DNA from: a virus
Length of the DNA stretch: 47,355 nt
Virus record (IMG/VR): IMGVR_UViG_3300045988_109730
Reading direction: 5' to 3' (one strand)
A program made the translations under genes and the position numbers. Of the stretch, positions 1 through 47,355 are shown one piece after another; position 1 is the first letter of the stretch; each line of letters begins with the position of its first letter. The notes under the pieces were generated by a model. The model was not told the origin of the DNA. It did not search any database and was given only the letters and a program-made list of their open reading frames with translations.

Positions 1-55
1 TGACAGCAACGGTTGATCCAGAAGGGTACGTTACATTTGAAACTATGCAGACAGC
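1..55. repeat. Terminal 55-bp overlap, identical to 47301-47355 (assembler circularisation signature)
   Basis: Exact identity of tgacagcaacggttgatccagaagggtacgttacatttgaaactatgcagacagc at both ends. The tail-fibre reading frame is continuous across the junction. Confidence 0.95.
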
Positions 56-776
56 GTTAAATACGCATACAGGAAACAAGAGCAACCCTCATAGTGTTAC
101 TAAGTCGCAAGTAGGCTTAGGGAACGTTCCGAACGTAGCGACAAATGATCAGACACCGACATATTCAGATACAACAACTCTTGTGACTTTATCAAGTGGC
201 GAGAAAATATCTATTGCATTTGCAAAGATTAAACTTGCAATTACAACTCTGATTAATCATCTTGCGAATAAAAGTAATCCTCACGGAGTTACTAAAAGCC
301 AAGTTGGATTAGGCAATGTGGAGAATAAAAGCAGTGCTACAATCCGTGGAGAATTAACCAAAGGTAATGTAACGACAGCCCTTGGTTATACGCCAGCAAA
401 TCAGACTGACATGACGAATGCACAGGATGCTATTACGCAGCTAAATTCTGACTTAAATAACAGAATAGAATTTACAATTACTAGCATAGATTCAAAATAT
501 GCATTCACCGGAAACAGTTATAAACATAATGGAAAAGTATATATAAATGGATATTTCCATTGCAATTCTCCTAGTGTTGGGATTACAACTTGTTTTTTTG
601 TTCCAGAAGGTTTTAGACCTAAAATAAAATGCGGATCGGCTTGCTATACCGATGATGATGTTAATTTTAATAATATTGGTGCTGTTAAAATTGACACAAA
701 TGGTGATATAACAATATATTTTCCTACAGTGTACTCAACATGTGTATATACCTCCATAGTATATGATATAGATTAA
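3..776 (+). CDS. Tail fibre protein, C-terminal part (continues from 46895-47300 across the circular junction)
   Basis: In frame with the ORF starting at 46895. Contains two copies of the tail-fibre repeat NKSNPH(S/G)VTKSQVGLGNV. Sits last in the baseplate/fibre module. Confidence 0.8.
   Translation, partial: TATVDPEGYVTFETMQTALNTHTGNKSNPHSVTKSQVGLGNVPNVATNDQTPTYSDTTTLVTLSSGEKISIAFAKIKLAITTLINHLANKSNPHGVTKSQVGLGNVENKSSATIRGELTKGNVTTALGYTPANQTDMTNAQDAITQLNSDLNNRIEFTITSIDSKYAFTGNSYKHNGKVYINGYFHCNSPSVGITTCFFVPEGFRPKIKCGSACYTDDDVNFNNIGAVKIDTNGDITIYFPTVYSTCVYTSIVYDID
435..451 (+). repeat. Left inverted repeat inside the tail fibre gene (acgcagctaaattctga, encodes TQLNS)
   Basis: 15/17 match (11 contiguous) to the reverse complement of 1059-1075. 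In codon phase in both genes. Confidence 0.55.
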
Positions 777-1087
777 TTTAATTTACGATAAATCATAAAA
801 TTAATCCTAACAACACCGTTTGTATCACTGGATAATCCTATGTTTATATTTAAATTTGTATTATCCCATTGTAAAGCAGCACCTGTTACCAGACCTTGAT
901 ACGCATTCCAATCACCGTTGCAAGCTGCTATATATAACTTTTCGTTATTTATGTCTGATATTTGCATGCCTAATGCTTTTGCAATTTCAGACTGACATCT
1001 TTGCCAGTAAATCATTTTGTTGATTGTTCCAGAAAATACTTTTGATAAAAATGCTCTTTCAGAATTTAGTTGTGTTGTTGAGAACAA
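773..1087 (-). CDS. Inverted ORF with no start signal: candidate alternative tail-fibre C-terminal (receptor-binding) cassette
   Basis: Fills the 325-bp gap after the fibre gene on the opposite strand. The ORF opens with TTG and has no Shine-Dalgarno. It begins with TTQLNSE, matching fibre ITQLNSD. Its C-terminus IGLSSDTNGVVRINF resembles fibre IGAVKIDTNGDITIYF. Confidence 0.45.
   Translation of the reverse strand: MFSTTQLNSERAFLSKVFSGTINKMIYWQRCQSEIAKALGMQISDINNEKLYIAACNGDWNAYQGLVTGAALQWDNTNLNINIGLSSDTNGVVRINFMIYRKLN
1059..1075 (-). repeat. Right inverted repeat (reverse complement acacaactaaattctga)
   Basis: Partner of 435-451. Lies at the 5' end of the inverted cassette. Confidence 0.55.
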
Positions 1088-1101
1088 GAAAGGAGAAAAA
1101 A

Positions 1102-2013
1102 GTGTCAGTAAAAACAGTACAAGCGACTATTAACGGTCAAACATATACACTGACTCTTAATAGTTCAACCGGCAAATATGAAGCTACGGTAACAGCTCCG
1201 TCGAAGAGTTCATACAATCAGAGTGGACATTATTACGGAGTAACGGTTAAGGTAACCGATGAGGCAGGAAACACAATCACAAAAGATGCAACCGACAGTA
1301 CGTTAGGATCATCACTGCAATTAAAGGTAAAAGAGAAGGTCGCTCCAGTTATTGCAATCGTGTCTCCAACGTCCGGATCATATTCGGCAAATAACAAGCC
1401 TGTAATTACCTGGAAGGTAACCGATTCCGATTCTGGTGTTAATCCAGCGACAATAGGCATCACGTTAGATAGCGGTACTAAGGTAACAGGCGATGCGATT
1501 ACTAAGACTTCGATCACAGGCGGATACCAGTGTACATATACACCTACAACAGCGTTGTCAGATGGAAGCCATACGATCAAGTTGGATGCATCTGATTATG
1601 ATGGCAACGCAGCAGCTACAAGCTCAACGTCATTTAAGGTAGATACAGTTCCACCAGTATTAACATTGTCCAGCCCAACGGATAAACTTATTACAAATCA
1701 AACTGCTTGCACAGTAAAAGGTAAAACAAACGATGCAACAAGCAGTCCTGTCACGGTAACAGTTAAACTTAATTCTTTAGCAGCAGAAGCAGTCACAGTT
1801 GGAAGCGATGGAGGCTTCAGCAAGGTTCTTACTCTTGCAGCAGGTACAAACACAATTACAGTTGTCGCAAAAGATGGTGCTGGTAAGACAACGACAATAA
1901 CACGTACCGTTACGTTAGACACAACCGCACCTGTGATCAAGAGTGTTACATTGACACCGAACCCAGTCGATGCTGGCAAAACATTTATCATATCCGTTGA
2001 AGTAACGGACTAG
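1102..2013 (+). CDS. Ig-like (bacterial Ig/He_PIG-type) repeat protein, probable tail-associated adhesin
   Basis: GTG start 6 nt after AAAGGAG (the track ORF starts upstream at 1024 with no RBS). Repeated beta-rich segments such as VAPVIAIVSP, VPPVLTLSSP and TAPVIKSVTLTP are typical of Ig-like domain repeats. Confidence 0.7.
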   Translation: MSVKTVQATINGQTYTLTLNSSTGKYEATVTAPSKSSYNQSGHYYGVTVKVTDEAGNTITKDATDSTLGSSLQLKVKEKVAPVIAIVSPTSGSYSANNKPVITWKVTDSDSGVNPATIGITLDSGTKVTGDAITKTSITGGYQCTYTPTTALSDGSHTIKLDASDYDGNAAATSSTSFKVDTVPPVLTLSSPTDKLITNQTACTVKGKTNDATSSPVTVTVKLNSLAAEAVTVGSDGGFSKVLTLAAGTNTITVVAKDGAGKTTTITRTVTLDTTAPVIKSVTLTPNPVDAGKTFIISVEVTD

Positions 2014-2023
2014 GTTAGTTGTT

Positions 2024-2275
2024 ATGGTAGTTCGACTAGAGGGGAATGTAAACGGAGAGTCAGTGATATTAACTAGATCCGCTGACTCTTTAGATTTATG
2101 GAAGTCCGTTATACCAGCCACATTAAACGGCAGGTATGTAATCGGATTAACTGCATATGATGAGGCAGGGAATGTAAGTAGCTATTCTACATACATACTT
2201 ACAGTAGATCTTAAAGCATTAAGAGTTTCACTGAAGCCTTTTGATTTGTATGCAACCTTGCACAACGAGAAATAA
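2024..2275 (+). CDS. Hypothetical protein (Ig-like-associated small protein)
   Basis: Co-directional, tightly packed ORF. The motif AYDEAGN is shared with the upstream Ig-like protein (TDEAGN). Confidence 0.5.
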   Translation: MVVRLEGNVNGESVILTRSADSLDLWKSVIPATLNGRYVIGLTAYDEAGNVSSYSTYILTVDLKALRVSLKPFDLYATLHNEK

Positions 2276-2298
2276 GAAGAAAAAAAGAGGAGGAGAAC

Positions 2299-2580
2299 AT
2301 GCAAAAAAAGAAAGTGATCATAATGCACCCGGGAGAATCCAGAACAGCAGTAATTACTATACATTCTATTAAAAATGAGAAATTTACAATTGAAAGTGCG
2401 GAGTATTCGCTAATATACATGAAAGACAAAGCTGAAGAAAGCACTGGAGTTTGTAATATTAAAGAACATGATATAGAAGCACTGATTTCTCCTCAAAAGC
2501 GTGGTACCTATACACTTGACATCAGATATGCAGTATTAGACGAAATCTTAATAGAGCATATAGAAGTGAAGGTGGTATGA
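2299..2580 (+). CDS. Hypothetical protein
   Basis: Strong RBS (aagaggagg) upstream of the ATG. Stop overlaps the next start. Confidence 0.6.
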   Translation: MQKKKVIIMHPGESRTAVITIHSIKNEKFTIESAEYSLIYMKDKAEESTGVCNIKEHDIEALISPQKRGTYTLDIRYAVLDEILIEHIEVKVV

Positions 2581-2759
2581 TGGCAGCAGAAATCATTGAA
2601 ATTAAGTCTGTAAGCCTGTCTCCTAACCCAGTACAGACCGGTGGAAAAGTTAAGATCAGCGTAGGACTTGAAGTAAACGAAAGTGATGTTAATTGCTTCT
2701 ATTGCATATTTTCTTCCGAATTAGAAACAAGTCAAGTAACAACGACAGCAACGGTGTAG
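2577..2759 (+). CDS. Hypothetical protein (short Ig-like fragment)
   Basis: ATGA overlap with the upstream gene. SVSLSPNPVQTGGKVKISV resembles SVTLTPNPVDAGKTFIISV at the end of the 1102-2013 protein. Confidence 0.45.
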   Translation: MMAAEIIEIKSVSLSPNPVQTGGKVKISVGLEVNESDVNCFYCIFSSELETSQVTTTATV

Positions 2760-2777
2760 CTGAGGAAGGAGACATAT

Positions 2778-3089
2778 TTGGATGATGAATACATAAGTAG
2801 AAATGAACATAATGCATTTGCGAGTGATGTTGATCATGAGCAAACCCGACAAAACAAAAGAATTGAAGCGTTAGAAGTGACAGTAAGACAGATCAATGAC
2901 CTTACATTGTCAGTTCAAAAACTTGCGATCAATATGGAACATATGCTTGTTAATCAGACAGAGCAGAGCAAACGGCTTGAAGAGTTAGAAAACCGAGACG
3001 GAGAAAAATGGAGAAGCATCTCTATGTATGTCCTAACAGCAGTTGTCGGGGCAGTAATCGGATTCGTACTCAAACAAGCTGGATTATAA
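2778..3089 (+). CDS. XhlA-like lysis-associated membrane protein
   Basis: N-terminal coiled coil, RDGEKW motif and a single C-terminal TM helix. Lies immediately upstream of the holin and endolysin. TTG start after GGAAGGAG. Confidence 0.6.
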   Translation: MDDEYISRNEHNAFASDVDHEQTRQNKRIEALEVTVRQINDLTLSVQKLAINMEHMLVNQTEQSKRLEELENRDGEKWRSISMYVLTAVVGAVIGFVLKQAGL

Positions 3090-3105
3090 AAAGGAGAAAT
3101 AAATC

Positions 3106-3624
3106 ATGAAAGAATTATTTGAACAGAATAAAGTGCTATTCCTGGCAGTGATCACAGCGTTGATCATTGTCTTTTTAGTTAAGAAGCTGATCGACTATAT
3201 CACTAGAAAAGGTCTGGAAGGGATCAGACTGGATGTTTACAAGCTGTTTGTAGAAGCAGAGAAAACCTTCCGTGCATCCAAGCAAGGACAGCAGAAATTT
3301 GATTATGTAATACATATGGCCAGAGGACTTTTGCCCAAACCTATTCAATTATTTGTAAGCGAGAGCATGTTAAAAGAAGCTGTGCAACTGTGGTTTGACG
3401 GTATTAAAGATCTACTCGATGATGGTAAATTAAATAATTCAGTATACGATTTAGAAGATGTTGAGGAAGTCAGCAGAGAAGATAAGATCAATCATACGAC
3501 AGAGTTAGATGACGGAACATGGACAAATTACGCAGAGACTCCGTTACCTGAAACTGAATTAGAAGATCCAGAGGAACAGGAACAGACAGAAGATAATCAG
3601 GCAGCAGCAGAACAGGAGGTGTAG
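3106..3624 (+). CDS. Putative holin (single N-terminal TM, LL-H-like) with acidic C-terminal tail
   Basis: TM segment VLFLAVITALIIVFLV. Positioned directly before the endolysin. Confidence 0.5.
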   Translation: MKELFEQNKVLFLAVITALIIVFLVKKLIDYITRKGLEGIRLDVYKLFVEAEKTFRASKQGQQKFDYVIHMARGLLPKPIQLFVSESMLKEAVQLWFDGIKDLLDDGKLNNSVYDLEDVEEVSREDKINHTTELDDGTWTNYAETPLPETELEDPEEQEQTEDNQAAAEQEV

Positions 3625-3628
3625 ACAT

Positions 3629-4423
3629 ATGAGAATCGCATTGACAGTAGGACACAGTTTGCTTAAAAATGGATCATATACATCAGCAAGTGGAGAAGAT
3701 TGCGGTGGAGTAAACGAGTATAAGTACAATAAAAAGCTGATGAAAAAGGTAAAAAAATATCTGGAGAGTGACGGACACAGTGTTGATCTGTATATCTGCC
3801 CAGAGAAAGTATTTACCGCTGCATCACAGGAAAAATCATGGAAACTGACACGTTTAAATGCAAAGAACTATGATCTCGTCGTAGAAGGTCATTTGAATTG
3901 CTATAATGGAAAAGCACACGGAACAGAAGTATTATACGTTTCCGAAAATGGTAAGAGGTACGCAAAGAGAGTACAGAAGAAACTGGTATCCGCTGGATTT
4001 ACAGATCGTGACGTGCAGAAGAGAACAAACCTGTACATGCTGAATGGCACAAAGGCAACAACGATCATGACAGAGAGCTTTTTCTGTGACTCCAAGCCCG
4101 ATTATAAGATCGGTAAAAACGTTAATAAGATTGCTAAGCTGATCGCAGAGGGAATCTGTAATAAAAAGCTGGGAACAGCTACAAAGGTCAAAGAGGCCGT
4201 AAAAACGACAGTATCAAAAGTTGTTAATAAGACTGCATATGCTAAGGTTGTTACAAAGTCCGATCCACTGATGATCAGACAGAGTGCAAACGTATCATCT
4301 AAGATCATTGGTAAGATTCCGAAGAAATCTAAAGTTGAAGTATTGAAAAAAGGCAGCACTTGGACGAAAGTTAAGTACAAGAGTGTAACAGGGTATTCAG
4401 CTACAAGATACCTTAAATTTTAA
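3629..4423 (+). CDS. Endolysin: N-acetylmuramoyl-L-alanine amidase with C-terminal SH3-like cell-wall binding domain
   Basis: Amidase_3-like N-terminus (GHSL..., EGHLN, TESFFCD). C-terminal SH3b-like region (IRQSANVSSKIIGKIPKKSKVEVL...WTKVKY). Confidence 0.85.
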   Translation: MRIALTVGHSLLKNGSYTSASGEDCGGVNEYKYNKKLMKKVKKYLESDGHSVDLYICPEKVFTAASQEKSWKLTRLNAKNYDLVVEGHLNCYNGKAHGTEVLYVSENGKRYAKRVQKKLVSAGFTDRDVQKRTNLYMLNGTKATTIMTESFFCDSKPDYKIGKNVNKIAKLIAEGICNKKLGTATKVKEAVKTTVSKVVNKTAYAKVVTKSDPLMIRQSANVSSKIIGKIPKKSKVEVLKKGSTWTKVKYKSVTGYSATRYLKF

Positions 4424-4428
4424 ATCGA

Positions 4429-4457
4429 ACCAGGGAGAAATCCCTGGTCTTTTTTTA
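4429..4457 (+). terminator. Rho-independent terminator after the lysis module
   Basis: accaggga-gaaa-tccctggt stem-loop followed by a T7 run. Confidence 0.85.
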
Positions 4458-4757
4458 TTATAAAAGGGGGTATTATTCTGTTGAAAAAGAGTGTATTTTC
4501 TTGCAAAAAAACAAAAAACAAAAAATACCCCTTTTTCAACAGATGGATACATTAAAAAGCTTGATTTTATGCGGATTTCAAGGAATTTAAGATATCGGTT
4601 ATGAACCGAAATACTGCAGTTATAGGTTCATGGCGGAGAAAATGAAGCACTTATTAAGCAACTGAACAGTTGGATTCCAACAAAATATCTTACTATTGTA
4701 AAATAAAAGCGATTGCCGATGGCATCATCACAGGGTAAAGAAAAATAATATTTCTAT

Positions 4758-4774
4758 GTTACTAATTTGTTACT
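4758..4774 (+). repeat. 17-bp direct repeat gttactaatttgttact (second copy at 4930-4946), candidate integrase arm-type site in attP
   Basis: Exact 17-mer repeated 172 bp apart in the non-coding region 3' of int. Confidence 0.5.
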
Positions 4775-4849
4775 AAATATAGCATTTTAGAGGCAGTTTA
4801 GAAGTATTAAAACATTCAACAAATGGCTTAAATACGATGTTTTGGGCAT

Positions 4850-4878
4850 TTGTTATTTGAAAATATTTATGGTATAAT
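4850..4878 (+). promoter_or_regulatory. Candidate sigma-A promoter (TTGTTA-17-TGgTATAAT) pointing into the int 3' end
   Basis: Read directly from the sequence: 17-nt spacer and an extended -10. Confidence 0.35.
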
Positions 4879-4889
4879 AATTTTGCAAT

Positions 4890-4923
4890 GTTAGGAAATG
4901 GCTTAAAATGGTCATTTCCTAAC
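4890..4923. other. Perfect 11-bp stem hairpin (gttaggaaatg/catttcctaac) just 3' of int
   Basis: Perfect inverted repeat with a 12-nt loop. Possible int terminator or recombination-site element. Confidence 0.5.
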
Positions 4924-4963
4924 ATATGTGTTACTAATTTGTTACTTGTTGAATGGAAATTTA

Positions 4964-5989
4964 TTATTTCAACAAGAGAATAGTATCTCTCAATTGTTCC
5001 ACTGTTTTATGATTATAAACCCTATTTCCAACATCTTTAGATTTGTGCCCCATCAGCATATCAATACACTTTCTATTACCACCTGCATTATCAAGGAATG
5101 TTTCAAAAGTATGTCTAGCTTCATGAGGAGTTTTCTTCTTCTTTGTTATATAAGAAATAACAGTTTTCCATTCTTCATAAAAATCCCCTTTTTTAAATTT
5201 AGATCCTTCATCAGTTTCTAAAAAATATTCATTACTTTTCTTTAGCCGATTTTTCACAAACGGCATGATACGAGGATGGATTGGCACAATTCTGTTCTTC
5301 CCTGAAGAAGATTTGCTTCCGCCTTTAAAATATTCTTCTTCAAGATTGATCTGATCACATGTCATATTTAACAATTCCATTAATCTGAATCCGGTGTAAA
5401 TATAGATTAATACAATATCTACATTTTTTTGATCAGATATTTTCCACAGAGCTTCAACTTCTTTTTCAGTGAATGGAGTGCGTTTAGTTTCTCCCTGTTC
5501 TGTGCTGACAGAAATTATTTGAGAATACATCTTATCTATAATGTCTAATTCAAATGCAAAATTATCTAAATGCCACCAAAGTGCTTTGATATGAGATTGT
5601 GTAGCGTAACTACGACCACAATCGTCCATGGTTGCTTGCATATGATAAGCTCGTATTTGCCTATATTTCTTTCCGTACAGTTTTTGACAATGTTTATAAG
5701 CTGCTTTAAGTGTATATAAACGAGAACTTCCAAGTTTAGGAGCTTTTACTTCAAGCCATCGCTTATATAATTCTGCAAGAGTGACGCGATTGCGATCAAT
5801 ATTCCAAGGATTATCATTGTACCTGGCTAAAATAATATTTGCCTCTTCACGAGTAGCAGCATAGTCCACTGGGACCTGCCTTCCGTGTCCATCTTCATCG
5901 TATGTAGTGACTTTAATCACATAAGGGCGTGAACGATTACCTTTTAATTTTGTCACACTGCCGTAGCCGTTGGGGTTTCTTCTTGCCAT
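4964..5989 (-). CDS. int: Tyrosine recombinase / phage integrase
   Basis: C-terminal catalytic signature HEARHTF...LMGH...VYNH. N-terminal arm-binding-like segment GYGSVTKLKGNRSRPYVIKV. Confidence 0.9.
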   Translation of the reverse strand: MARRNPNGYGSVTKLKGNRSRPYVIKVTTYDEDGHGRQVPVDYAATREEANIILARYNDNPWNIDRNRVTLAELYKRWLEVKAPKLGSSRLYTLKAAYKHCQKLYGKKYRQIRAYHMQATMDDCGRSYATQSHIKALWWHLDNFAFELDIIDKMYSQIISVSTEQGETKRTPFTEKEVEALWKISDQKNVDIVLIYIYTGFRLMELLNMTCDQINLEEEYFKGGSKSSSGKNRIVPIHPRIMPFVKNRLKKSNEYFLETDEGSKFKKGDFYEEWKTVISYITKKKKTPHEARHTFETFLDNAGGNRKCIDMLMGHKSKDVGNRVYNHKTVEQLRDTILLLK

Positions 5990-6041
5990 ATATCATCATT
6001 CCTTTCTAAAAAAAGGGTACAAAAAATACACCCTTATCAAA

Positions 6042-6070
6042 TTGTGTTTTTGCAGGATGTATGATATAAT
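6042..6070 (+). promoter_or_regulatory. Candidate promoter TTGTGT-17-(TGa)TATAAT
   Basis: Extended -10 TGaTATAAT at 6062-6070. Confidence 0.4.
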
Positions 6071-6076
6071 TCTGGT

Positions 6077-6156
6077 GTCGAGTCAGAAGCATATCACACA
6101 CCACGTTGTTGATAGGTTTCTAAATTCCGTCTGGTTGTCAGCCAGGCGGTTTTTTA
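6077..6156 (+). ncRNA. Candidate ~80-nt small RNA (promoter plus intrinsic terminator, no ORF)
   Basis: Terminator ccgtctgg-ttgtcag-ccaggcgg followed by TTTTTTATTTT at 6127-6160. No coding potential between the promoter and terminator. Confidence 0.35.
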
Positions 6157-6203
6157 TTTTGACCATTTTGGTGAAGTTACCGAAATGGTATTTAGTAAAT
6201 TGT

Positions 6204-6223
6204 TTTGTCAGAGTCTGACAAAA
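6204..6223. repeat. 20-bp palindromic element tttgtcagagtctgacaaaa, copy 1
   Basis: Identical to 7385-7404. The two copies bracket the HEPN-like gene. Confidence 0.9.
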
Positions 6224-6251
6224 GTATTTTGTATAAAAATCTGTGCATAAA

Positions 6252-6280
6252 TTGACAGATGATGTATAAACTATTATAAT
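6252..6280 (+). promoter_or_regulatory. Perfect consensus promoter TTGACA-17-TATAAT, antisense and convergent to the HEPN-like gene
   Basis: TTGACA at 6252-6257, an exact 17-nt spacer, TATAAT at 6275-6280. No plus-strand gene lies downstream. Confidence 0.6.
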
Positions 6281-6370
6281 GACAATAAGTTAACTCGAGA
6301 AGGATATGGCTGGGTTCCTGAATGGGAGTAGGCAGTAATGCTTAGAATTTCCTTTGCCCCTGGGGTTGAC

Positions 6371-7345
6371 TTATTTTTTTGTCTTAATATTATCTAAAAT
6401 ATGTTCTGGATCTTTTGTAAGTTCGACCACAATAAAATCAATTGCTTGCTGAGAATAGGTATATTGTGGTTGTTCATACTGTGTATGAATATAACAAAAC
6501 TTTTGATTGGCTTTTAATCCATAGTGTTTACAAAAATTATTAAAATGAAAACGGTTAAACTCAGTATTTTTACCATTATATTTTAACTGAATATTTTTCT
6601 TACTTATTTGTTTTTGTATAGCATCGATACAATGTTTTGCAGTATAACAGTGTGTTTTGTTTGGATCTTTCAGCTCTTTAATGATCTGCACAGGAGTATC
6701 AGCTGATTTATCAACTTTTACAAAAGAAGTAGCTTCTTCTTTTTTCTTTGTAATATAATGATGATGTTCTATGGTGATTGCAAATTTAGCATTATTATTC
6801 TGGGATAGAGTATCAATAGCATCACGTGTTTTGAATATTTTTGTAGCAATCTGTTCAGGATATTTTGCAATTATTTCAGATTCATTCAGGGCTTTCATGC
6901 TGACAGACAGTGTTAGAAAGTTTTGAGGAATGATTTCTGTCATGTCTATAGAATGAAATAACATCATTTTGTCATTAAAATTCAATATACAAGATTGAAA
7001 TAATGGAACATATACCATTTCATATTCTTCTACAATAAAGTGTGTACTGGTATTGCGAAGATCAATAATTTTTTCAAGATTGATACGAAGAGGATCTTTA
7101 TTATTTGTAAATACTTGTTGGATACAGTTTTCCAAAGATAAAGTTCGTTCTGGATTATCTTTATAATATATACTATTTTCGCCTTTTGCTTTTATCATAT
7201 AAGCTTTAAGCATTAATTCCCAGGCATTGCAGATAAAGAAACTAAAACCTTCAATTCTATATTTGATTGTTGGTTTATTGTATATTTCTATTGCCATGGT
7301 AAAAGCTTCTTTTGATTTGTCAAGTAGTTTTTCTGTAAGGTCCAT
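6371..7345 (-). CDS. HEPN-like (DUF3644-like) protein with RNxxxH motif, putative RNase effector
   Basis: ATG at 7345 lies 7 nt after AAGGAG. The track TTG start at 7402 would translate the palindrome. Motif RNTSTH is encoded at 7040-7057. The N-terminal domain is helical. Confidence 0.6.
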   Translation of the reverse strand: MDLTEKLLDKSKEAFTMAIEIYNKPTIKYRIEGFSFFICNAWELMLKAYMIKAKGENSIYYKDNPERTLSLENCIQQVFTNNKDPLRINLEKIIDLRNTSTHFIVEEYEMVYVPLFQSCILNFNDKMMLFHSIDMTEIIPQNFLTLSVSMKALNESEIIAKYPEQIATKIFKTRDAIDTLSQNNNAKFAITIEHHHYITKKKEEATSFVKVDKSADTPVQIIKELKDPNKTHCYTAKHCIDAIQKQISKKNIQLKYNGKNTEFNRFHFNNFCKHYGLKANQKFCYIHTQYEQPQYTYSQQAIDFIVVELTKDPEHILDNIKTKK

Positions 7346-7384
7346 ATGTTTACTCCTTATTATACCTGCTGTACTTTTTACTGC

Positions 7385-7404
7385 TTTGTCAGAGTCTGAC
7401 AAAA
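7385..7404. repeat. 20-bp palindromic element tttgtcagagtctgacaaaa, copy 2
   Basis: Identical to 6204-6223. Lies between the SAP gene stop and the HEPN-like gene start. Confidence 0.9.
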
Positions 7405-7409
7405 TAAAT

Positions 7410-8522
7410 CTATTTCAATCTCAACCGAATCAATTCCTCACTATACCCAAGTGCCAGTGCGATCTGATTCGTCGTAAATTCCTTCATCCATTTGTCATGA
7501 TCGTAATTATTATTGATTATATCTTCAACCAAACGTTTGAAAGTATTTTTATCGCATAAGACAAATTCATAAAAGTGATTCATTACTTCACAAGCATCTT
7601 CAAAAATTGTTTGAGAATAAAATTCTCTTAAATTATAAATTTTTCCTACAAGATATGTTAAATATGGTTCATTAAAAGAATCTGAATGTACACGTGTAGA
7701 AGAATATACGCCATCGTTATATAATGATATGCTGCTAAAATTTGAAGCCATAATCTCAAAGTAGAGTGCCTTTAGGTAGTACAGAAGAGAATCTTCCTGT
7801 TTACCTGAATCACCTAGCCATTCAGCCATAGATCGATAATTACATGTTAATAAATTGAATTTACTATTTTTCATGTATTCAAATTCTCGATCATTGAATA
7901 TAGACCAAATGATCTTATGAAAATCATAATTATTTGGACATGATTTCTTAGCAGATATATATTCGTCAATGCCTATCCCTAATTTGATTCTGTGGTTAAA
8001 CAGATCAATATAATCTTTGTGATTTTCCACAAAATATTTTCCCTTATTAGATAGAGAATAAAATTTTATATGATCAGCATTTAAAATATGCATTAATTCA
8101 TCAGAGGAATCAGTAGCTAATAGACGATTGATCAAATCTTCTTTGTTCCCTGATACATGTAGACGTAATTCTCTTAACAGAGCTTTTAACTCTGGTATTC
8201 TTAAAGAACGCAAGATATCTACCAATTCAGCATCTTTATAATAACCATCTTGGACTAATTTTTTATGAAATTTAGATGGGCTTTTGATTTCAAAATCATA
8301 CTGGAAGTATCTTGGATATTCGTTGTCGTCCATGATCGGAGTTCCAGTACTGTATCTGTCGAGGAATACAGCTGTATAAAACTCTCTTTTTTTTAGGGAA
8401 ACTTCTGAATCATTGACATAAGATGATGAATCCAAGGCGATGTTAGGAGTTGATGGTTCATCTAAAATTTCTTGCTTAGGTTCTTCGGGTTTCGACTTTC
8501 TGAAAAAATCAAAGATGCTCAT
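7410..8522 (-). CDS. SAP-domain protein with an ImmA-like C-terminal tail, function unknown
   Basis: SAP motif LRIPELKALLRELRLHVSGNKEDLINRLL. The last 23 aa, EFTTNQIALALGYSEELIRLRLK, resemble the ImmA C-terminus. ATGA overlap with the upstream gene. Confidence 0.7.
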   Translation of the reverse strand: MSIFDFFRKSKPEEPKQEILDEPSTPNIALDSSSYVNDSEVSLKKREFYTAVFLDRYSTGTPIMDDNEYPRYFQYDFEIKSPSKFHKKLVQDGYYKDAELVDILRSLRIPELKALLRELRLHVSGNKEDLINRLLATDSSDELMHILNADHIKFYSLSNKGKYFVENHKDYIDLFNHRIKLGIGIDEYISAKKSCPNNYDFHKIIWSIFNDREFEYMKNSKFNLLTCNYRSMAEWLGDSGKQEDSLLYYLKALYFEIMASNFSSISLYNDGVYSSTRVHSDSFNEPYLTYLVGKIYNLREFYSQTIFEDACEVMNHFYEFVLCDKNTFKRLVEDIINNNYDHDKWMKEFTTNQIALALGYSEELIRLRLK

Positions 8523-9931
8523 TCTTGATGTTCCTCCTCTCGTAGTTTCAGGGAGATTCTGTACTGATCAGCATCAGGAACATCAACAAATTCCACTGTT
8601 TTATCAAAATTATTCTTAACAACATCCTTGATCTCATCTAAGGAAACTCTGAAAAATTCTCTTCTTTGGTTTACAAGGTTTAATTTACGATCTTCAAAAG
8701 CTCTATGTAAGGCTGCTTCCAATGCTGGAGCATCCTCTGAAAAGATCATTGCATGTACATCAAATTTGAATGGAACAGAAGCATCTCCTAATTCATCTAC
8801 ACGATCTTGTGGATTTAATCTACGTGTCATACCGATTTTGTAAATACCTTCACCGAATGATCCAATGTTAGAAATTACATATACATAACCAGCTTTTTGG
8901 TTAGCCTCTCTGTAATCAATATCCTTGATTTTAGTGTCAATCTCGGAAAGAGATTGTATGATTTCCTCTTTCTTTTGATTTAAATCTTCTATATTGTCAT
9001 CAGAAGCGGTTGAAATTTGATGATTGATATTAGAAAGGGCTTGTTCGTAATGTTTGCGTTCTTTATCAATATTTTTACGTTGTTCTTTTAGTTCTTTTTG
9101 TAATCGAGCTTCTTCACGCTGTTGAGCTCTTAATTCTGCCTTTTGTTCCTTTTCACGCTGTTTTTGAATCTGATATTCGAGAGCTAATCTAAGCTCTTGA
9201 ATTTTCAGATCATAGTAATGAGCGGTTATGGCAATTGACATTGTTACACCCAATTTAGCAATAGCATTGAAACTTCGTTCCATTTTCTTAACAGATGTAT
9301 CATAGTTATTGTATTTTACCTTACTAATAATCTCATCACATTCACTGTTGAACGCACGAAGCAGTAGCTTCTGCATGTCTCTTACTAACTTTCGTCCTTT
9401 GGCTTCACTACCATTTACTTGCCATCCTATGTTCCCGGATACAGCTGTATCATCCTTGATCATTGCTTTCTGCTGGTTTCGTATATTTATGAGCTCTGCT
9501 TTATAAGCATCAGCGTTAGTAAAAGAGTAGCGTGGTTCATATAACCCGAAATCCTGAACAAGAACTTCATCAGAGAAAGTAATAAGTTCATTTTTCAATT
9601 CTTTTATATTAGAATTTAGCTCATTAATTTCGTCATTGTAAGCAAGAATAAGCGACTTTTGCTTAGAAATTTCTTCCATGTACTTATCATACTGTTCTGA
9701 AAGCTTTTGTTCTTGTTCCATTTTATCATGAGCAAATTTTACTTGTGATTCAGAAATCTGTTTTTGTAAAGATTCCAAATCCAACATTTCAGGTGTAAGC
9801 TTCGATTCCAATTTAGCTTTTTCGATTTCAAGATTAGCAATTGTTTTTTGCATTTCTAAATTAGAATTTTCTAATTCCTGAATCTTATCATTTAATTCGT
9901 TGTTTCCAAATATTGAATTTAATAACCCCAT
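8519..9931 (-). CDS. DUF4041-like protein with C-terminal T5orf172 (GIY-YIG-like) nuclease-type domain and long coiled coils
   Basis: C-terminal GYVYVISN..GIYKIGMTRRLNPQDRVDELG..FKFDVHAMIF..LHRAF..REFF. The central region is typical of DUF4041. Starts 10 nt after the immA stop. Confidence 0.75.
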   Translation of the reverse strand: MGLLNSIFGNNELNDKIQELENSNLEMQKTIANLEIEKAKLESKLTPEMLDLESLQKQISESQVKFAHDKMEQEQKLSEQYDKYMEEISKQKSLILAYNDEINELNSNIKELKNELITFSDEVLVQDFGLYEPRYSFTNADAYKAELINIRNQQKAMIKDDTAVSGNIGWQVNGSEAKGRKLVRDMQKLLLRAFNSECDEIISKVKYNNYDTSVKKMERSFNAIAKLGVTMSIAITAHYYDLKIQELRLALEYQIQKQREKEQKAELRAQQREEARLQKELKEQRKNIDKERKHYEQALSNINHQISTASDDNIEDLNQKKEEIIQSLSEIDTKIKDIDYREANQKAGYVYVISNIGSFGEGIYKIGMTRRLNPQDRVDELGDASVPFKFDVHAMIFSEDAPALEAALHRAFEDRKLNLVNQRREFFRVSLDEIKDVVKNNFDKTVEFVDVPDADQYRISLKLREEEHQE

Positions 9932-9941
9932 TATGTTCCCT

Positions 9942-10370
9942 TCATTTTGATTTTAATCTTAACTTAATTAGTTTTTCAGTGTACCCAAGAGCGAGTGCAA
10001 TTTGTTCAGTTGTATATTCTTGATATTCTAAGAATGTTTCGTCAGGTACCAGAAGTTCCATAGCAAATAAATCAGCTTCTTTTTCGTATTTTGTGGTGTT
10101 AAATCCAGTATACGTATCCATGAAGAGAGCGTTAGCCTTTTTATGCAGTAGCATGTGGCCTAACTCATGGGCGCAGACAAGAATCTGTTCATGTTCTGGA
10201 AGAGAATCATCAATATAGATAATATTATTTCTTTGAAAATATTGATAAAACCCTCTGACACCTTCAAGTGGCACTGGCACAAGAATAACATTTAGTCCTT
10301 TGATAATCTCAAAAGGATTTCTTGTTTTGTGTTTCTTGACAAGCGAATTTACAATCTTTTTTATGTCCAT
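9942..10370 (-). CDS. immA: ImmA/IrrE-family zinc metallopeptidase (anti-repressor protease)
   Basis: HEXXH motif AHELGHMLLH. Sits immediately downstream of the XRE repressor, as in ImmR/ImmA modules. Confidence 0.85.
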   Translation of the reverse strand: MDIKKIVNSLVKKHKTRNPFEIIKGLNVILVPVPLEGVRGFYQYFQRNNIIYIDDSLPEHEQILVCAHELGHMLLHKKANALFMDTYTGFNTTKYEKEADLFAMELLVPDETFLEYQEYTTEQIALALGYTEKLIKLRLKSK

Positions 10371-10375
10371 TCACA

Positions 10376-10813
10376 TCAGTCCTTTTTGTATTTTTTAGGT
10401 GTATATTTTTCCTTGTTCTTTTTCTTAGCCATCTCCATCCCAATTTCCATTGCGTTTAGAATAGATTCAATTGCTTCAGGAGAAGCAGGATCACCATCAA
10501 ACATTAGTCCTTCTTGGGATGTTAGTTTGTCTTTGGTTTGCTGTAGGATTTCTTCTATTTGTTTTGTGTCTCTTTTATTAAGTTCTGCAGAAGAAGATTT
10601 CTTTTCTACCAAATCCGATTTTTCTATTCCAAAATAATTAGCCATCATTTCTATTTTGTCAATTCGTGGATAGGTTCGTGCATGCATCCAATCTGATACG
10701 GTAGACATTTTAAAACCTAAGGTGTTGCACATTTCTGTTTGAGTAACATCGTTAGCCTTTAGATAGTATTTTATATTTCTAGCCATGACTTCTTTGTTTC
10801 CTAAGTCGCTCAT
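10376..10813 (-). CDS. XRE-family HTH lysogeny repressor (CI/ImmR-like)
   Basis: HTH_3-type N-terminus (NIKYYLKANDVTQTEMCNTLGFKMSTVSDWMH). Divergent from the cro-like gene. Confidence 0.85.
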   Translation of the reverse strand: MSDLGNKEVMARNIKYYLKANDVTQTEMCNTLGFKMSTVSDWMHARTYPRIDKIEMMANYFGIEKSDLVEKKSSSAELNKRDTKQIEEILQQTKDKLTSQEGLMFDGDPASPEAIESILNAMEIGMEMAKKKNKEKYTPKKYKKD

Positions 10814-10850
10814 TTACCAGTGCCTCCTTTCTTGATTTGAATATGTCTAT

Positions 10851-10879
10851 ATTATAATGGAGAAACCGAAAAAAATCAA
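10851..10879 (-). promoter_or_regulatory. Leftward (repressor) promoter TTGATT-17-TATAAT
   Basis: Read on the minus strand: -35 at 10874-10879, -10 at 10851-10856. Overlapped by phased AACCG repeats. Confidence 0.6.
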
Positions 10880-10908
10880 CATAAACCGAAAAAAATTCGG
10901 AAAAACCG

Positions 10909-10937
10909 TTGACACTTCGGTTTAACCGTGGTAGTAT
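10909..10937 (+). promoter_or_regulatory. Rightward (early/cro) promoter TTGACA-17-TAGTAT with operator repeats
   Basis: TTGACA at 10909-10914. The spacer contains cttcggtttaaccg, which recurs at 11189-11202. Confidence 0.6.
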
Positions 10938-10964
10938 ATAAGAGAACTAAGGAGGTGAGCGAAA

Positions 10965-11213
10965 GTGAAAATGGAAACTAGATTTCCTAAAGATATGAAA
11001 GCAACATTAAAAAGTATCCGTGAAATGCGAGGGTATAAGCAAGAAGAAGCTGCTAAATTAATAGGAATAGCGACAGATACACTTAGAAACTATGAACAAG
11101 GAAAGTCTTATCCAGATATTCCAGTGCTTCGTAAAATAGAAGAAACGTATAATGTACGTTATTCGCAGATTATTTTTTTACCGTTAGACTTCGGTTTAAC
11201 CGAAATTAAATAA
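10965..11213 (+). CDS. Cro-like XRE-family HTH regulator
   Basis: HTH_3 motif (GYKQEEAAKLIGIATDTLRNYEQGKSYP). AAGGAGGTG RBS. Divergent from the repressor. Confidence 0.8.
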   Translation: MKMETRFPKDMKATLKSIREMRGYKQEEAAKLIGIATDTLRNYEQGKSYPDIPVLRKIEETYNVRYSQIIFLPLDFGLTEIK

Positions 11214-11228
11214 CCAGGAGGTGAGAAT

Positions 11229-11432
11229 ATGGGAAAAAAACCAGATATCACAATAACTAGTGATTATTTGAATTATGTAAGAAATCAAATTCAAAAAGCA
11301 ATTACAACGCTCTGCCAAAAAGAATATCTAGATGAAGAAGATGTAGTTGCACTCCTTCAAATGACAGAAGCGTTGCAAAGCTTAGGGACAAAAGCTATTA
11401 AGAAGCGTGTTATTCAACGTCCTTATAAATAA
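11229..11432 (+). CDS. Hypothetical early protein
   Basis: RBS aggaggtg upstream of the ATG. Co-directional with cro. Confidence 0.6.
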   Translation: MGKKPDITITSDYLNYVRNQIQKAITTLCQKEYLDEEDVVALLQMTEALQSLGTKAIKKRVIQRPYK

Positions 11433-11712
11433 ATTGAATAGCACTGTCCGGTAACAAATAATTACAATGTTTAGAATTCGCATCTAGCATAAAACAGATA
11501 CTGGAATCATTTAGATATTCATCAAAGAGTATATCGATATAGTATTTTTCAGGAGCAAGAAAACTAGTTATGAAACGATCTTTGTCAATATCTAAAGCCC
11601 AAAGCGATGAATTTACTTGTAAATATGAATTGCAGTTATCTTTAATTAAAGATTCAATGGTGGTTGAATCGCAAGATACGGTTTCCTGATCAATGTAGAA
11701 AATGTATTTCAT
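11410..11712 (-). CDS. Hypothetical protein, reverse-oriented moron in the early region
   Basis: ATG at 11712 lies 7 nt after AAAGGAG on the minus strand. Convergent with the early operon. Confidence 0.55.
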   Translation of the reverse strand: MKYIFYIDQETVSCDSTTIESLIKDNCNSYLQVNSSLWALDIDKDRFITSFLAPEKYYIDILFDEYLNDSSICFMLDANSKHCNYLLPDSAIQFIYKDVE

Positions 11713-11802
11713 ACGGATTTCTCCTTTCTTCAATACTCGGACATGCCAGTGCCCTGTGAATTAAGTATAGGAGATATATGAAAGAAAAACAACAGAATAA
11801 TA

Positions 11803-11906
11803 GCAGATGGCTTAATCCTCTGTCCGATACACGTAACCCCGAAACCCTCCCTAAATTGGTTAATTATTAAAAATAGCACTCAATCGGGCGGAGACTTAAG
11901 CCATCT
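11803..11906 (+). ncRNA. Structured element: 25-position stem (12 bp + 2-nt mismatch + 11 bp) closing a 54-nt C-rich loop
   Basis: 11803-11827 pairs with 11882-11906. Both transition mismatches are U-G on the plus strand. Ends 12 nt before the 11919 start. Confidence 0.4.
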
Positions 11907-11918
11907 GAAGAAAGGCAG

Positions 11919-12314
11919 GTGATAAAGGTGTTCAGGGACAGGCTTAAAAAAGTAATGGTAGATCAAAACATCAATCAAGTAGAGTTGTCCAGAATCTGCA
12001 GTGTAAGTAGATCGACCGTCAGTAAGTGGATGTCCGGAGATTCGGAACCGACAAAAGCAAGACGAAATGAGATTGCAGAAGCATTTGATCTTCCAGAGAA
12101 TTACTTCGAAGAGACAGTAATTCCTAAAAAGAAAATAGAGACGTTAACCCCGAAAGAAGTTGCGTATTTGATGGGAATGGGGGTTCCAACAATCGAAAAA
12201 GGACTGATTCAAGGGATTTTTCCATGGGGATATGCAATCCGGACAAGTGAAAATAAGCATAGATATTTCATAAATGCAAAAAAGTTTTTTGCAACTGAAA
12301 TGATAAGTGTTTGA
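11919..12314 (+). CDS. Two-HTH DNA-binding protein (XRE-like N-terminus, MerR/excisionase-like C-terminus)
   Basis: INQVELSRICSVSRSTVSKWMSG, then LTPKEVAYLMGMGVPTIEKGL. The GTG start is uncertain. Confidence 0.6.
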   Translation: MIKVFRDRLKKVMVDQNINQVELSRICSVSRSTVSKWMSGDSEPTKARRNEIAEAFDLPENYFEETVIPKKKIETLTPKEVAYLMGMGVPTIEKGLIQGIFPWGYAIRTSENKHRYFINAKKFFATEMISV

Positions 12315-12328
12315 GAAAGGAGCATGAG

Positions 12329-12463
12329 ATGAAAAGTGAAACAAAAGCCATGATCTGCACGGCAGCGGTGCTGATCGCAATGGGAATATTTAAGGAATTA
12401 GCAGCGTTGTGTTTGATCACAGCGATGATCTATGAGGAAGGAGTGAAGAAATTTGATAAATAA
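12329..12463 (+). CDS. Small hydrophobic protein (44 aa), not in the ORF track
   Basis: ATG lies 6 nt after GAAAGGAG. Translation MKSETKAMICTAAVLIAMGIFKELAALCLITAMIYEEGVKKFDK. Confidence 0.45.
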   Translation: MKSETKAMICTAAVLIAMGIFKELAALCLITAMIYEEGVKKFDK

Positions 12464-12677
12464 GATTTTAAAAGAGCTTGATCATATGATCAAATTTCAA
12501 GAGAAAGAAATTGAGCTAGATATGCAGGCGGAAGAGTTAGAAGGCAAAATACACTTCGAAACCGCAAAGCTTCTTGCTTATGACGAAGTAGCAAGAATGA
12601 TAAAAAAATGTGCCCAGGAAGCGGCAACTTCCGAAGGCACAGATGTAAATACACAAGAAAAGTATAACACAGATTAG
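12453..12677 (+). CDS. Hypothetical protein
   Basis: Co-directional ORF with TTG start after AGGAAGGAG. Confidence 0.5.
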   Translation: MINKILKELDHMIKFQEKEIELDMQAEELEGKIHFETAKLLAYDEVARMIKKCAQEAATSEGTDVNTQEKYNTD

Positions 12678-12698
12678 AAGAAAAGTGAAATCAGAAAA

Positions 12699-13001
12699 TT
12701 GGTAGTTGAGATCTTTGATCTATCGTTGCGACTGCAAGAAATGACAGATGGAACTATAGATTGGCGAGAACCAGGTGTTCCATGTGTACAAGCTGAATAT
12801 CATGGAGCTACCGCAGTGCTAAGCGTTAAGATCTGGGAAAATGGCTTTAGTGCAGAACAGCGACCAGATTACAGTACAATGCTGTTTCTCAACAATCCGA
12901 ACTGTATGATCGAAGCATGGTATCTGAAAGAAAAATTGATGGGACTATTAGAAGAAAGAAGAGGAAATGACAATGGGAAAGATGATTCTGATCACAACTG
13001 A
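12699..13001 (+). CDS. Hypothetical protein
   Basis: Co-directional ORF with a non-ATG start. Confidence 0.45.
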   Translation: MVVEIFDLSLRLQEMTDGTIDWREPGVPCVQAEYHGATAVLSVKIWENGFSAEQRPDYSTMLFLNNPNCMIEAWYLKEKLMGLLEERRGNDNGKDDSDHN

Positions 13002-13410
13002 TAATGAGGTAAAAGAGCTGGAATATCCAGACGTGGGACTTAAATCATGGAAAAAGTTGAAAGAACACATCGGAAACAGATGTGAGCTAATTGAACACGT
13101 ACAGCCCAAGAGATTATATACAGAGATTGGTGCAGGAATTGAGATTAAAAATGTACCAGGATCAAAAGTAAGCATGTTGGTTGATGAAGAATTTTATTTT
13201 CATTGCGATGAAAATAAATTAAATAAGATAGCTTCATGGCTGTATGAGACAGATCGCCATGGATACCAGATTCTTGGTAATGCCTTGATTATTGGAGAAA
13301 AGTATGGAAATGCAGGAATTGAGTTTTGTGGAATGTCAGAAGAACAGTTTGATCTTGTCTTTCCTAAATTAAAAGAATTGGGAAAGAGGTTTAAAGATGC
13401 AGGAGATTGA
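12967..13410 (+). CDS. Hypothetical protein (possibly DUF3846-like)
   Basis: Co-directional ORF. The family assignment is from memory only. Confidence 0.5.
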   Translation: MTMGKMILITTDNEVKELEYPDVGLKSWKKLKEHIGNRCELIEHVQPKRLYTEIGAGIEIKNVPGSKVSMLVDEEFYFHCDENKLNKIASWLYETDRHGYQILGNALIIGEKYGNAGIEFCGMSEEQFDLVFPKLKELGKRFKDAGD

Positions 13411-14068
13411 GATTAGCAAAGGAATCAAACGGATTCAGTTCGATTCCTTTGATTCCTGGTTAAATGCCAGACACGGAATCGGTGGATCTGATGCATCTGC
13501 GGTATTAGGACTCAATCCATATAAAACCAATATAGAGCTTTATTTAGAAAAGACAGGACAGCGAATGGCTCCTGATATTTCAGATAAAGATTATGTAAAG
13601 TATGGGCATGATGCGGAGCCATTGCTTAGATCGCTGTTTGCACTGGATCATCCAGAGTATAAGGTTGAGTACTTCGGAGACAACATGATCCGAAACGAAA
13701 AGCATCCATGGGCGCATGCTTCTTTGGATGGAGAACTGACCGATCAGGATGGTCGCAAAGGAATCTTAGAAATTAAGACAACTAATATCCTACAAAGTAT
13801 GCAGCGTGAGAAGTGGAAAGATCAGATTCCGGACAACTATTACATACAGGTCCTACATTACCTGCTAGTTAGCGAATATGAGTTTGTTGAACTGAGAGCA
13901 CAGCTGAAATCAGTATGGCAGGGTCAGATCAGATTGGAGACAAAAGATTATCATATTGAGCGATTAGAGGCAGAAGAAGACATTGAGATATTAAAACAAG
14001 CGGAAGAAGAGTTCTGGCAGAAAGTTTTAAAAAGACAGCAGCCACATTTAATCCTTCCGGAAATATAA
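13397..14068 (+). CDS. YqaJ-like (lambda Exo-type, PD-(D/E)XK) recombination exonuclease
   Basis: GIGGSDASAVLGLNPYKT...YGHDAEP...ASLDGEL...GILEIKT. Lies upstream of RecT. Confidence 0.85.
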   Translation: MQEIEISKGIKRIQFDSFDSWLNARHGIGGSDASAVLGLNPYKTNIELYLEKTGQRMAPDISDKDYVKYGHDAEPLLRSLFALDHPEYKVEYFGDNMIRNEKHPWAHASLDGELTDQDGRKGILEIKTTNILQSMQREKWKDQIPDNYYIQVLHYLLVSEYEFVELRAQLKSVWQGQIRLETKDYHIERLEAEEDIEILKQAEEEFWQKVLKRQQPHLILPEI

Positions 14069-14081
14069 AAAGGAGAAATGT

Positions 14082-14990
14082 ATGGAACTTAAGATATACA
14101 ATCCACAGGAAGAGGGATTTCTGAAAGAGATTGACTGGAACTATGAAGAGTTAAAAATAGAAATCCAAGGAAAAGCAAATGATTACATGAATCTGGTTTA
14201 TACAGCAGATCAGGTAAAAGATGCCAAAAAAGATCGTGCAAATCTTAATAAATTTGTGGAAGCTTTAGAGAGCAAGCGAAAAGAAATTAAAAAACAGATT
14301 ACAGAACCATATTCAGCATTCGAGAAACAAGAGAAAGAACTGGTTGGTATTGTTAATAAAGCGATTGCAAATATTGATACGCAGATCAAAGGATATGAAG
14401 AAGCAACAAGACAGGAAAAACTTGAAAAGGTCAAAGAAATCTATGCAAAAACAATCGGTGGACTTGCTGATGTAGTAACGTTTGACAAAATTTTTAAAGA
14501 ATCCTGGCTGAATGTATCAACAACGTTTAAATCGATCACAAAGGAAATCACAGAAATTCGTGACAAGGTTGACAATGATTTATTTGTGATCAATGCAGAC
14601 ACGAGTTCCTTTGCTTATGAGATGAAAGAAGAGTATCTAAAGAACTTTGATCTCACTGCAGCGATTAACAAAAAACAAAAATTAGAAGAGACAGCAAAGC
14701 AGAAAGCAATATATGAAGAACAACTAAAAGAGGAAGAGGAACAAAGAAAACAACGATCACAAGAAGAAGCAAAGAAAGTAGTATTTGCAGGTAAAAGCAC
14801 AGAAAAGCCAGTAAAAGCACAGAAGCCAGTAAAAGCACAGAAGCCAGTGAATACAGAAGAAAAAATATCAACGATCACATTCCGATGTACTGTGAAAGAA
14901 CATAACTTTAAAGAAGTTAACGCAAGACTCAGTCTAGTACAAAAAGTATGTGAAGAATTTAAAATCATAGATCCAAAGGAGGAATTATAA
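14082..14990 (+). CDS. DUF1351-like protein of the phage recombination module
   Basis: Sits between the exonuclease and RecT. Coiled-coil rich. Contains the KPVKAQ tandem repeat. Confidence 0.6.
   Translation: MELKIYNPQEEGFLKEIDWNYEELKIEIQGKANDYMNLVYTADQVKDAKKDRANLNKFVEALESKRKEIKKQITEPYSAFEKQEKELVGIVNKAIANIDTQIKGYEEATRQEKLEKVKEIYAKTIGGLADVVTFDKIFKESWLNVSTTFKSITKEITEIRDKVDNDLFVINADTSSFAYEMKEEYLKNFDLTAAINKKQKLEETAKQKAIYEEQLKEEEEQRKQRSQEEAKKVVFAGKSTEKPVKAQKPVKAQKPVNTEEKISTITFRCTVKEHNFKEVNARLSLVQKVCEEFKIIDPKEEL
14805..14849 (+). repeat. In-frame 18-bp tandem repeat x2.5 (aagccagtaaaagcacag, KPVKAQ)
   Basis: Direct reading of the sequence. Confidence 0.9.
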
Positions 14991-14991
14991 A

Positions 14992-15867
14992 ATGGCAGTT
15001 GGAAACAGTTTAGCAAACAGACAGCAGAAAACAGGATTAACGGCATATCTTACAAATGATGCTGTAAAAAATCAGATTAATAATGTAGTCGGTGGTAAAA
15101 ACGGAGATCGTTTCATTGCTTCTATTGTATCTGCAGTACAGGTTAATTCAGATTTACAGGAATGTACAAATCCATCAATCTTAAGCGCTGCACTACTTGG
15201 AGAGTCTTTAAAACTCTCTCCATCACCACAGCTTGGACAGTATTACATGGTTCCATTCAGAAACAACAAAAAAGGATGTAAAGAAGCACAGTTTCAGCTT
15301 GGTTATAAAGGATACATTCAGTTAGCAATCCGCTCAGGGCAGTACAAAAAACTAAACGTTCTGGCAATTAAGGATGGGGAATTGGTTCGATTTGATCCAC
15401 TGAATGAAGAAATCGAAGTAAATCTGATCGATGATGAGGAAGTAAGGGAAGAAGCAAAGACGATCGGATACTATGCAATGTTTGAATATACAAACGGTTT
15501 CCGAAAAGCTATGTACTGGTCCAAAAAGAAAATGGAAGCACATGCATTAAAGTATTCCAAAGGGTATGCAGCAAAAAAAGGATATACATTCTGGGAGAAA
15601 GATTTTGATGGAATGGCTTATAAGACAATGCTTCGCCAGCTGATCAGTAAATGGGGAATCATGAGCATTGATATGCAGAATGCAATGGAATCTGATATGG
15701 CGGTGATCCATGAAGATGGAACAAAAGATTATGTAGATACAGTTTCAGAAGAAAATATTGTAGCAGATCAGGATCTGCAGGAAACGGCAGAGGAAACACC
15801 TGAACCAGAAAAACAGGAACTACAGGAAGAAACAACAAAAGAAGAACCACAGCAGTTCTTTAAATAA
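14992..15867 (+). CDS. recT: RecT-family single-strand annealing recombinase
   Basis: SILSAALLGESLKLSPSPQLGQYYMVPF...FQLGYKGYIQLAIRSGQY. Confidence 0.9.
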   Translation: MAVGNSLANRQQKTGLTAYLTNDAVKNQINNVVGGKNGDRFIASIVSAVQVNSDLQECTNPSILSAALLGESLKLSPSPQLGQYYMVPFRNNKKGCKEAQFQLGYKGYIQLAIRSGQYKKLNVLAIKDGELVRFDPLNEEIEVNLIDDEEVREEAKTIGYYAMFEYTNGFRKAMYWSKKKMEAHALKYSKGYAAKKGYTFWEKDFDGMAYKTMLRQLISKWGIMSIDMQNAMESDMAVIHEDGTKDYVDTVSEENIVADQDLQETAEETPEPEKQELQEETTKEEPQQFFK

Positions 15868-15884
15868 AAGAAAGGAGCAACACG

Positions 15885-16310
15885 ATGAAACATATTAACT
15901 TAGAACAGTTTGCAGGAGGGAAACTTTCAGTACAGCTTAATAAGGCATTAGAAAAGATCACTGAAAATGTTCAGGATCCCAACACAGATGCACAGAAGGT
16001 AAGAAAGATTAATGTGTCAATCTCTCTTCGTCCAAACGATGAAAGAAATTTTGTATCGACTACAGTTGAAACAAAACTGAGTCTTGCACCAGAACTTGGA
16101 GCTACAACAGCACTGAGTATGGGCAGAGATCTTCGCACCGGAGAGGTTGAAGCGATCGAGATTTTTAACCAGATTCCGGGACAGATGAGTGTCAATGATG
16201 TGATTGATCAGGAAGAGGAAGAGCCACAGAAAGCCTTTGATCCGGACACTGGGGAAATCTATGAACCAAGCAACAAAGTCATTGATTTAAGAAAAGCAAA
16301 ACAGGCATAA
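15885..16310 (+). CDS. Hypothetical protein
   Basis: RBS aaaggag. Co-directional. Confidence 0.6.
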   Translation: MKHINLEQFAGGKLSVQLNKALEKITENVQDPNTDAQKVRKINVSISLRPNDERNFVSTTVETKLSLAPELGATTALSMGRDLRTGEVEAIEIFNQIPGQMSVNDVIDQEEEEPQKAFDPDTGEIYEPSNKVIDLRKAKQA

Positions 16311-16327
16311 ACAGGAGGTACATAACA

Positions 16328-17074
16328 ATGGATAATACATTTTTAAGAGAAGCAATCGAAAAGATCGAAGAACTGACAGACAGTGCAAGAGAGCCACATG
16401 TTGTAGAGATCGCAGGAAAGACTTATTGTGATAAATCCCTGTCACGATATGACAGAGAAGAGTTTGCAGAACCATTGACAGCTACAAGTCTTAATTCTCT
16501 GATCGATTATATCAGTGGAAAGAGTGAAGAGTTAAGAGAATCTATGATCATTCACGTAGAATCTCCAACAAGAGTAAGATTACTATCTGGTCTTACGCAG
16601 GAAAGAAATCGAGAAGAATTATTCCGCGTAGGTACAAATCCAAATGGTTTTGATTTCGATCATTACTATGATCAGGAAGCGTTTGTAATCAACATGCAGA
16701 CTGCCTTTAAACAGAGTGATGAAACAGAACTGATTCTTTCAGTTGCTGGAAACGTAGAAAATAAAACAGTGGCCAACTATGGAGATGATGGAGTCAGCCA
16801 GAAAGCTACGATCACAAAAGGTATTGCAGGAAAAGAAGATGTGATCGTACCAAATCCAGTAACACTTCGCCCATATCGTACCTTCCTGGAAGTAGAACAG
16901 CCAGAAAGCAAGTTTATCTTTCGAATCAGAGAAGGTTCTAACGGAGAACCATTATTCAAACTTGTTGAAGCTGATGGTGGTCTCTGGAAGTATGAAGCTG
17001 TAGATGCTATCAAGAAATATTTAACAGAGAATTTACCGGAAGAACTGTTAAAAGTGATCACGATCATCGGGTAA
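16328..17074 (+). CDS. Hypothetical protein
   Basis: RBS caggaggt. Co-directional. Confidence 0.6.
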   Translation: MDNTFLREAIEKIEELTDSAREPHVVEIAGKTYCDKSLSRYDREEFAEPLTATSLNSLIDYISGKSEELRESMIIHVESPTRVRLLSGLTQERNREELFRVGTNPNGFDFDHYYDQEAFVINMQTAFKQSDETELILSVAGNVENKTVANYGDDGVSQKATITKGIAGKEDVIVPNPVTLRPYRTFLEVEQPESKFIFRIREGSNGEPLFKLVEADGGLWKYEAVDAIKKYLTENLPEELLKVITIIG

Positions 17075-17079
17075 CAGTT

Positions 17080-17514
17080 ATGGAGACAGTTAGATTTACA
17101 GTCCCTGGTGCACCGAAAGGAAAAGCCAGGGCGAAAACTGTCCGTAGTAAAAAAGGTGGAACTTTCTCATATACGCCAGAAGGTACTATGTTGTATGAGA
17201 ATCTGATCAAGTGCTGTTACAGGCAGGAATCAAACAACATCATTTTTAATGACGGACAGCCCTTAAAAGTAACGATCATAGCTTATTATCCGATCGTTAA
17301 GAGTACAAGCAAGAAAAAGAAACAACAGATGTTGGAAGACCTTATGTTTCCAACGAAGAAACCAGACATTGATAACATTGCAAAAAGTATTCTTGATGCA
17401 TTGAATAAATTAGCATACAGAGATGATACGCAGGTGGTAACGCTGCATATGGAAAAGCATTATGCAGAGGACCCACGAGTTGAAGTAGAGATAGAAGAAA
17501 TCAAAAATGGATGA
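17080..17514 (+). CDS. rusA: RusA-family Holliday junction resolvase
   Basis: PKGKARAK...KPDIDNIAKSILDALNKLAYRDDTQVV. Confidence 0.85.
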   Translation: METVRFTVPGAPKGKARAKTVRSKKGGTFSYTPEGTMLYENLIKCCYRQESNNIIFNDGQPLKVTIIAYYPIVKSTSKKKKQQMLEDLMFPTKKPDIDNIAKSILDALNKLAYRDDTQVVTLHMEKHYAEDPRVEVEIEEIKNG

Positions 17515-17824
17515 TTTGAATTTTCCAAAATGGAACCCTAGATGGCAAACAATCAGAAATATCAATTCAGATAATCTAAAAATCCGATATAAAGCATTGA
17601 GAAACGCATCTTCTAATTTTATCGCTAGGAAAGATGTAAAAGAGTATATCAAAGCAAAGTATCAGAATAAATGCTGTATATGTGGCAGCAGAGAGCATTT
17701 ACAAATAGATCATGTTGTATCTGTTCTTCAGTTTGCACAAAAGAGACTTCCATACAAAGATTTAAACAAAGAAGATAATTTAGCATTGTTATGTAGAAGC
17801 TGCAATGCAGCGAAAGAACCATAA
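17507..17824 (+). CDS. HNH endonuclease
   Basis: CCICGS..HLQIDHVVSV...NLALLCRSCNAAK. Confidence 0.85.
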   Translation: MDDLNFPKWNPRWQTIRNINSDNLKIRYKALRNASSNFIARKDVKEYIKAKYQNKCCICGSREHLQIDHVVSVLQFAQKRLPYKDLNKEDNLALLCRSCNAAKEP

Positions 17825-17845
17825 ACGGAAGGTGGTGTTCTTAAA

Positions 17846-18712
17846 GTGGGCCGTAAACCCAAAACAGGACTAGATTACTTTCCTAAAGATGTCGATTATT
17901 ACGACGATTTTAACATCATGGATCTGATGAACGAGTATGGTCCATTAGGGCAGACCATCTATGATGTTGTTCTATGCATGATTTATCATGAAGGATATTA
18001 CCTGGAAGTGCCTAAAATGGAGCAGTTAGCGGTAAAAATAATCAAAACCATTGGTAACCGCTGGGTAAAGAAAAAAGACTTTGTGTTACAAGTAATTCAT
18101 TATTGTGCGGAGATAGGTCTTTTCGATCAAGACCTCCTGAATCAAAATGTTATTACCTCTGTTGGAGTTCAGCGACGCTATAAAGAAGTGACTGTTAGGA
18201 ACAAAGTCGATAGAAGTAAATATTGGTTGATTGATGAAAACGGTCAACCTTTATTAAATGCACCACAAAATAGCATTTCTGCAACAGAAAAAGATATTTC
18301 TGCAACAGAAAAAGATATTTCTGCAACAGAAAAACGACAAAAGGAAAGTAAAGTAAATAAAAATATATATTATAGCAATCCAGATCTGAACAGAGAGTTC
18401 TGTCTTTATCTTGATATGAGGAATCATACTGGCCCAACATTATCTGCAGAACAGATCAATGCCTTGAAAGAAGAACTAGATTCTCTGGCTGAGAATGATT
18501 CTGATAAGTTGGGCATTGTAAGAAAAGCATTTGGTGGAGGATATAAGAGTTTCTTCCCTACATCAAAGAAACGGAAGAAATCAACACCGAAACCAAAGAA
18601 AGAAGAAACTATACACAATTTTACCCAAAGAGAAGTCAAAGATTGTGATTATGAGAATCTGGAAAGACAGTTATTAAAGAAACAATTAGGAGGTGACATA
18701 ACGTATGGATAA
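17846..18712 (+). CDS. DUF4373 (Lin1244/Lin1753-like) replication initiation/organiser protein
   Basis: N-terminal GRKPKTGLDYFPKDVDYYDDFNIMDLMNEYGPLGQTIYDVVLCMIYHEGYY. Contains the ISATEKD tandem repeat. Confidence 0.7.
   Translation: MGRKPKTGLDYFPKDVDYYDDFNIMDLMNEYGPLGQTIYDVVLCMIYHEGYYLEVPKMEQLAVKIIKTIGNRWVKKKDFVLQVIHYCAEIGLFDQDLLNQNVITSVGVQRRYKEVTVRNKVDRSKYWLIDENGQPLLNAPQNSISATEKDISATEKDISATEKRQKESKVNKNIYYSNPDLNREFCLYLDMRNHTGPTLSAEQINALKEELDSLAENDSDKLGIVRKAFGGGYKSFFPTSKKRKKSTPKPKKEETIHNFTQREVKDCDYENLERQLLKKQLGGDITYG
18275..18334 (+). repeat. In-frame 21-bp tandem repeat x2.9 (atttctgcaacagaaaaagat, ISATEKD)
   Basis: Direct reading of the sequence. Confidence 0.9.
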
Positions 18713-19436
18713 TTTAATTCCTGTTAACTACGATACAGAAGAACCAACAGTATCAGCAAGGGATTTACACGAAGCACTTGAGATTAATAAAAGATTCTCA
18801 GCTTGGTTTGAATCAAATTCACAAGGATTCGTAGAAAACGAAGATTTTACAAGTGTACTTACAGGTACGGTTGTAAACAATGGAGCACAACGCGAACTAC
18901 AGGATTATAAAATGTCTGTAGATATGGCAAAACATATTTGTTTAATGTCCAGAACTGAAAAGGGAAAACAGATTAGACAGTACTTCCTTGACTTAGAAAA
19001 AGCCTGGAATACACCAGAACAGATCTTTGCGAGAGCATTAAAGATGGCTGATAGAACAATAGACAAATTAAAGACAGAGAAAGCTGCATTGATTGAAGAT
19101 AATGAACGTATGAAGCCTAAGGAGATATTTGCTGATGCAGTAACAGCGAGTAAAGATTCTATTCTGATCGGAGATTTAGCAAAAATTCTTAAGCAAAAAG
19201 GAATTGATATTGGTCAAAACAGACTGTTTCAAAAACTCAGAAATAACGGATATTTAATCCAAAGAAGAGGTCCAAGTTGGAATATGCCAACACAAAAGAG
19301 CATGGAAATGGGATTGTTTGAAATTGAAGAAAGAACGATCACAAATCCGGATGGAACGACAAAGATCAGAAAGACTACAAAGGTTACTGGTAAAGGGCAG
19401 CAGTATTTTATTAATAAGTTGCTTGCTGCAAGCTAA
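18705..19436 (+). CDS. Phage antirepressor (AntA/Bro-N-like N-terminus, KilAC-like C-terminus)
   Basis: ARDLHEALEINKRFSAWF...MAKHICLMSRTEKGKQIRQYFLDLEKAW. The C-terminal GDLAKILKQKGIDIGQNRLFQKLR is KilAC-like. Confidence 0.8.
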   Translation: MDNLIPVNYDTEEPTVSARDLHEALEINKRFSAWFESNSQGFVENEDFTSVLTGTVVNNGAQRELQDYKMSVDMAKHICLMSRTEKGKQIRQYFLDLEKAWNTPEQIFARALKMADRTIDKLKTEKAALIEDNERMKPKEIFADAVTASKDSILIGDLAKILKQKGIDIGQNRLFQKLRNNGYLIQRRGPSWNMPTQKSMEMGLFEIEERTITNPDGTTKIRKTTKVTGKGQQYFINKLLAAS

Positions 19437-19448
19437 GAAAAAATAAAG

Positions 19449-19599
19449 CATCCGGTTGATCTCTGTCCGTAGCAACCAACAACCTAAGATTGTTGTTAAA
19501 AGTCGTAGTAATAGTCGTGGTAGTTGTGGGGTTCGGGATGATCTTAAGCGACAGGGCGTAAAAAGATGATCACATATGCGGACAGAGATCAGCCGGATG
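19449..19599 (+). ncRNA. Structured element: 21-bp stem closing a 109-nt non-coding segment
   Basis: 19449-19469 pairs with 19579-19599. The single mismatch is U-G on the plus strand. Confidence 0.4.
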
Positions 19600-19697
19600 G
19601 ACTGAATTATATACCACAGTAACTATTAACCGCATAAGAAACAGCCAGTATAAGCCATGAGCCTGCTGCCTAAGGCAGTGGGCAGAAAGGAGAACTG

Positions 19698-19880
19698 ATG
19701 GCAGATTACAGCAAAGGATTTAAAAGACGTGTTGTACAGTTATGGATCCAACATGGTATGTCAACAAATGAGATCAGCAGAACATCAGGTATCGATCACA
19801 AAACGTTGATGAAGTGGTATAAGCGTTTTTACCCTGAGATAACAGGGGGGGGGCAAACGAGACAAAGTGCAAGGATTTAA
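19698..19880 (+). CDS. Small HTH protein (IS3-transposase-OrfA-like HTH)
   Basis: RRVVQLWIQHGMSTNEISRTSGIDHKTLMKWYKRF. RBS aaaggag. Confidence 0.6.
   Translation: MADYSKGFKRRVVQLWIQHGMSTNEISRTSGIDHKTLMKWYKRFYPEITGGGQTRQSARI
19845..19853 (+). repeat. G9 homopolymer inside the 3' end of the 19698-19880 ORF
   Basis: Nine consecutive G in an AT-rich genome. Confidence 0.9.
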
Positions 19881-19931
19881 GATGGCACTATATAGGCAAT
19901 TGTGCCGGATATCATAAGTAAAGGAGTATGA

Positions 19932-20165
19932 TCAGACGGCTTAACTTTCTATCTGATTAAGATTTTTCGAGTAACTATTAACGAAGCAAGCAAACGTAAA
20001 CATATTTTTCAGGTTTTTGTATTTTTATTTTTCACAAACTAGATTTGGTATTACAATTTTTCAAATCACAGGAGAAGAATCACGGCAGTTTATATGATCG
20101 GGCAAGAAATTATAGAAATGTGATCAGTATAAATGCTGTTTCAGGTAGAAAGTTAAGCTGTCTGA
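19932..20165 (+). ncRNA. Structured element: 25-bp stem closing a 184-nt non-coding segment upstream of 20180
   Basis: 19932-19956 pairs with 20141-20165. Both mismatches are G-U on the plus strand. Confidence 0.4.
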
Positions 20166-20179
20166 GATAGGTAGATAGT

Positions 20180-20587
20180 ATGAGTAAACAAGATTATATA
20201 ATGCAGGGCAGAAATGAAGGAATTGCGTTCTGTGACAAAATAGCAAAAGAAAAAGGATTAGAAGAGCTACAGAGAGTAACAAGACAGAGAAATCTTGCAG
20301 GGCTTCGAACACTAATAGATCCAAGAGAACTTGACCAGGATTTTAGAGATGCAACACTACAGATTTTAGATACTGTATTGATCATGAGTCTTATAGTTTT
20401 GAAAGATGAATTTGATTTCGGAACTAAGAGATTAGATCGATTCAAAAAAAGATTCAATGACAAAACAGAGTGTTTAGAAACAGGAAATGTGACATGGATC
20501 GATATGATCGAGCAGGTCAGAGAAGAAAACAACATTAAATTAGATCTTAGAAAGAACGATGTAGTGATGGCATGGAGGAAAAAATAA
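20180..20587 (+). CDS. Hypothetical protein
   Basis: Co-directional ORF. Stop overlaps the next start. Confidence 0.6.
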   Translation: MSKQDYIMQGRNEGIAFCDKIAKEKGLEELQRVTRQRNLAGLRTLIDPRELDQDFRDATLQILDTVLIMSLIVLKDEFDFGTKRLDRFKKRFNDKTECLETGNVTWIDMIEQVREENNIKLDLRKNDVVMAWRKK

Positions 20588-20751
20588 TGGTAAACAAGAA
20601 AGAATTTGAAGGTTACATCTGTGAGATCACCAATAAGCCAATCAGAGAGATGAGATTATGTCCGGACAAGCAGCAGAAGTTAAAGGTTCGGATCAAGTGT
20701 GATAAGGGATGCATTTATTGTGAGAAGGAAGTGATCGATAATGACCGATGA
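20587..20751 (+). CDS. Small Cys-rich hypothetical protein (54 aa), not in the track
   Basis: TAATG overlap with the upstream gene. Translation MVNKKEFEGYICEITNKPIREMRLCPDKQQKLKVRIKCDKGCIYCEKEVIDNDR. Confidence 0.45.
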   Translation: MVNKKEFEGYICEITNKPIREMRLCPDKQQKLKVRIKCDKGCIYCEKEVIDNDR

Positions 20752-20887
20752 AGAAAAAAGAATGGTAGAATTTAACAACTACATAGATGGTCTGATTAAA
20801 TTTATGAATGGGGAAAATGATGACTTTGAACCGATTCCGATACCAAAGGAAGTTGATGATGAAATGCAGAAAGACCGTTTCTATTAA
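20741..20887 (+). CDS. Small hypothetical protein (48 aa), not in the track
   Basis: Overlaps the upstream stop. Translation MTDEEKRMVEFNNYIDGLIKFMNGENDDFEPIPIPKEVDDEMQKDRFY. Confidence 0.4.
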   Translation: MTDEEKRMVEFNNYIDGLIKFMNGENDDFEPIPIPKEVDDEMQKDRFY

Positions 20888-20985
20888 TTGTTAAAGAAAG
20901 TTAAGGATTAACTAATATATCATTTAATACATCAATTAATAAAACAATACAACAGTTGATGTATCAGCTGGAAGGAGAAGAGAAT

Positions 20986-21369
20986 ATGATTACAAAGACA
21001 CAATTCAAGGATGCAGTTAAAAAGACAATCATTTGTACAATTATGAATCAGCCAGAAATAATTTATAATCTGGACCAAGATGAAGACGGAGCTATGAAAA
21101 TCTTGGTAGGATTTTATAAAAGACTTATTAAAAAATTATATAGAAAAAGAGGCGAATTAAAAGATTGTAATGAGATAAATGAAATATATGTTATTGCATT
21201 TGAATGTTTATACAAAGAAGATGGAGAAACACCAGCTTATGTAATTTATGAAGAAAATATGCTTTGTTTATCAAGCATTAATGCACTAACTCAAATGTGT
21301 CAAGAAGTAATAGATAATTATTATTGTGAATTAACAAGCGAAATCCAAAAAGAACTAGAGGAAGAGTAA
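20986..21369 (+). CDS. Hypothetical protein
   Basis: ATG lies 7 nt after GGAAGGAG. The track ORF starts earlier, at 20956. Confidence 0.6.
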   Translation: MITKTQFKDAVKKTIICTIMNQPEIIYNLDQDEDGAMKILVGFYKRLIKKLYRKRGELKDCNEINEIYVIAFECLYKEDGETPAYVIYEENMLCLSSINALTQMCQEVIDNYYCELTSEIQKELEEE

Positions 21370-21557
21370 TGGGCAAAGTAAGACAAAGATTAGGAAAAGC
21401 CTACATCCATACAAAAGAAGAATCCATCCAGAGTATCATCATTGATGCTCTGGTGGGTTCCGGATATGACGTGGATGTTGAGGTTACAGATAACGGAACA
21501 GGAAACGAAGTAGTATCATGTGAGATTTACGATGTGGGGGGGGGCAGTAAGAAATGA
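21369..21557 (+). CDS. Hypothetical protein (contains a G9 tract)
   Basis: TAATG overlap with the upstream gene. Confidence 0.55.
   Translation: MGKVRQRLGKAYIHTKEESIQSIIIDALVGSGYDVDVEVTDNGTGNEVVSCEIYDVGGGSKK
21536..21544 (+). repeat. G9 homopolymer near the 3' end of the 21369-21557 ORF
   Basis: Nine consecutive G. Confidence 0.9.
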
Positions 21558-21715
21558 TAACAACAAAAGATGCTGTAAAAGTATTAAGTTTAACACTAAC
21601 AATCGTATGTTATGGAATTTATTTTTATTCCGACCGAAAAAAAGATTGCTATCAAGCTATTAAATTTTTGATACTGGGATCAATCATGCAGAATGTAACA
21701 TTCCACTTGGAATAA
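21554..21715 (+). CDS. Small membrane protein (53 aa), not in the track
   Basis: ATGA overlap. Translation MITTKDAVKVLSLTLTIVCYGIYFYSDRKKDCYQAIKFLILGSIMQNVTFHLE. Confidence 0.45.
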   Translation: MITTKDAVKVLSLTLTIVCYGIYFYSDRKKDCYQAIKFLILGSIMQNVTFHLE

Positions 21716-21730
21716 AGGAGCGTTAAGAAT

Positions 21731-22015
21731 ATGGGAAAGACAATAGAGAAAATAGAAAGAGTGGTGAAAATGCTAAATGGACGACACATGCCAAAACCTT
21801 ACGAAGTGTACAAACACTTTAAAGGGAACTTATATGTTGTCCTTAATGTTGCTCGCTATACGGAGACAAATGAATTACTTGTAGTATATGCTGCTACAAA
21901 AGAAATGCAAAGAATCTATGCAAGACCATTACAGATGTTTATGAGTGAAGTAGATCACGAAAAATATCCAGATGCAAAGCAAAAATACAGGTTTGAAAAT
22001 ATGATGGAGGGTTAA
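21731..22015 (+). CDS. DUF1653-like protein
   Basis: YKHFKGNLYVVLNVARYTETNELLVVYAA...YARPLQMF. Confidence 0.65.
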   Translation: MGKTIEKIERVVKMLNGRHMPKPYEVYKHFKGNLYVVLNVARYTETNELLVVYAATKEMQRIYARPLQMFMSEVDHEKYPDAKQKYRFENMMEG

Positions 22016-22018
22016 TTT

Positions 22019-22117
22019 ATGATCGTTGGATTTTTAAGCGGATTAGTTATTGGAGCAGTAGCAGGAGTGGCAGTGATGTCACTCTGTGCCGCAGCGAAAG
22101 AGAGGGATGAGTTATGA
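22019..22117 (+). CDS. Small TM peptide (32 aa), not in the track
   Basis: GGAGGG lies 7 nt upstream of the ATG. ATGA overlap with the next gene. Translation MIVGFLSGLVIGAVAGVAVMSLCAAAKERDEL. Confidence 0.45.
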   Translation: MIVGFLSGLVIGAVAGVAVMSLCAAAKERDEL

Positions 22118-22488
22118 CAAGGGAAGAAAAGATAGATGAATTATACAATTTTTGTAATATGCATGATAGCTGTGATCAATGCGAACTTGATGATCTTGCA
22201 TCAGTTTGTGAGTTTGAGGATATGTGTAATAAAAAGATTGATAGATTTTATGATGTGATGGTCGGGCATGAAACTAAAGTAGGAGATGATGCGAAAGAAA
22301 AAACTAAAACTGTCACTGAAAATCTTACAGGTGTCGTGAAAGAAGAACCGAAGACAATAACAGAATTTTTTGATGAAATAAAAAGCAACATCTGTGATAA
22401 CTATTGCAAGTATCCAAGTGAAATAAAAGACTATGATGAGCTGATAGAAACAGTATGCAGCAAATGTCCGCTGCGAAAGTTGAACTAA
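22114..22488 (+). CDS. Cys-rich hypothetical protein
   Basis: Co-directional ORF with several CxxC-like pairs. Confidence 0.6.
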   Translation: MTREEKIDELYNFCNMHDSCDQCELDDLASVCEFEDMCNKKIDRFYDVMVGHETKVGDDAKEKTKTVTENLTGVVKEEPKTITEFFDEIKSNICDNYCKYPSEIKDYDELIETVCSKCPLRKLN

Positions 22489-22544
22489 TTATTAGATTAG
22501 TTGAAATATTAGTTGAAGAATAAGTCGAAGGAGTTGATACATAA

Positions 22545-22763
22545 ATGGCATACAAAGATTGTCCGTGCCTAAATTGTAAAGATAGATCACACGGATCAAA
22601 GAGAGTTGCTTGTCAGACAGGATGTGAGAAGTATCTTTCCTGGAAGGCAAAGGAACAGGAATTAAGAAGAAGAGAGAAAGAATCACGGCCTTATTACTCA
22701 AATGCAAGAAAAGCGATCATAAGAAACCGCCAGATGAAAAGAAAGAGCGGTAGGCAGATATGA
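22545..22763 (+). CDS. Cys-rich basic hypothetical protein
   Basis: Co-directional ORF. Contains CPCLNC...C..GC. Confidence 0.55.
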   Translation: MAYKDCPCLNCKDRSHGSKRVACQTGCEKYLSWKAKEQELRRREKESRPYYSNARKAIIRNRQMKRKSGRQI

Positions 22764-22930
22764 TTGATCCATGCAAAGCCTGTGCAGAGATAACCTGCAT
22801 GGGCATTTGTGCCGATCAGGTGCAATACAAGCAAGAGTATCAGGAGATGGCGGATCGGATAAGGCAGCAGATAATAAATCGTAACAGGAGGGGAGAACGT
22901 GGACAAGAACGCACTGATCCAATATTGTGA
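22760..22930 (+). CDS. Small Cys-rich hypothetical protein (56 aa), not in the track
   Basis: ATGA overlap with the upstream gene. Overlaps the next gene by 32 nt, so uncertain. Confidence 0.3.
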   Translation: MIDPCKACAEITCMGICADQVQYKQEYQEMADRIRQQIINRNRRGERGQERTDPIL

Positions 22931-23357
22931 CATGAAAGAAGAAATTAAAGATTTAAGGAGAAGAATCACAGAGACTGAAAAGCAGATCTTCAGAATTGCA
23001 GAAGAAGGAACGGTAAAAGACACAGTAAGCGGTGGCATGGGTGGAATACAGCACTTTGTTGTTGAGGGTATGCCAGTACCAGAACTTAGCAGAAAGAGGC
23101 TGCTGCTTAATAAACGAAAATCTATGTTGATCAAAAAGGAAAATGAACTTTTAGAATTAACAAATCAAGTAGAACAGTATATAAGTAGCATCGAAAAAAG
23201 TGAATTGAGAACTATTTTCCGACTGTATTATATTGATGGAATGACATGGACACAGGTAGCGCACAGGATGAATGCCATGCATCCTAAAAGAAAGATTGCG
23301 TACAATGAAAAGAATCTACAGAAGAGAAATGAAAGATTTTTTGCAGAAAATGAATAA
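22899..23357 (+). CDS. Late-gene transcriptional regulator, sigma-70 region-4-like (ArpU/DUF1492-like)
   Basis: GTG start after AGGAGGGGAG. C-terminal LRTIFRLYYIDGMTWTQVAHRMN. Sits before the packaging module. Confidence 0.6.
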   Translation: MDKNALIQYCDMKEEIKDLRRRITETEKQIFRIAEEGTVKDTVSGGMGGIQHFVVEGMPVPELSRKRLLLNKRKSMLIKKENELLELTNQVEQYISSIEKSELRTIFRLYYIDGMTWTQVAHRMNAMHPKRKIAYNEKNLQKRNERFFAENE

Positions 23358-23535
23358 ATGTCGCTCACTGTCGTAGGAAAATAGTTTAATATATAGACTA
23401 AACATTTTGTGTATTGATACTATACGAAAAGTTCTTCTTTAATGGTATGTATTTCGAAGTAAGAAAGCTCGAGAGATTTTTTAAATCATCTCGGGTTTTT
23501 CTTATGCAAAATACACATAAAATACACACTAGGCG

Positions 23536-23564
23536 TTGACTTATACACACTAAATGTGTATAAT
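23536..23564 (+). promoter_or_regulatory. hicAB promoter TTGACT-17-TATAAT with embedded 8-bp-arm palindrome
   Basis: The spacer and -10 contain tatacaca-ctaaa-tgtgtata. An extended TG is present. Confidence 0.7.
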
Positions 23565-23585
23565 ATAATCATAAGGAGGTAACTT

Positions 23586-23756
23586 ATGAAGCAAAGAGAC
23601 CTAGTGAAGAAACTTGAAAAAGCGGGTTTTGAATTTGCAAGACACGGAGGAAACCATGATATTTATAAGCGAGGGGATGATGAAGAAAAGATTCCACGAC
23701 ATCGCGAGATAAATGAAAGGTTAGCAAGAGCAATTTTAAGGAAATGGGGATTATAA
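23586..23756 (+). CDS. hicA: HicA-family mRNA interferase toxin (56 aa), not in the track
   Basis: MKQRDLVKKLEKAGFEFARHGGNHDIYKRGDDEEKIPRHREINERLARAILRKWGL. AAGGAGG RBS. Confidence 0.85.
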   Translation: MKQRDLVKKLEKAGFEFARHGGNHDIYKRGDDEEKIPRHREINERLARAILRKWGL

Positions 23757-23808
23757 AATCCCCTGTCCTTAACACATAATAGATATATTATAATAGGAGG
23801 AGAACGAA

Positions 23809-24249
23809 ATGAAAGGAGCATACCCAGTTATCTTTACAGATGTAGATACGAATATTTTAGTTGAAGTTCCGGATCTTGGAATTTTAACAGAAGCAAATGA
23901 AGAGGGTAAGGCAAAAGGAACCATTGCAGATGCGATAGAAATGGCAAGAGATGCAATCGGTTTAGCATGTATCAATTTACAGGATGAAAATAAACCAATA
24001 CCAGAACCTACACCAATAGCAGATGTTGACGTGACTAATGGAACGTTTGCAGAAGATGGAAAAGGAATTGTATCTTTAGTTGATGTTGATCTTACAGAGT
24101 ATAGAAGAGCGATCGATAATAAAATGGTTCGTAGAAATGTGACATTACCCAATTGGTTAAATCGAGAAGCAGAAGAAGCTCATATCAATGTATCTGGAGT
24201 ATTAAGAGAAGCATTGATGAGCGTACTTGGAGTAACAAAAGCTAGATAA
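23809..24249 (+). CDS. hicB: HicB-family antitoxin with C-terminal RHH DNA-binding domain
   Basis: N-terminal YPVIFT...VEVPDLGILTEA...AIEMARDAI. C-terminal RRNVTLPNWLNREAEEAHINVSGVLREAL. Confidence 0.85.
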   Translation: MKGAYPVIFTDVDTNILVEVPDLGILTEANEEGKAKGTIADAIEMARDAIGLACINLQDENKPIPEPTPIADVDVTNGTFAEDGKGIVSLVDVDLTEYRRAIDNKMVRRNVTLPNWLNREAEEAHINVSGVLREALMSVLGVTKAR

Positions 24250-24260
24250 TATAAAGAATC

Positions 24261-24283
24261 AAGCACCTTCGGGTGCTTTTTTC
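24261..24283 (+). terminator. Rho-independent terminator after hicB
   Basis: agcacc-ttcg-ggtgct followed by a T run. Confidence 0.85.
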
Positions 24284-24297
24284 GTACATAAATTTAA

Positions 24298-24373
24298 GGA
24301 CCACTAGCTCAGCAGGGAGAGCGGTCGGCTTATAACCGATGAACAGTCCAGGGTTCGAGTCCCTGGTGGTCCA
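24298..24373 (+). tRNA. tRNA with anticodon UAU (Ile, AUA codon); atypical 8-nt variable loop
   Basis: Hand-folded cloverleaf. Acceptor GGACCAC/GTGGTCC; D stem GCTC/GAGC; anticodon stem GTCGG/CCGAT with loop CTTATAA; T arm CAGGG-TTCGAGT-CCCTG; discriminator A. No encoded CCA. Confidence 0.7.
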
Positions 24374-24403
24374 TTTAAGAAATAAGAAAGAAGGTGGTAA
24401 TGT

Positions 24404-25279
24404 TTGAGTGAAGAAAAAAACTACATACTTGCAGAAGCCGACTATGTAGTGGGAATGAAATATAAAGACATTGCTGCCAAGTATGGAGTCTCGATCAACA
24501 CTGTAAAGTCATGGAAGAAACGATACGCATGGTCGAGAGATAAAAAGACAGAATGCATCCAAAAGGGGTGCACACAAAATAAAAAGGGTGCACACAAAAA
24601 AGAAGCCGTTGCAGAGGATGTAAGTCAGGTCGTGATCAACGATGAACTTACCGATCAGCAGCAGCTTTTTTGTTTGTATCAGTCTAGGATGTTTAATTAT
24701 ACGAAAGCTTACATGAAAGCTTATCCAGGATGTACTTATGCATCTGCTGCCGTATTAGGAAGCAGGCTTATGAAGAATCCAGTGATCAGAAAAGAGATTG
24801 AACAGCTAAAGCAGAATCATATGAACAGGGAACTGTTAAAGCAGGAAGATATCTTTCAAAAGTACATGGATATTGCGTTTGCAGATGTGACAGATTATGT
24901 ATCGTTTGGGCGAGAAAATATTCAAGTTATGGGTGCTTTTGGTCCAGTAATGGTAGAAAACAAAGAAACTGGAGAAAAAGAAGTCCTCGAAAAAGAAGTC
25001 AATACTGTGAAATTTAAACAATCTGAAGATGTTGATGGAACGTTGATCACGGAAGTGAAGCAAGGAAAAGACGGAGCGAGTATTAAGCTGGTTGATAAGA
25101 TGAAAGCTTTACAATGGCTTGCAGATCATATGGATATTGCTACAGTTGAACAGAAAGCTAAGATTGAGCAGATCAGAGCTAAGACAGAACAAATCAGACA
25201 CAGTGAAACTGATACAGGAGAAGATGCAGTTCAATCTTGGATGGATGCTGTAAAAAAAGCGAGGGAATCAGATGGATGA
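24404..25279 (+). CDS. terS: Terminase small subunit
   Basis: N-terminal HTH ([25 protein letters not shown]). Terminase_2-like core ([22 protein letters not shown]...[12 protein letters not shown]). TTG start. Confidence 0.8.
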
Positions 25280-26693
25280 TAGAGTATTACATGATTTCCT
25301 TGTAGAGAGTATTCCTTTATGGCAGCAGAATCCAGTTCAATTTTTTGAAGAAGTTCTTTCTTTTTATCCAGATGAATGGCAAAAAGAAGCAGCATTTGCT
25401 TTAAGAGATAATCCAAAAGTAACGATAAAATCCGGACAGGGTGTTGGAAAAACAGGATTTGAAGCTGCAACATTGTTATGGTTTTTAAGCTGTTTTGAGA
25501 ATGCAAGAGTTGTTGCAACAGCCCCAACACTGCACCAGTTGAACGATGTTCTATGGGCAGAGGTTTCAAAGTGGCAAAGTAAATCTCCGTTATTGAAGGA
25601 GATACTACAGTGGACCAAAACAAAAATATCTATGATTGGTAGCAAAGAACGTTGGTATGCAGTAGCAAGAACAGCAACCACTCCAGAAAATATGCAAGGA
25701 TTCCATGAAGATAATATGCTATTCATCGTTGATGAAGCTTCTGGTGTTGCAGATCCGATCATGGAAGCAATCTTAGGTACTCTGACAGGAGCCAATAATA
25801 AATTGCTGCTTTGTGGAAACCCGACAAAAGCAAGCGGTACATTTTACGACAGCCATACATCGGATCGTAAATTATATTATTGCATTACTGTAAACTCCGC
25901 AGAATCTAAAAGAACTAATAAAGACAACATTGATTCTCTGATCAGAAAATATGGAGAAGAAAGTAATGTTGTCAGAGTCAGAGTAAAAGGATTGTTTCCC
26001 AAACAGGATGATGATGTTTATATGCCCTTGGAAATGTTGGAAGCATCGATCATCTTGGAAGAGATACCACCAGCTGATATTTGCACTTTAGGAGTCGATG
26101 TGGCCCGCTTTGGTGACGATGACACAGTGATCGCAAGAAATATGAATAACAAGATCACACTAGAAAAGATTAGGCATGGTCAAGATCTAATGAAAACTGT
26201 AGGAGATGTTGTTGTAGAGTGTAGGAATATCAAGGAAAAGTTTAAATATAAAAAAACAATATATGTGATCATAGATGATACTGGTCTTGGTGGAGGGGTA
26301 ACAGATCGTTTGAATGAATTAAAATCGGAAGGAAAGCTATCTGGTGTGGTTATCGTTCCGGTTAATTTTTCTGCTGCCGTTCCAGACAAGAAAGCAGCAG
26401 AAAAATATCATGATATCACATCTTATGCATGGTCCATATTAAGAGATATGTTAGAAGAAAAAGAAGCAGTATTACCAAATGATACAGAGCTTATCGCACA
26501 ATTAAGTGCGAGAAAATATGATCTTAGTTCATCAGGGAAGATACGGCTAGAATCGAAAAAAGCAATGAAAGAACGCATCGGAGAGTCTCCGGACCGGGCG
26601 GATGCTGTTGTTTTATCTTGCTACAGAAACAAAATTAAACCAATCAGTGTTCCAGGAAGTGATGTTGGAACAAAAGATAGTTACTGGAGGTGA
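25272..26693 (+). CDS. terL: Terminase large subunit (PBSX/XtmB-like)
   Basis: Walker [10 protein letters not shown] and Walker B-like LFIVDEAS. C-terminal nuclease region. Follows terS. Confidence 0.9.
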
Positions 26694-26700
26694 AATAGCA

Positions 26701-28089
26701 TTGTATGATGAAATAGGTCGCATCGGTCAAAATCGGTGGGGCGGTAGCTTTTACGAAGAATTTCTCCCAGAGTTGAGAGGACAACGAGGAGTAAAGGTAT
26801 ATACGGAAATGGAGTCTAACGATGATGTAATCGGAGCGATCATATTTGCGTTGGATACATTGCTTAGACAGGCACAGTTTTCCGTAGAGCCACAGGGAGA
26901 CGATCAAAAGGATATAGAGGCAGCGGAGTTCGTTGAGTCTTGCATGGATGATATGCAGAGCACATGGACTGACACAGTATCGGAAATATTATCATTCCTT
27001 ACATATGGTTGGTCATATCATGAGATCGTATATAAGAGGAGATCAGGGCGAACAGGAAACCCTAAGACGAACAGCAAATATGACGATGGTTTGATTGGAT
27101 GGAGAAAGCTTCCTATCCGATCACAGGATTCGTTGTATCAATGGGAGTATGACGATGAAGACAACCTAATTGGCATGACGCAGATGCCGCCGCCAAATTT
27201 TGGACTTTATACGATTCCGCTGGAAAAGGCAATCCATTTCAGAACCCGATCCAGAAAAGGAAATCCAGAAGGAAGGAGTATCCTGAGAAATGCTTATCGT
27301 TCCTGGTACTTTAAAAAAGGGATTCAGGAATTTGAAGGGATCGGGATTGAAAGAGATCTCGCTGGTATACCGATGGTCACGCCACCAGAAGGTGTTGACT
27401 TGTATAATCCAGATGATCCCGAAGGCTCAAGAATGTTAACCTGGGCTTATAGTTTGGTAAAGAATGTCCGACAAGACAAAAGTGCTGGAATCGTGTTACC
27501 ACCGGGATTTAAGTTCGAGCTTGTTTCCACAGGTGGAAGCAGACAAATTGATACGAACGAGATTATAAATCGTTATGATAGCCGCATAGCAATGACAACG
27601 CTTGCGGATTTTATTCTGTTGGGGCATGAACACACTGGATCATTTGCATTGTCCGATGATAAGACAGAGTTATTTGCTATAGCTATTGGATCATACCTTG
27701 ACATTATCTGTGAAGCGTTTAATAACCAAGCGATCCCAAGATTGATTGATCTAAACGGAGAACATTTCAAGGGGATCACAGACTACCCGAAGATGGTTCA
27801 CGGAGATATTGAAAAGATCGACATGAACAAATTAGCACAGTACATCCAGACGATGGTTGGCACTGGTGTATTGATTCCAGACGACGAATTGGAAACATAT
27901 GTTCGAGAAGCCGCTAATTTGCCACCAAAGGTAGCTAACGATGAAAGATTCATTGATCCTGACAGAGAAGATCAGCAGACAAACGATCTTGGATCACAGG
28001 GAAATAATGTACACCCAGAGAACAATCAGGACGTTGCCGAAGATGATGGAAAGGTACAGGAAGCCAAGAAACGATTAGGAAGGAGCTGA
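26701..28089 (+). CDS. Portal protein
   Basis: Size and position (between terL and the MuF-like protein). TTG start 8 nt after GGAGGTG. The track start at 26602 lies inside terL. Confidence 0.7.
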   Translation: MYDEIGRIGQNRWGGSFYEEFLPELRGQRGVKVYTEMESNDDVIGAIIFALDTLLRQAQFSVEPQGDDQKDIEAAEFVESCMDDMQSTWTDTVSEILSFLTYGWSYHEIVYKRRSGRTGNPKTNSKYDDGLIGWRKLPIRSQDSLYQWEYDDEDNLIGMTQMPPPNFGLYTIPLEKAIHFRTRSRKGNPEGRSILRNAYRSWYFKKGIQEFEGIGIERDLAGIPMVTPPEGVDLYNPDDPEGSRMLTWAYSLVKNVRQDKSAGIVLPPGFKFELVSTGGSRQIDTNEIINRYDSRIAMTTLADFILLGHEHTGSFALSDDKTELFAIAIGSYLDIICEAFNNQAIPRLIDLNGEHFKGITDYPKMVHGDIEKIDMNKLAQYIQTMVGTGVLIPDDELETYVREAANLPPKVANDERFIDPDREDQQTNDLGSQGNNVHPENNQDVAEDDGKVQEAKKRLGRS

Positions 28090-28093
28090 TTAT

Positions 28094-29587
28094 ATGTTCC
28101 TATTCCGAAAGGTTAAGAAGCGTGGATCGATGAAGCCAAATGATGTGAAAGAAGCATTAGAGAGGTTTCTTAATAGCAGCAGTCCAGAATTAACACGCTT
28201 GCTGGTCAGGTATTGGAAGGATCAGCAGACGGTTTTTACATTTAAAGAGATCAGAGAAGCTATTCAGGCTGGTGTGATCTCCAAGAAATCTGTAGAAGAA
28301 TGGCAACAGGATTATTCAAAACTGGTTCATGATAAGATTGTACCAGAGATGGTTAAAGCAATGAAAGCTGGTGCTAAAAATCAAAACCAGCACAAAGGAA
28401 TAGACATTGGATATAAATTTGATGCAGATCATTGGGCGGTATCTGATTGGTTGGAAAATCACACAGCTGAGCTTGTAACGAATTGTACAAGGGTACAGAA
28501 AGATGCAATTCAGTCAATGATCGATATCGGAATAAGAAAACATATGGGAACAGATGAGCTTGCAAGGTTTATCCGTCCCTGTATTGGTTTAACAAAGCCA
28601 CAGACTCAGGCAGCTATGAAGTATTATGAGACGATCAAGGCAGAGTTGGAGAAGAAACACCCAAGAACAAAGCCAGAAAAGATTGAACAGATGGCAAGAA
28701 ACAAGCAGATGAAGTATGCAGAACGTCAGCTCAGAGAAAGAGCAAAGACGATCGCACAGACCGAAAGAGCGTTTGCATATGAGTATGGCAGATATCAGCA
28801 TATAAAGAATCTTGTCGATCAAGGCATATTGCCACCACAGGATAAAAAATGGTCTGCAACGGACAGTGAGAATACATGCAGCACATGTAGAGAACTGAAC
28901 GGCAAAGTTGTTGGAATGGACGAAGAATTCACTCCAAGAAAGTTGCTTCCGCCACTGCATCCGAGGTGTAAATGCTGTGTGATGTATGTCGATTCAAAAT
29001 CTATGGCAGCAGCGTATGAAGCAGAAGATGATGAACTGAGAGAGTACACTACAGAAGAAATAGAAACTTATGCTGGTAAAATGTCAGAGATCGCAGATAA
29101 ACATCTTGATCTTGAAAACTCCTGGAGTGGAAAGGTCGTAGTCGATGATAATTCTGGTATTTATGGAATCCAGTGGAACGGAGATATTATAACCAGACAT
29201 GAAACAGCCCCACATATTTTGTTACATGAACAGTTACACGCTAGATCAGTTACAAAATATGATCGTAAAATGTATAAACAGTATGAGAACATGGAAGAGG
29301 GTTCGGTACAGTTTGCAGCACAGGAGATTAGCAAGAAAGAGAATATACAAATTCTTGAATCACAGTACGATCATATGACAGAAGCTTTAAGAAATATAAA
29401 TAAAGTTGCTGGGTTATTTAAAAATGATTATGATTTTGCAATGAAGCTTATTTCTGTTCCGTTACCAGATAGGTATGACTGGCTGAATAATATGATCTAT
29501 GATAAAATGATGTTATCAGGAAATATTGAAGATTATCAGAAGGTATCGCACTGGATGGAGGCTTTAGAAAATGGAAAAACATCTTGA
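28094..29587 (+). CDS. Head morphogenesis protein (SPP1 gp7 / Mu F family) with ~190-aa C-terminal extension carrying HExxH
   Basis: MuF core ...RAKTIAQTERAFAYEYG...CSTCRELNGKVV...PPLHPRCKCCV. The extension contains ILLHEQLHARS. Confidence 0.8.
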   Translation: MFLFRKVKKRGSMKPNDVKEALERFLNSSSPELTRLLVRYWKDQQTVFTFKEIREAIQAGVISKKSVEEWQQDYSKLVHDKIVPEMVKAMKAGAKNQNQHKGIDIGYKFDADHWAVSDWLENHTAELVTNCTRVQKDAIQSMIDIGIRKHMGTDELARFIRPCIGLTKPQTQAAMKYYETIKAELEKKHPRTKPEKIEQMARNKQMKYAERQLRERAKTIAQTERAFAYEYGRYQHIKNLVDQGILPPQDKKWSATDSENTCSTCRELNGKVVGMDEEFTPRKLLPPLHPRCKCCVMYVDSKSMAAAYEAEDDELREYTTEEIETYAGKMSEIADKHLDLENSWSGKVVVDDNSGIYGIQWNGDIITRHETAPHILLHEQLHARSVTKYDRKMYKQYENMEEGSVQFAAQEISKKENIQILESQYDHMTEALRNINKVAGLFKNDYDFAMKLISVPLPDRYDWLNNMIYDKMMLSGNIEDYQKVSHWMEALENGKTS

Positions 29588-29819
29588 ATTAAAAGAAAGA
29601 TTCGATCAGCTAATGAAACAAGATATGGATGTATCAGAACACGAACAAGAATGGTTTGAATTACTGGACGACATGCATGAATGGTTAAAGGATAAGACAA
29701 TTCCGAGAAATATTCGTAGGCAGTTTGAACCTTTAGGGATGTTAGAAGTAACTATGAAAATCTGTGATGGAATCCATTATGCAAATGGAACTGGACGATA
29801 TGCAAAGAAAGAAGAATGA
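29571..29819 (+). CDS. Hypothetical protein (candidate partner of the MuF C-terminal domain)
   Basis: Overlaps the MuF 3' end by 17 nt. Acidic, 82 aa. Confidence 0.55.
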   Translation: MEKHLELKERFDQLMKQDMDVSEHEQEWFELLDDMHEWLKDKTIPRNIRRQFEPLGMLEVTMKICDGIHYANGTGRYAKKEE

Positions 29820-30118
29820 TGAAGTACAAAGCAATAGAGCAGACAGTTCAGGCAGTGCAGATCACACCTGATATTGAGATGATCGCCCCTGACTGGTTCA
29901 CAAAGAAAATGAATACCGAAGAAATTATGATAGATCGTACACAGCGTGACGGAGCAATCTCCGTTATTGGATGTACGATCTATTTTAATGCACGGAAATA
30001 TAAAGGCAGCAGACTTGTTGCAAGAATAGGAGACTACGTTGTAAAAGATTCAGTCGGTCGGTTGAATGTAGTTCGCAAGAAAGACTTTGATCGGCTGTAT
30101 AAGAAGGAGGAAGCATGA
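29816..30118 (+). CDS. Hypothetical protein
   Basis: ATGA overlaps on both sides. Confidence 0.6.
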   Translation: MMKYKAIEQTVQAVQITPDIEMIAPDWFTKKMNTEEIMIDRTQRDGAISVIGCTIYFNARKYKGSRLVARIGDYVVKDSVGRLNVVRKKDFDRLYKKEEA

Positions 30119-30579
30119 GATATTTTAACGATTATATACGATCCCCAGCACAGACACAGGACAGTATACGAAAGTCCTTGAATCGAGTAGATATTACTAA
30201 GAAGGACGAAGAAAAGCAGTACGTCTTTGGATGGGCTAAGATTGCAGTCGATGAGAATGGAAATCAGCTGGTTGACCGCCAGAACGATTTAATTGATCCG
30301 GAAGAACTAGAACAGACAGCATATACCTATGTAGAGTTCTATCGTGAAGCAGGAGAGATGCACGAGCGAGGCGGTGCAGGCGTTTTAATCGAGAGTATTA
30401 TATTCACTAAGGAAAAGATGAAAACTCTTGGTATAGAGGAAGGTACGTTGCCAGAGGGCTGGTGGGTTGGATTCCATATCACAGACGATGAAGTATGGGC
30501 AAAGATCAAAGACGGAACTTATACGATGTTCAGTATTGAGGGCAAAGCGAAACGTATTGAAGTCGAGGAGGAAGAATGA
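30115..30579 (+). CDS. XkdF-like putative phage serine protease
   Basis: KQYVFGWAKIAVDENGNQLVDRQNDLIDPEELEQTAYTYV...GEMHE...FSIEG. Confidence 0.65.
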   Translation: MRYFNDYIRSPAQTQDSIRKSLNRVDITKKDEEKQYVFGWAKIAVDENGNQLVDRQNDLIDPEELEQTAYTYVEFYREAGEMHERGGAGVLIESIIFTKEKMKTLGIEEGTLPEGWWVGFHITDDEVWAKIKDGTYTMFSIEGKAKRIEVEEEE

Positions 30580-31004
30580 TGGACAAATATATTGGTGCAA
30601 AATTGATTCAGGCAGAACCAGAAAGAAATCCGGTCACAAAGGAAATCACAGGATACAAGGTTGTATACCCAGATGGGTACGAATCATGGTCTCCGAAAGA
30701 TGTTTTTGAGAAAGCATATATGAAAGTGAATGATAATAAAAATCTTCCATCTGGAGTAAGTATCGGACCAGAAATGGTCGATGATTTTATTGCATCTACG
30801 GAGACAATCACGATGGGAGAGACAACAACAGTTGTTCGTTGTGTGCTTCGAAATGGTTTTGATATCGTGGAATCATCTTCGTGTGTTGATCCAAAGAATT
30901 ACGATGAAAAGATCGGCAAAGATATTTGCATGGGAAGTATCAAAAACAAGATCTGGGAACTGTTAGGATTTTTGCTGCAACAGGCGTGGCAAGGAATTAA
31001 CTAG
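30576..31004 (+). CDS. Gp49/Gp66-family-like phage protein
   Basis: C-terminal TTTVVRCVLRNGFDIVESSSCVDPKNYDEKIGKDICMGSIKNKIWELLGF. The family call is from memory. Confidence 0.5.
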   Translation: MMDKYIGAKLIQAEPERNPVTKEITGYKVVYPDGYESWSPKDVFEKAYMKVNDNKNLPSGVSIGPEMVDDFIASTETITMGETTTVVRCVLRNGFDIVESSSCVDPKNYDEKIGKDICMGSIKNKIWELLGFLLQQAWQGIN

Positions 31005-31057
31005 GAGATGATCGCATTCTTAAGATTAAGAAATCACACCGACAGGATGAATGGATC

Positions 31058-31270
31058 GTGTACAATCCTGATTGCTTTGAATTGCATCATACGCACTGTA
31101 GGAATAAAAGAGTTGCGATCGCAATCAAGAAGAACGTGGAACGTAGAAGAGTTCCAACATCCAGAAATCTAAGAACCTTGGAAAGTCACATAAGACTGAC
31201 AGGGAACAAGAACTATAAAAGAAAGATTCAGAAGATCATTGAAGAAGTAAAATCTGAAAGGAAAAACTGA
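31058..31270 (+). CDS. Basic hypothetical protein
   Basis: ORF with a GTG start. Weak support. Confidence 0.35.
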   Translation: MYNPDCFELHHTHCRNKRVAIAIKKNVERRRVPTSRNLRTLESHIRLTGNKNYKRKIQKIIEEVKSERKN

Positions 31271-31345
31271 AATTTAGTCTTAAATTAGTTAAAAATTAAG
31301 CTAAATCTAAAATTTAGTTCAAAAAATAGCTAAATAGTTCAATTA

Positions 31346-31397
31346 ATAGACCAACTAAGGACCATTTTGCAAAAAATGCAAATTGGTCTATTTTTTG
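31346..31397 (+). terminator. Rho-independent terminator (long compound hairpin plus T6)
   Basis: atagaccaa...ttggtctat with inner ttgca-aaaaa-tgcaa, followed by tttttt. Confidence 0.7.
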
Positions 31398-31400
31398 TGT

Positions 31401-31470
31401 TTGAAACTGCACTTTGCGTTTTTGAAACTGCACTTTGCGTTTTTGAAACTCGAATAATCGTGTTGAAACT
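31401..31470 (+). promoter_or_regulatory. Four phased TTGAAACT boxes (21/21/20-bp spacing) upstream of the head operon
   Basis: Boxes at 31401, 31422, 31443 and 31463. The first two lie in an exact 21-bp tandem repeat (ttgaaactgcactttgcgttt). Confidence 0.6.
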
Positions 31471-31499
31471 CGAAAAAGTGTCGTTAGAAAGGAGGAAAC

Positions 31500-32618
31500 A
31501 TGAAAACAAAAGGAAAGACAAAGCTGGAAGATCTGGAAGTAAAAAAGATCGATGCAGTAGACATCGGAGCAGATCAGAAAGCAAATATCCTGATTAAAAA
31601 GAGAGGAGGTGCAGAAGAACCGAAGGGAAACTTTTTCAAGCGATTCTTTAATGCGTTTTGTGACAGCTTAGGAGTAAATTCAGAAGATGTCAGAAAGTCC
31701 ATGGAAGATGAAGCAACATCATTTGATGATGTAATGAATGAAAAGAAGATCTACGACGTGAGGGATCAGATCTGGAATGCCTGCAACTCTCTGGAGCAGT
31801 CGATTGTATCAATTCTACTCGATAAAGAGTGTGAGGATAAACAGGCAGCAATCGCACAGAGCATTGATCAGTTTAAGGCATTTTCGGATGATGCATCCAA
31901 GTCTTGGATCAAATTAGAACGTGCAGCAACAGACAAAGAAGATACTGTTGTTGCGGATGATTTTGAGATCGCAAAAATGCAAGAGGTAATTGAGAAATCT
32001 TGCGATCCTGAAACTATTAACAAAGAAAAAGAAGAAAAGGAGAATGAAATGGCATTTGATATTTCAAATATGACAGAGGAAGAAAAGAAAGAAGCATTAA
32101 AAGCATTACAGGATGATGCAAATGCAAAAAAAGAGGATACTGCAAAAAGAGCTGATATTGATGGACAGGTTCAGGAAGCAGTGAATAAAGCAATGGAAGG
32201 TGTTACAAAGGACTTCACTTCTATGATGAAGAAGATCATGGAACCAATCCAGAAGAGAGCAGAGGAAGCAGAACAGAAGTCCTTAGAAGAAGTTGCTAAG
32301 AAGTATGAACTCTTAGGAACAAAAGCAGAGGAATTAGTGCCAGTTCTGAAATCCATGAAAGCAACATCCGATGAAGCGTATAACAACTTCATTGCATCCA
32401 TGGATAACAACCTTGCGGTAATTCAGAAATCAGGTCTGTTTGAGGAAATCGGTAAATCTGGTGGAGCTCACACAGGAAATGACGATACAGAAGGTGTTGC
32501 AAAGATGAACGCAAAGGTAGCAGAGATCAAAAAGTCTATGCCAAACCTTACTGATGCACAGGCACAGGATATCGTTATGCAGAATGATCCTGAATTAAGA
32601 GCAATGTTCGATAAATAA
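31500..32618 (+). CDS. Probable scaffolding protein
   Basis: Acidic, coiled-coil rich. Strong RBS AAAGGAGG. Lies upstream of the decoration and major capsid genes. Confidence 0.55.
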   Translation: MKTKGKTKLEDLEVKKIDAVDIGADQKANILIKKRGGAEEPKGNFFKRFFNAFCDSLGVNSEDVRKSMEDEATSFDDVMNEKKIYDVRDQIWNACNSLEQSIVSILLDKECEDKQAAIAQSIDQFKAFSDDASKSWIKLERAATDKEDTVVADDFEIAKMQEVIEKSCDPETINKEKEEKENEMAFDISNMTEEEKKEALKALQDDANAKKEDTAKRADIDGQVQEAVNKAMEGVTKDFTSMMKKIMEPIQKRAEEAEQKSLEEVAKKYELLGTKAEELVPVLKSMKATSDEAYNNFIASMDNNLAVIQKSGLFEEIGKSGGAHTGNDDTEGVAKMNAKVAEIKKSMPNLTDAQAQDIVMQNDPELRAMFDK

Positions 32619-32637
32619 GAAAGGAGGTACAGAGAAG

Positions 32638-33027
32638 ATGGCAAACAGAACATATGAATACAATCCAACTGGTGGAAGTCCAGTGATCAATGTTACAGCT
32701 GGAGCAGAACTCAAAACAGCCGTAGCGGTTTTATTAACAAAAGATGGAGCAAAAATTCCTGAAGCCGGAAAGGAAGCAACAGGAATTGTGCTTCTTGGAG
32801 ATGAAACAGTAGCCAAAGGCGATGATATTACTGTTCAGATCAGAAATCAGGGCATGTGGGCAGCTGGTGCAAAGATTGAGGCTGGAGATTTCCTTGCTGT
32901 TGATGCAGAGGGATTATGCCAGAAGGCAACAACAGGGCAGTACATCTTAGCTATGGCACTGACACCAGCGACAGCAAAAGGAGACATCGTAAACGTTGCG
33001 ATCATCCATGCTGGATATGAAGCGTAA
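32638..33027 (+). CDS. DUF2190-like head decoration protein
   Basis: Small Gly/Ala-rich beta protein directly preceding the major capsid gene. Confidence 0.55.
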   Translation: MANRTYEYNPTGGSPVINVTAGAELKTAVAVLLTKDGAKIPEAGKEATGIVLLGDETVAKGDDITVQIRNQGMWAAGAKIEAGDFLAVDAEGLCQKATTGQYILAMALTPATAKGDIVNVAIIHAGYEA

Positions 33028-33047
33028 ATAAAGGAGGAATGAAATAA

Positions 33048-34082
33048 ATGAACACAGGACATAACAACGCAGCAGCAATCGCAGTTGATATTGCGAAAGG
33101 CTGGAGACCAAACTATTACTTAACCAATATGGCAATGAGCTATTTTCAGGCACCTGGAATGAATGTTGCTCCAAGCATCTTTCCAATTCTTCCAGTACAT
33201 GCAAGCACTGGAAGCTACTATATCTTCAACAAAGAAGAGATCGCGAAAGACCAGGTAAAGAGAAAGCCTAAGTTCGGAGCAGTACAGCCGGCTGTATTCT
33301 CTCATTCAGATGATACTTACAAATGCGAGGTAGATCAGATCATCGTCGGAGTAGATAACATCACAGCTCTGGATTACCAGAGAACTGGAGCACCAGCAAC
33401 GATTGATCCGAGACGTGCAAAGGTAAAACAGGTTTCAGAACAGATGAATCTGCACCTTGATATGGTCTTTGCAAACAAGTTTTTCAATGCTGATGCCTGG
33501 GCAAATGTTAAGACAGGAGAAGCAACAGCTTCAACATCTAAACAGTTTGTGCATTTTGATGATGCAAACGCGGACATCGTAGGTCAGTTTGATGAGATGA
33601 AGAAAGAAATCCTTTTAAACGGACGTAGAATGCCTAACAAATTATGCTTAGGATACAGATCGTATAAGGCAATCAAAAATCATCCGCAGTTCTTAGAAAG
33701 AGTTACAGGTTCAGGGTCAACACCGAATCCAGCACTTGTTAACGAACAGGTAATTGCAGCGGTACTTGGTCTGGAAGAAGTAAAAGTTCTGTATGCAACT
33801 TATAATGCAGCAGAAATCGGTCAGAAAGCCGATATGAAATTTGTCTTCGACGATAACAGTGCATTATTAACTTATGCACCGAAAGAAGTAGATCTTGAAG
33901 AACCATCTGCCGGATATATTTATACATGGGATATGCTAGGAAACGGTCAATGGATGGCTACATCACAGTATGATGGACCAGGAGGATCACATTCAGAGTT
34001 CATCGAAGGACTTATGGCAACAGACATGAAAAAGACTTCCGATGACCTTGCAACGTTCTTAAGTGGTTGCGTATCTGAGTAG
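33048..34082 (+). CDS. Major capsid protein (lambda E-like family)
   Basis: Size, position and strong RBS. The family call is from memory of the N-terminal region pattern. Confidence 0.75.
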   Translation: MNTGHNNAAAIAVDIAKGWRPNYYLTNMAMSYFQAPGMNVAPSIFPILPVHASTGSYYIFNKEEIAKDQVKRKPKFGAVQPAVFSHSDDTYKCEVDQIIVGVDNITALDYQRTGAPATIDPRRAKVKQVSEQMNLHLDMVFANKFFNADAWANVKTGEATASTSKQFVHFDDANADIVGQFDEMKKEILLNGRRMPNKLCLGYRSYKAIKNHPQFLERVTGSGSTPNPALVNEQVIAAVLGLEEVKVLYATYNAAEIGQKADMKFVFDDNSALLTYAPKEVDLEEPSAGYIYTWDMLGNGQWMATSQYDGPGGSHSEFIEGLMATDMKKTSDDLATFLSGCVSE

Positions 34083-34094
34083 GAGGTGATTTAT

Positions 34095-34586
34095 ATGAAT
34101 TATGTTGCACTTAAGCCAGTTAATTTTGGCGGAAAGCAGTATAAGATCGGAGAGATTATTCCAGAGGGTGTCGTAGATGAACGACGCTCTCTCTTTTTAA
34201 AGAAGTCTGGACACATTGCAGAAGTAGCGAGCGTAAATGGAGCGTATGCAGAGGATTTGAATGTTAACCCTAACACTTTATCAATTCCTTTATTACAATC
34301 AAAGCACGAGCTTGCAGTGAACGCACAGCAGTTATTACAGTTCTTTGCCACAATTCAGAAAACAATTGAAGAGGCAAAAATTGAGATTGCGACCATGACA
34401 GAGGAAGATACACCGGTCTTACAGCTGTTACATGAGATTGATTCCAGAAAAGGAATTAAGGCAGCAGTTGAAACAAGACTTGCTGATCTTTCCGTTGATA
34501 CTGATATTAATCAGGAATCAGAAGCAGTAGAAGAAACCGAAGAACCAGCAGAACAGCCGGAAGGTGGCGAGGAGAATGACGTATAA
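34095..34586 (+). CDS. Hypothetical head-associated protein
   Basis: ATG lies 8 nt after AGGAGG. Confidence 0.6.
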   Translation: MNYVALKPVNFGGKQYKIGEIIPEGVVDERRSLFLKKSGHIAEVASVNGAYAEDLNVNPNTLSIPLLQSKHELAVNAQQLLQFFATIQKTIEEAKIEIATMTEEDTPVLQLLHEIDSRKGIKAAVETRLADLSVDTDINQESEAVEETEEPAEQPEGGEENDV

Positions 34587-34971
34587 CTATTTTCCAGATG
34601 AGATCAATACAAATGATGTTATGAAGATGCGGTTCGAATTGGCGGATACTGATGTATCAAAGGATGAAATGTCAGCTGCACTTTCCGATGAAGAGATCAC
34701 AGCTGTATTAGAGCAGTATCCAGACAATTTTAAGATGGCAAAACTGAAATTGCTAGAACATATGATGCTCAAATACGGACAGGACGTAGACAACAGTGTT
34801 GGTCCTGTCTCTTTTAATTTTGGTAATCGAATGAATTTCTGGAAACAGCTTTATGATGATCTGAAAAAAGAAATTGCATCTTCCAGTGTTGGAATCAAGC
34901 CGTATGAGAATGAAAAACGAGAGTATTTTTACGTTGGAATGATGAATCATCCTGGAGGTGGACGCTTTTGA
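34564..34971 (+). CDS. Hypothetical head-tail connector protein
   Basis: Position in the head-tail joining block. Start uncertain. Confidence 0.5.
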   Translation: MARRMTYNYFPDEINTNDVMKMRFELADTDVSKDEMSAALSDEEITAVLEQYPDNFKMAKLKLLEHMMLKYGQDVDNSVGPVSFNFGNRMNFWKQLYDDLKKEIASSSVGIKPYENEKREYFYVGMMNHPGGGRF

Positions 34972-35351
34972 AAATGACATCAATCGGTAGACCATATCAA
35001 TATATGCAGTCTTTCCGTGTTTACTGGCAGGATACAGAAGTCATGGACGATGGCATGGTTGTAAAGGGCGATGAAAAAGAAGCCCCTGATGCGATCATAG
35101 ACGGTATACTAGCCGAAGCGGATATGAAGACAATGGAAATCTGGAAACAAAACCAGACTCCGATCAGTCATACGATTGTGTCTTACCATCCAGTGGTTAA
35201 GCTAAGTAAGAACGATGTGTTACTGCTTGGCGATGATCCGTGCCATGATCGTAAGTTTATCGTGAAGGGTACAAAAGATCCAGCTGGAACAGGGCAGTTT
35301 TCCATCTATTATGTATTAGAAAGAAGTGATACAGATGGGCGTAGAAGCTGA
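34968..35351 (+). CDS. Hypothetical head-tail joining protein
   Basis: Overlapping start and stop with its neighbours. Confidence 0.55.
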   Translation: MKMTSIGRPYQYMQSFRVYWQDTEVMDDGMVVKGDEKEAPDAIIDGILAEADMKTMEIWKQNQTPISHTIVSYHPVVKLSKNDVLLLGDDPCHDRKFIVKGTKDPAGTGQFSIYYVLERSDTDGRRS

Positions 35352-35745
35352 ATTTCAAGCATGTGCAAAGAATCTTGATGAAAGTATCAAAAGAGAGATG
35401 ATGCGAAAGGGTGCAATGGCAACAAACACCCTTAGAAATATTGAGATCGAAGTATTGTCGAAAGGCGGTTCTGGAAAGAAATACAAACGGCTTCCGAATA
35501 GATCATCCGCACCGGGAGAAACACCAGCACCACAGTCTAGAAAGTTACGTCAGGACTGGGATGATCAAACTCTGATTGAAGGAGATCAAGTTACAAGCCG
35601 GATAAAAAGTAATTCAAAACACGCTGAATGGCTGGAAGGTGGCACAAAAAAGATGGCAAAACGACCATTTATTGATCCAATTAAGAAGAAAGCAGAGCCG
35701 GAGATTGTAAAGATCTTCGGTTCAGATTTTGAGGTAACTCTATGA
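35326..35745 (+). CDS. HK97 gp10-family tail-completion/connector protein
   Basis: SNSKHAEWLEGGTKKMAKRPFIDPI. Confidence 0.7.
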   Translation: MIQMGVEAEFQACAKNLDESIKREMMRKGAMATNTLRNIEIEVLSKGGSGKKYKRLPNRSSAPGETPAPQSRKLRQDWDDQTLIEGDQVTSRIKSNSKHAEWLEGGTKKMAKRPFIDPIKKKAEPEIVKIFGSDFEVTL

Positions 35746-36608
35746 AAGAAATAATTTTCAAGTACTTAAAACGACTGAATATTAACGGATTGGCTGCGTT
35801 CAAAAATGGACCAGCAATATTTTTGGATCAGGCACCTGATGATTCTGATTCAAGGTGGGATGGTTCGCAGTATGGGCGTATCATCTATGGGCTGAATCTG
35901 AAAGATGATTCAGAGCGTAAGGTTTCTGGAACGATGGAGATTGCAATAGCGTATCTGTTTAATAATCAAGGATATAAGAACTTGCTTGAAGCGAAGAAGA
36001 TCCTGAAAAAAGCGTTTGAAGGAGTTTTCTTGACCGATGAAGATACAACGATTTCTCTTGTATGGAGAAAGTCAGAATCATTTCAGGAAGCAATCGAAGG
36101 GCAAATGGATGTAGAAGTATGTGGATCAGTGCTGACATTCGATGCATATGCTTTTCCAAAACATTCATACCTTCCGCTGGATGCAGTCGGTTCTTTGGCA
36201 AAGCACATTGATGAGAACTGGAACGTGACAGTGATCAATAACACGGAACTTGACGAAATCTGGAAGCCGGATGATGAAGAAGTGGTTGTTTATACTAGAC
36301 TGGATTCTATGCAGCCAGGAACGTTCCCATCGACATATGCTTGTACATGGTTTACAAACAACATCAAGGTACATGTGATCTCCGGATCGGATGTAAATGC
36401 TGATCAGTTTGTTATGAACTTGCTGCAAGATTTACAGGAAAGAGAGCGGTTCGTTATGAATGATGGATCGCCGTTTTTTGTAAATCAGCTGGCATACAGC
36501 ACGAAACTTGATCCATTAAAAGATGGACAGGTAACGGTAAGAGGTCAGTACGGAAAGCTACGAGATGTTGAAACAGTCGATGAATTAAAGACAATTACGA
36601 TAAGTTAG
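35742..36608 (+). CDS. Hypothetical tail-completion protein (XkdJ position)
   Basis: ATGA overlap. Immediately upstream of the sheath block. Confidence 0.5.
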   Translation: MKEIIFKYLKRLNINGLAAFKNGPAIFLDQAPDDSDSRWDGSQYGRIIYGLNLKDDSERKVSGTMEIAIAYLFNNQGYKNLLEAKKILKKAFEGVFLTDEDTTISLVWRKSESFQEAIEGQMDVEVCGSVLTFDAYAFPKHSYLPLDAVGSLAKHIDENWNVTVINNTELDEIWKPDDEEVVVYTRLDSMQPGTFPSTYACTWFTNNIKVHVISGSDVNADQFVMNLLQDLQERERFVMNDGSPFFVNQLAYSTKLDPLKDGQVTVRGQYGKLRDVETVDELKTITIS

Positions 36609-36617
36609 GAGGAAACA

Positions 36618-36812
36618 ATGGCAGAAAAGAAAGACGAAACAAAAACAGTGCCAGAAGTTACTTATACTGTGGATGAATATGTAGAAAATCCACAGGTGTT
36701 AGGAGTATCACAAGATATTATCCGAACAGCATTTGCAAGGGCAGGTGTTAAAGAAGCAACGCAGAGCACAGCAAAGAAACTTGTAGATACATTTAAGAAG
36801 AAGGAGGTATAA
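36618..36812 (+). CDS. Hypothetical protein
   Basis: RBS aggagg. Co-directional. Confidence 0.55.
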   Translation: MAEKKDETKTVPEVTYTVDEYVENPQVLGVSQDIIRTAFARAGVKEATQSTAKKLVDTFKKKEV

Positions 36813-36816
36813 GAAC

Positions 36817-38226
36817 TTGTCCGGATTATTTTTAAAAGGCGAGAAAAAGGAAAGAGCTGGAGTTTATCGCAGACATGAGCAGATCACAAATAATGGTGTA
36901 GCATCCGCAATGAACGGAGTTTTCTGTATTCCGGTTCATGCAGATTTTGGTCCAGTTGGAGAGATTCAGAAGATCACATCAAAGACCGATCTTCTTTCAC
37001 TTTATATGGAGAGTGGAACGATCGATGCAGCGGTAAAACTGTTTGATGCAGGTGCTAACACGGTATATCTTTACCGTCTTGGAACTGGTGGTAAAGAAGG
37101 AAGCCTGTCCTTACAGACAACCACAGACACAAATGCAGTTACATTAAAGACAAAATATCCAACCGCTTTGAAATTCTCCGTAACTGTAAAACAGAAATTA
37201 GGAGATGAAACGACAAAAGAGTGTTCAGTTTACAATGGGGCAACACTTGTTGAGAAAGTAAGCTTTATCGCTGGTGCGGATGTAAATGAGGCTGCAAATC
37301 TGGTGGAAGCAATGAAAGACAGCAAGTATTTATCCGCAGAACTTGTTTCTGGAGCATCCGGGATCATGCAGACGGTTGCACAGCAGGCTTTGGCTGGTGG
37401 ATCAGCACCGGCAGTCACAACAGAAGATTACAGCAATGCGTTTAATGCATTCGAAACTTATGCTTGGAATGTACTGGTGCTTGATACAGTCGAAGAAGAT
37501 GTTAAAGCATTAGCGAAGACATACATGGAAAGAATCCATTCAAACGGTGCATTGGGTGTTTGCGTACTTGGAGAAGCGGCAGGAAAGTCACTTGCTACAA
37601 GAAAAACGAATGCAAAATCCTATAATGCACCATATTTTATTTACTGCGGTAGCGGATATTATAATACTGCCGGAGATAGGGTGGAAGGATACCTTGCGGC
37701 AGCAGTTCAGGCAGGTGTGATTGGATGCAAAGATTCAAGTACATCAATTGTACATACAGAGATTCCAGATGCGGAGTCATGCATTGAACAGCTGACGAAT
37801 GAACAATATGTCGATGCGATCAAATCTGGATTGCTTCTTTTGTCAGAAGGACAGGAAGGACAGGTCTGGTTTGATTCAGGAGTGAACACATATACAGTTC
37901 TGGATGAGGACGATGACGAAGGATGGAAGAAGATCAAACGTACAGCTGTCCGTTATGAAGCTTTTGACCGTATCAATCGTACATTAGAACCATTGATCGG
38001 TAAGATCAGCAACAATGCAGCAGGCGTTGATAATGTAATTCAGGAAGCTAAAAAAGTACTGGCTGAAATGAACAGAGAAGGAAAGATCTTAGATACCTAC
38101 GAATTTTATGAGGATACAGAAAATCCACATGCAGCGGATTATGCATACTTTATTATCCGCATTGATGACGTTGACAGCATGGAAAAGATCTACTTAACAT
38201 ATCAGTTCCAGTATATCGCACAGTAG
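36817..38226 (+). CDS. Contractile tail sheath protein (XkdK-like)
   Basis: Size, position before the tube, and N-terminal ...ERAGVYRR... pattern. TTG start after AGGAGGT. Confidence 0.8.
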   Translation: MSGLFLKGEKKERAGVYRRHEQITNNGVASAMNGVFCIPVHADFGPVGEIQKITSKTDLLSLYMESGTIDAAVKLFDAGANTVYLYRLGTGGKEGSLSLQTTTDTNAVTLKTKYPTALKFSVTVKQKLGDETTKECSVYNGATLVEKVSFIAGADVNEAANLVEAMKDSKYLSAELVSGASGIMQTVAQQALAGGSAPAVTTEDYSNAFNAFETYAWNVLVLDTVEEDVKALAKTYMERIHSNGALGVCVLGEAAGKSLATRKTNAKSYNAPYFIYCGSGYYNTAGDRVEGYLAAAVQAGVIGCKDSSTSIVHTEIPDAESCIEQLTNEQYVDAIKSGLLLLSEGQEGQVWFDSGVNTYTVLDEDDDEGWKKIKRTAVRYEAFDRINRTLEPLIGKISNNAAGVDNVIQEAKKVLAEMNREGKILDTYEFYEDTENPHAADYAYFIIRIDDVDSMEKIYLTYQFQYIAQ

Positions 38227-38240
38227 GAGGTGTTATATAA

Positions 38241-38702
38241 ATGAGTGGAAAAGGTTTTGATACTAGAAAACTGATGACAGGAAAAGACGGAAAGCTTTTT
38301 ATCACACTTGATGGAGTTTCCATCTGGTTTGCATCCGTGGAAGAGTTTTCTATCGGGATGAATGTTTCTAATGTAGATTTTCATCCGGCTGGAGATGTCC
38401 AGACGTATGGAGTTCCGGACAGTGTTAAATTTACAGCATCATTCACGGAAGCTGTAGTAAGAGACGATCTTACAATTGTTCCAATCTTGGATGCAATCAA
38501 AAGTGGGAAATTTCCTATTTTTTCTCTCCAAGGTGGTGCAACAGAACCACTGGAAGGTGGGGAAAGCAAATTCTTACTGGATGAATGTATTCTTGACGGA
38601 GATACAAATATTCTGGATGTTAAACCTGGAGAGGTTATTAAGAGACAGATGCAGTTCATTGTTAACAGCGTACCAGACTGCATTAAATCATTAGCAGCAT
38701 AA
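38241..38702 (+). CDS. Tail tube protein (XkdM-like)
   Basis: Size and position after the sheath. Confidence 0.75.
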   Translation: MSGKGFDTRKLMTGKDGKLFITLDGVSIWFASVEEFSIGMNVSNVDFHPAGDVQTYGVPDSVKFTASFTEAVVRDDLTIVPILDAIKSGKFPIFSLQGGATEPLEGGESKFLLDECILDGDTNILDVKPGEVIKRQMQFIVNSVPDCIKSLAA

Positions 38703-38717
38703 AGAAAGGAAAATAAA

Positions 38718-39209
38718 ATGGCAGAAAAGAAAGAAACAAATGTTACGGTAACCGAAGATAATGAAATGGATCTGATCACGGGTCTTTTAAAAGCCGCAGA
38801 GTATAAAACAGAAGTACAGCAGCCATTGAATATTACAAGAAATGGACAGACATTGTTTAAATTTAATGTCCGACCATTATCTTTCGATGAAATTGCACAG
38901 TGTAGAAAGAAAGCTACAACTTATATGGCAAACCCAGGCGGAGCTTCACTTCCTCTCGTTGAGAAAGAAGTAAGTACAGCTGATTACATGGCATGGAAGA
39001 TTTACACTGCAACAGTAGCGACTGACGGAAAGAAATTCTGGGATAATTCAGCGCTGAAAGAAGGATTAAAGAAAGCTGGTCATATGGTTATGACACAGAA
39101 CGAAATTATCAAAGAGGTGTTAACAGCTGGAGAGCTTGAAGCTGTCAGCGATGCTATTGATAACTTATCTGGAGGCGGTGTTAGTGTAGTTGACTACGCA
39201 AAAAACTAA
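38718..39209 (+). CDS. Tail assembly chaperone (XkdN-like), short form
   Basis: Lies between the tube and tape measure. Ends at the slippery site. Confidence 0.7.
   Translation: MAEKKETNVTVTEDNEMDLITGLLKAAEYKTEVQQPLNITRNGQTLFKFNVRPLSFDEIAQCRKKATTYMANPGGASLPLVEKEVSTADYMAWKIYTATVATDGKKFWDNSALKEGLKKAGHMVMTQNEIIKEVLTAGELEAVSDAIDNLSGGGVSVVDYAKN
39200..39206 (+). promoter_or_regulatory. -1 programmed frameshift slippery heptamer A_AAA_AAC
   Basis: In the X_XXY_YYZ phase of the chaperone ORF, directly before its TAA. The -1 frame is open from 39194 to 39355. Confidence 0.65.
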
Positions 39210-39355
39210 TTGAATCCAGTCCGTTAGCTTCTATGCTTGCAGAAAATTATTTACGGACTGGAATGTTACCATCACAAGCCCTTGATCTTCCTGAAGGAGA
39301 GAGGGCTTTTATTTTTGCAGCAATTTTAAAAGCTATGGAAGGAGGAGATGCATAA
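39206..39355 (+). CDS. Frameshift extension of the tail assembly chaperone (long form, G-T analogue)
   Basis: The -1 frame reads LIESSPLASMLAENYLRTGMLPSQALDLPEGERAFIFAAILKAMEGGDA and stops 1 nt before the tape measure ATG. Confidence 0.6.
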   Translation, partial: LIESSPLASMLAENYLRTGMLPSQALDLPEGERAFIFAAILKAMEGGDA

Positions 39356-42274
39356 ATGGCAAACAAAGAAATTGTGATCGATGTTGTATCGGAATATTCC
39401 GACCATGCATCTTCTGGCCTACAGCAAACAGGGAAGAATGCAGAGAAAGCATCACGAGAGATGGACAAGCTTGGAAAGAAGCGTGCAAAGCCAAAATTAG
39501 GACTTGAAGATAAAGCAAGTCCAGTCCTCGACAAGTTTGGTAAAAAGGGAGACGGGCTCGGTAAAAAGACCTGGACTCCAAAACTTGGATTAAAAGACAC
39601 TGCAACAGCAGGGATCAAAAAAGCTATGAGTGCTGGTATGAGTTTTGGTAGAAAGACTTTTTCAGCAGTCCTAAAAATCGATGACAAGGTAACAAGTCAG
39701 ATCAAAAAAATCCCAAGTGTTATATCTAAGATCAAGAATTCTATATTTTCACTAAAAACTTTGGCTGGTGGAGTTATAACTGGAATTGCTACAAAGAAAT
39801 TGATAGCTGATCCAGTATCATTAGCAGACGAATTTCAGACAGATCAAATTGGCTTTGAAACAATGCTGAAATCTAAAAAGAAAGCTACGAAGTTTATGGA
39901 TAGTGCGAAGAAATTTGCATCTGTTACTCCGTTTGACACATCGGCCGTAGTATCAAATGCTCAAAGGATGTTGGCTTATGGTTTTTCTGATAAAGACATT
40001 ATTCCGGATCTAACAAAGATCGGTAATGCATCCGCAGCACTTGGAGCTGGAGAAGAGGGTATCTCTCGAGTATCCAGAGCTTTAGGTCAGATGAAAACAA
40101 ACGGAAGGCTGAACGCAGAGGACATGAATCAGCTGACAGATGTCGGCATAAACGCATGGAAGTATCTTGCTGATGCAGAGGGTAAATCCATAGCCCAGAT
40201 CAGAGAAATGTCTCAAAAGGGCGAAATCAGTGGAGACAAAGCAGTTAAGACAATCCTTAATGGGCTGAAAGAATTTGATGGAATGATGGACAAAACATCT
40301 AATTCGACGGTTTCTGGATTAATGTCAAATATTAAAGATACGTTCGACATAAACATTGTTTCTAAATGGGGAAAAGGTCTCCAGAAGGGAGCAACGAAAG
40401 GTTTAGGAGAATTTGCAGATTATCTCGATAAATCCGATGCAAAACTAAAAGAAGCTGGAACATCACTTGAAAAACTTGGAGAGTATGCAAGTACATCTGT
40501 ATTCAAGGGACTTGAAAAGGCTGGAGATAAGATCGACGATCTTATTAGTATGCCAAAATTCCAAAATGCTTCAATCGGTGGCAAGATTAGTATTGCTTGG
40601 GATGAACTGATTGTAAATCCGTTTTCTAAGTGGTGGGATTCTAAAGGAAGACCGACGATCGTTAAAAAGATTACTGGGATTGGAAAAGATATTGCAAAAG
40701 CTGGTGGAAACTGGTTCAAGGAATCTCTTAAGGATCTGTTACCAGGCGGAGATAAAGCTGGTATCGAAGATTATTTAGCTGGATTTCTTGGATTATCTGG
40801 AGGGCTAAAGCTGTTTAAAGGTGGAAAAAGTCTATACGATCTGATCATTGGCGGTTCTGGAGGTGGAGGAAAAACAAATCCTTTGGGAGATTCTATTGGA
40901 ACAATCAATGTGTCCGCGGCAGTTGTAAATGTGAACGGAGGAATTGGAAACGGAAATTCTACAATACCGGGAACAAATCCAACAGGTAATAAAGAAATCT
41001 GGTTACCAGAAAGCGTAAAGCGAAAAATGCAACAAACTGAACCGAAAACACCATCTGGACCGACAAGGACACCGGGTGGCTTGTTTGGTTTAGGCGGTTC
41101 TGGTGTCACGCTGAAAAATGGAGAAACCGTAGCTGCCACTGGATGGAAAGCATGGCTTGGAAATCTAGGCGTAAAACTTGGATCAGGTGCAGCGACCGCT
41201 GGTGGAGCAGCAGCCGTTGGAGGTGCATCTTTATTAGGTGGAGCTTTAGGGATTGCTGGAATAGGAAGTGCAGCTGGTAATATTTATAACGCAGTGACCT
41301 CAAAAGATTCAGCCACGAAGAAGAAGGAAGCCTATAGAGGTGGTACGAAACTTGGAATGGTTGGCGGCGGTGCAGCCGCTGGTGCAGCTATTGGAGCCGG
41401 ATTTGGTGGTATCGGAGCTGTTCCAGGCGCATTAATTGGAGCTGGAATTGGTGGACTTGGTGCGATTTTTAAAGGGAATAAAGCTGGAGATGCACTTAGA
41501 AATTTCGTATCAAAAAGAAAAAAAGCACTAAAAAACAGCAATTCTATGACAGCAAAAGGTCAAGATTATTGGAAATATAGCAAAGAAAGTATTAGTAGTG
41601 TTAATCCAAAAGAGGCGAAATATAAAGAGCTGGCGAGTTCAGTACAGAAAGCGTATGAGGAGAACAAAAAGAATACAAAACAGACAAACGTTGGTTCTAA
41701 GAGTACAAAAGTCTTTTCTGGGGCAACTGACGCTGCTGGTAATAAAGTTACTGGCTTAGGTGGTATGTCTGCAAGTACTACCGGAATGCTTGGAAGCATG
41801 GGTTCAATGTCTCTTACAGCTGGTGGCAACTTACAAAGTGCTGGAAGTTCCGCATTATCACTTGCAGGTGCTTTAGCATCCGCAGCCTCAACGATTGCAT
41901 CCGCAGCAAGTACAACCGCTGCACAAGCAAGTGCGATCAAAAGTATTACTAGTGGAAGTTATCTAAGTAATAGCGGTTCTTCAAAATCTGGTAAAAAGAA
42001 AACAAGCAAAAAGACATCATCCGCACCGAAAGTACAGACAGCCTTACCGAAAAATGGAAAGTTCTTTCATAATGCGAAGGGTAGTCTGGTCAGAGGTCAT
42101 ATCGTTTCTGAATTAGGAGAAGAAGGAAACGAAATGGTCATTCCACTTTCTAGACATAGAAGCCGTGCATTATCTCTCTGGAATCAAGCAGGACAGATTT
42201 TAGGCGTTACAAAGCATGCCAAAGGTGGACTTGTTGGAGGATCATCCGGATCTGGAAAAGCTTCGTCTGGTAGC
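39356..42274 (+). CDS. Tape measure protein, 3' end lost into an adapter artefact
   Basis: Long helical and Gly-rich protein. Conserved C-terminal ELGEEGNEMVIPLSRHRSRALSLWNQAGQILG. From 42275 the ORF continues into Illumina adapter sequence. Confidence 0.85.
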
Positions 42275-42412
42275 AGATCGGAAGAGCGTCGTGTAGGGAA
42301 AGAGTGTAGATCTCGGTGGTCGCCGTATCATTAAAAAAATTTTTTTCAAGCAGAAGACGGCATACGAGATTACGTACGGTGACTGGAGTTCAGACGTGTG
42401 CTCTTCCGATCT
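42275..42412. other. Illumina TruSeq adapter dimer assembled into the contig (not biological)
   Basis: Exact AGATCGGAAGAGCGTCGTGTAGGGAAAGAGTGTAGATCTCGGTGGTCGCCGTATCATT + A7T7 + CAAGCAGAAGACGGCATACGAGAT-tacgtacg-GTGACTGGAGTTCAGACGTGTGCTCTTCCGATCT. Confidence 0.98.
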
Positions 42413-42420
42413 TAATGTAA

Positions 42421-43380
42421 ATGGACATATATATTACTGGAAAAAATTCAAAAGGGAATGATCAGAAGATACAAATTCCGATCATTCCTGAAGAAATTGA
42501 ATCATCAATCGAAGGTAAGTTTGCAGAATATGATATCTATAAATTAGGTCAGGTCAGTGTTCCGAATGGTAAAAATCTTTCAGAACTAAGCTGGGAATGT
42601 TTTTTTCCCGGAGAAGCAAGAAAAGGCATGAAATTTGTTCGTAAGTGGACTGATCCAGCAACCTTAGATGCACTGATGAAATACTGGGCTAAGTATGGGA
42701 AAGTGGTAAATGTCTGTATTACAGGAACGAAGATCAATGTTGATATGCGTGTTTCAGAATACGATTCTACGGTCAAAAGCCTGAATGATTATTACTACAC
42801 GGTAAGATTTATCGACTACGAAAAAATAAGTGTTTCCTCAACGAAAAGAAGTACCAAAACCACAAAGAAAAAGGTCAAAGTAAAGAAAGGACAAACATTA
42901 CGGAAACTTGCAAAAAAATATCTTGGGTCCAGTAAAAAATACAAGGTTATTTATAATGCAAATAAGAAACTGATTGATTCTAGGAATAAAAAGGAACGTA
43001 AGAAACATCCAAAGAAAAAGATCAGCAAATATACGATCTATAAAGGACAGGTGCTTGTGATTCCTGTTCCAAGCAGTAAATCAGTTTCTAATTCCAAGGT
43101 TGAGGAATTAAAGAAAGCAATGAATAAAGATGGCTACTCGAAGCTGAAAGTTGATAAAAAGCTGACATCTTCGATGAAATCAGCCATGAAAAAGATCAAG
43201 ATCCGAACCGGAAGAAAAGGACAGGTCGTAAAATTTGTGCAAAAAATGGTAGGAGTCAAACAGGATGGTACTTGTGGATCTAAGACAGTATCAGCAATAA
43301 AAACTTACCAACGAAAGCATAAATTGACAGTAACCGGTGTCGCTGATTATAAAACACTGTTAAAAATGATAGGAGGATAG
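42421..43380 (+). CDS. LysM plus peptidoglycan-binding-domain tail protein (XkdP-like)
   Basis: LysM (VKKGQTLRKLAKKYLGSSKKYKVIYNANKKLI...YKGQVLVIP). PG_binding_1-like C-terminus (VQKMVGVKQDGTCGSKTVSAIKTYQRKHKLTVTG). Its native RBS is missing and replaced by adapter. Confidence 0.75.
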   Translation: MDIYITGKNSKGNDQKIQIPIIPEEIESSIEGKFAEYDIYKLGQVSVPNGKNLSELSWECFFPGEARKGMKFVRKWTDPATLDALMKYWAKYGKVVNVCITGTKINVDMRVSEYDSTVKSLNDYYYTVRFIDYEKISVSSTKRSTKTTKKKVKVKKGQTLRKLAKKYLGSSKKYKVIYNANKKLIDSRNKKERKKHPKKKISKYTIYKGQVLVIPVPSSKSVSNSKVEELKKAMNKDGYSKLKVDKKLTSSMKSAMKKIKIRTGRKGQVVKFVQKMVGVKQDGTCGSKTVSAIKTYQRKHKLTVTGVADYKTLLKMIGG

Positions 43381-43386
43381 GAAGAT

Positions 43387-44385
43387 ATGCCGAGTTTAGG
43401 AAATCCACTGTATAAAGCGGTTGTAAAGACAACATCGGGGCAAGAATATGATCTATACAAGCTGAAAGTTATACTGGACTTGACAATATCTGATGATCCT
43501 GATTCGCTGGCAAAGGAAGTCAGCTTAACAGTAATGAACGCTGCGAAAAATGGTGTAACACTTGCGACATTGATTCAGCCATCAGATCGATTATACATAT
43601 ATTCGAATGCTGGACATGGAGATTTTGAAGTATTTCGAGGCGTGATCTGGGATCGAGACAGGGTTACCGATACAGAAAAAAAGGTAACATTTACAGCCTA
43701 TGATTACTTGATTTATATGATGAAATCCCAAGATTATTTTTATTATAAAAAAGGTCTCAGCACAAAGGAAATTGTAAAAAGAATCTGTACTGCATGGAAG
43801 TTGAAACTGAAATACAGTTACGGATCAATCAAAAACAAAAGGATCAAACCAGTGCAAAAGAACATTGGAGATATGATAGTATATGTGCTGAACAAAGCGA
43901 AAAGTAAACTTTCCAGCCGATATATTTTTACGATTGAAGGAACTACAGTGATTGTCAAGTATGCCAATACTAATACAACGATTTATAAGATTGAGGAAGG
44001 AAAGAATGTAATCTCCATAGAGGTAAAAGAGACAATGGATGATATCGTTACAAAGATAAAGATCTACGGAGAAGCTAAGAAAAAGTCAATCCCTAAACTT
44101 GCATCAGTATCTAAGAATACATCGAAGTTTGGTACGATCCAAGAAGTCATGGATAAAGACAAGAAGGAGAAACTTTCAAAAATAAAGAAACAAGCACAAA
44201 AGAAATTGAAGAGCAGTGCAAAGGTCAAGTATGAATATATAGTAACGGCGATCAGTAATCCGAAGATAAAACGTGGAGACACCGTTTATGTTGGATGTGG
44301 TACCGCTGGACTGAAAGGAAATAAAACAGTAAAAAGTATTACACATGACTGTGTGGCTGGTACGATGGACGTTGTTTTTTACTAA
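43387..44385 (+). CDS. Baseplate hub / late control D-like protein (XkdQ-like)
   Basis: Position and size in a PBSX-type baseplate block. Confidence 0.6.
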   Translation: MPSLGNPLYKAVVKTTSGQEYDLYKLKVILDLTISDDPDSLAKEVSLTVMNAAKNGVTLATLIQPSDRLYIYSNAGHGDFEVFRGVIWDRDRVTDTEKKVTFTAYDYLIYMMKSQDYFYYKKGLSTKEIVKRICTAWKLKLKYSYGSIKNKRIKPVQKNIGDMIVYVLNKAKSKLSSRYIFTIEGTTVIVKYANTNTTIYKIEEGKNVISIEVKETMDDIVTKIKIYGEAKKKSIPKLASVSKNTSKFGTIQEVMDKDKKEKLSKIKKQAQKKLKSSAKVKYEYIVTAISNPKIKRGDTVYVGCGTAGLKGNKTVKSITHDCVAGTMDVVFY

Positions 44386-44396
44386 AGGAGAGTTCT

Positions 44397-44672
44397 ATGC
44401 AGAGAAATGGAAGAAAAAATTTTATTCGTGCGATCGAACAGATTTCTAAAGGAAACCAAAGTGCAGCGGATGTTGTTGCAGAACTTGGAACTATGAAAGA
44501 CGGAGGGATTCTTCCTGACTCTTATCCAGAAAGTGCAGAACCGGATGACGATTTTTTAATGTTGTCTAATGCGAAAGTAAGTGATGGCGATCGAGTATTA
44601 CTGATCTGGACAGATGCAGAGGAAATCGTTGTGATCGGTAAAGTGGAAGGAGATGAAGAAGATGCCGGATAA
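44397..44672 (+). CDS. Small baseplate protein (XkdR/DUF2577-like)
   Basis: Position and size. Confidence 0.5.
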   Translation: MQRNGRKNFIRAIEQISKGNQSAADVVAELGTMKDGGILPDSYPESAEPDDDFLMLSNAKVSDGDRVLLIWTDAEEIVVIGKVEGDEEDAG

Positions 44673-45159
44673 TCTTTTCCCAGAGGAATATGAAAATGAA
44701 GAAGAATATTTTGAAGATGAAGAGAATGAAGGAACTGAGGAAGAAAATACAGAAGAAGAGGAAGATGCAGGTTATAAACCCAGCATCTTTTTTGATTTTG
44801 ATACTGGAGACTTTGTTACGCTTCACGATGGAAAATTAAAAGAGGCATCCGGGTTCGAGGCGTGGGTGCAATGGTGTTACAAAACGATCATGACACAAAG
44901 ATACGCTCATGAAGGATATTCCACCGACATTGGGATTGACTATGAAAGTGCCTTGCAAGCGGATAGCCGTGAAGAGGCAGAAAGCATTTTACAAAGAGAA
45001 ATCGAAGAAGCATTGATGGCTGATCCGTCCGAAAGAACTTTGTACGTTGGGAATATTATGTTTCAATGGGAAGCAGAACATTGTCTTGTAACAGTACAGG
45101 TGCAGGGTATTGATGGAGATATAGAAATACAGACACAATTTGAAAGTGAGGTGGTCTAA
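44653..45159 (+). CDS. Baseplate wedge protein (XkdS/DUF2634, gp25-like) with acidic N-terminus
   Basis: Position directly before baseplate J. Confidence 0.5.
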   Translation: MKKMPDNLFPEEYENEEEYFEDEENEGTEEENTEEEEDAGYKPSIFFDFDTGDFVTLHDGKLKEASGFEAWVQWCYKTIMTQRYAHEGYSTDIGIDYESALQADSREEAESILQREIEEALMADPSERTLYVGNIMFQWEAEHCLVTVQVQGIDGDIEIQTQFESEVV

Positions 45160-45161
45160 AA

Positions 45162-46313
45162 ATGGCATTGGAAGCAGAAGAACTAGAATTGCCAGATTTC
45201 TTGAATAATTCGAGTGAAGAGGAAATCCATGAAAAGATGCTTAGCAATCTTCCAGAAGATATTGATAAATCCGAAGGCGGTTTTCCTTGGGATTTTACAC
45301 GTCCGACAGCGATTGAGATAGCAGAGCTAAAAGAATATGTGCTTGTGGAAGTATTGAAAAGTCTTTCGCCGGTAACCTGTGAAGAATCTTACCTATTGGA
45401 TTACCACGCTGATGGAAGAGGTCTTGTACGAAGAGAATCGGTAAATGCAACAGGATATGTGACTGTTACAGCAAAAGCCGGTCTTGTTATTCCTTTAGGA
45501 TATGGTTTTTCTACAGAAGCAGATGACGAAGGAAATACGATAGATTTTGTAACAACAGAGGAAGTTACGGTCGATTCTCTTGGAAATGCAAAGATTCCAA
45601 TTGAGGCAGCAGAAGGAGGATCTGCAAGCAATGTTGGAGTAAATACGATCGTATTACATACTGGAGATGAGACAGGAGAACTGCTCGATGAAATAATCTC
45701 TGTTACAAATGAGGAAGCTGTTACAGGCGGTTTGGATGAAGAGGACGATGATACTTTAAGAGAACGAATTGTTGAGTATGATCGAAGCCATGACATTTCC
45801 TATGTTGGAAATGTTGCAGACTATAAACGATGGGCATTGTCAGTTCCCGGTGTTGGTGCAGTTACTGTGATACCAGCAAAAGATGACTCTGGAATAATCA
45901 AGATCATCTTAATGGATCAGAACGGAGTACCAGCATCGAAGCAGATTCAAGATGCTGTATATAATTATATTATGCGTCCAGATAGTGAATCAGATCGTTT
46001 AGCACCGCCCAATGCTGTATTAGAGATAACGGCTCCTGAAACAGTAGTAGTTAACATATCAGCTGTGGTTTATTTGAGAGAAGCAGAAATTGGCGATGTG
46101 CAGAATGATTTGAAAGCTGCACTTCAGTCATATTTGTTAAATGTTTCATCGAATGATAGTGCGGTTAGAATATCAGCGATCAACAGTATCCTTGGAGCTG
46201 TATCAGGTATCTATGATTATGACAGTGTACAAATCAATGGAGTGTCAAAAAATGTAGACCTTGAATCTGGACAAATGCCGGTTTTAGGAACAGTAACAAT
46301 AACGGAGGGATAA
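45162..46313 (+). CDS. Baseplate J-like protein (XkdT-like)
   Basis: Size, position, and N-terminal ...EGGFPWDFTRPTAIEIAEL... pattern. Confidence 0.75.
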   Translation: MALEAEELELPDFLNNSSEEEIHEKMLSNLPEDIDKSEGGFPWDFTRPTAIEIAELKEYVLVEVLKSLSPVTCEESYLLDYHADGRGLVRRESVNATGYVTVTAKAGLVIPLGYGFSTEADDEGNTIDFVTTEEVTVDSLGNAKIPIEAAEGGSASNVGVNTIVLHTGDETGELLDEIISVTNEEAVTGGLDEEDDDTLRERIVEYDRSHDISYVGNVADYKRWALSVPGVGAVTVIPAKDDSGIIKIILMDQNGVPASKQIQDAVYNYIMRPDSESDRLAPPNAVLEITAPETVVVNISAVVYLREAEIGDVQNDLKAALQSYLLNVSSNDSAVRISAINSILGAVSGIYDYDSVQINGVSKNVDLESGQMPVLGTVTITEG

Positions 46314-46317
46314 TACT

Positions 46318-46890
46318 ATGTGGTATAAAACAGACCTTATGGAGCAAATCCTGACGAGTGAAAGTGCAAAACAAATGATTGACTATGTATCGCCGATTTA
46401 TGGGAAATCAAGAATCGGACTTTGGCTGTTCCAAGTGATCGGACTTGAGATAGATGACGTAAAAACAATATGTAAAGATATATTTGATCAGATATTTGTT
46501 GATCGTGCTACATGGGGGCTCCCTATTTGGGAAAAAGAATACGGAATAACGCCGCTTCCAGATCAGACGATTGAGCAGAGAAGAACACAAATTTTGCAAA
46601 TGAGGATAAAAAGGCCTTTGAATCCTAAAAGGTTTGAAAAGATCATAGAAGCTTTGAGCGGTGTAGAAACAAAGCTCATAGAAAATACAGCAAAAAATAC
46701 ATTTCAAGTCAATCTTTATGGCGAAGTAAATAATTATGATGAAGTAGTAAGAAGAATTGACGAATTGAAACCAGCACATTTATTGTGCGATATTCGTGTT
46801 TCATACGTTATAGAATCAGAGACGGCATTGAATTATGCGATTGTTTCAGGATCTTGTGAATATTCTTCTTCGATCGTTAGTGAGGTATAA
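46318..46890 (+). CDS. Baseplate/tail protein XkdU/DUF2313-like (P2 gpI-like)
   Basis: RATWGLPIWEKEYGITPLPDQTIEQRRTQILQ motif. Sits between baseplate J and the fibre. Confidence 0.65.
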   Translation: MWYKTDLMEQILTSESAKQMIDYVSPIYGKSRIGLWLFQVIGLEIDDVKTICKDIFDQIFVDRATWGLPIWEKEYGITPLPDQTIEQRRTQILQMRIKRPLNPKRFEKIIEALSGVETKLIENTAKNTFQVNLYGEVNNYDEVVRRIDELKPAHLLCDIRVSYVIESETALNYAIVSGSCEYSSSIVSEV

Positions 46891-46894
46891 AATC

Positions 46895-47355
46895 ATGTGG
46901 GAAAATACAGTAATTACAAATGCAGGTATTGAATTATTAAAGAATGCCTTAAGCGGAGGAACAATAACAGTAACAGCGATCAAGTCTGGTGCTGGTAAAG
47001 TTGACGTTAGTGCTTTGAAAAGTCAGACGGCGGTATCATCAATTAAGCAGTCTGGAACAGTACAGGGCGTGACAAAAACAAACGAAACAATCAAGATAGG
47101 AGTATTGTTTTCAAACGCTGGTTTATCTGCCGGATACAGCATGACACAGCTTGGAATTTATGCAAAAGGATCAACCGGAAGTGAAGTGTTGTTTGCGATT
47201 TCTCAAAGTACAACAGGGAAAGAAGTTCCGGCAGAATCGGCTATGCCGTCATGGTCGTTAGTACATAATTTTTACATCAAGCTTAATAATGATGTAAAAA
47301 TGACAGCAACGGTTGATCCAGAAGGGTACGTTACATTTGAAACTATGCAGACAGC
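46895..47355 (+). CDS. Tail fibre protein, N-terminal part (continues at 56-776 after the junction)
   Basis: ATG at 46895. The frame is continuous through the 55-bp overlap into 45-776, giving a 393-aa full protein. Confidence 0.8.
   Translation, partial: MWENTVITNAGIELLKNALSGGTITVTAIKSGAGKVDVSALKSQTAVSSIKQSGTVQGVTKTNETIKIGVLFSNAGLSAGYSMTQLGIYAKGSTGSEVLFAISQSTTGKEVPAESAMPSWSLVHNFYIKLNNDVKMTATVDPEGYVTFETMQT

Follow-up and report, generated by a model that had tools for sequence, protein, structure and literature searches.

The window, by which we mean the whole stretch of DNA analysed here (47,355 nt; IMGVR_UViG_3300045988_109730), is a complete circular phage genome of 47.3 kb in which positions 47301-47355 repeat positions 1-55, and we put the probability at roughly 0.85 that its positions 436-1074 form one invertible two-cassette segment of a tyrosine-recombinase tail-fibre shufflon in a temperate myovirus-type phage of Anaerostipes hadrus. 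An earlier note, made from the letters of this DNA, had proposed a shufflon-like invertible segment with a promoterless alternative fibre C-terminus, and relatives that carry this segment flipped and fused in frame to the fibre gene bear the proposal out. The switch is genuine but probably locked in this copy, unless a co-resident relative supplies the recombinase.

The phage is temperate, of myovirus type and a very common prophage of A. hadrus, a human gut bacterium and widespread butyrate-producing commensal. Baseplate_J and Mu Gp48-like genes precede the fibre gene, and the commonness of the phage can be gauged from the approximately 16,000 assembly blocks that index one of its proteins. 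A blastn comparison of window positions 1-2300 with 50,697 phage records returned no relative, the sole match being a 70-nt fibre-repeat. With its 55-nt terminal overlap, the window has the look of a short-read circular contig.

The fibre gene begins with an ATG at 46895 and crosses the ends of the sequence (46895..47300 joined to 1..776) to encode a 393-aa protein, which over residues 1-238 is similar to the tail fiber protein family PHROG 7037 (E = 1.5e-40). This protein matches the fibre of the related locus L001 except for rare substitutions, and the flanking DNA is 99.5-100% identical. The features of the locus are as follows.

46895..47355, plus strand: 5' part of the tail-fibre gene, which continues at position 1 of the circular genome.
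1..451, plus strand: constant region of the fibre, crossover site included, 99-100% identical in relatives whichever cassette follows.
436..451, plus strand: site A, CGCAG-CTAAATTCTGA, with its core at 441-451; a conserved block with variable sequence 3' of it.
452..776, plus strand: cassette 'a', the fibre tip now expressed, 107 aa, stop codon at 774-776; 4 IMG/VR contigs carry the A:a junction.
773..1058, minus strand: cassette 'f', a silent alternative tip, 94 aa, stop codon at 775-773, with no promoter and no Shine-Dalgarno sequence.
1059..1074, minus strand: site D, CACAA-CTAAATTCTGA, with its core at 1059-1069; also the deletion junction, at which the second segment and the recombinase module are lacking.
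1102..2013, plus strand: Ig-like (Big_13-type) gene, the constant right boundary of the shufflon, with its ribosome-binding site within the site D flank.

The geometry described in the earlier note was recovered throughout: the inverted repeat (435-451 against 1059-1075) matches at 15/17 positions around a perfect 11-bp core, CTAAATTCTGA, at 441-451 on the plus and 1059-1069 on the minus strand; the two copies share codon phase, with 432-452 reading ITQLNSD and the minus-strand frame, which stays open back to a stop codon immediately before 1087, reading ..TTQLNSERAF..; the tails that follow LNS[D/E] measure 107 aa (452-776) and 94 aa (1058-773); and the 325-bp gap behind the fibre gene spans 777-1101, the next plus-strand gene starting at 1102. 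Site A is in frame and codes for (T)QLNS plus the first two bases of D/E. Homology between the window and the loci L095, L096 and L099 stops exactly at 451. On the other side, the stop codons of cassettes 'a' and 'f' overlap in the palindrome TTAA at 773-776, and the Big_13 gene, which starts with GTG at 1102 behind AGGAG, lies directly downstream of site D in every shufflon-carrying locus.

The description of the minus-strand frame as lacking both an ATG and a Shine-Dalgarno sequence holds for the latter, there being no purine-rich Shine-Dalgarno, but not for start codons, since the frame has a TTG at 1087 and, further in, an ATG as its codon 25 (1015-1013), which gene callers use to produce an 80-aa ORF annotated as a hypothetical protein. 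Nor is this frame the only gene-sized ORF in the gap, as had been stated, because a 67-aa ORF with a TTG start occupies 820-1023 on the plus strand. The similarity claimed for the two tails is weak and not significant: aligned as a pair by BLASTP, they reach E = 0.011 across 29 aa, and when the 23 representatives above 60 aa, out of 26 cassette clusters, were compared, no hit at E < 0.05 linked the two.

Other loci hold cassette 'a' in unexpressed form, behind site B, C or D, and the A:f junction is seen on 10 IMG/VR contigs. Neither cassette has a match in an annotated family. Cassette 'f' belongs to no PHROG family, and a homology search returned 41 close relatives, all short stand-alone ORFs on A. 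hadrus phage contigs, with no distant homologues and no annotation. Single-sequence AlphaFold2 models of the two tips had pLDDT values of 44 and 46 and were unusable; their position at the end of the fibre suggests that the tips bind the receptor and hence determine receptor or host specificity.

The crossover sites extend beyond the 11-bp core to a 16-nt consensus, C[G/A]CA[G/A]CTAAATTCTGA. In the 47,355 nt of the window the 16-nt block CRCARCTAAATTCTGA has exactly two copies, at 436-451 (plus) and 1059-1074 (minus), in inverted orientation, against a mean of 0.03 copies in shuffled sequence, where 0/100 shuffles reached two. A competing explanation, namely that an inverted repeat arose by chance beside an unremarkable small gene (a fibre chaperone read from the other strand, for example), could draw on two facts: in an AT-rich genome, inverted repeats of 11 bp less than 650 bp apart are in themselves nothing extraordinary, and gene callers label the minus-strand ORF a hypothetical protein. 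It is contradicted by the low chance expectation for the 16-nt block, the invariance of the core across 129 sites from relatives (conservation of the core having been a point on which the earlier note let its proposal stand or fall) and the many relatives in which the minus-strand ORF is fused in frame to the fibre. No ribosome-binding site precedes the ORF, which in relatives shows none of the start signals of its own that would mark it as an ordinary gene. As to coding content, the segment comprises two convergent cassettes only, with no further ORF and no fibre-assembly chaperone gene. The flipped segment in relatives, with breakpoints at the core, already refutes a chance repeat, to which we accord next to no probability.

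In relatives, the complete locus has four sites (A+, B-, C+, D-) that bound two segments, A-B and C-D, with a recombinase gene between B and C. Each segment consists of two convergent promoterless tip cassettes of 82-119 aa, so that three silent cassettes are found per locus in relatives and one in the window, and the site flanks at C and D have 24 nt in common. This full architecture, with the recombinase between the fibre and Big_13 genes, is present in L001, L004, L007-L010 and about 20 further IMG/VR loci. The cassettes sampled fell into 26 clusters, and the 23 representatives longer than 60 aa into 13 groups without detectable mutual sequence similarity.

Comparison of these loci with the window revealed both orientations of the segment among relatives, a comparison that the earlier note had called for. 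The 607-bp window segment has the opposite orientation, in frame with the fibre, in L007, L054, L055, L051 and L095, and occupies the second shufflon position in L008, L053 and L062, the breakpoints of these rearrangements lying exactly at the 11-bp core. Positions 433-1075 of the window, for example, align with L007 at 99.2% identity in reverse. The a/f segment is thus found at the A-B or the C-D position and in either orientation, and a single identical 607-nt allele recurs in 11 loci that represent every position and orientation; the recombinase module, too, is inverted in L018, L027 and L100. Close to the window itself, L094 is 100% identical to it over 8,779 nt, and the flanks of L095 show 0 mismatches in 4,350 + 3,822 nt (8.2 kb) around a segment inverted exactly between 451 and 1059. 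Since the L095 segment differs from that of the window (5 differences in the 607-nt segment, 7 when the sites are counted in, over 635 aligned nt) while the flanks are identical, it represents a replaced allele and not a simple recent flip. All of this evidence for rearrangement is a comparison among genomes, not within one population.

The recombinase of the relatives is a 331-aa protein with Phage_integrase and SAM_1/SAM_4 domains (about 20 related loci), whose best NCBIfam matches are XerA, XerC and XerD, all below the equivalog cut-offs. In an alignment of 11 recombinase sequences, reaching down to 39% identity, the residues R189, K213/K216, H278, R281, H304 and Y314 are invariant. In the phage collection, Clostridia phages and faecal contigs supply the nearest recombinases, with 27-39% identity and, where annotated, the label 'integrase'; a search of species-representative genomes with the recombinase profile gave only generic Xer-like matches at <=40% identity and is uninformative on distribution. 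Around related 'integrase' genes between the tail and lysis genes of Terrisporobacter phage TPELB_ph1 and Clostridium phage phiCp-D, no inverted repeats rose above the AT-rich background. From its position and family, the Xer-like enzyme is the likely catalyst of inversion.

No homologue of the shufflon recombinase is encoded anywhere in the window, and a tblastn search with an approximate Hin query found no serine invertase there, in agreement with the observation in the earlier note that no invertase lies adjacent; as the circular sequence is that of a complete phage genome, this absence applies to the entire phage. No serine recombinase occurs in the relatives either. The puzzle of the missing invertase is resolved by the relatives, which carry a dedicated recombinase inside the shufflon that the window lost by a deletion ending at the cores.

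It is very improbable, in our estimate, that another enzyme rearranges the locus instead, be it the phage integrase (4964-5989), host XerC/D or homologous recombination by RecT/YqaJ. The window does encode a tyrosine integrase as well as RecT and a YqaJ exonuclease, and the 24 nt common to the C and D flanks might serve as homology; against this, about 20 relatives have a dedicated recombinase inside the shufflon, the 11-16-nt breakpoint block is too short for efficient homologous recombination, and inversion between short inverted repeats at four defined sites is a hallmark of site-specific recombination. The integrase was rejected as the invertase: its kinship with the shufflon recombinase goes no further than the superfamily of the catalytic domain, and the att junction that it uses, at about position 4880, is nothing like the shufflon site.

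For a shufflon served by its own Xer-like recombinase, recombination between inverted sites would flip one segment, the recombinase module or the whole array, so that any of the four tips could be joined in frame to the constant fibre, with strand exchange presumably taking place inside the core. An exchange between two sites of like orientation, A and C or B and D, would delete the recombinase together with one segment, and the window would be a B-by-D deletion product, retaining site A, cassette 'a' in the expressed position, cassette 'f' silent and site D, with no recombinase.

Alignments of the window to L001 and L023 fit such an event, as they overlap only at 1059-1069 and leave unaligned 1,868 bp of L001 and 1,740 bp of L023, recombinase gene included. 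The interval missing from the window runs exactly from the B-core to the D-core of L001 and L023, which are direct repeats, and this precision suggests that the deletion was site-specific. Other loci without a recombinase include those of a complete genome (CP107212.1, L006) and of a 1.4-Mb contig (L005). The A:a..f:D arrangement is found in about 17 of the 24 contigs that carry the exact Big_13 protein of the window, in different samples and with integrated prophages included, and the flipped orientation in only 2 of the 24.

Since short-read assemblies break at this locus, the window may alternatively be an assembly path that skips the recombinase module, the real phage having that module and a second segment; fibre, a/f segment and Big_13 gene would then have been joined by the assembler out of a shuffling population, with the rest left behind as small orphan contigs. 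We consider such a collapse unlikely. Several traits of the contigs speak for it: of 80 IMG/VR contigs, 10 begin 21-91 nt past site D, breaks being common at the sites; many recombinase contigs are only 1.0-1.5 kb long, approximately the length of the B-to-C module; L100, of the window lineage, retains the recombinase on a contig that ends inside that gene; and the terminal overlap of the window is of the kind left by short-read circular assembly. The repeats shared between sites, however, are 16-24 nt long, far below assembly k-mers, and a contiguous path from site A through the segment to site D therefore requires both junctions to be dominant in the sample. The arrangement without a recombinase was, moreover, recovered independently in the approximately 17 contigs from different samples and stands in the complete genome and the 1.4-Mb contig mentioned above. 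We thus read the window as a deletion derivative in which sites and both cassettes are intact, so that the locus is still invertible or exchangeable only if a related recombinase comes in trans. A co-resident prophage with the recombinase could be such a source; otherwise the fibre would be locked in the 'a' form.

We entertain a further possibility tentatively: the locus may not be locked at all, a recombinase-bearing relative in the same lysogen acting in trans on sites A and D to flip the segment or trade it for one of its own, in the manner of recombinase-mediated cassette exchange between inverted sites. Flanks 99.9-100% identical to the window carry flipped (L095) or different (L096, L097, L099) segments, all without a recombinase, and four cassette pairs occur in both orientations in recombinase-less loci. 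Segments are 99.8% identical (median) where the neighbouring gene is 88% identical (median; minimum 75%), and the identity falls off no more than about 14 nt from the cores. The recombinase alleles do not follow their flanks (recombinase 100% with Big_13 81%; recombinase 77.5% with Big_13 100%), and single contigs can have two right arms (L027, L053) or, in L114, two left ones. The same patterns could, however, come from repeated independent deletions in recombinase-bearing ancestors that had already exchanged segments, and the two-arm contigs may be assembly chimeras formed via the shared 607-bp segment. Among the recombinase-less pairs compared, none is identical save for a clean flip, and the window lineage has kept the a..f orientation in 17/24 contigs and flipped it in 2, which fits the locked state that we favour for this copy.

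The near-identity of cassette pairs and of the recombinase module across diverged phage lineages implies exchange bounded by the sites. It is possible, though less likely than not, that the 16-nt sites mark off units of exchange, both two-cassette segments and the recombinase module, which site-specific recombination passes from one co-resident phage to another, giving the A. hadrus phage population an integron-like pool of at least 13 unrelated tips in which phages without a recombinase would be 'clients', re-tipped or re-armed on meeting a recombinase-bearing relative. Such exchange could proceed by cassette exchange between inverted sites or through a circle of recombinase plus segment that is excised and then re-integrated.

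The known systems closest to this one are the Rin shufflon, the shufflon of BV01-like phages and R64/Rci, and not the serine Gin/Cin type. The Rin shufflon was described in prophages of Bifidobacterium breve and B. longum (Mavrich et al. 2018, PMC6109161) and has been reported in Eggerthella lenta prophages too (PMC8778435). As at the locus studied here, the shufflon is encoded by a phage and varies the C-terminal end of a receptor-binding or tail-fibre protein. Its Xer-like tyrosine recombinase has no arm-binding domain, is a different protein from the integrase of the phage and uses crossover repeats that are short (11 bp), asymmetric and placed where the constant part gives way to the variable one; the variable cassettes are likewise promoterless and mutually dissimilar, and the inversions were found by genome comparison. 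The Rin shufflon differs in that the site sequence is unrelated (TTCCCTAACCC in Rin against CTAAATTCTGA here), the recombinase stands at the end of the array and not between two invertible segments as a module that is itself invertible (L018, L027, L100), the carriers are siphoviruses of Actinobacteria as opposed to a myovirus of Lachnospiraceae, and recombinase-less deletion derivatives are common here. The window shares with Rin-type shufflons the fibre target, the cassettes and the rearrangement among genomes and has no recombinase, and is therefore a recombinase-less derivative rather than a complete member of such a system. A second bifidophage locus, of approximately 500 bp, inverted at an 8-bp repeat and with no flanking recombinase (PMC6109161), is analogous to this state.

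BV01-like phages of Phocaeicola vulgatus have a tail-fibre shufflon as well (2026 preprint, PMC13596623), a multi-cassette array over the 3' end of the fibre gene of gut phages, with a flanking recombinase and directional 10-bp motifs with conserved extensions. There, however, the phylum and the motif (TGGGAGAACT) are different, three cassettes give six isoforms, the recombinase lies outside the array and the evidence is at read level, whereas the present system is known from genome comparison.

The shufflon of R64 (IncI1) also relies on a tyrosine recombinase, Rci, and on multiple inversions among alternately oriented short sites that swap C-terminal segments of an adhesin-like specificity protein, PilV. 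Its sites are conserved on one side only. It serves the conjugative-pilus adhesin gene pilV of a type IV pilus and not a phage fibre, and its rci lies outside the array; here the target is a phage fibre and the recombinase matches Xer models best. Deletion products are frequent here, whereas Rci is reported not to delete between direct repeats.

The earlier likening to Mu G and P1 C holds for the functional logic but does not extend to the enzyme class, the relatives' recombinase being of the tyrosine and not the serine type. As in Mu G, P1 C, the P region of e14 and Min of p15B (Gin, Cin, Pin and Min, respectively), inversion replaces the fibre C-terminus with a promoterless alternative from the opposite strand, and Min of p15B likewise undergoes multiple inversions. 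The serine systems have 26-bp sites, a Fis-dependent enhancer and segments with fibre-assembly chaperone genes; here, no serine recombinase stands beside the segment, which holds cassettes only.

Four tips per genome, drawn from at least 13 unrelated families, would provide a concrete, testable mechanism of host-range switching in gut Firmicutes phages, for which diversity-generating retroelements have so far been the mechanism usually cited; that the tips alter host range is what their place in the fibre suggests. Where a recombinase sits within a + - + - array of sites, self-deletion is to be expected, and recombinase-less 'locked' genomes are indeed frequent, which makes them a natural system for studying the upkeep, loss and trans action of such a switch. 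For practical purposes, the locus breaks and may be mis-joined in short-read assemblies, and its silent cassettes are annotated as hypothetical proteins and its recombinase as an integrase.

The studied segment (436-1074) is bounded by an inverted repeat, 435-451 (ACGCAGCTAAATTCTGA) against 1059-1075, in which 15 of 17 positions match around a perfect core, CTAAATTCTGA. Within the 47-kb window the 16-nt block CRCARCTAAATTCTGA occurs twice, as the two repeat arms, against an expectation of 0.03 from shuffles. The fibre gene reads the repeat as ITQLNSD (432-452); the minus strand, keeping codon phase, reads it as TTQLNSE, heading an open frame that runs to 773. This confirms the in-phase repeat described in an earlier note on this DNA. 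That note also held the minus-strand frame to lack both an ATG and a Shine-Dalgarno; the frame's only starts are a TTG at 1087 and an internal ATG at codon 25, and it is just the absence of a Shine-Dalgarno, at either of them, that stands. The next plus-strand gene has a GTG start at 1102 with AGGAG ahead of it. The alternative tails, cassettes a and f, measure 107 and 94 aa and show no significant similarity in pairwise or cassette-set comparison, contrary to the likeness first reported. They converge, and their stop codons overlap in the palindrome TTAA at 773-776 (TAA on each strand), so that the invertible segment contains no non-coding DNA.

Features of the window segment, and of the four-site locus of its relatives
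436-451, plus strand: site A, within the fibre gene
452-776, plus strand: cassette a, the tip currently expressed
773-1058, minus strand: cassette f, the silent tip
1059-1074, minus strand: site D, adjoining the Ig-like gene
1102-2013, plus strand: the Ig-like (Big_13) gene
In relatives, minus strand: site B, just upstream of the recombinase gene
In relatives, plus strand: site C, just downstream of the recombinase gene

An exact 55-nt repeat at both ends (47301-47355 equals 1-55) identifies the contig as circularly closed and hence as a complete 47.3-kb phage genome, in which the fibre gene, with its start at 46895, crosses the circle junction and ends at 776 (393 aa). Its upstream neighbours encode tail sheath, tape measure, Baseplate_J and a Mu-Gp48-like protein, and downstream come the Ig-like gene and small genes, together with an amidase endolysin, the att region (~4880) and a tyrosine integrase. 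By gene content the window is the complete, circular genome of a temperate myovirus; its relatives are, from source names and assemblies, prophages of Anaerostipes hadrus. Because the genome is complete, the reported lack of a dedicated invertase extends to the whole phage: a homology search of the circular window found no homologue of the shufflon recombinase described below, and tblastn with a Hin query found no serine invertase.

We compared the window with about 100 related loci (L handles) drawn from three sources: a neighbouring 93-aa protein, an IMG/VR search with the Ig-like protein, and the window's exact Ig-like protein. In about 20 of them a gene for a 331-aa tyrosine recombinase lies between the fibre and Ig-like genes, and these loci carry the core four times, as sites A to D. 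The block C.CA.CTAAATTCTGA is kept across 129 sites while the cassette side varies, which makes the site asymmetric. The A-B and C-D intervals each hold two convergent cassettes that start right after the core and in frame with it. These cassettes form 26 clusters of 82-119 aa; the 23 cluster representatives above 60 aa in length sort into 13 groups, between which no sequence similarity was detectable. The recombinase combines SAM-like with catalytic domains; its best-scoring models are XerA/XerC/XerD, it retains the R-K-H-R-H-Y residues, and it is related to the phage integrase at superfamily level only.

Rearrangements among these loci support an invertible segment carrying an alternative fibre C-terminus, as the earlier note had proposed. 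In L007 the match to window 433-1075 (99.2%) runs in reverse, which puts cassette f in frame behind the L007 fibre. Cassette a stands at site A in L001, L009, L023, L064 and the window, and cassette f in L007, L054, L055, L051 and L095. The a/f segment also occupies the C-D interval, in either orientation (L008, L053, L062); L008 and L009 hold the same two segments with positions swapped, the recombinase module is inverted in L018, L027 and L100, and one identical 607-nt segment allele recurs in 11 loci that between them cover every position and orientation. Exact junctions in IMG/VR join site A to f on 10 contigs and to a on 4, which makes the tip that is "silent" in the window no rarer in use than its expressed one. 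Among the closest relatives, L094 shows 100% identity to the window across 8,779 nt, and L095 matches its flanks without mismatch (4,350 nt up to 451 and 3,822 nt from 1059) with the segment between them inverted, differing at 5 positions in 607 nt, or 7 in the 635-nt alignment including the sites.

Against the recombinase-bearing loci L001 and L023, the window alignment reaches 1069 and resumes at 1059, skipping 1,868 bp and 1,740 bp, respectively, in which the recombinase and the second segment lie together with the B and C flanks. The two flanking alignments share only the 11-bp core, the sequence signature left when sites B and D, which are directly oriented, recombine. Two-site loci without recombinase make up 15 of the ~36 complete loci in our first sample, examples being the complete genome L006 (CP107212.1) and the 1.4-Mb contig L005. 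The window's own lineage (24 contigs) comprises ~17 with the identical arrangement A:a..f:D, 2 flipped, 4 with other segments and 1 with the recombinase. We put the probability that the recombinase-less state is real at about 0.85. That it is instead an artefact of short-read assembly, which would have collapsed a longer array, is unlikely, and keeps some weight because short-read contigs often end at shufflon sites and the length of many recombinase contigs is no more than roughly that of the B-to-C module.

The comparison yields four asymmetric sites of alternating orientation, in-frame cassettes lacking promoters, and an embedded Xer-like recombinase, and the ends of the rearrangements and of the one deletion fall in the core. 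The recombinase would exchange strands within this core; inverted site pairs would give inversions, making four tips available to each phage, and direct pairs would give irreversible loss of the recombinase and one segment. The window would be such a direct-pair deletion product, retaining both sites and both cassettes with no flipping by itself, and its copy is probably locked. As judged from their location at the tail fibre's distal end, the tips would set receptor specificity and may alter host range; structure models of both tips were unusable.

Recombinase-less phages with flanks identical to the window carry different segments (L096, L097, L099), and with the differing allele of L095 this indicates that segments are replaced, not merely flipped. 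It is conceivable, though we hold it only tentatively, that the recombinase of a relative flips or re-tips such a locus in trans. Between loci (L001-L065 and window 452-1058), identity of the invertible segments has a median of 99.8%, against 88% (minimum 75%) for the adjacent Big_13 gene, and falls off within ~14 nt of the cores. Recombinase alleles are likewise incongruent with their flanks (100% where flanks are 81%; 77.5% where flanks are 100%). Site-bounded modules thus appear, from these alignments, to move horizontally between phage lineages, and could do so through co-infection, prophage-prophage exchange or excised circles.

R64, with Rci, is the plasmid prototype of shufflons, and its sfx sites are asymmetric, as is the A. 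hadrus site; Mu, P1 and p15B use serine invertases. The shufflon principle is already known, and the present finding is solid and biologically useful, yet built on it. The closest system is the Rin shufflon of Bifidobacterium prophages, in which a phage-encoded Xer-like tyrosine invertase acting at 11-bp repeats, the similarly asymmetric rix, varies a receptor-binding protein (PMC6109161); it also occurs in Eggerthella prophages (PMC8778435). A fibre shufflon with read-level support is reported for a BV01-like Phocaeicola phage (PMC13596623), and Milman et al. count phage tail genes among programmed-inversion targets. A limited literature search found no description of the present system in A. 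hadrus phages; a 2026 preprint inducing an A. hadrus myophage mentions DGRs and no shufflon. Unlike these systems, the A. hadrus array contains its recombinase as an invertible module, its + - + - layout makes recombinase loss a one-step event with frequent locked derivatives, and its modules are exchanged across lineages. A resident recombinase is one of the features that define the Rin-type family and is absent from the window, which we therefore class as a recombinase-less derivative of a variant Rin-type phage shufflon.

Several further features were observed. A palindrome (CTGCGGA, 13 nt, TCCGCAG; L009 3032-3058) immediately adjoins site B, upstream of the recombinase gene, and its three sequence variants across loci preserve pairing (GCGGAGT..ACTCCGC, TTGCGGAGT..ACTCCGCAA); it could be an additional recombinase-binding arm or a regulatory hairpin. 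The site C core of L030 (4848) carries a 1-nt insertion (CTAAAATTCTGA) that may, judging from the sequence, inactivate it. A fifth flank type (TTTTTTCCTTTCCGCAACA[A/G]CACAG; L027 2225, L053 2043) joins the shufflon to a lysis module from another lineage, in inverted orientation, so that there are two "right arms" but no fibre, and in L114 the a/f segment lies between two fibre constant regions, or two "left arms". Such arrangements could be reciprocal outcomes of two-prophage recombination or assembly chimeras via the shared 607-bp segment. Ten of 80 IMG/VR contigs start 21-91 nt past site D (L012, L013, L016, L017, L025, L026, L028, L033, L038, L043), 5 of 14 A-junction contigs end <=135 nt from the junction, and many recombinase genes sit on 1.0-1.5 kb contigs (P0001 and similar, L093), breaks that hint at mixed arrangements within samples.

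The fibre constant region differs in length (393 aa in the window against 464-477 aa in L004, L006, L007, L009 and L010; compared at window 267-451), the longer fibres having an additional, ~79% identical copy of a 'NKSNPHGVTKSQVGLGNV...' repeat unit. Defence-like genes adjoin the integrase, encoding a SAP-domain protein, a DUF4041 + T5orf172 protein and a DUF3644 protein that has an EC042_2821 REase-like domain, and the phage also codes for YqaJ exonuclease and RecT (regions 6371-9931, minus strand, and 13397-15867 for these genes together). The prophage/host junction (window ~4880, L094 8779) reads ..TATGGTATAATAA before the sequences diverge, upstream of a glycogen-synthase-like glycosyltransferase gene (Glyco_transf_5/Glycos_transf_1), and shows no likeness to the shufflon site.

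Cultured Clostridia phages (L091, Terrisporobacter phage TPELB_ph1; L092, Clostridium phage phiCp-D; H6, phiCs5676-1) encode a 27-35% identical Xer-like protein, annotated "integrase", between tail-fibre and holin genes; in TPELB_ph1 a second integrase is encoded elsewhere. The Xer-like proteins may be fibre invertases, but the surroundings of their genes yielded no convincing repeats. In a more distant lineage (L071 7684-10833; also L067-L089), a 360-aa recombinase, 38% identical, follows a 134-aa fibre-tip gene whose C-terminal part, read by eye, resembles cassette "c". With its inverted repeat (7822-7842 / 10804-10824; ..GCACTAAACAGTAAT.., encoding INALNSN) and a minus-strand 149-aa ORF, the L071 locus probably represents a second type of shufflon, one whose core differs.

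Follow-up and report, generated by a model that had tools for sequence, protein, structure and literature searches.

SNIPE, also named PD-lambda-1 and known from E. coli as a membrane-bound nuclease (Vassallo et al. 2022, PMC9519451; Saxton et al. 2026, PMC13190303), is the described system closest to the first of the three prophage genes considered here. PD-lambda-1 has been validated as a single-gene defence in E. coli (PMC9519451, PMC13190303) and a single gene of the SNIPE family in Streptococcus thermophilus (PMC12322248). Both the mechanism of SNIPE and the sufficiency of the single gene have been published (PMC13190303). E. coli SNIPE and 66% of the homologues have an N-terminal anchor, while 34% of the homologues are without a transmembrane (TM) helix (PMC13190303), meaning that the anchor is a variable rather than a defining feature of SNIPE. 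E. coli SNIPE minus its TM helix is toxic (PMC13190303); versions without the helix must therefore be controlled in another way.

For the third gene the closest described relatives are HEPN proteins. DUF3644 corresponds to the EC042_2821 HEPN family (Anantharaman et al. 2013, PMC3710099), and HEC-08 (bioRxiv 10.1101/2024.01.29.577857) and Ishtar (bioRxiv 10.64898/2026.07.06.735840) are experimentally active relatives. PDC-S19 is a computational candidate, and in the literature we found no direct experimental test of it. Phages have been reported to contain integron-like elements (PMC9892861), and chromosomal integrons to carry defence cassettes (bioRxiv 10.1101/2024.07.02.601686).

The three cargo genes that we analysed, (i), (ii) and (iii), all lie on the minus strand of a 47,355-nt stretch of viral DNA (IMGVR_UViG_3300045988_109730), which we call the window. 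An earlier note on this DNA had read them as one undescribed three-gene defence system. In our judgement the region is quite probably a mosaic defence-cargo island and not a single three-component system: gene (i) would be a SNIPE gene, gene (ii) a SAP-TPR gene co-inherited with it and gene (iii) an independent cassette. The island would be part of the lysogeny operon in a temperate phage whose hosts are gut Lachnospiraceae (Anaerostipes type).

Setting of the cargo in the lysogeny operon

The leftward lysogeny operon begins with the gene for an XRE/HTH repressor (10376..10813, minus strand; Pfam HTH_3 and HTH_26), for which a consensus scan gave a promoter-like site at 10879-10851 on the same strand. 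Next comes the gene for an ImmA/IrrE-type metallopeptidase (9942..10370, minus strand; Pfam Peptidase_M78, E 5e-21). Its stop codon TGA (9942-9944) is followed by a 10-nt spacer, AGGGAACATA, and by the ATG of gene (i) at 9929-9931. The four letters ATGA at 8519-8522 are shared by genes (i) and (ii). At the far end of the island, a terminator-like hairpin (6035-6013, minus strand; terminator scan) precedes the tyrosine integrase gene int (4964..5989, minus strand; Pfam Phage_integrase, E 1e-18).

The three genes are real prophage cargo of the lysogeny operon, lying between immA and int, and here the gene layout agrees with the earlier note. All three minus-strand open reading frames were found with the coordinates, overlaps and motifs that it gave, including the start of gene (i) 10 nt past the immA stop and the ATGA overlap. 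The note had also expected co-transcription with the repressor. From the promoter-like site of the repressor to the end of gene (iii), the minus-strand scan found no terminator-like site, the first being the hairpin before int. By this consensus scan, the layout is compatible with transcription of genes (i)-(iii) from the repressor promoter.

Lysogeny modules of prophages are hotspots for cargo genes, or 'morons', such as those for Sie and Ltp proteins in phages of lactic acid bacteria, and for defence genes beside the repressor or integrase. The present island resembles such hotspots in lying between repressor/ImmA and integrase, in its repressor-like orientation and in differing among otherwise related phages. 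It departs from them in that one of its slots is delimited by an exact 19-nt palindrome.

Gene (i), a homologue of SNIPE

Gene (i) (8519..9931, minus strand) encodes 470 amino acids, arranged as an N-terminal MGLLNSIFG peptide, a coiled coil, DUF4041, a second coiled coil and a nuclease of the T5orf172/GIY-YIG type. The PADLOC model PD-Lambda-1 (PDLC03976) matches residues 24-469 with profile positions 49-478 of 491 (E 5e-155), and PHROG 1847 matches at E 4e-160. Pfam finds DUF4041 (PF13250, E 2e-23, profile positions 1-56 of 56) and, at the C-terminus, T5orf172 (PF10544, E 4e-21) and MUG113 (PF13455, E 2e-21). The motifs GYVY, YKIGMTRR, RVDELG and R-x-EFF are invariant in seven homologues, down to 58% identity. 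By its sequence, gene (i) is homologous over its full length to PD-lambda-1/SNIPE, an already described single-gene defence nuclease. The earlier note had correctly placed it among DUF4041/T5orf172 proteins with anti-phage activity, as the PADLOC match and the published single-gene defence bear out. Gene (i) is not new, and the mechanism has already been published for SNIPE.

Gene (i) shares with E. coli SNIPE the order of DUF4041 and a C-terminal nuclease of the GIY-YIG/T5orf172 type, the conserved catalytic-type residues, a prophage location and a position for expression in lysogens. It differs in having no TM helix: no TM segment was found in the protein (maximum 19-residue Kyte-Doolittle hydropathy 1.02), which puts it in the TM-less class (34%) of Saxton et al. 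2026. TM-less SNIPE homologues begin with peptides (MGLLNSIFG, MGLFDTFKG, MALSDIFNAG) of the kind found in the family of gene (ii). Another difference is that the lineage of gene (i) has a translationally overlapped downstream SAP-TPR gene, undescribed in PMC13190303. Finally, the host is a Gram-positive anaerobe, and the ManYZ-type partners of SNIPE therefore do not apply. The host is not a model organism either, which we counted against our preferred explanation.

Judging by homology, gene (i) would work on its own, located at the lysogen's membrane. When a siphophage superinfects, the DUF4041 region would engage its tape-measure complex and the DNA coming in, and the GIY-YIG-type domain would cut this DNA during injection. 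The MGLLNSIFG peptide and the coiled coil may replace the missing TM anchor.

Gene (ii), a SAP-TPR protein, and its link to SNIPE

Gene (ii) (7410..8522, minus strand; 370 amino acids) is the only uncharacterised gene of the three, and it belongs to a large family, with 1,464 clusters at 50% identity in a profile search at E<=1e-3. The protein consists of the N-terminal peptide MSIFDFFRK, a disordered linker and a helical core with a SAP domain (residues 105-135; Pfam E 3e-9) and TPR-like repeats (about 226-313). The earlier note had seen the SAP motif and nothing else; the TPR-like C-terminal half emerged by profile. The family profile matches SAP domains (5e-11), consensus TPR proteins (7e-6) and the SAP region of FAN1 (3e-3). 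In the AlphaFold2 model (pLDDT 88, pTM 0.82) the C-terminal half is all-helical. Foldseek on this model, a search suggested by the earlier note, gave FAN1-DNA complexes as best PDB matches (E 0.02, probability 0.96, TM-score 0.27). Like FAN1, gene (ii) has a SAP domain and then TPR-like repeats; unlike FAN1 (SAP - TPR - VRR-nuc), it has no nuclease domain and starts with a membrane-peptide-like segment. Placing gene (ii) in the FAN1 family was considered and rejected, VRR-nuc being absent and the match weak. The likeness is one of architecture, not of family membership.

The same order recurs in the family: an MGLFDFLKK-type peptide or a TM-like segment, a linker, SAP and TPR-like repeats. Among 149 representatives, 61 have an N-terminal peptide of the type MG[LFI][LF]..[LF] and 27 a hydrophobic, TM-like segment by hydropathy. 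From their resemblance, and from their replacement by hydrophobic TM-like segments in relatives, we infer that the N-terminal peptides associate with the membrane; by a simple calculation, the hydrophobic moment of the window's two peptides, those of genes (i) and (ii), is unremarkable. The family layout points to gene (ii) as a membrane-proximal binder of DNA and protein.

Several other suggestions can be made regarding the SAP-TPR protein. It might be a lysogeny or regulatory protein (RRNPP/AimR-like, with a DNA-binding domain and a TPR sensor), a counter-defence protein or a DNA-organising one, and its linkage to SNIPE would then reflect only a shared cargo position downstream of the repressor. 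Such a role would suit those family members that directly follow CI-type repressors (L036, Javan617), lie in a phage structural module (L032) or sit in a chromosomal, non-defence neighbourhood (L033-L035), as well as the rare fusions to MarR or winged-helix domains. It would also suit the lack of a significant match in PADLOC (in the 2023 PADLOC-DB; newer named systems could include gene (ii)), of a match in PHROG and of any link of the family to defence in the literature. Nevertheless, we consider a non-defence role fairly unlikely. TM-like or membrane-peptide-like starts, found in about 60% of the family, would be unusual for a transcription factor. At the protein level gene (ii) evolves about five times faster than SNIPE (dN/dS 0.18-0.35 vs 0.04-0.09), a pattern in keeping with an arms-race interface. 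Its position next to SNIPE recurs, in two gene orders, and we saw neither a small peptide gene nor an operator pattern.

Could the coupling instead be so tight that SNIPE and SAP-TPR form an obligate two-component SNIPE variant in this clade? If so, SAP-TPR might recruit the TM-less nuclease to the injection site or the incoming DNA, much as the nuclease domain of FAN1 is positioned by the SAP-TPR part, or it might keep SNIPE in check so that the host chromosome is not cut. Throughout the clade the 4-nt overlap is retained; it was found in all 17 IMG/VR loci with SNIPE of at least 87% identity and in all 21 metagenome loci of the same SNIPE type examined. In the same phage pairs, dS values of SNIPE and SAP are similar (0.50 vs 0.45, 1.84 vs 1.64 and 1.56 vs 1.38), so the two genes diverged congruently and were co-inherited, for long and while repressors, integrases and third-slot genes were exchanged. 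Adjacency is retained, in reverse order, by a distant pair (L029-L031; SNIPE 59% and SAP 32% identical). The N-terminal peptides of the two proteins are of one type, no PDB fold matches gene (ii) better than FAN1, SAP-plus-TPR is found by profile search, and the toxicity of E. coli SNIPE without its helix would leave room for a controlling partner.

Against this stands a SNIPE clade of 85% identity that is nested within the SAP-bearing clade and in which none of six informative loci has a SAP gene. It is common (9 IMG/VR contigs), and no region-specific change was seen in its SNIPE. Likewise, no SAP-family open reading frame lies near the more distant, TM-less SNIPE of 52-61% identity (0 of 48 informative loci). 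A partner that is always present was thus not found: the SAP gene is limited to one branch, SNIPE of at least 86% identity, plus the reversed L029-L031. Most sampled members of the SAP family stand alone, and the FAN1 match, at a TM-score of 0.27, has a non-significant E-value. We therefore regard an obligate pair as unlikely. On this comparative evidence gene (ii) is co-inherited with this SNIPE lineage yet dispensable for closely related SNIPE genes, which makes it a facultative companion. Within the mosaic island it would most likely act where SNIPE does, its role being that of a facultative accessory or of a second exclusion factor. The co-divergence, the kept overlap and the reversed distant pair could mean a coupling tighter than 'facultative'.

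Gene (iii) and the palindrome-bounded slot

Gene (iii) (6371..7345, minus strand; 324 amino acids) is matched end to end by PADLOC PDC-S19 (E 1e-145). Pfam finds DUF3644 HEPN (PF12358, E 9e-61) and a C-terminal EC042_2821 restriction-endonuclease-like domain (PF18740, E 3e-32, positions 1-97 of 97). The motif RNTSTH, from which the earlier note had recognised a HEPN protein, occupies residues 97-102 (nt 7040-7057); R97 and H102 do not vary among 16 homologues (49-66% identity) and N98 hardly does, and the recognition was sound. Its start at 7345 is also upheld. The mechanical reading frame begins at TTG 7402, but its match to the family profiles starts at residue 21, and ATG 7345, with AAGGAG 7 nt before it, is the likelier start. 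The partners of gene (i) had been thought new; gene (iii) belongs to a named candidate family, which leaves gene (ii).

With its DUF3644 HEPN domain, invariant R-x4-H and C-terminal restriction-endonuclease-like domain, gene (iii) resembles the EC042_2821 family, and like EC042_2821/PDC-S19 it stands alone on mobile elements. HEC-08 differs in ending with zinc-finger domains. Unlike in PD-(D/E)xK nucleases, the expected acidic residues are not obviously conserved: the alignment of 16 sequences has no invariant acidic residue or clear PD-(D/E)xK signature in the C-terminal domain, whose nuclease activity is therefore uncertain. Gene (iii) would be an independent single-gene effector of the HEPN RNase type.

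Co-occurrence of the three genes in related elements, a check that the earlier note had proposed, failed; their homologues do not keep together across related phages. In loci with SNIPE (86-100% identity) and SAP, gene (iii) is absent or fragmentary or other genes take its place. L001-L023, L041, L042, L044, L046 and L048-L053 lack it, have it truncated or carry a replacement. PDC-S19 homologues were examined in 80 viral loci; SNIPE or SAP lies close by in the window's own clones and in no others, and in about 70 viral loci with a gene (iii) homologue there is no SNIPE or SAP gene within 4 kb.

The junction itself is informative. The last ~21 residues of gene (ii) are immA-derived (the last 24 are 75% identical to the ImmA C-terminus), and this tail, encoded at 7410..7483 (minus strand) and fused in frame to the SAP gene according to DNA and protein alignment, is not found in gene (ii) homologues of 356-366 amino acids. 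The SAP/immA crossover lies within a 9-nt microhomology, AGGAATTTA, at 7475-7483. By DNA alignment, the window equals L042, which has a 357-aa SAP protein, up to the joint and L159 past it, through the immA 3' end, the intergenic region and the HEPN 5' end. In L159, immA is followed by the palindrome and the same HEPN gene, and the sequence across the junction is identical to that of the window. To judge from these alignments, gene (iii) arrived by recombination, and the scar is still visible at the junction; the donor would be a phage in which the HEPN gene directly follows immA.

That genes (i)-(iii) form one new system of DNA nuclease, DNA binder and HEPN RNase is highly improbable and already contradicted by these comparisons. 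In its favour, the three lie next to each other on the same strand, the scan predicts no terminator within the block and all carry conflict-type domains. Against it, gene (iii) comes and goes beside the same genes (i) and (ii), has a recombination scar at its junction, occurs elsewhere without the other two and, like gene (i), matches a single-gene PADLOC model over its full length.

In the mosaic island, gene (iii) is flanked by two copies of a 19-nt palindrome, TTTGTCAGAGTCTGACAAA, one upstream (7385..7403) and one downstream (6204..6222); 0.01 copies would be expected in the window (repeat search). A phage that is otherwise identical has a SIR2-like gene in this slot: in L041 SNIPE is 100% identical and the SAP-immA fusion is that of the window, yet the two palindromes enclose a SIR2_2/PDC-S25 gene. 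The palindrome also precedes a SIR2-like gene in L055 as it does in L041, and the window shares about 40-78 nt to the left of the downstream copy with the SIR2 cassettes of L041 and L056. As far as such comparisons tell, the content of the third slot is exchangeable and gene (iii) is a separately swappable, toxin-like defence cassette.

The same palindrome recurs at many cargo boundaries in related phages. In these phages it bounds each unit of arrays in which every unit is a single gene, in most cases a conflict gene. A gene for a 182-aa, catalytic-domain-only tyrosine recombinase is consistently near the sites in these phages and absent from the window. The arrays and the nearby recombinase recall integron cassettes; unlike in integrons, the site is a perfect palindrome of 19-21 nt and not attC, and the candidate recombinase is not IntI. 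The flanking palindrome, the immA-derived tail of gene (ii) and its TPR-like half had all been overlooked in the earlier note.

The genes of the island and their families

Three minus-strand ORFs occupy the space between the ImmA peptidase and XRE repressor genes (9942-10813) and the tyrosine integrase gene (4964-5989), all of which are recognised by Pfam. Gene (i) (8519-9931) starts 10 nt after the immA stop and overlaps gene (ii) (7410-8522, 370 aa) by ATGA, while gene (iii) (6371-7345) encodes the motif RNTSTH at nt 7040-7057. The Pfam domains are DUF4041 and T5orf172/MUG113 for gene (i), SAP for gene (ii) and, for the HEPN-like gene (iii), DUF3644 with an EC042_2821 restriction-endonuclease-like domain. 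All of this agrees with what the earlier note had observed. Its interpretation, that the three genes form one undescribed prophage defence system, is supported in part. The genes are indeed defence cargo but do not make up a new three-gene system, since gene (iii) is absent or replaced beside the same pair of genes (i) and (ii). Genes (i) and (iii) match named PADLOC models over their full length and gene (ii) has no significant match there, so that two of the three island genes belong to described families. The suggestion that the partners are new holds for gene (ii), a member of a large uncharacterised family, and not for gene (iii), which belongs to the PDC-S19/DUF3644 family. The appropriate annotation is SNIPE/PD-lambda-1 for gene (i) and PDC-S19 (HEPN) for gene (iii), and not that of a new system. 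Comparison of 4900-11300 with INPHARED by megablast revealed no related sequenced phage, the sole match being 56 nt long.

Gene (i) is an end-to-end match to the PADLOC PD-Lambda-1 model (E 5e-155) and also matches PHROG 1847. PD-lambda-1 was discovered in E. coli as a single-gene system (PMC9519451). It was later characterised as SNIPE, a membrane-anchored nuclease with DUF4041 and GIY-YIG domains that cuts phage DNA while it is being injected (PMC13190303), and a single-gene homologue protects Streptococcus thermophilus (PMC12322248). A transmembrane (TM) helix is present in 66% of SNIPE homologues and absent from 34% (PMC13190303); we place the window's protein in the latter class because hydropathy reveals no hydrophobic segment in it. 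Relatives as distant as 58% identity retain its nuclease motifs without change, and dN/dS values of 0.04-0.09 indicate strong purifying selection. Judging from its position in the operon, this SNIPE would be made in the lysogen. It may be held at the membrane by its N-terminal peptide and coiled coil, where, by homology, DUF4041 would bind the tape-measure complex and DNA and cleavage would occur during injection, as demonstrated for the E. coli protein (PMC13190303). The same Firmicute-phage SNIPE is found in two contigs, CAKUZO010000080.1 and CALUEU010000019.1 (L023 and L024), one of them also with a SAP gene. Their MAG bins are labelled Melainabacteria and Methanomassiliicoccus, labels that are probably binning artefacts on short contigs.

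Gene (iii) is a full-length match to PADLOC PDC-S19 (E 1e-145). DUF3644 is the EC042_2821 HEPN family, fused to a domain with the restriction-endonuclease fold (PMC3710099), and other DUF3644 proteins have defence activity, namely HEC-08 (bioRxiv 10.1101/2024.01.29.577857) and Ishtar (bioRxiv 10.64898/2026.07.06.735840). In all 16 homologues compared, R97 and H102 of the R-x4-H motif are unchanged; a PDB sequence search with this gene gave nothing useful. By analogy with its family and its DUF3644 relatives, the protein could act as a HEPN RNase on infection, probably abortively.

An exchangeable slot

The position taken by gene (iii), the third slot, is variable. Other phages with the same SNIPE-SAP pair have nothing there, a fragment of gene (iii), or unrelated genes. 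One related locus, L041, shares the SAP-immA fusion (described below) and has a SNIPE that is 100% identical, but a 535-aa SIR2_2/PDC-S25 gene replaces the HEPN gene between the same two 19-nt palindromes. In 80 viral PDC-S19 loci, SNIPE and SAP genes were near the PDC-S19 homologue only in the window's own clones, contrary to the co-occurrence that a three-gene system would entail.

How the present arrangement arose can still be read in the DNA. Over its final 24 residues the SAP protein of the window shares 75% identity with the C-terminus of ImmA, and other SAP homologues lack this stretch. The window follows L042, a locus with a 357-aa SAP allele, up to a 9-nt microhomology, AGGAATTTA, at 7475-7483. 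Past this point it follows L159, where this intergenic region and HEPN gene come immediately after immA. The SAP protein is a chimera whose last ~21 residues (7410-7483) come from the 3' end of immA, and the joint is the scar of a recombination. This allele is common, with 616 member sequences in its cluster (P0001) and occurrences in several IMG/VR contigs. Given the variable slot, the junction scar and the cargo swap in a near-identical phage, gene (iii) is independent of genes (i) and (ii), a cassette of a known kind. The island is a clean case of prophage defence-island assembly with its recombination joint still legible: a known entry-blocking nuclease lies beside a slot where single-gene effectors (HEPN, SIR2) swap at an exact short palindrome.

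That palindrome, TTTGTCAGA(G/C)TCTGACAAA, is an exact 19 nt and flanks gene (iii) at 6204-6222 and 7385-7403. It recurs in related loci (L041 at 6529-6547 and 8417-8435, L055 at 5623-5641, and also L223, L229, L241 and others), with 138 sites in 90 IMG/VR stretches. These sites, 128 of them intergenic, lie in 85 distinct flank contexts, and nothing beyond the palindrome itself is conserved. They are often arrayed, palindrome alternating with gene, and the enclosed genes are mostly conflict genes: PDC-S19, PDC-S25 (SIR2), DEDDh-BRCT exonuclease, AbiD/Abi_2, PBECR3 and a MazF-like toxin. Three loci (L210, L233, L240) have the layout tRNA-Ile, palindrome, 198 nt, palindrome, tRNA-Arg. In 28 loci a gene for a 182-aa tyrosine recombinase with nothing but the catalytic domain lies 265-480 nt from a palindrome or from a pair of them (in L210 at 2075-2623, Phage_integrase E 5e-24); the window encodes none.

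Several suggestions can be made regarding what these sites are. They could be a cassette system serviced by a recombinase, for which the 182-aa protein is a candidate enzyme. Alternatively, the palindrome could be a conserved linker or operator where homologous exchange happens. An intrinsic terminator was rejected because its T-run comes before the stem and its A-run after it, the wrong way round, and a terminator scan flagged the palindrome only at the + strand copy (6203-6223), and weakly. Possible cassette exchange of defence genes in abundant human-gut phages is worth testing.

The SAP-TPR family and its link to SNIPE

A word-indexed homologue search with gene (ii) returned 5 clusters, and the impression of a tiny family that this gave was overturned by an exhaustive profile search, which returned 1,464 clusters at E<=1e-3 and 520 at E<=1e-10. 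Members are mostly ~350 aa long and align over nearly their full length. SAP is found in 74 of 78 sampled, and rare N-terminal additions comprise TM2, zinc ribbon, RNase_T and MarR. The family profile matches SAP domains (5e-11), consensus TPR proteins (7e-6) and the SAP region of FAN1 (3e-3). An AlphaFold2 model built from the family alignment is confident (pLDDT 88, pTM 0.82) and predicts a disordered N-terminus of ~39 residues followed by an all-helical core. The best PDB fold matches are FAN1-DNA complexes, yet they are weak, and BFVD yields solely unannotated phage 'SAP domain' proteins. There was no significant match in PADLOC, none in PHROG and none of use in NCBIfam, and we found no literature linking SAP-domain proteins to phage defence. 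For three representatives (P0128, P0129, P0131) IMG/VR contains no relatives, and scanning JGI metagenomes for SAP contexts with a degenerate motif made by hand produced 2 short contigs.

Is the SAP-TPR protein a partner of SNIPE? Wherever SNIPE is at least 87% identical to the window's, the SAP gene comes next with a 4-nt overlap (17 of 17 IMG/VR loci), and the same holds for all 21 metagenome loci of that SNIPE type examined. The pairing is kept although repressors, integrases and third-slot genes vary. Between the same phage pairs dS is the same for both genes; therefore they have been inherited together. Amino acids change about five times faster in SAP, with identities of 47-83% vs 86-94% for SNIPE and a dN/dS of 0.18-0.35. 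The order is reversed in L029-L031, where a distant SAP (32% identical) stands immediately upstream of a SNIPE (59% identical). The gene that follows this pair (7403-7948 in L029) encodes a Uma2-family protein matching PADLOC PDC-S03 (E 1e-50), by sequence a further single-gene candidate at the same hotspot.

SAP is missing from all six informative loci of a SNIPE clade at 85% identity, which a neighbour-joining tree nests inside the SAP-bearing clade. Here a terminator, the palindrome and the SIR2 cassette come after SNIPE, which displays no region-specific change. None of 48 informative loci with SNIPE at 52-61% identity has a SAP-family ORF, nor has any of five GTDB genome SNIPE loci, one with almost no downstream sequence. 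Stand-alone SAP members also exist: directly after a CI/S24 repressor, next to the integrase of Streptococcus phage Javan617, in a structural module, and in a chromosomal case. We conclude that SAP-TPR is a long-standing yet dispensable companion of this SNIPE lineage, its link to SNIPE being real but facultative.

The two proteins have another feature in common. An MGLFDFLKKK-type start occurs in 61 of 149 SAP-family representatives (P0126-P0274), and 27 of the 149 have an N-terminal hydrophobic, TM-like segment instead (hydropathy). TM-less SNIPE homologues of several clades begin similarly (MGLLNSIFG, MGLFDTFKG, MALSDIFNAG). A peptide of the type MG(L/F/I)(F/L)xx(F/L)(K/G)KK is common to two unrelated families, SAP-TPR and TM-less SNIPE, the SNIPE N-termini being those of L029, L084 and the window. 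These patterns suggest a common membrane-targeting module. N-terminal amphipathic peptides of a similar kind tether Vipp1/PspA and Noc to membranes, and from this likeness we infer that SNIPE and SAP-TPR are both membrane-proximal. By a simple hydrophobic-moment calculation the N-terminal peptides of the two window proteins did not stand out, and hence the argument for membrane targeting is one from family-wide patterns only.

SAP-TPR might bind DNA through its SAP domain and a protein partner through its TPR-like region near the membrane, either as an accessory of SNIPE or as a separate exclusion factor. A widespread family of this kind could explain how anchorless SNIPE variants find or handle incoming DNA. 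One may go further and propose that SAP-TPR is the first noticed of a large undescribed membrane-tethered DNA-binding family of phages and Firmicutes that acts on incoming DNA in exclusion or defence, here as accessory of a TM-less SNIPE, and, at the same time, that the third slot belongs to a palindrome-delimited, recombinase-serviced, phage-borne, integron-like defence-cassette system of gut Lachnospiraceae phages. Taken as a whole, this double proposal is rather unlikely to be correct.

Transcription signals and the surrounding genome

The window has the appearance of a complete temperate phage genome. Outside the island area the lysin is the only phage-module gene recognised, by eye from the translation. 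The order lysin, lysogeny module, early genes, terminase, capsid and tail-region ORFs is a guess from ORF size and order, as is the tape-measure position of a 992-aa ORF at 39356-42334. A tRNA-Ile gene (anticodon TAT) lies at 24298-24373, upstream of probable terminase ORFs, which are judged by size and position only. In related phages the equivalent tRNA-Ile is followed by a palindrome pair and tRNA-Arg, both of them lacking here. A repeat search of the window reported, apart from the palindrome, families of short AT-rich chance matches.

Promoter-like sites occur on both strands of the divergent switch region. On the minus strand, a scan from the repressor promoter to the end of gene (iii) detected no terminator-like site, the first one being at 6035-6013. 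A perfect 12/12 sigma-70 consensus (TTGACA, 17 nt, TATAAT) is present on the + strand at 6252-6280, where it points into the 3' end of this gene in antisense orientation. It sits in a segment of ~78 nt common to the HEPN and SIR2 cassettes, just before the downstream palindrome; its role may be to produce an antisense RNA, or it may belong to the cassette boundary.
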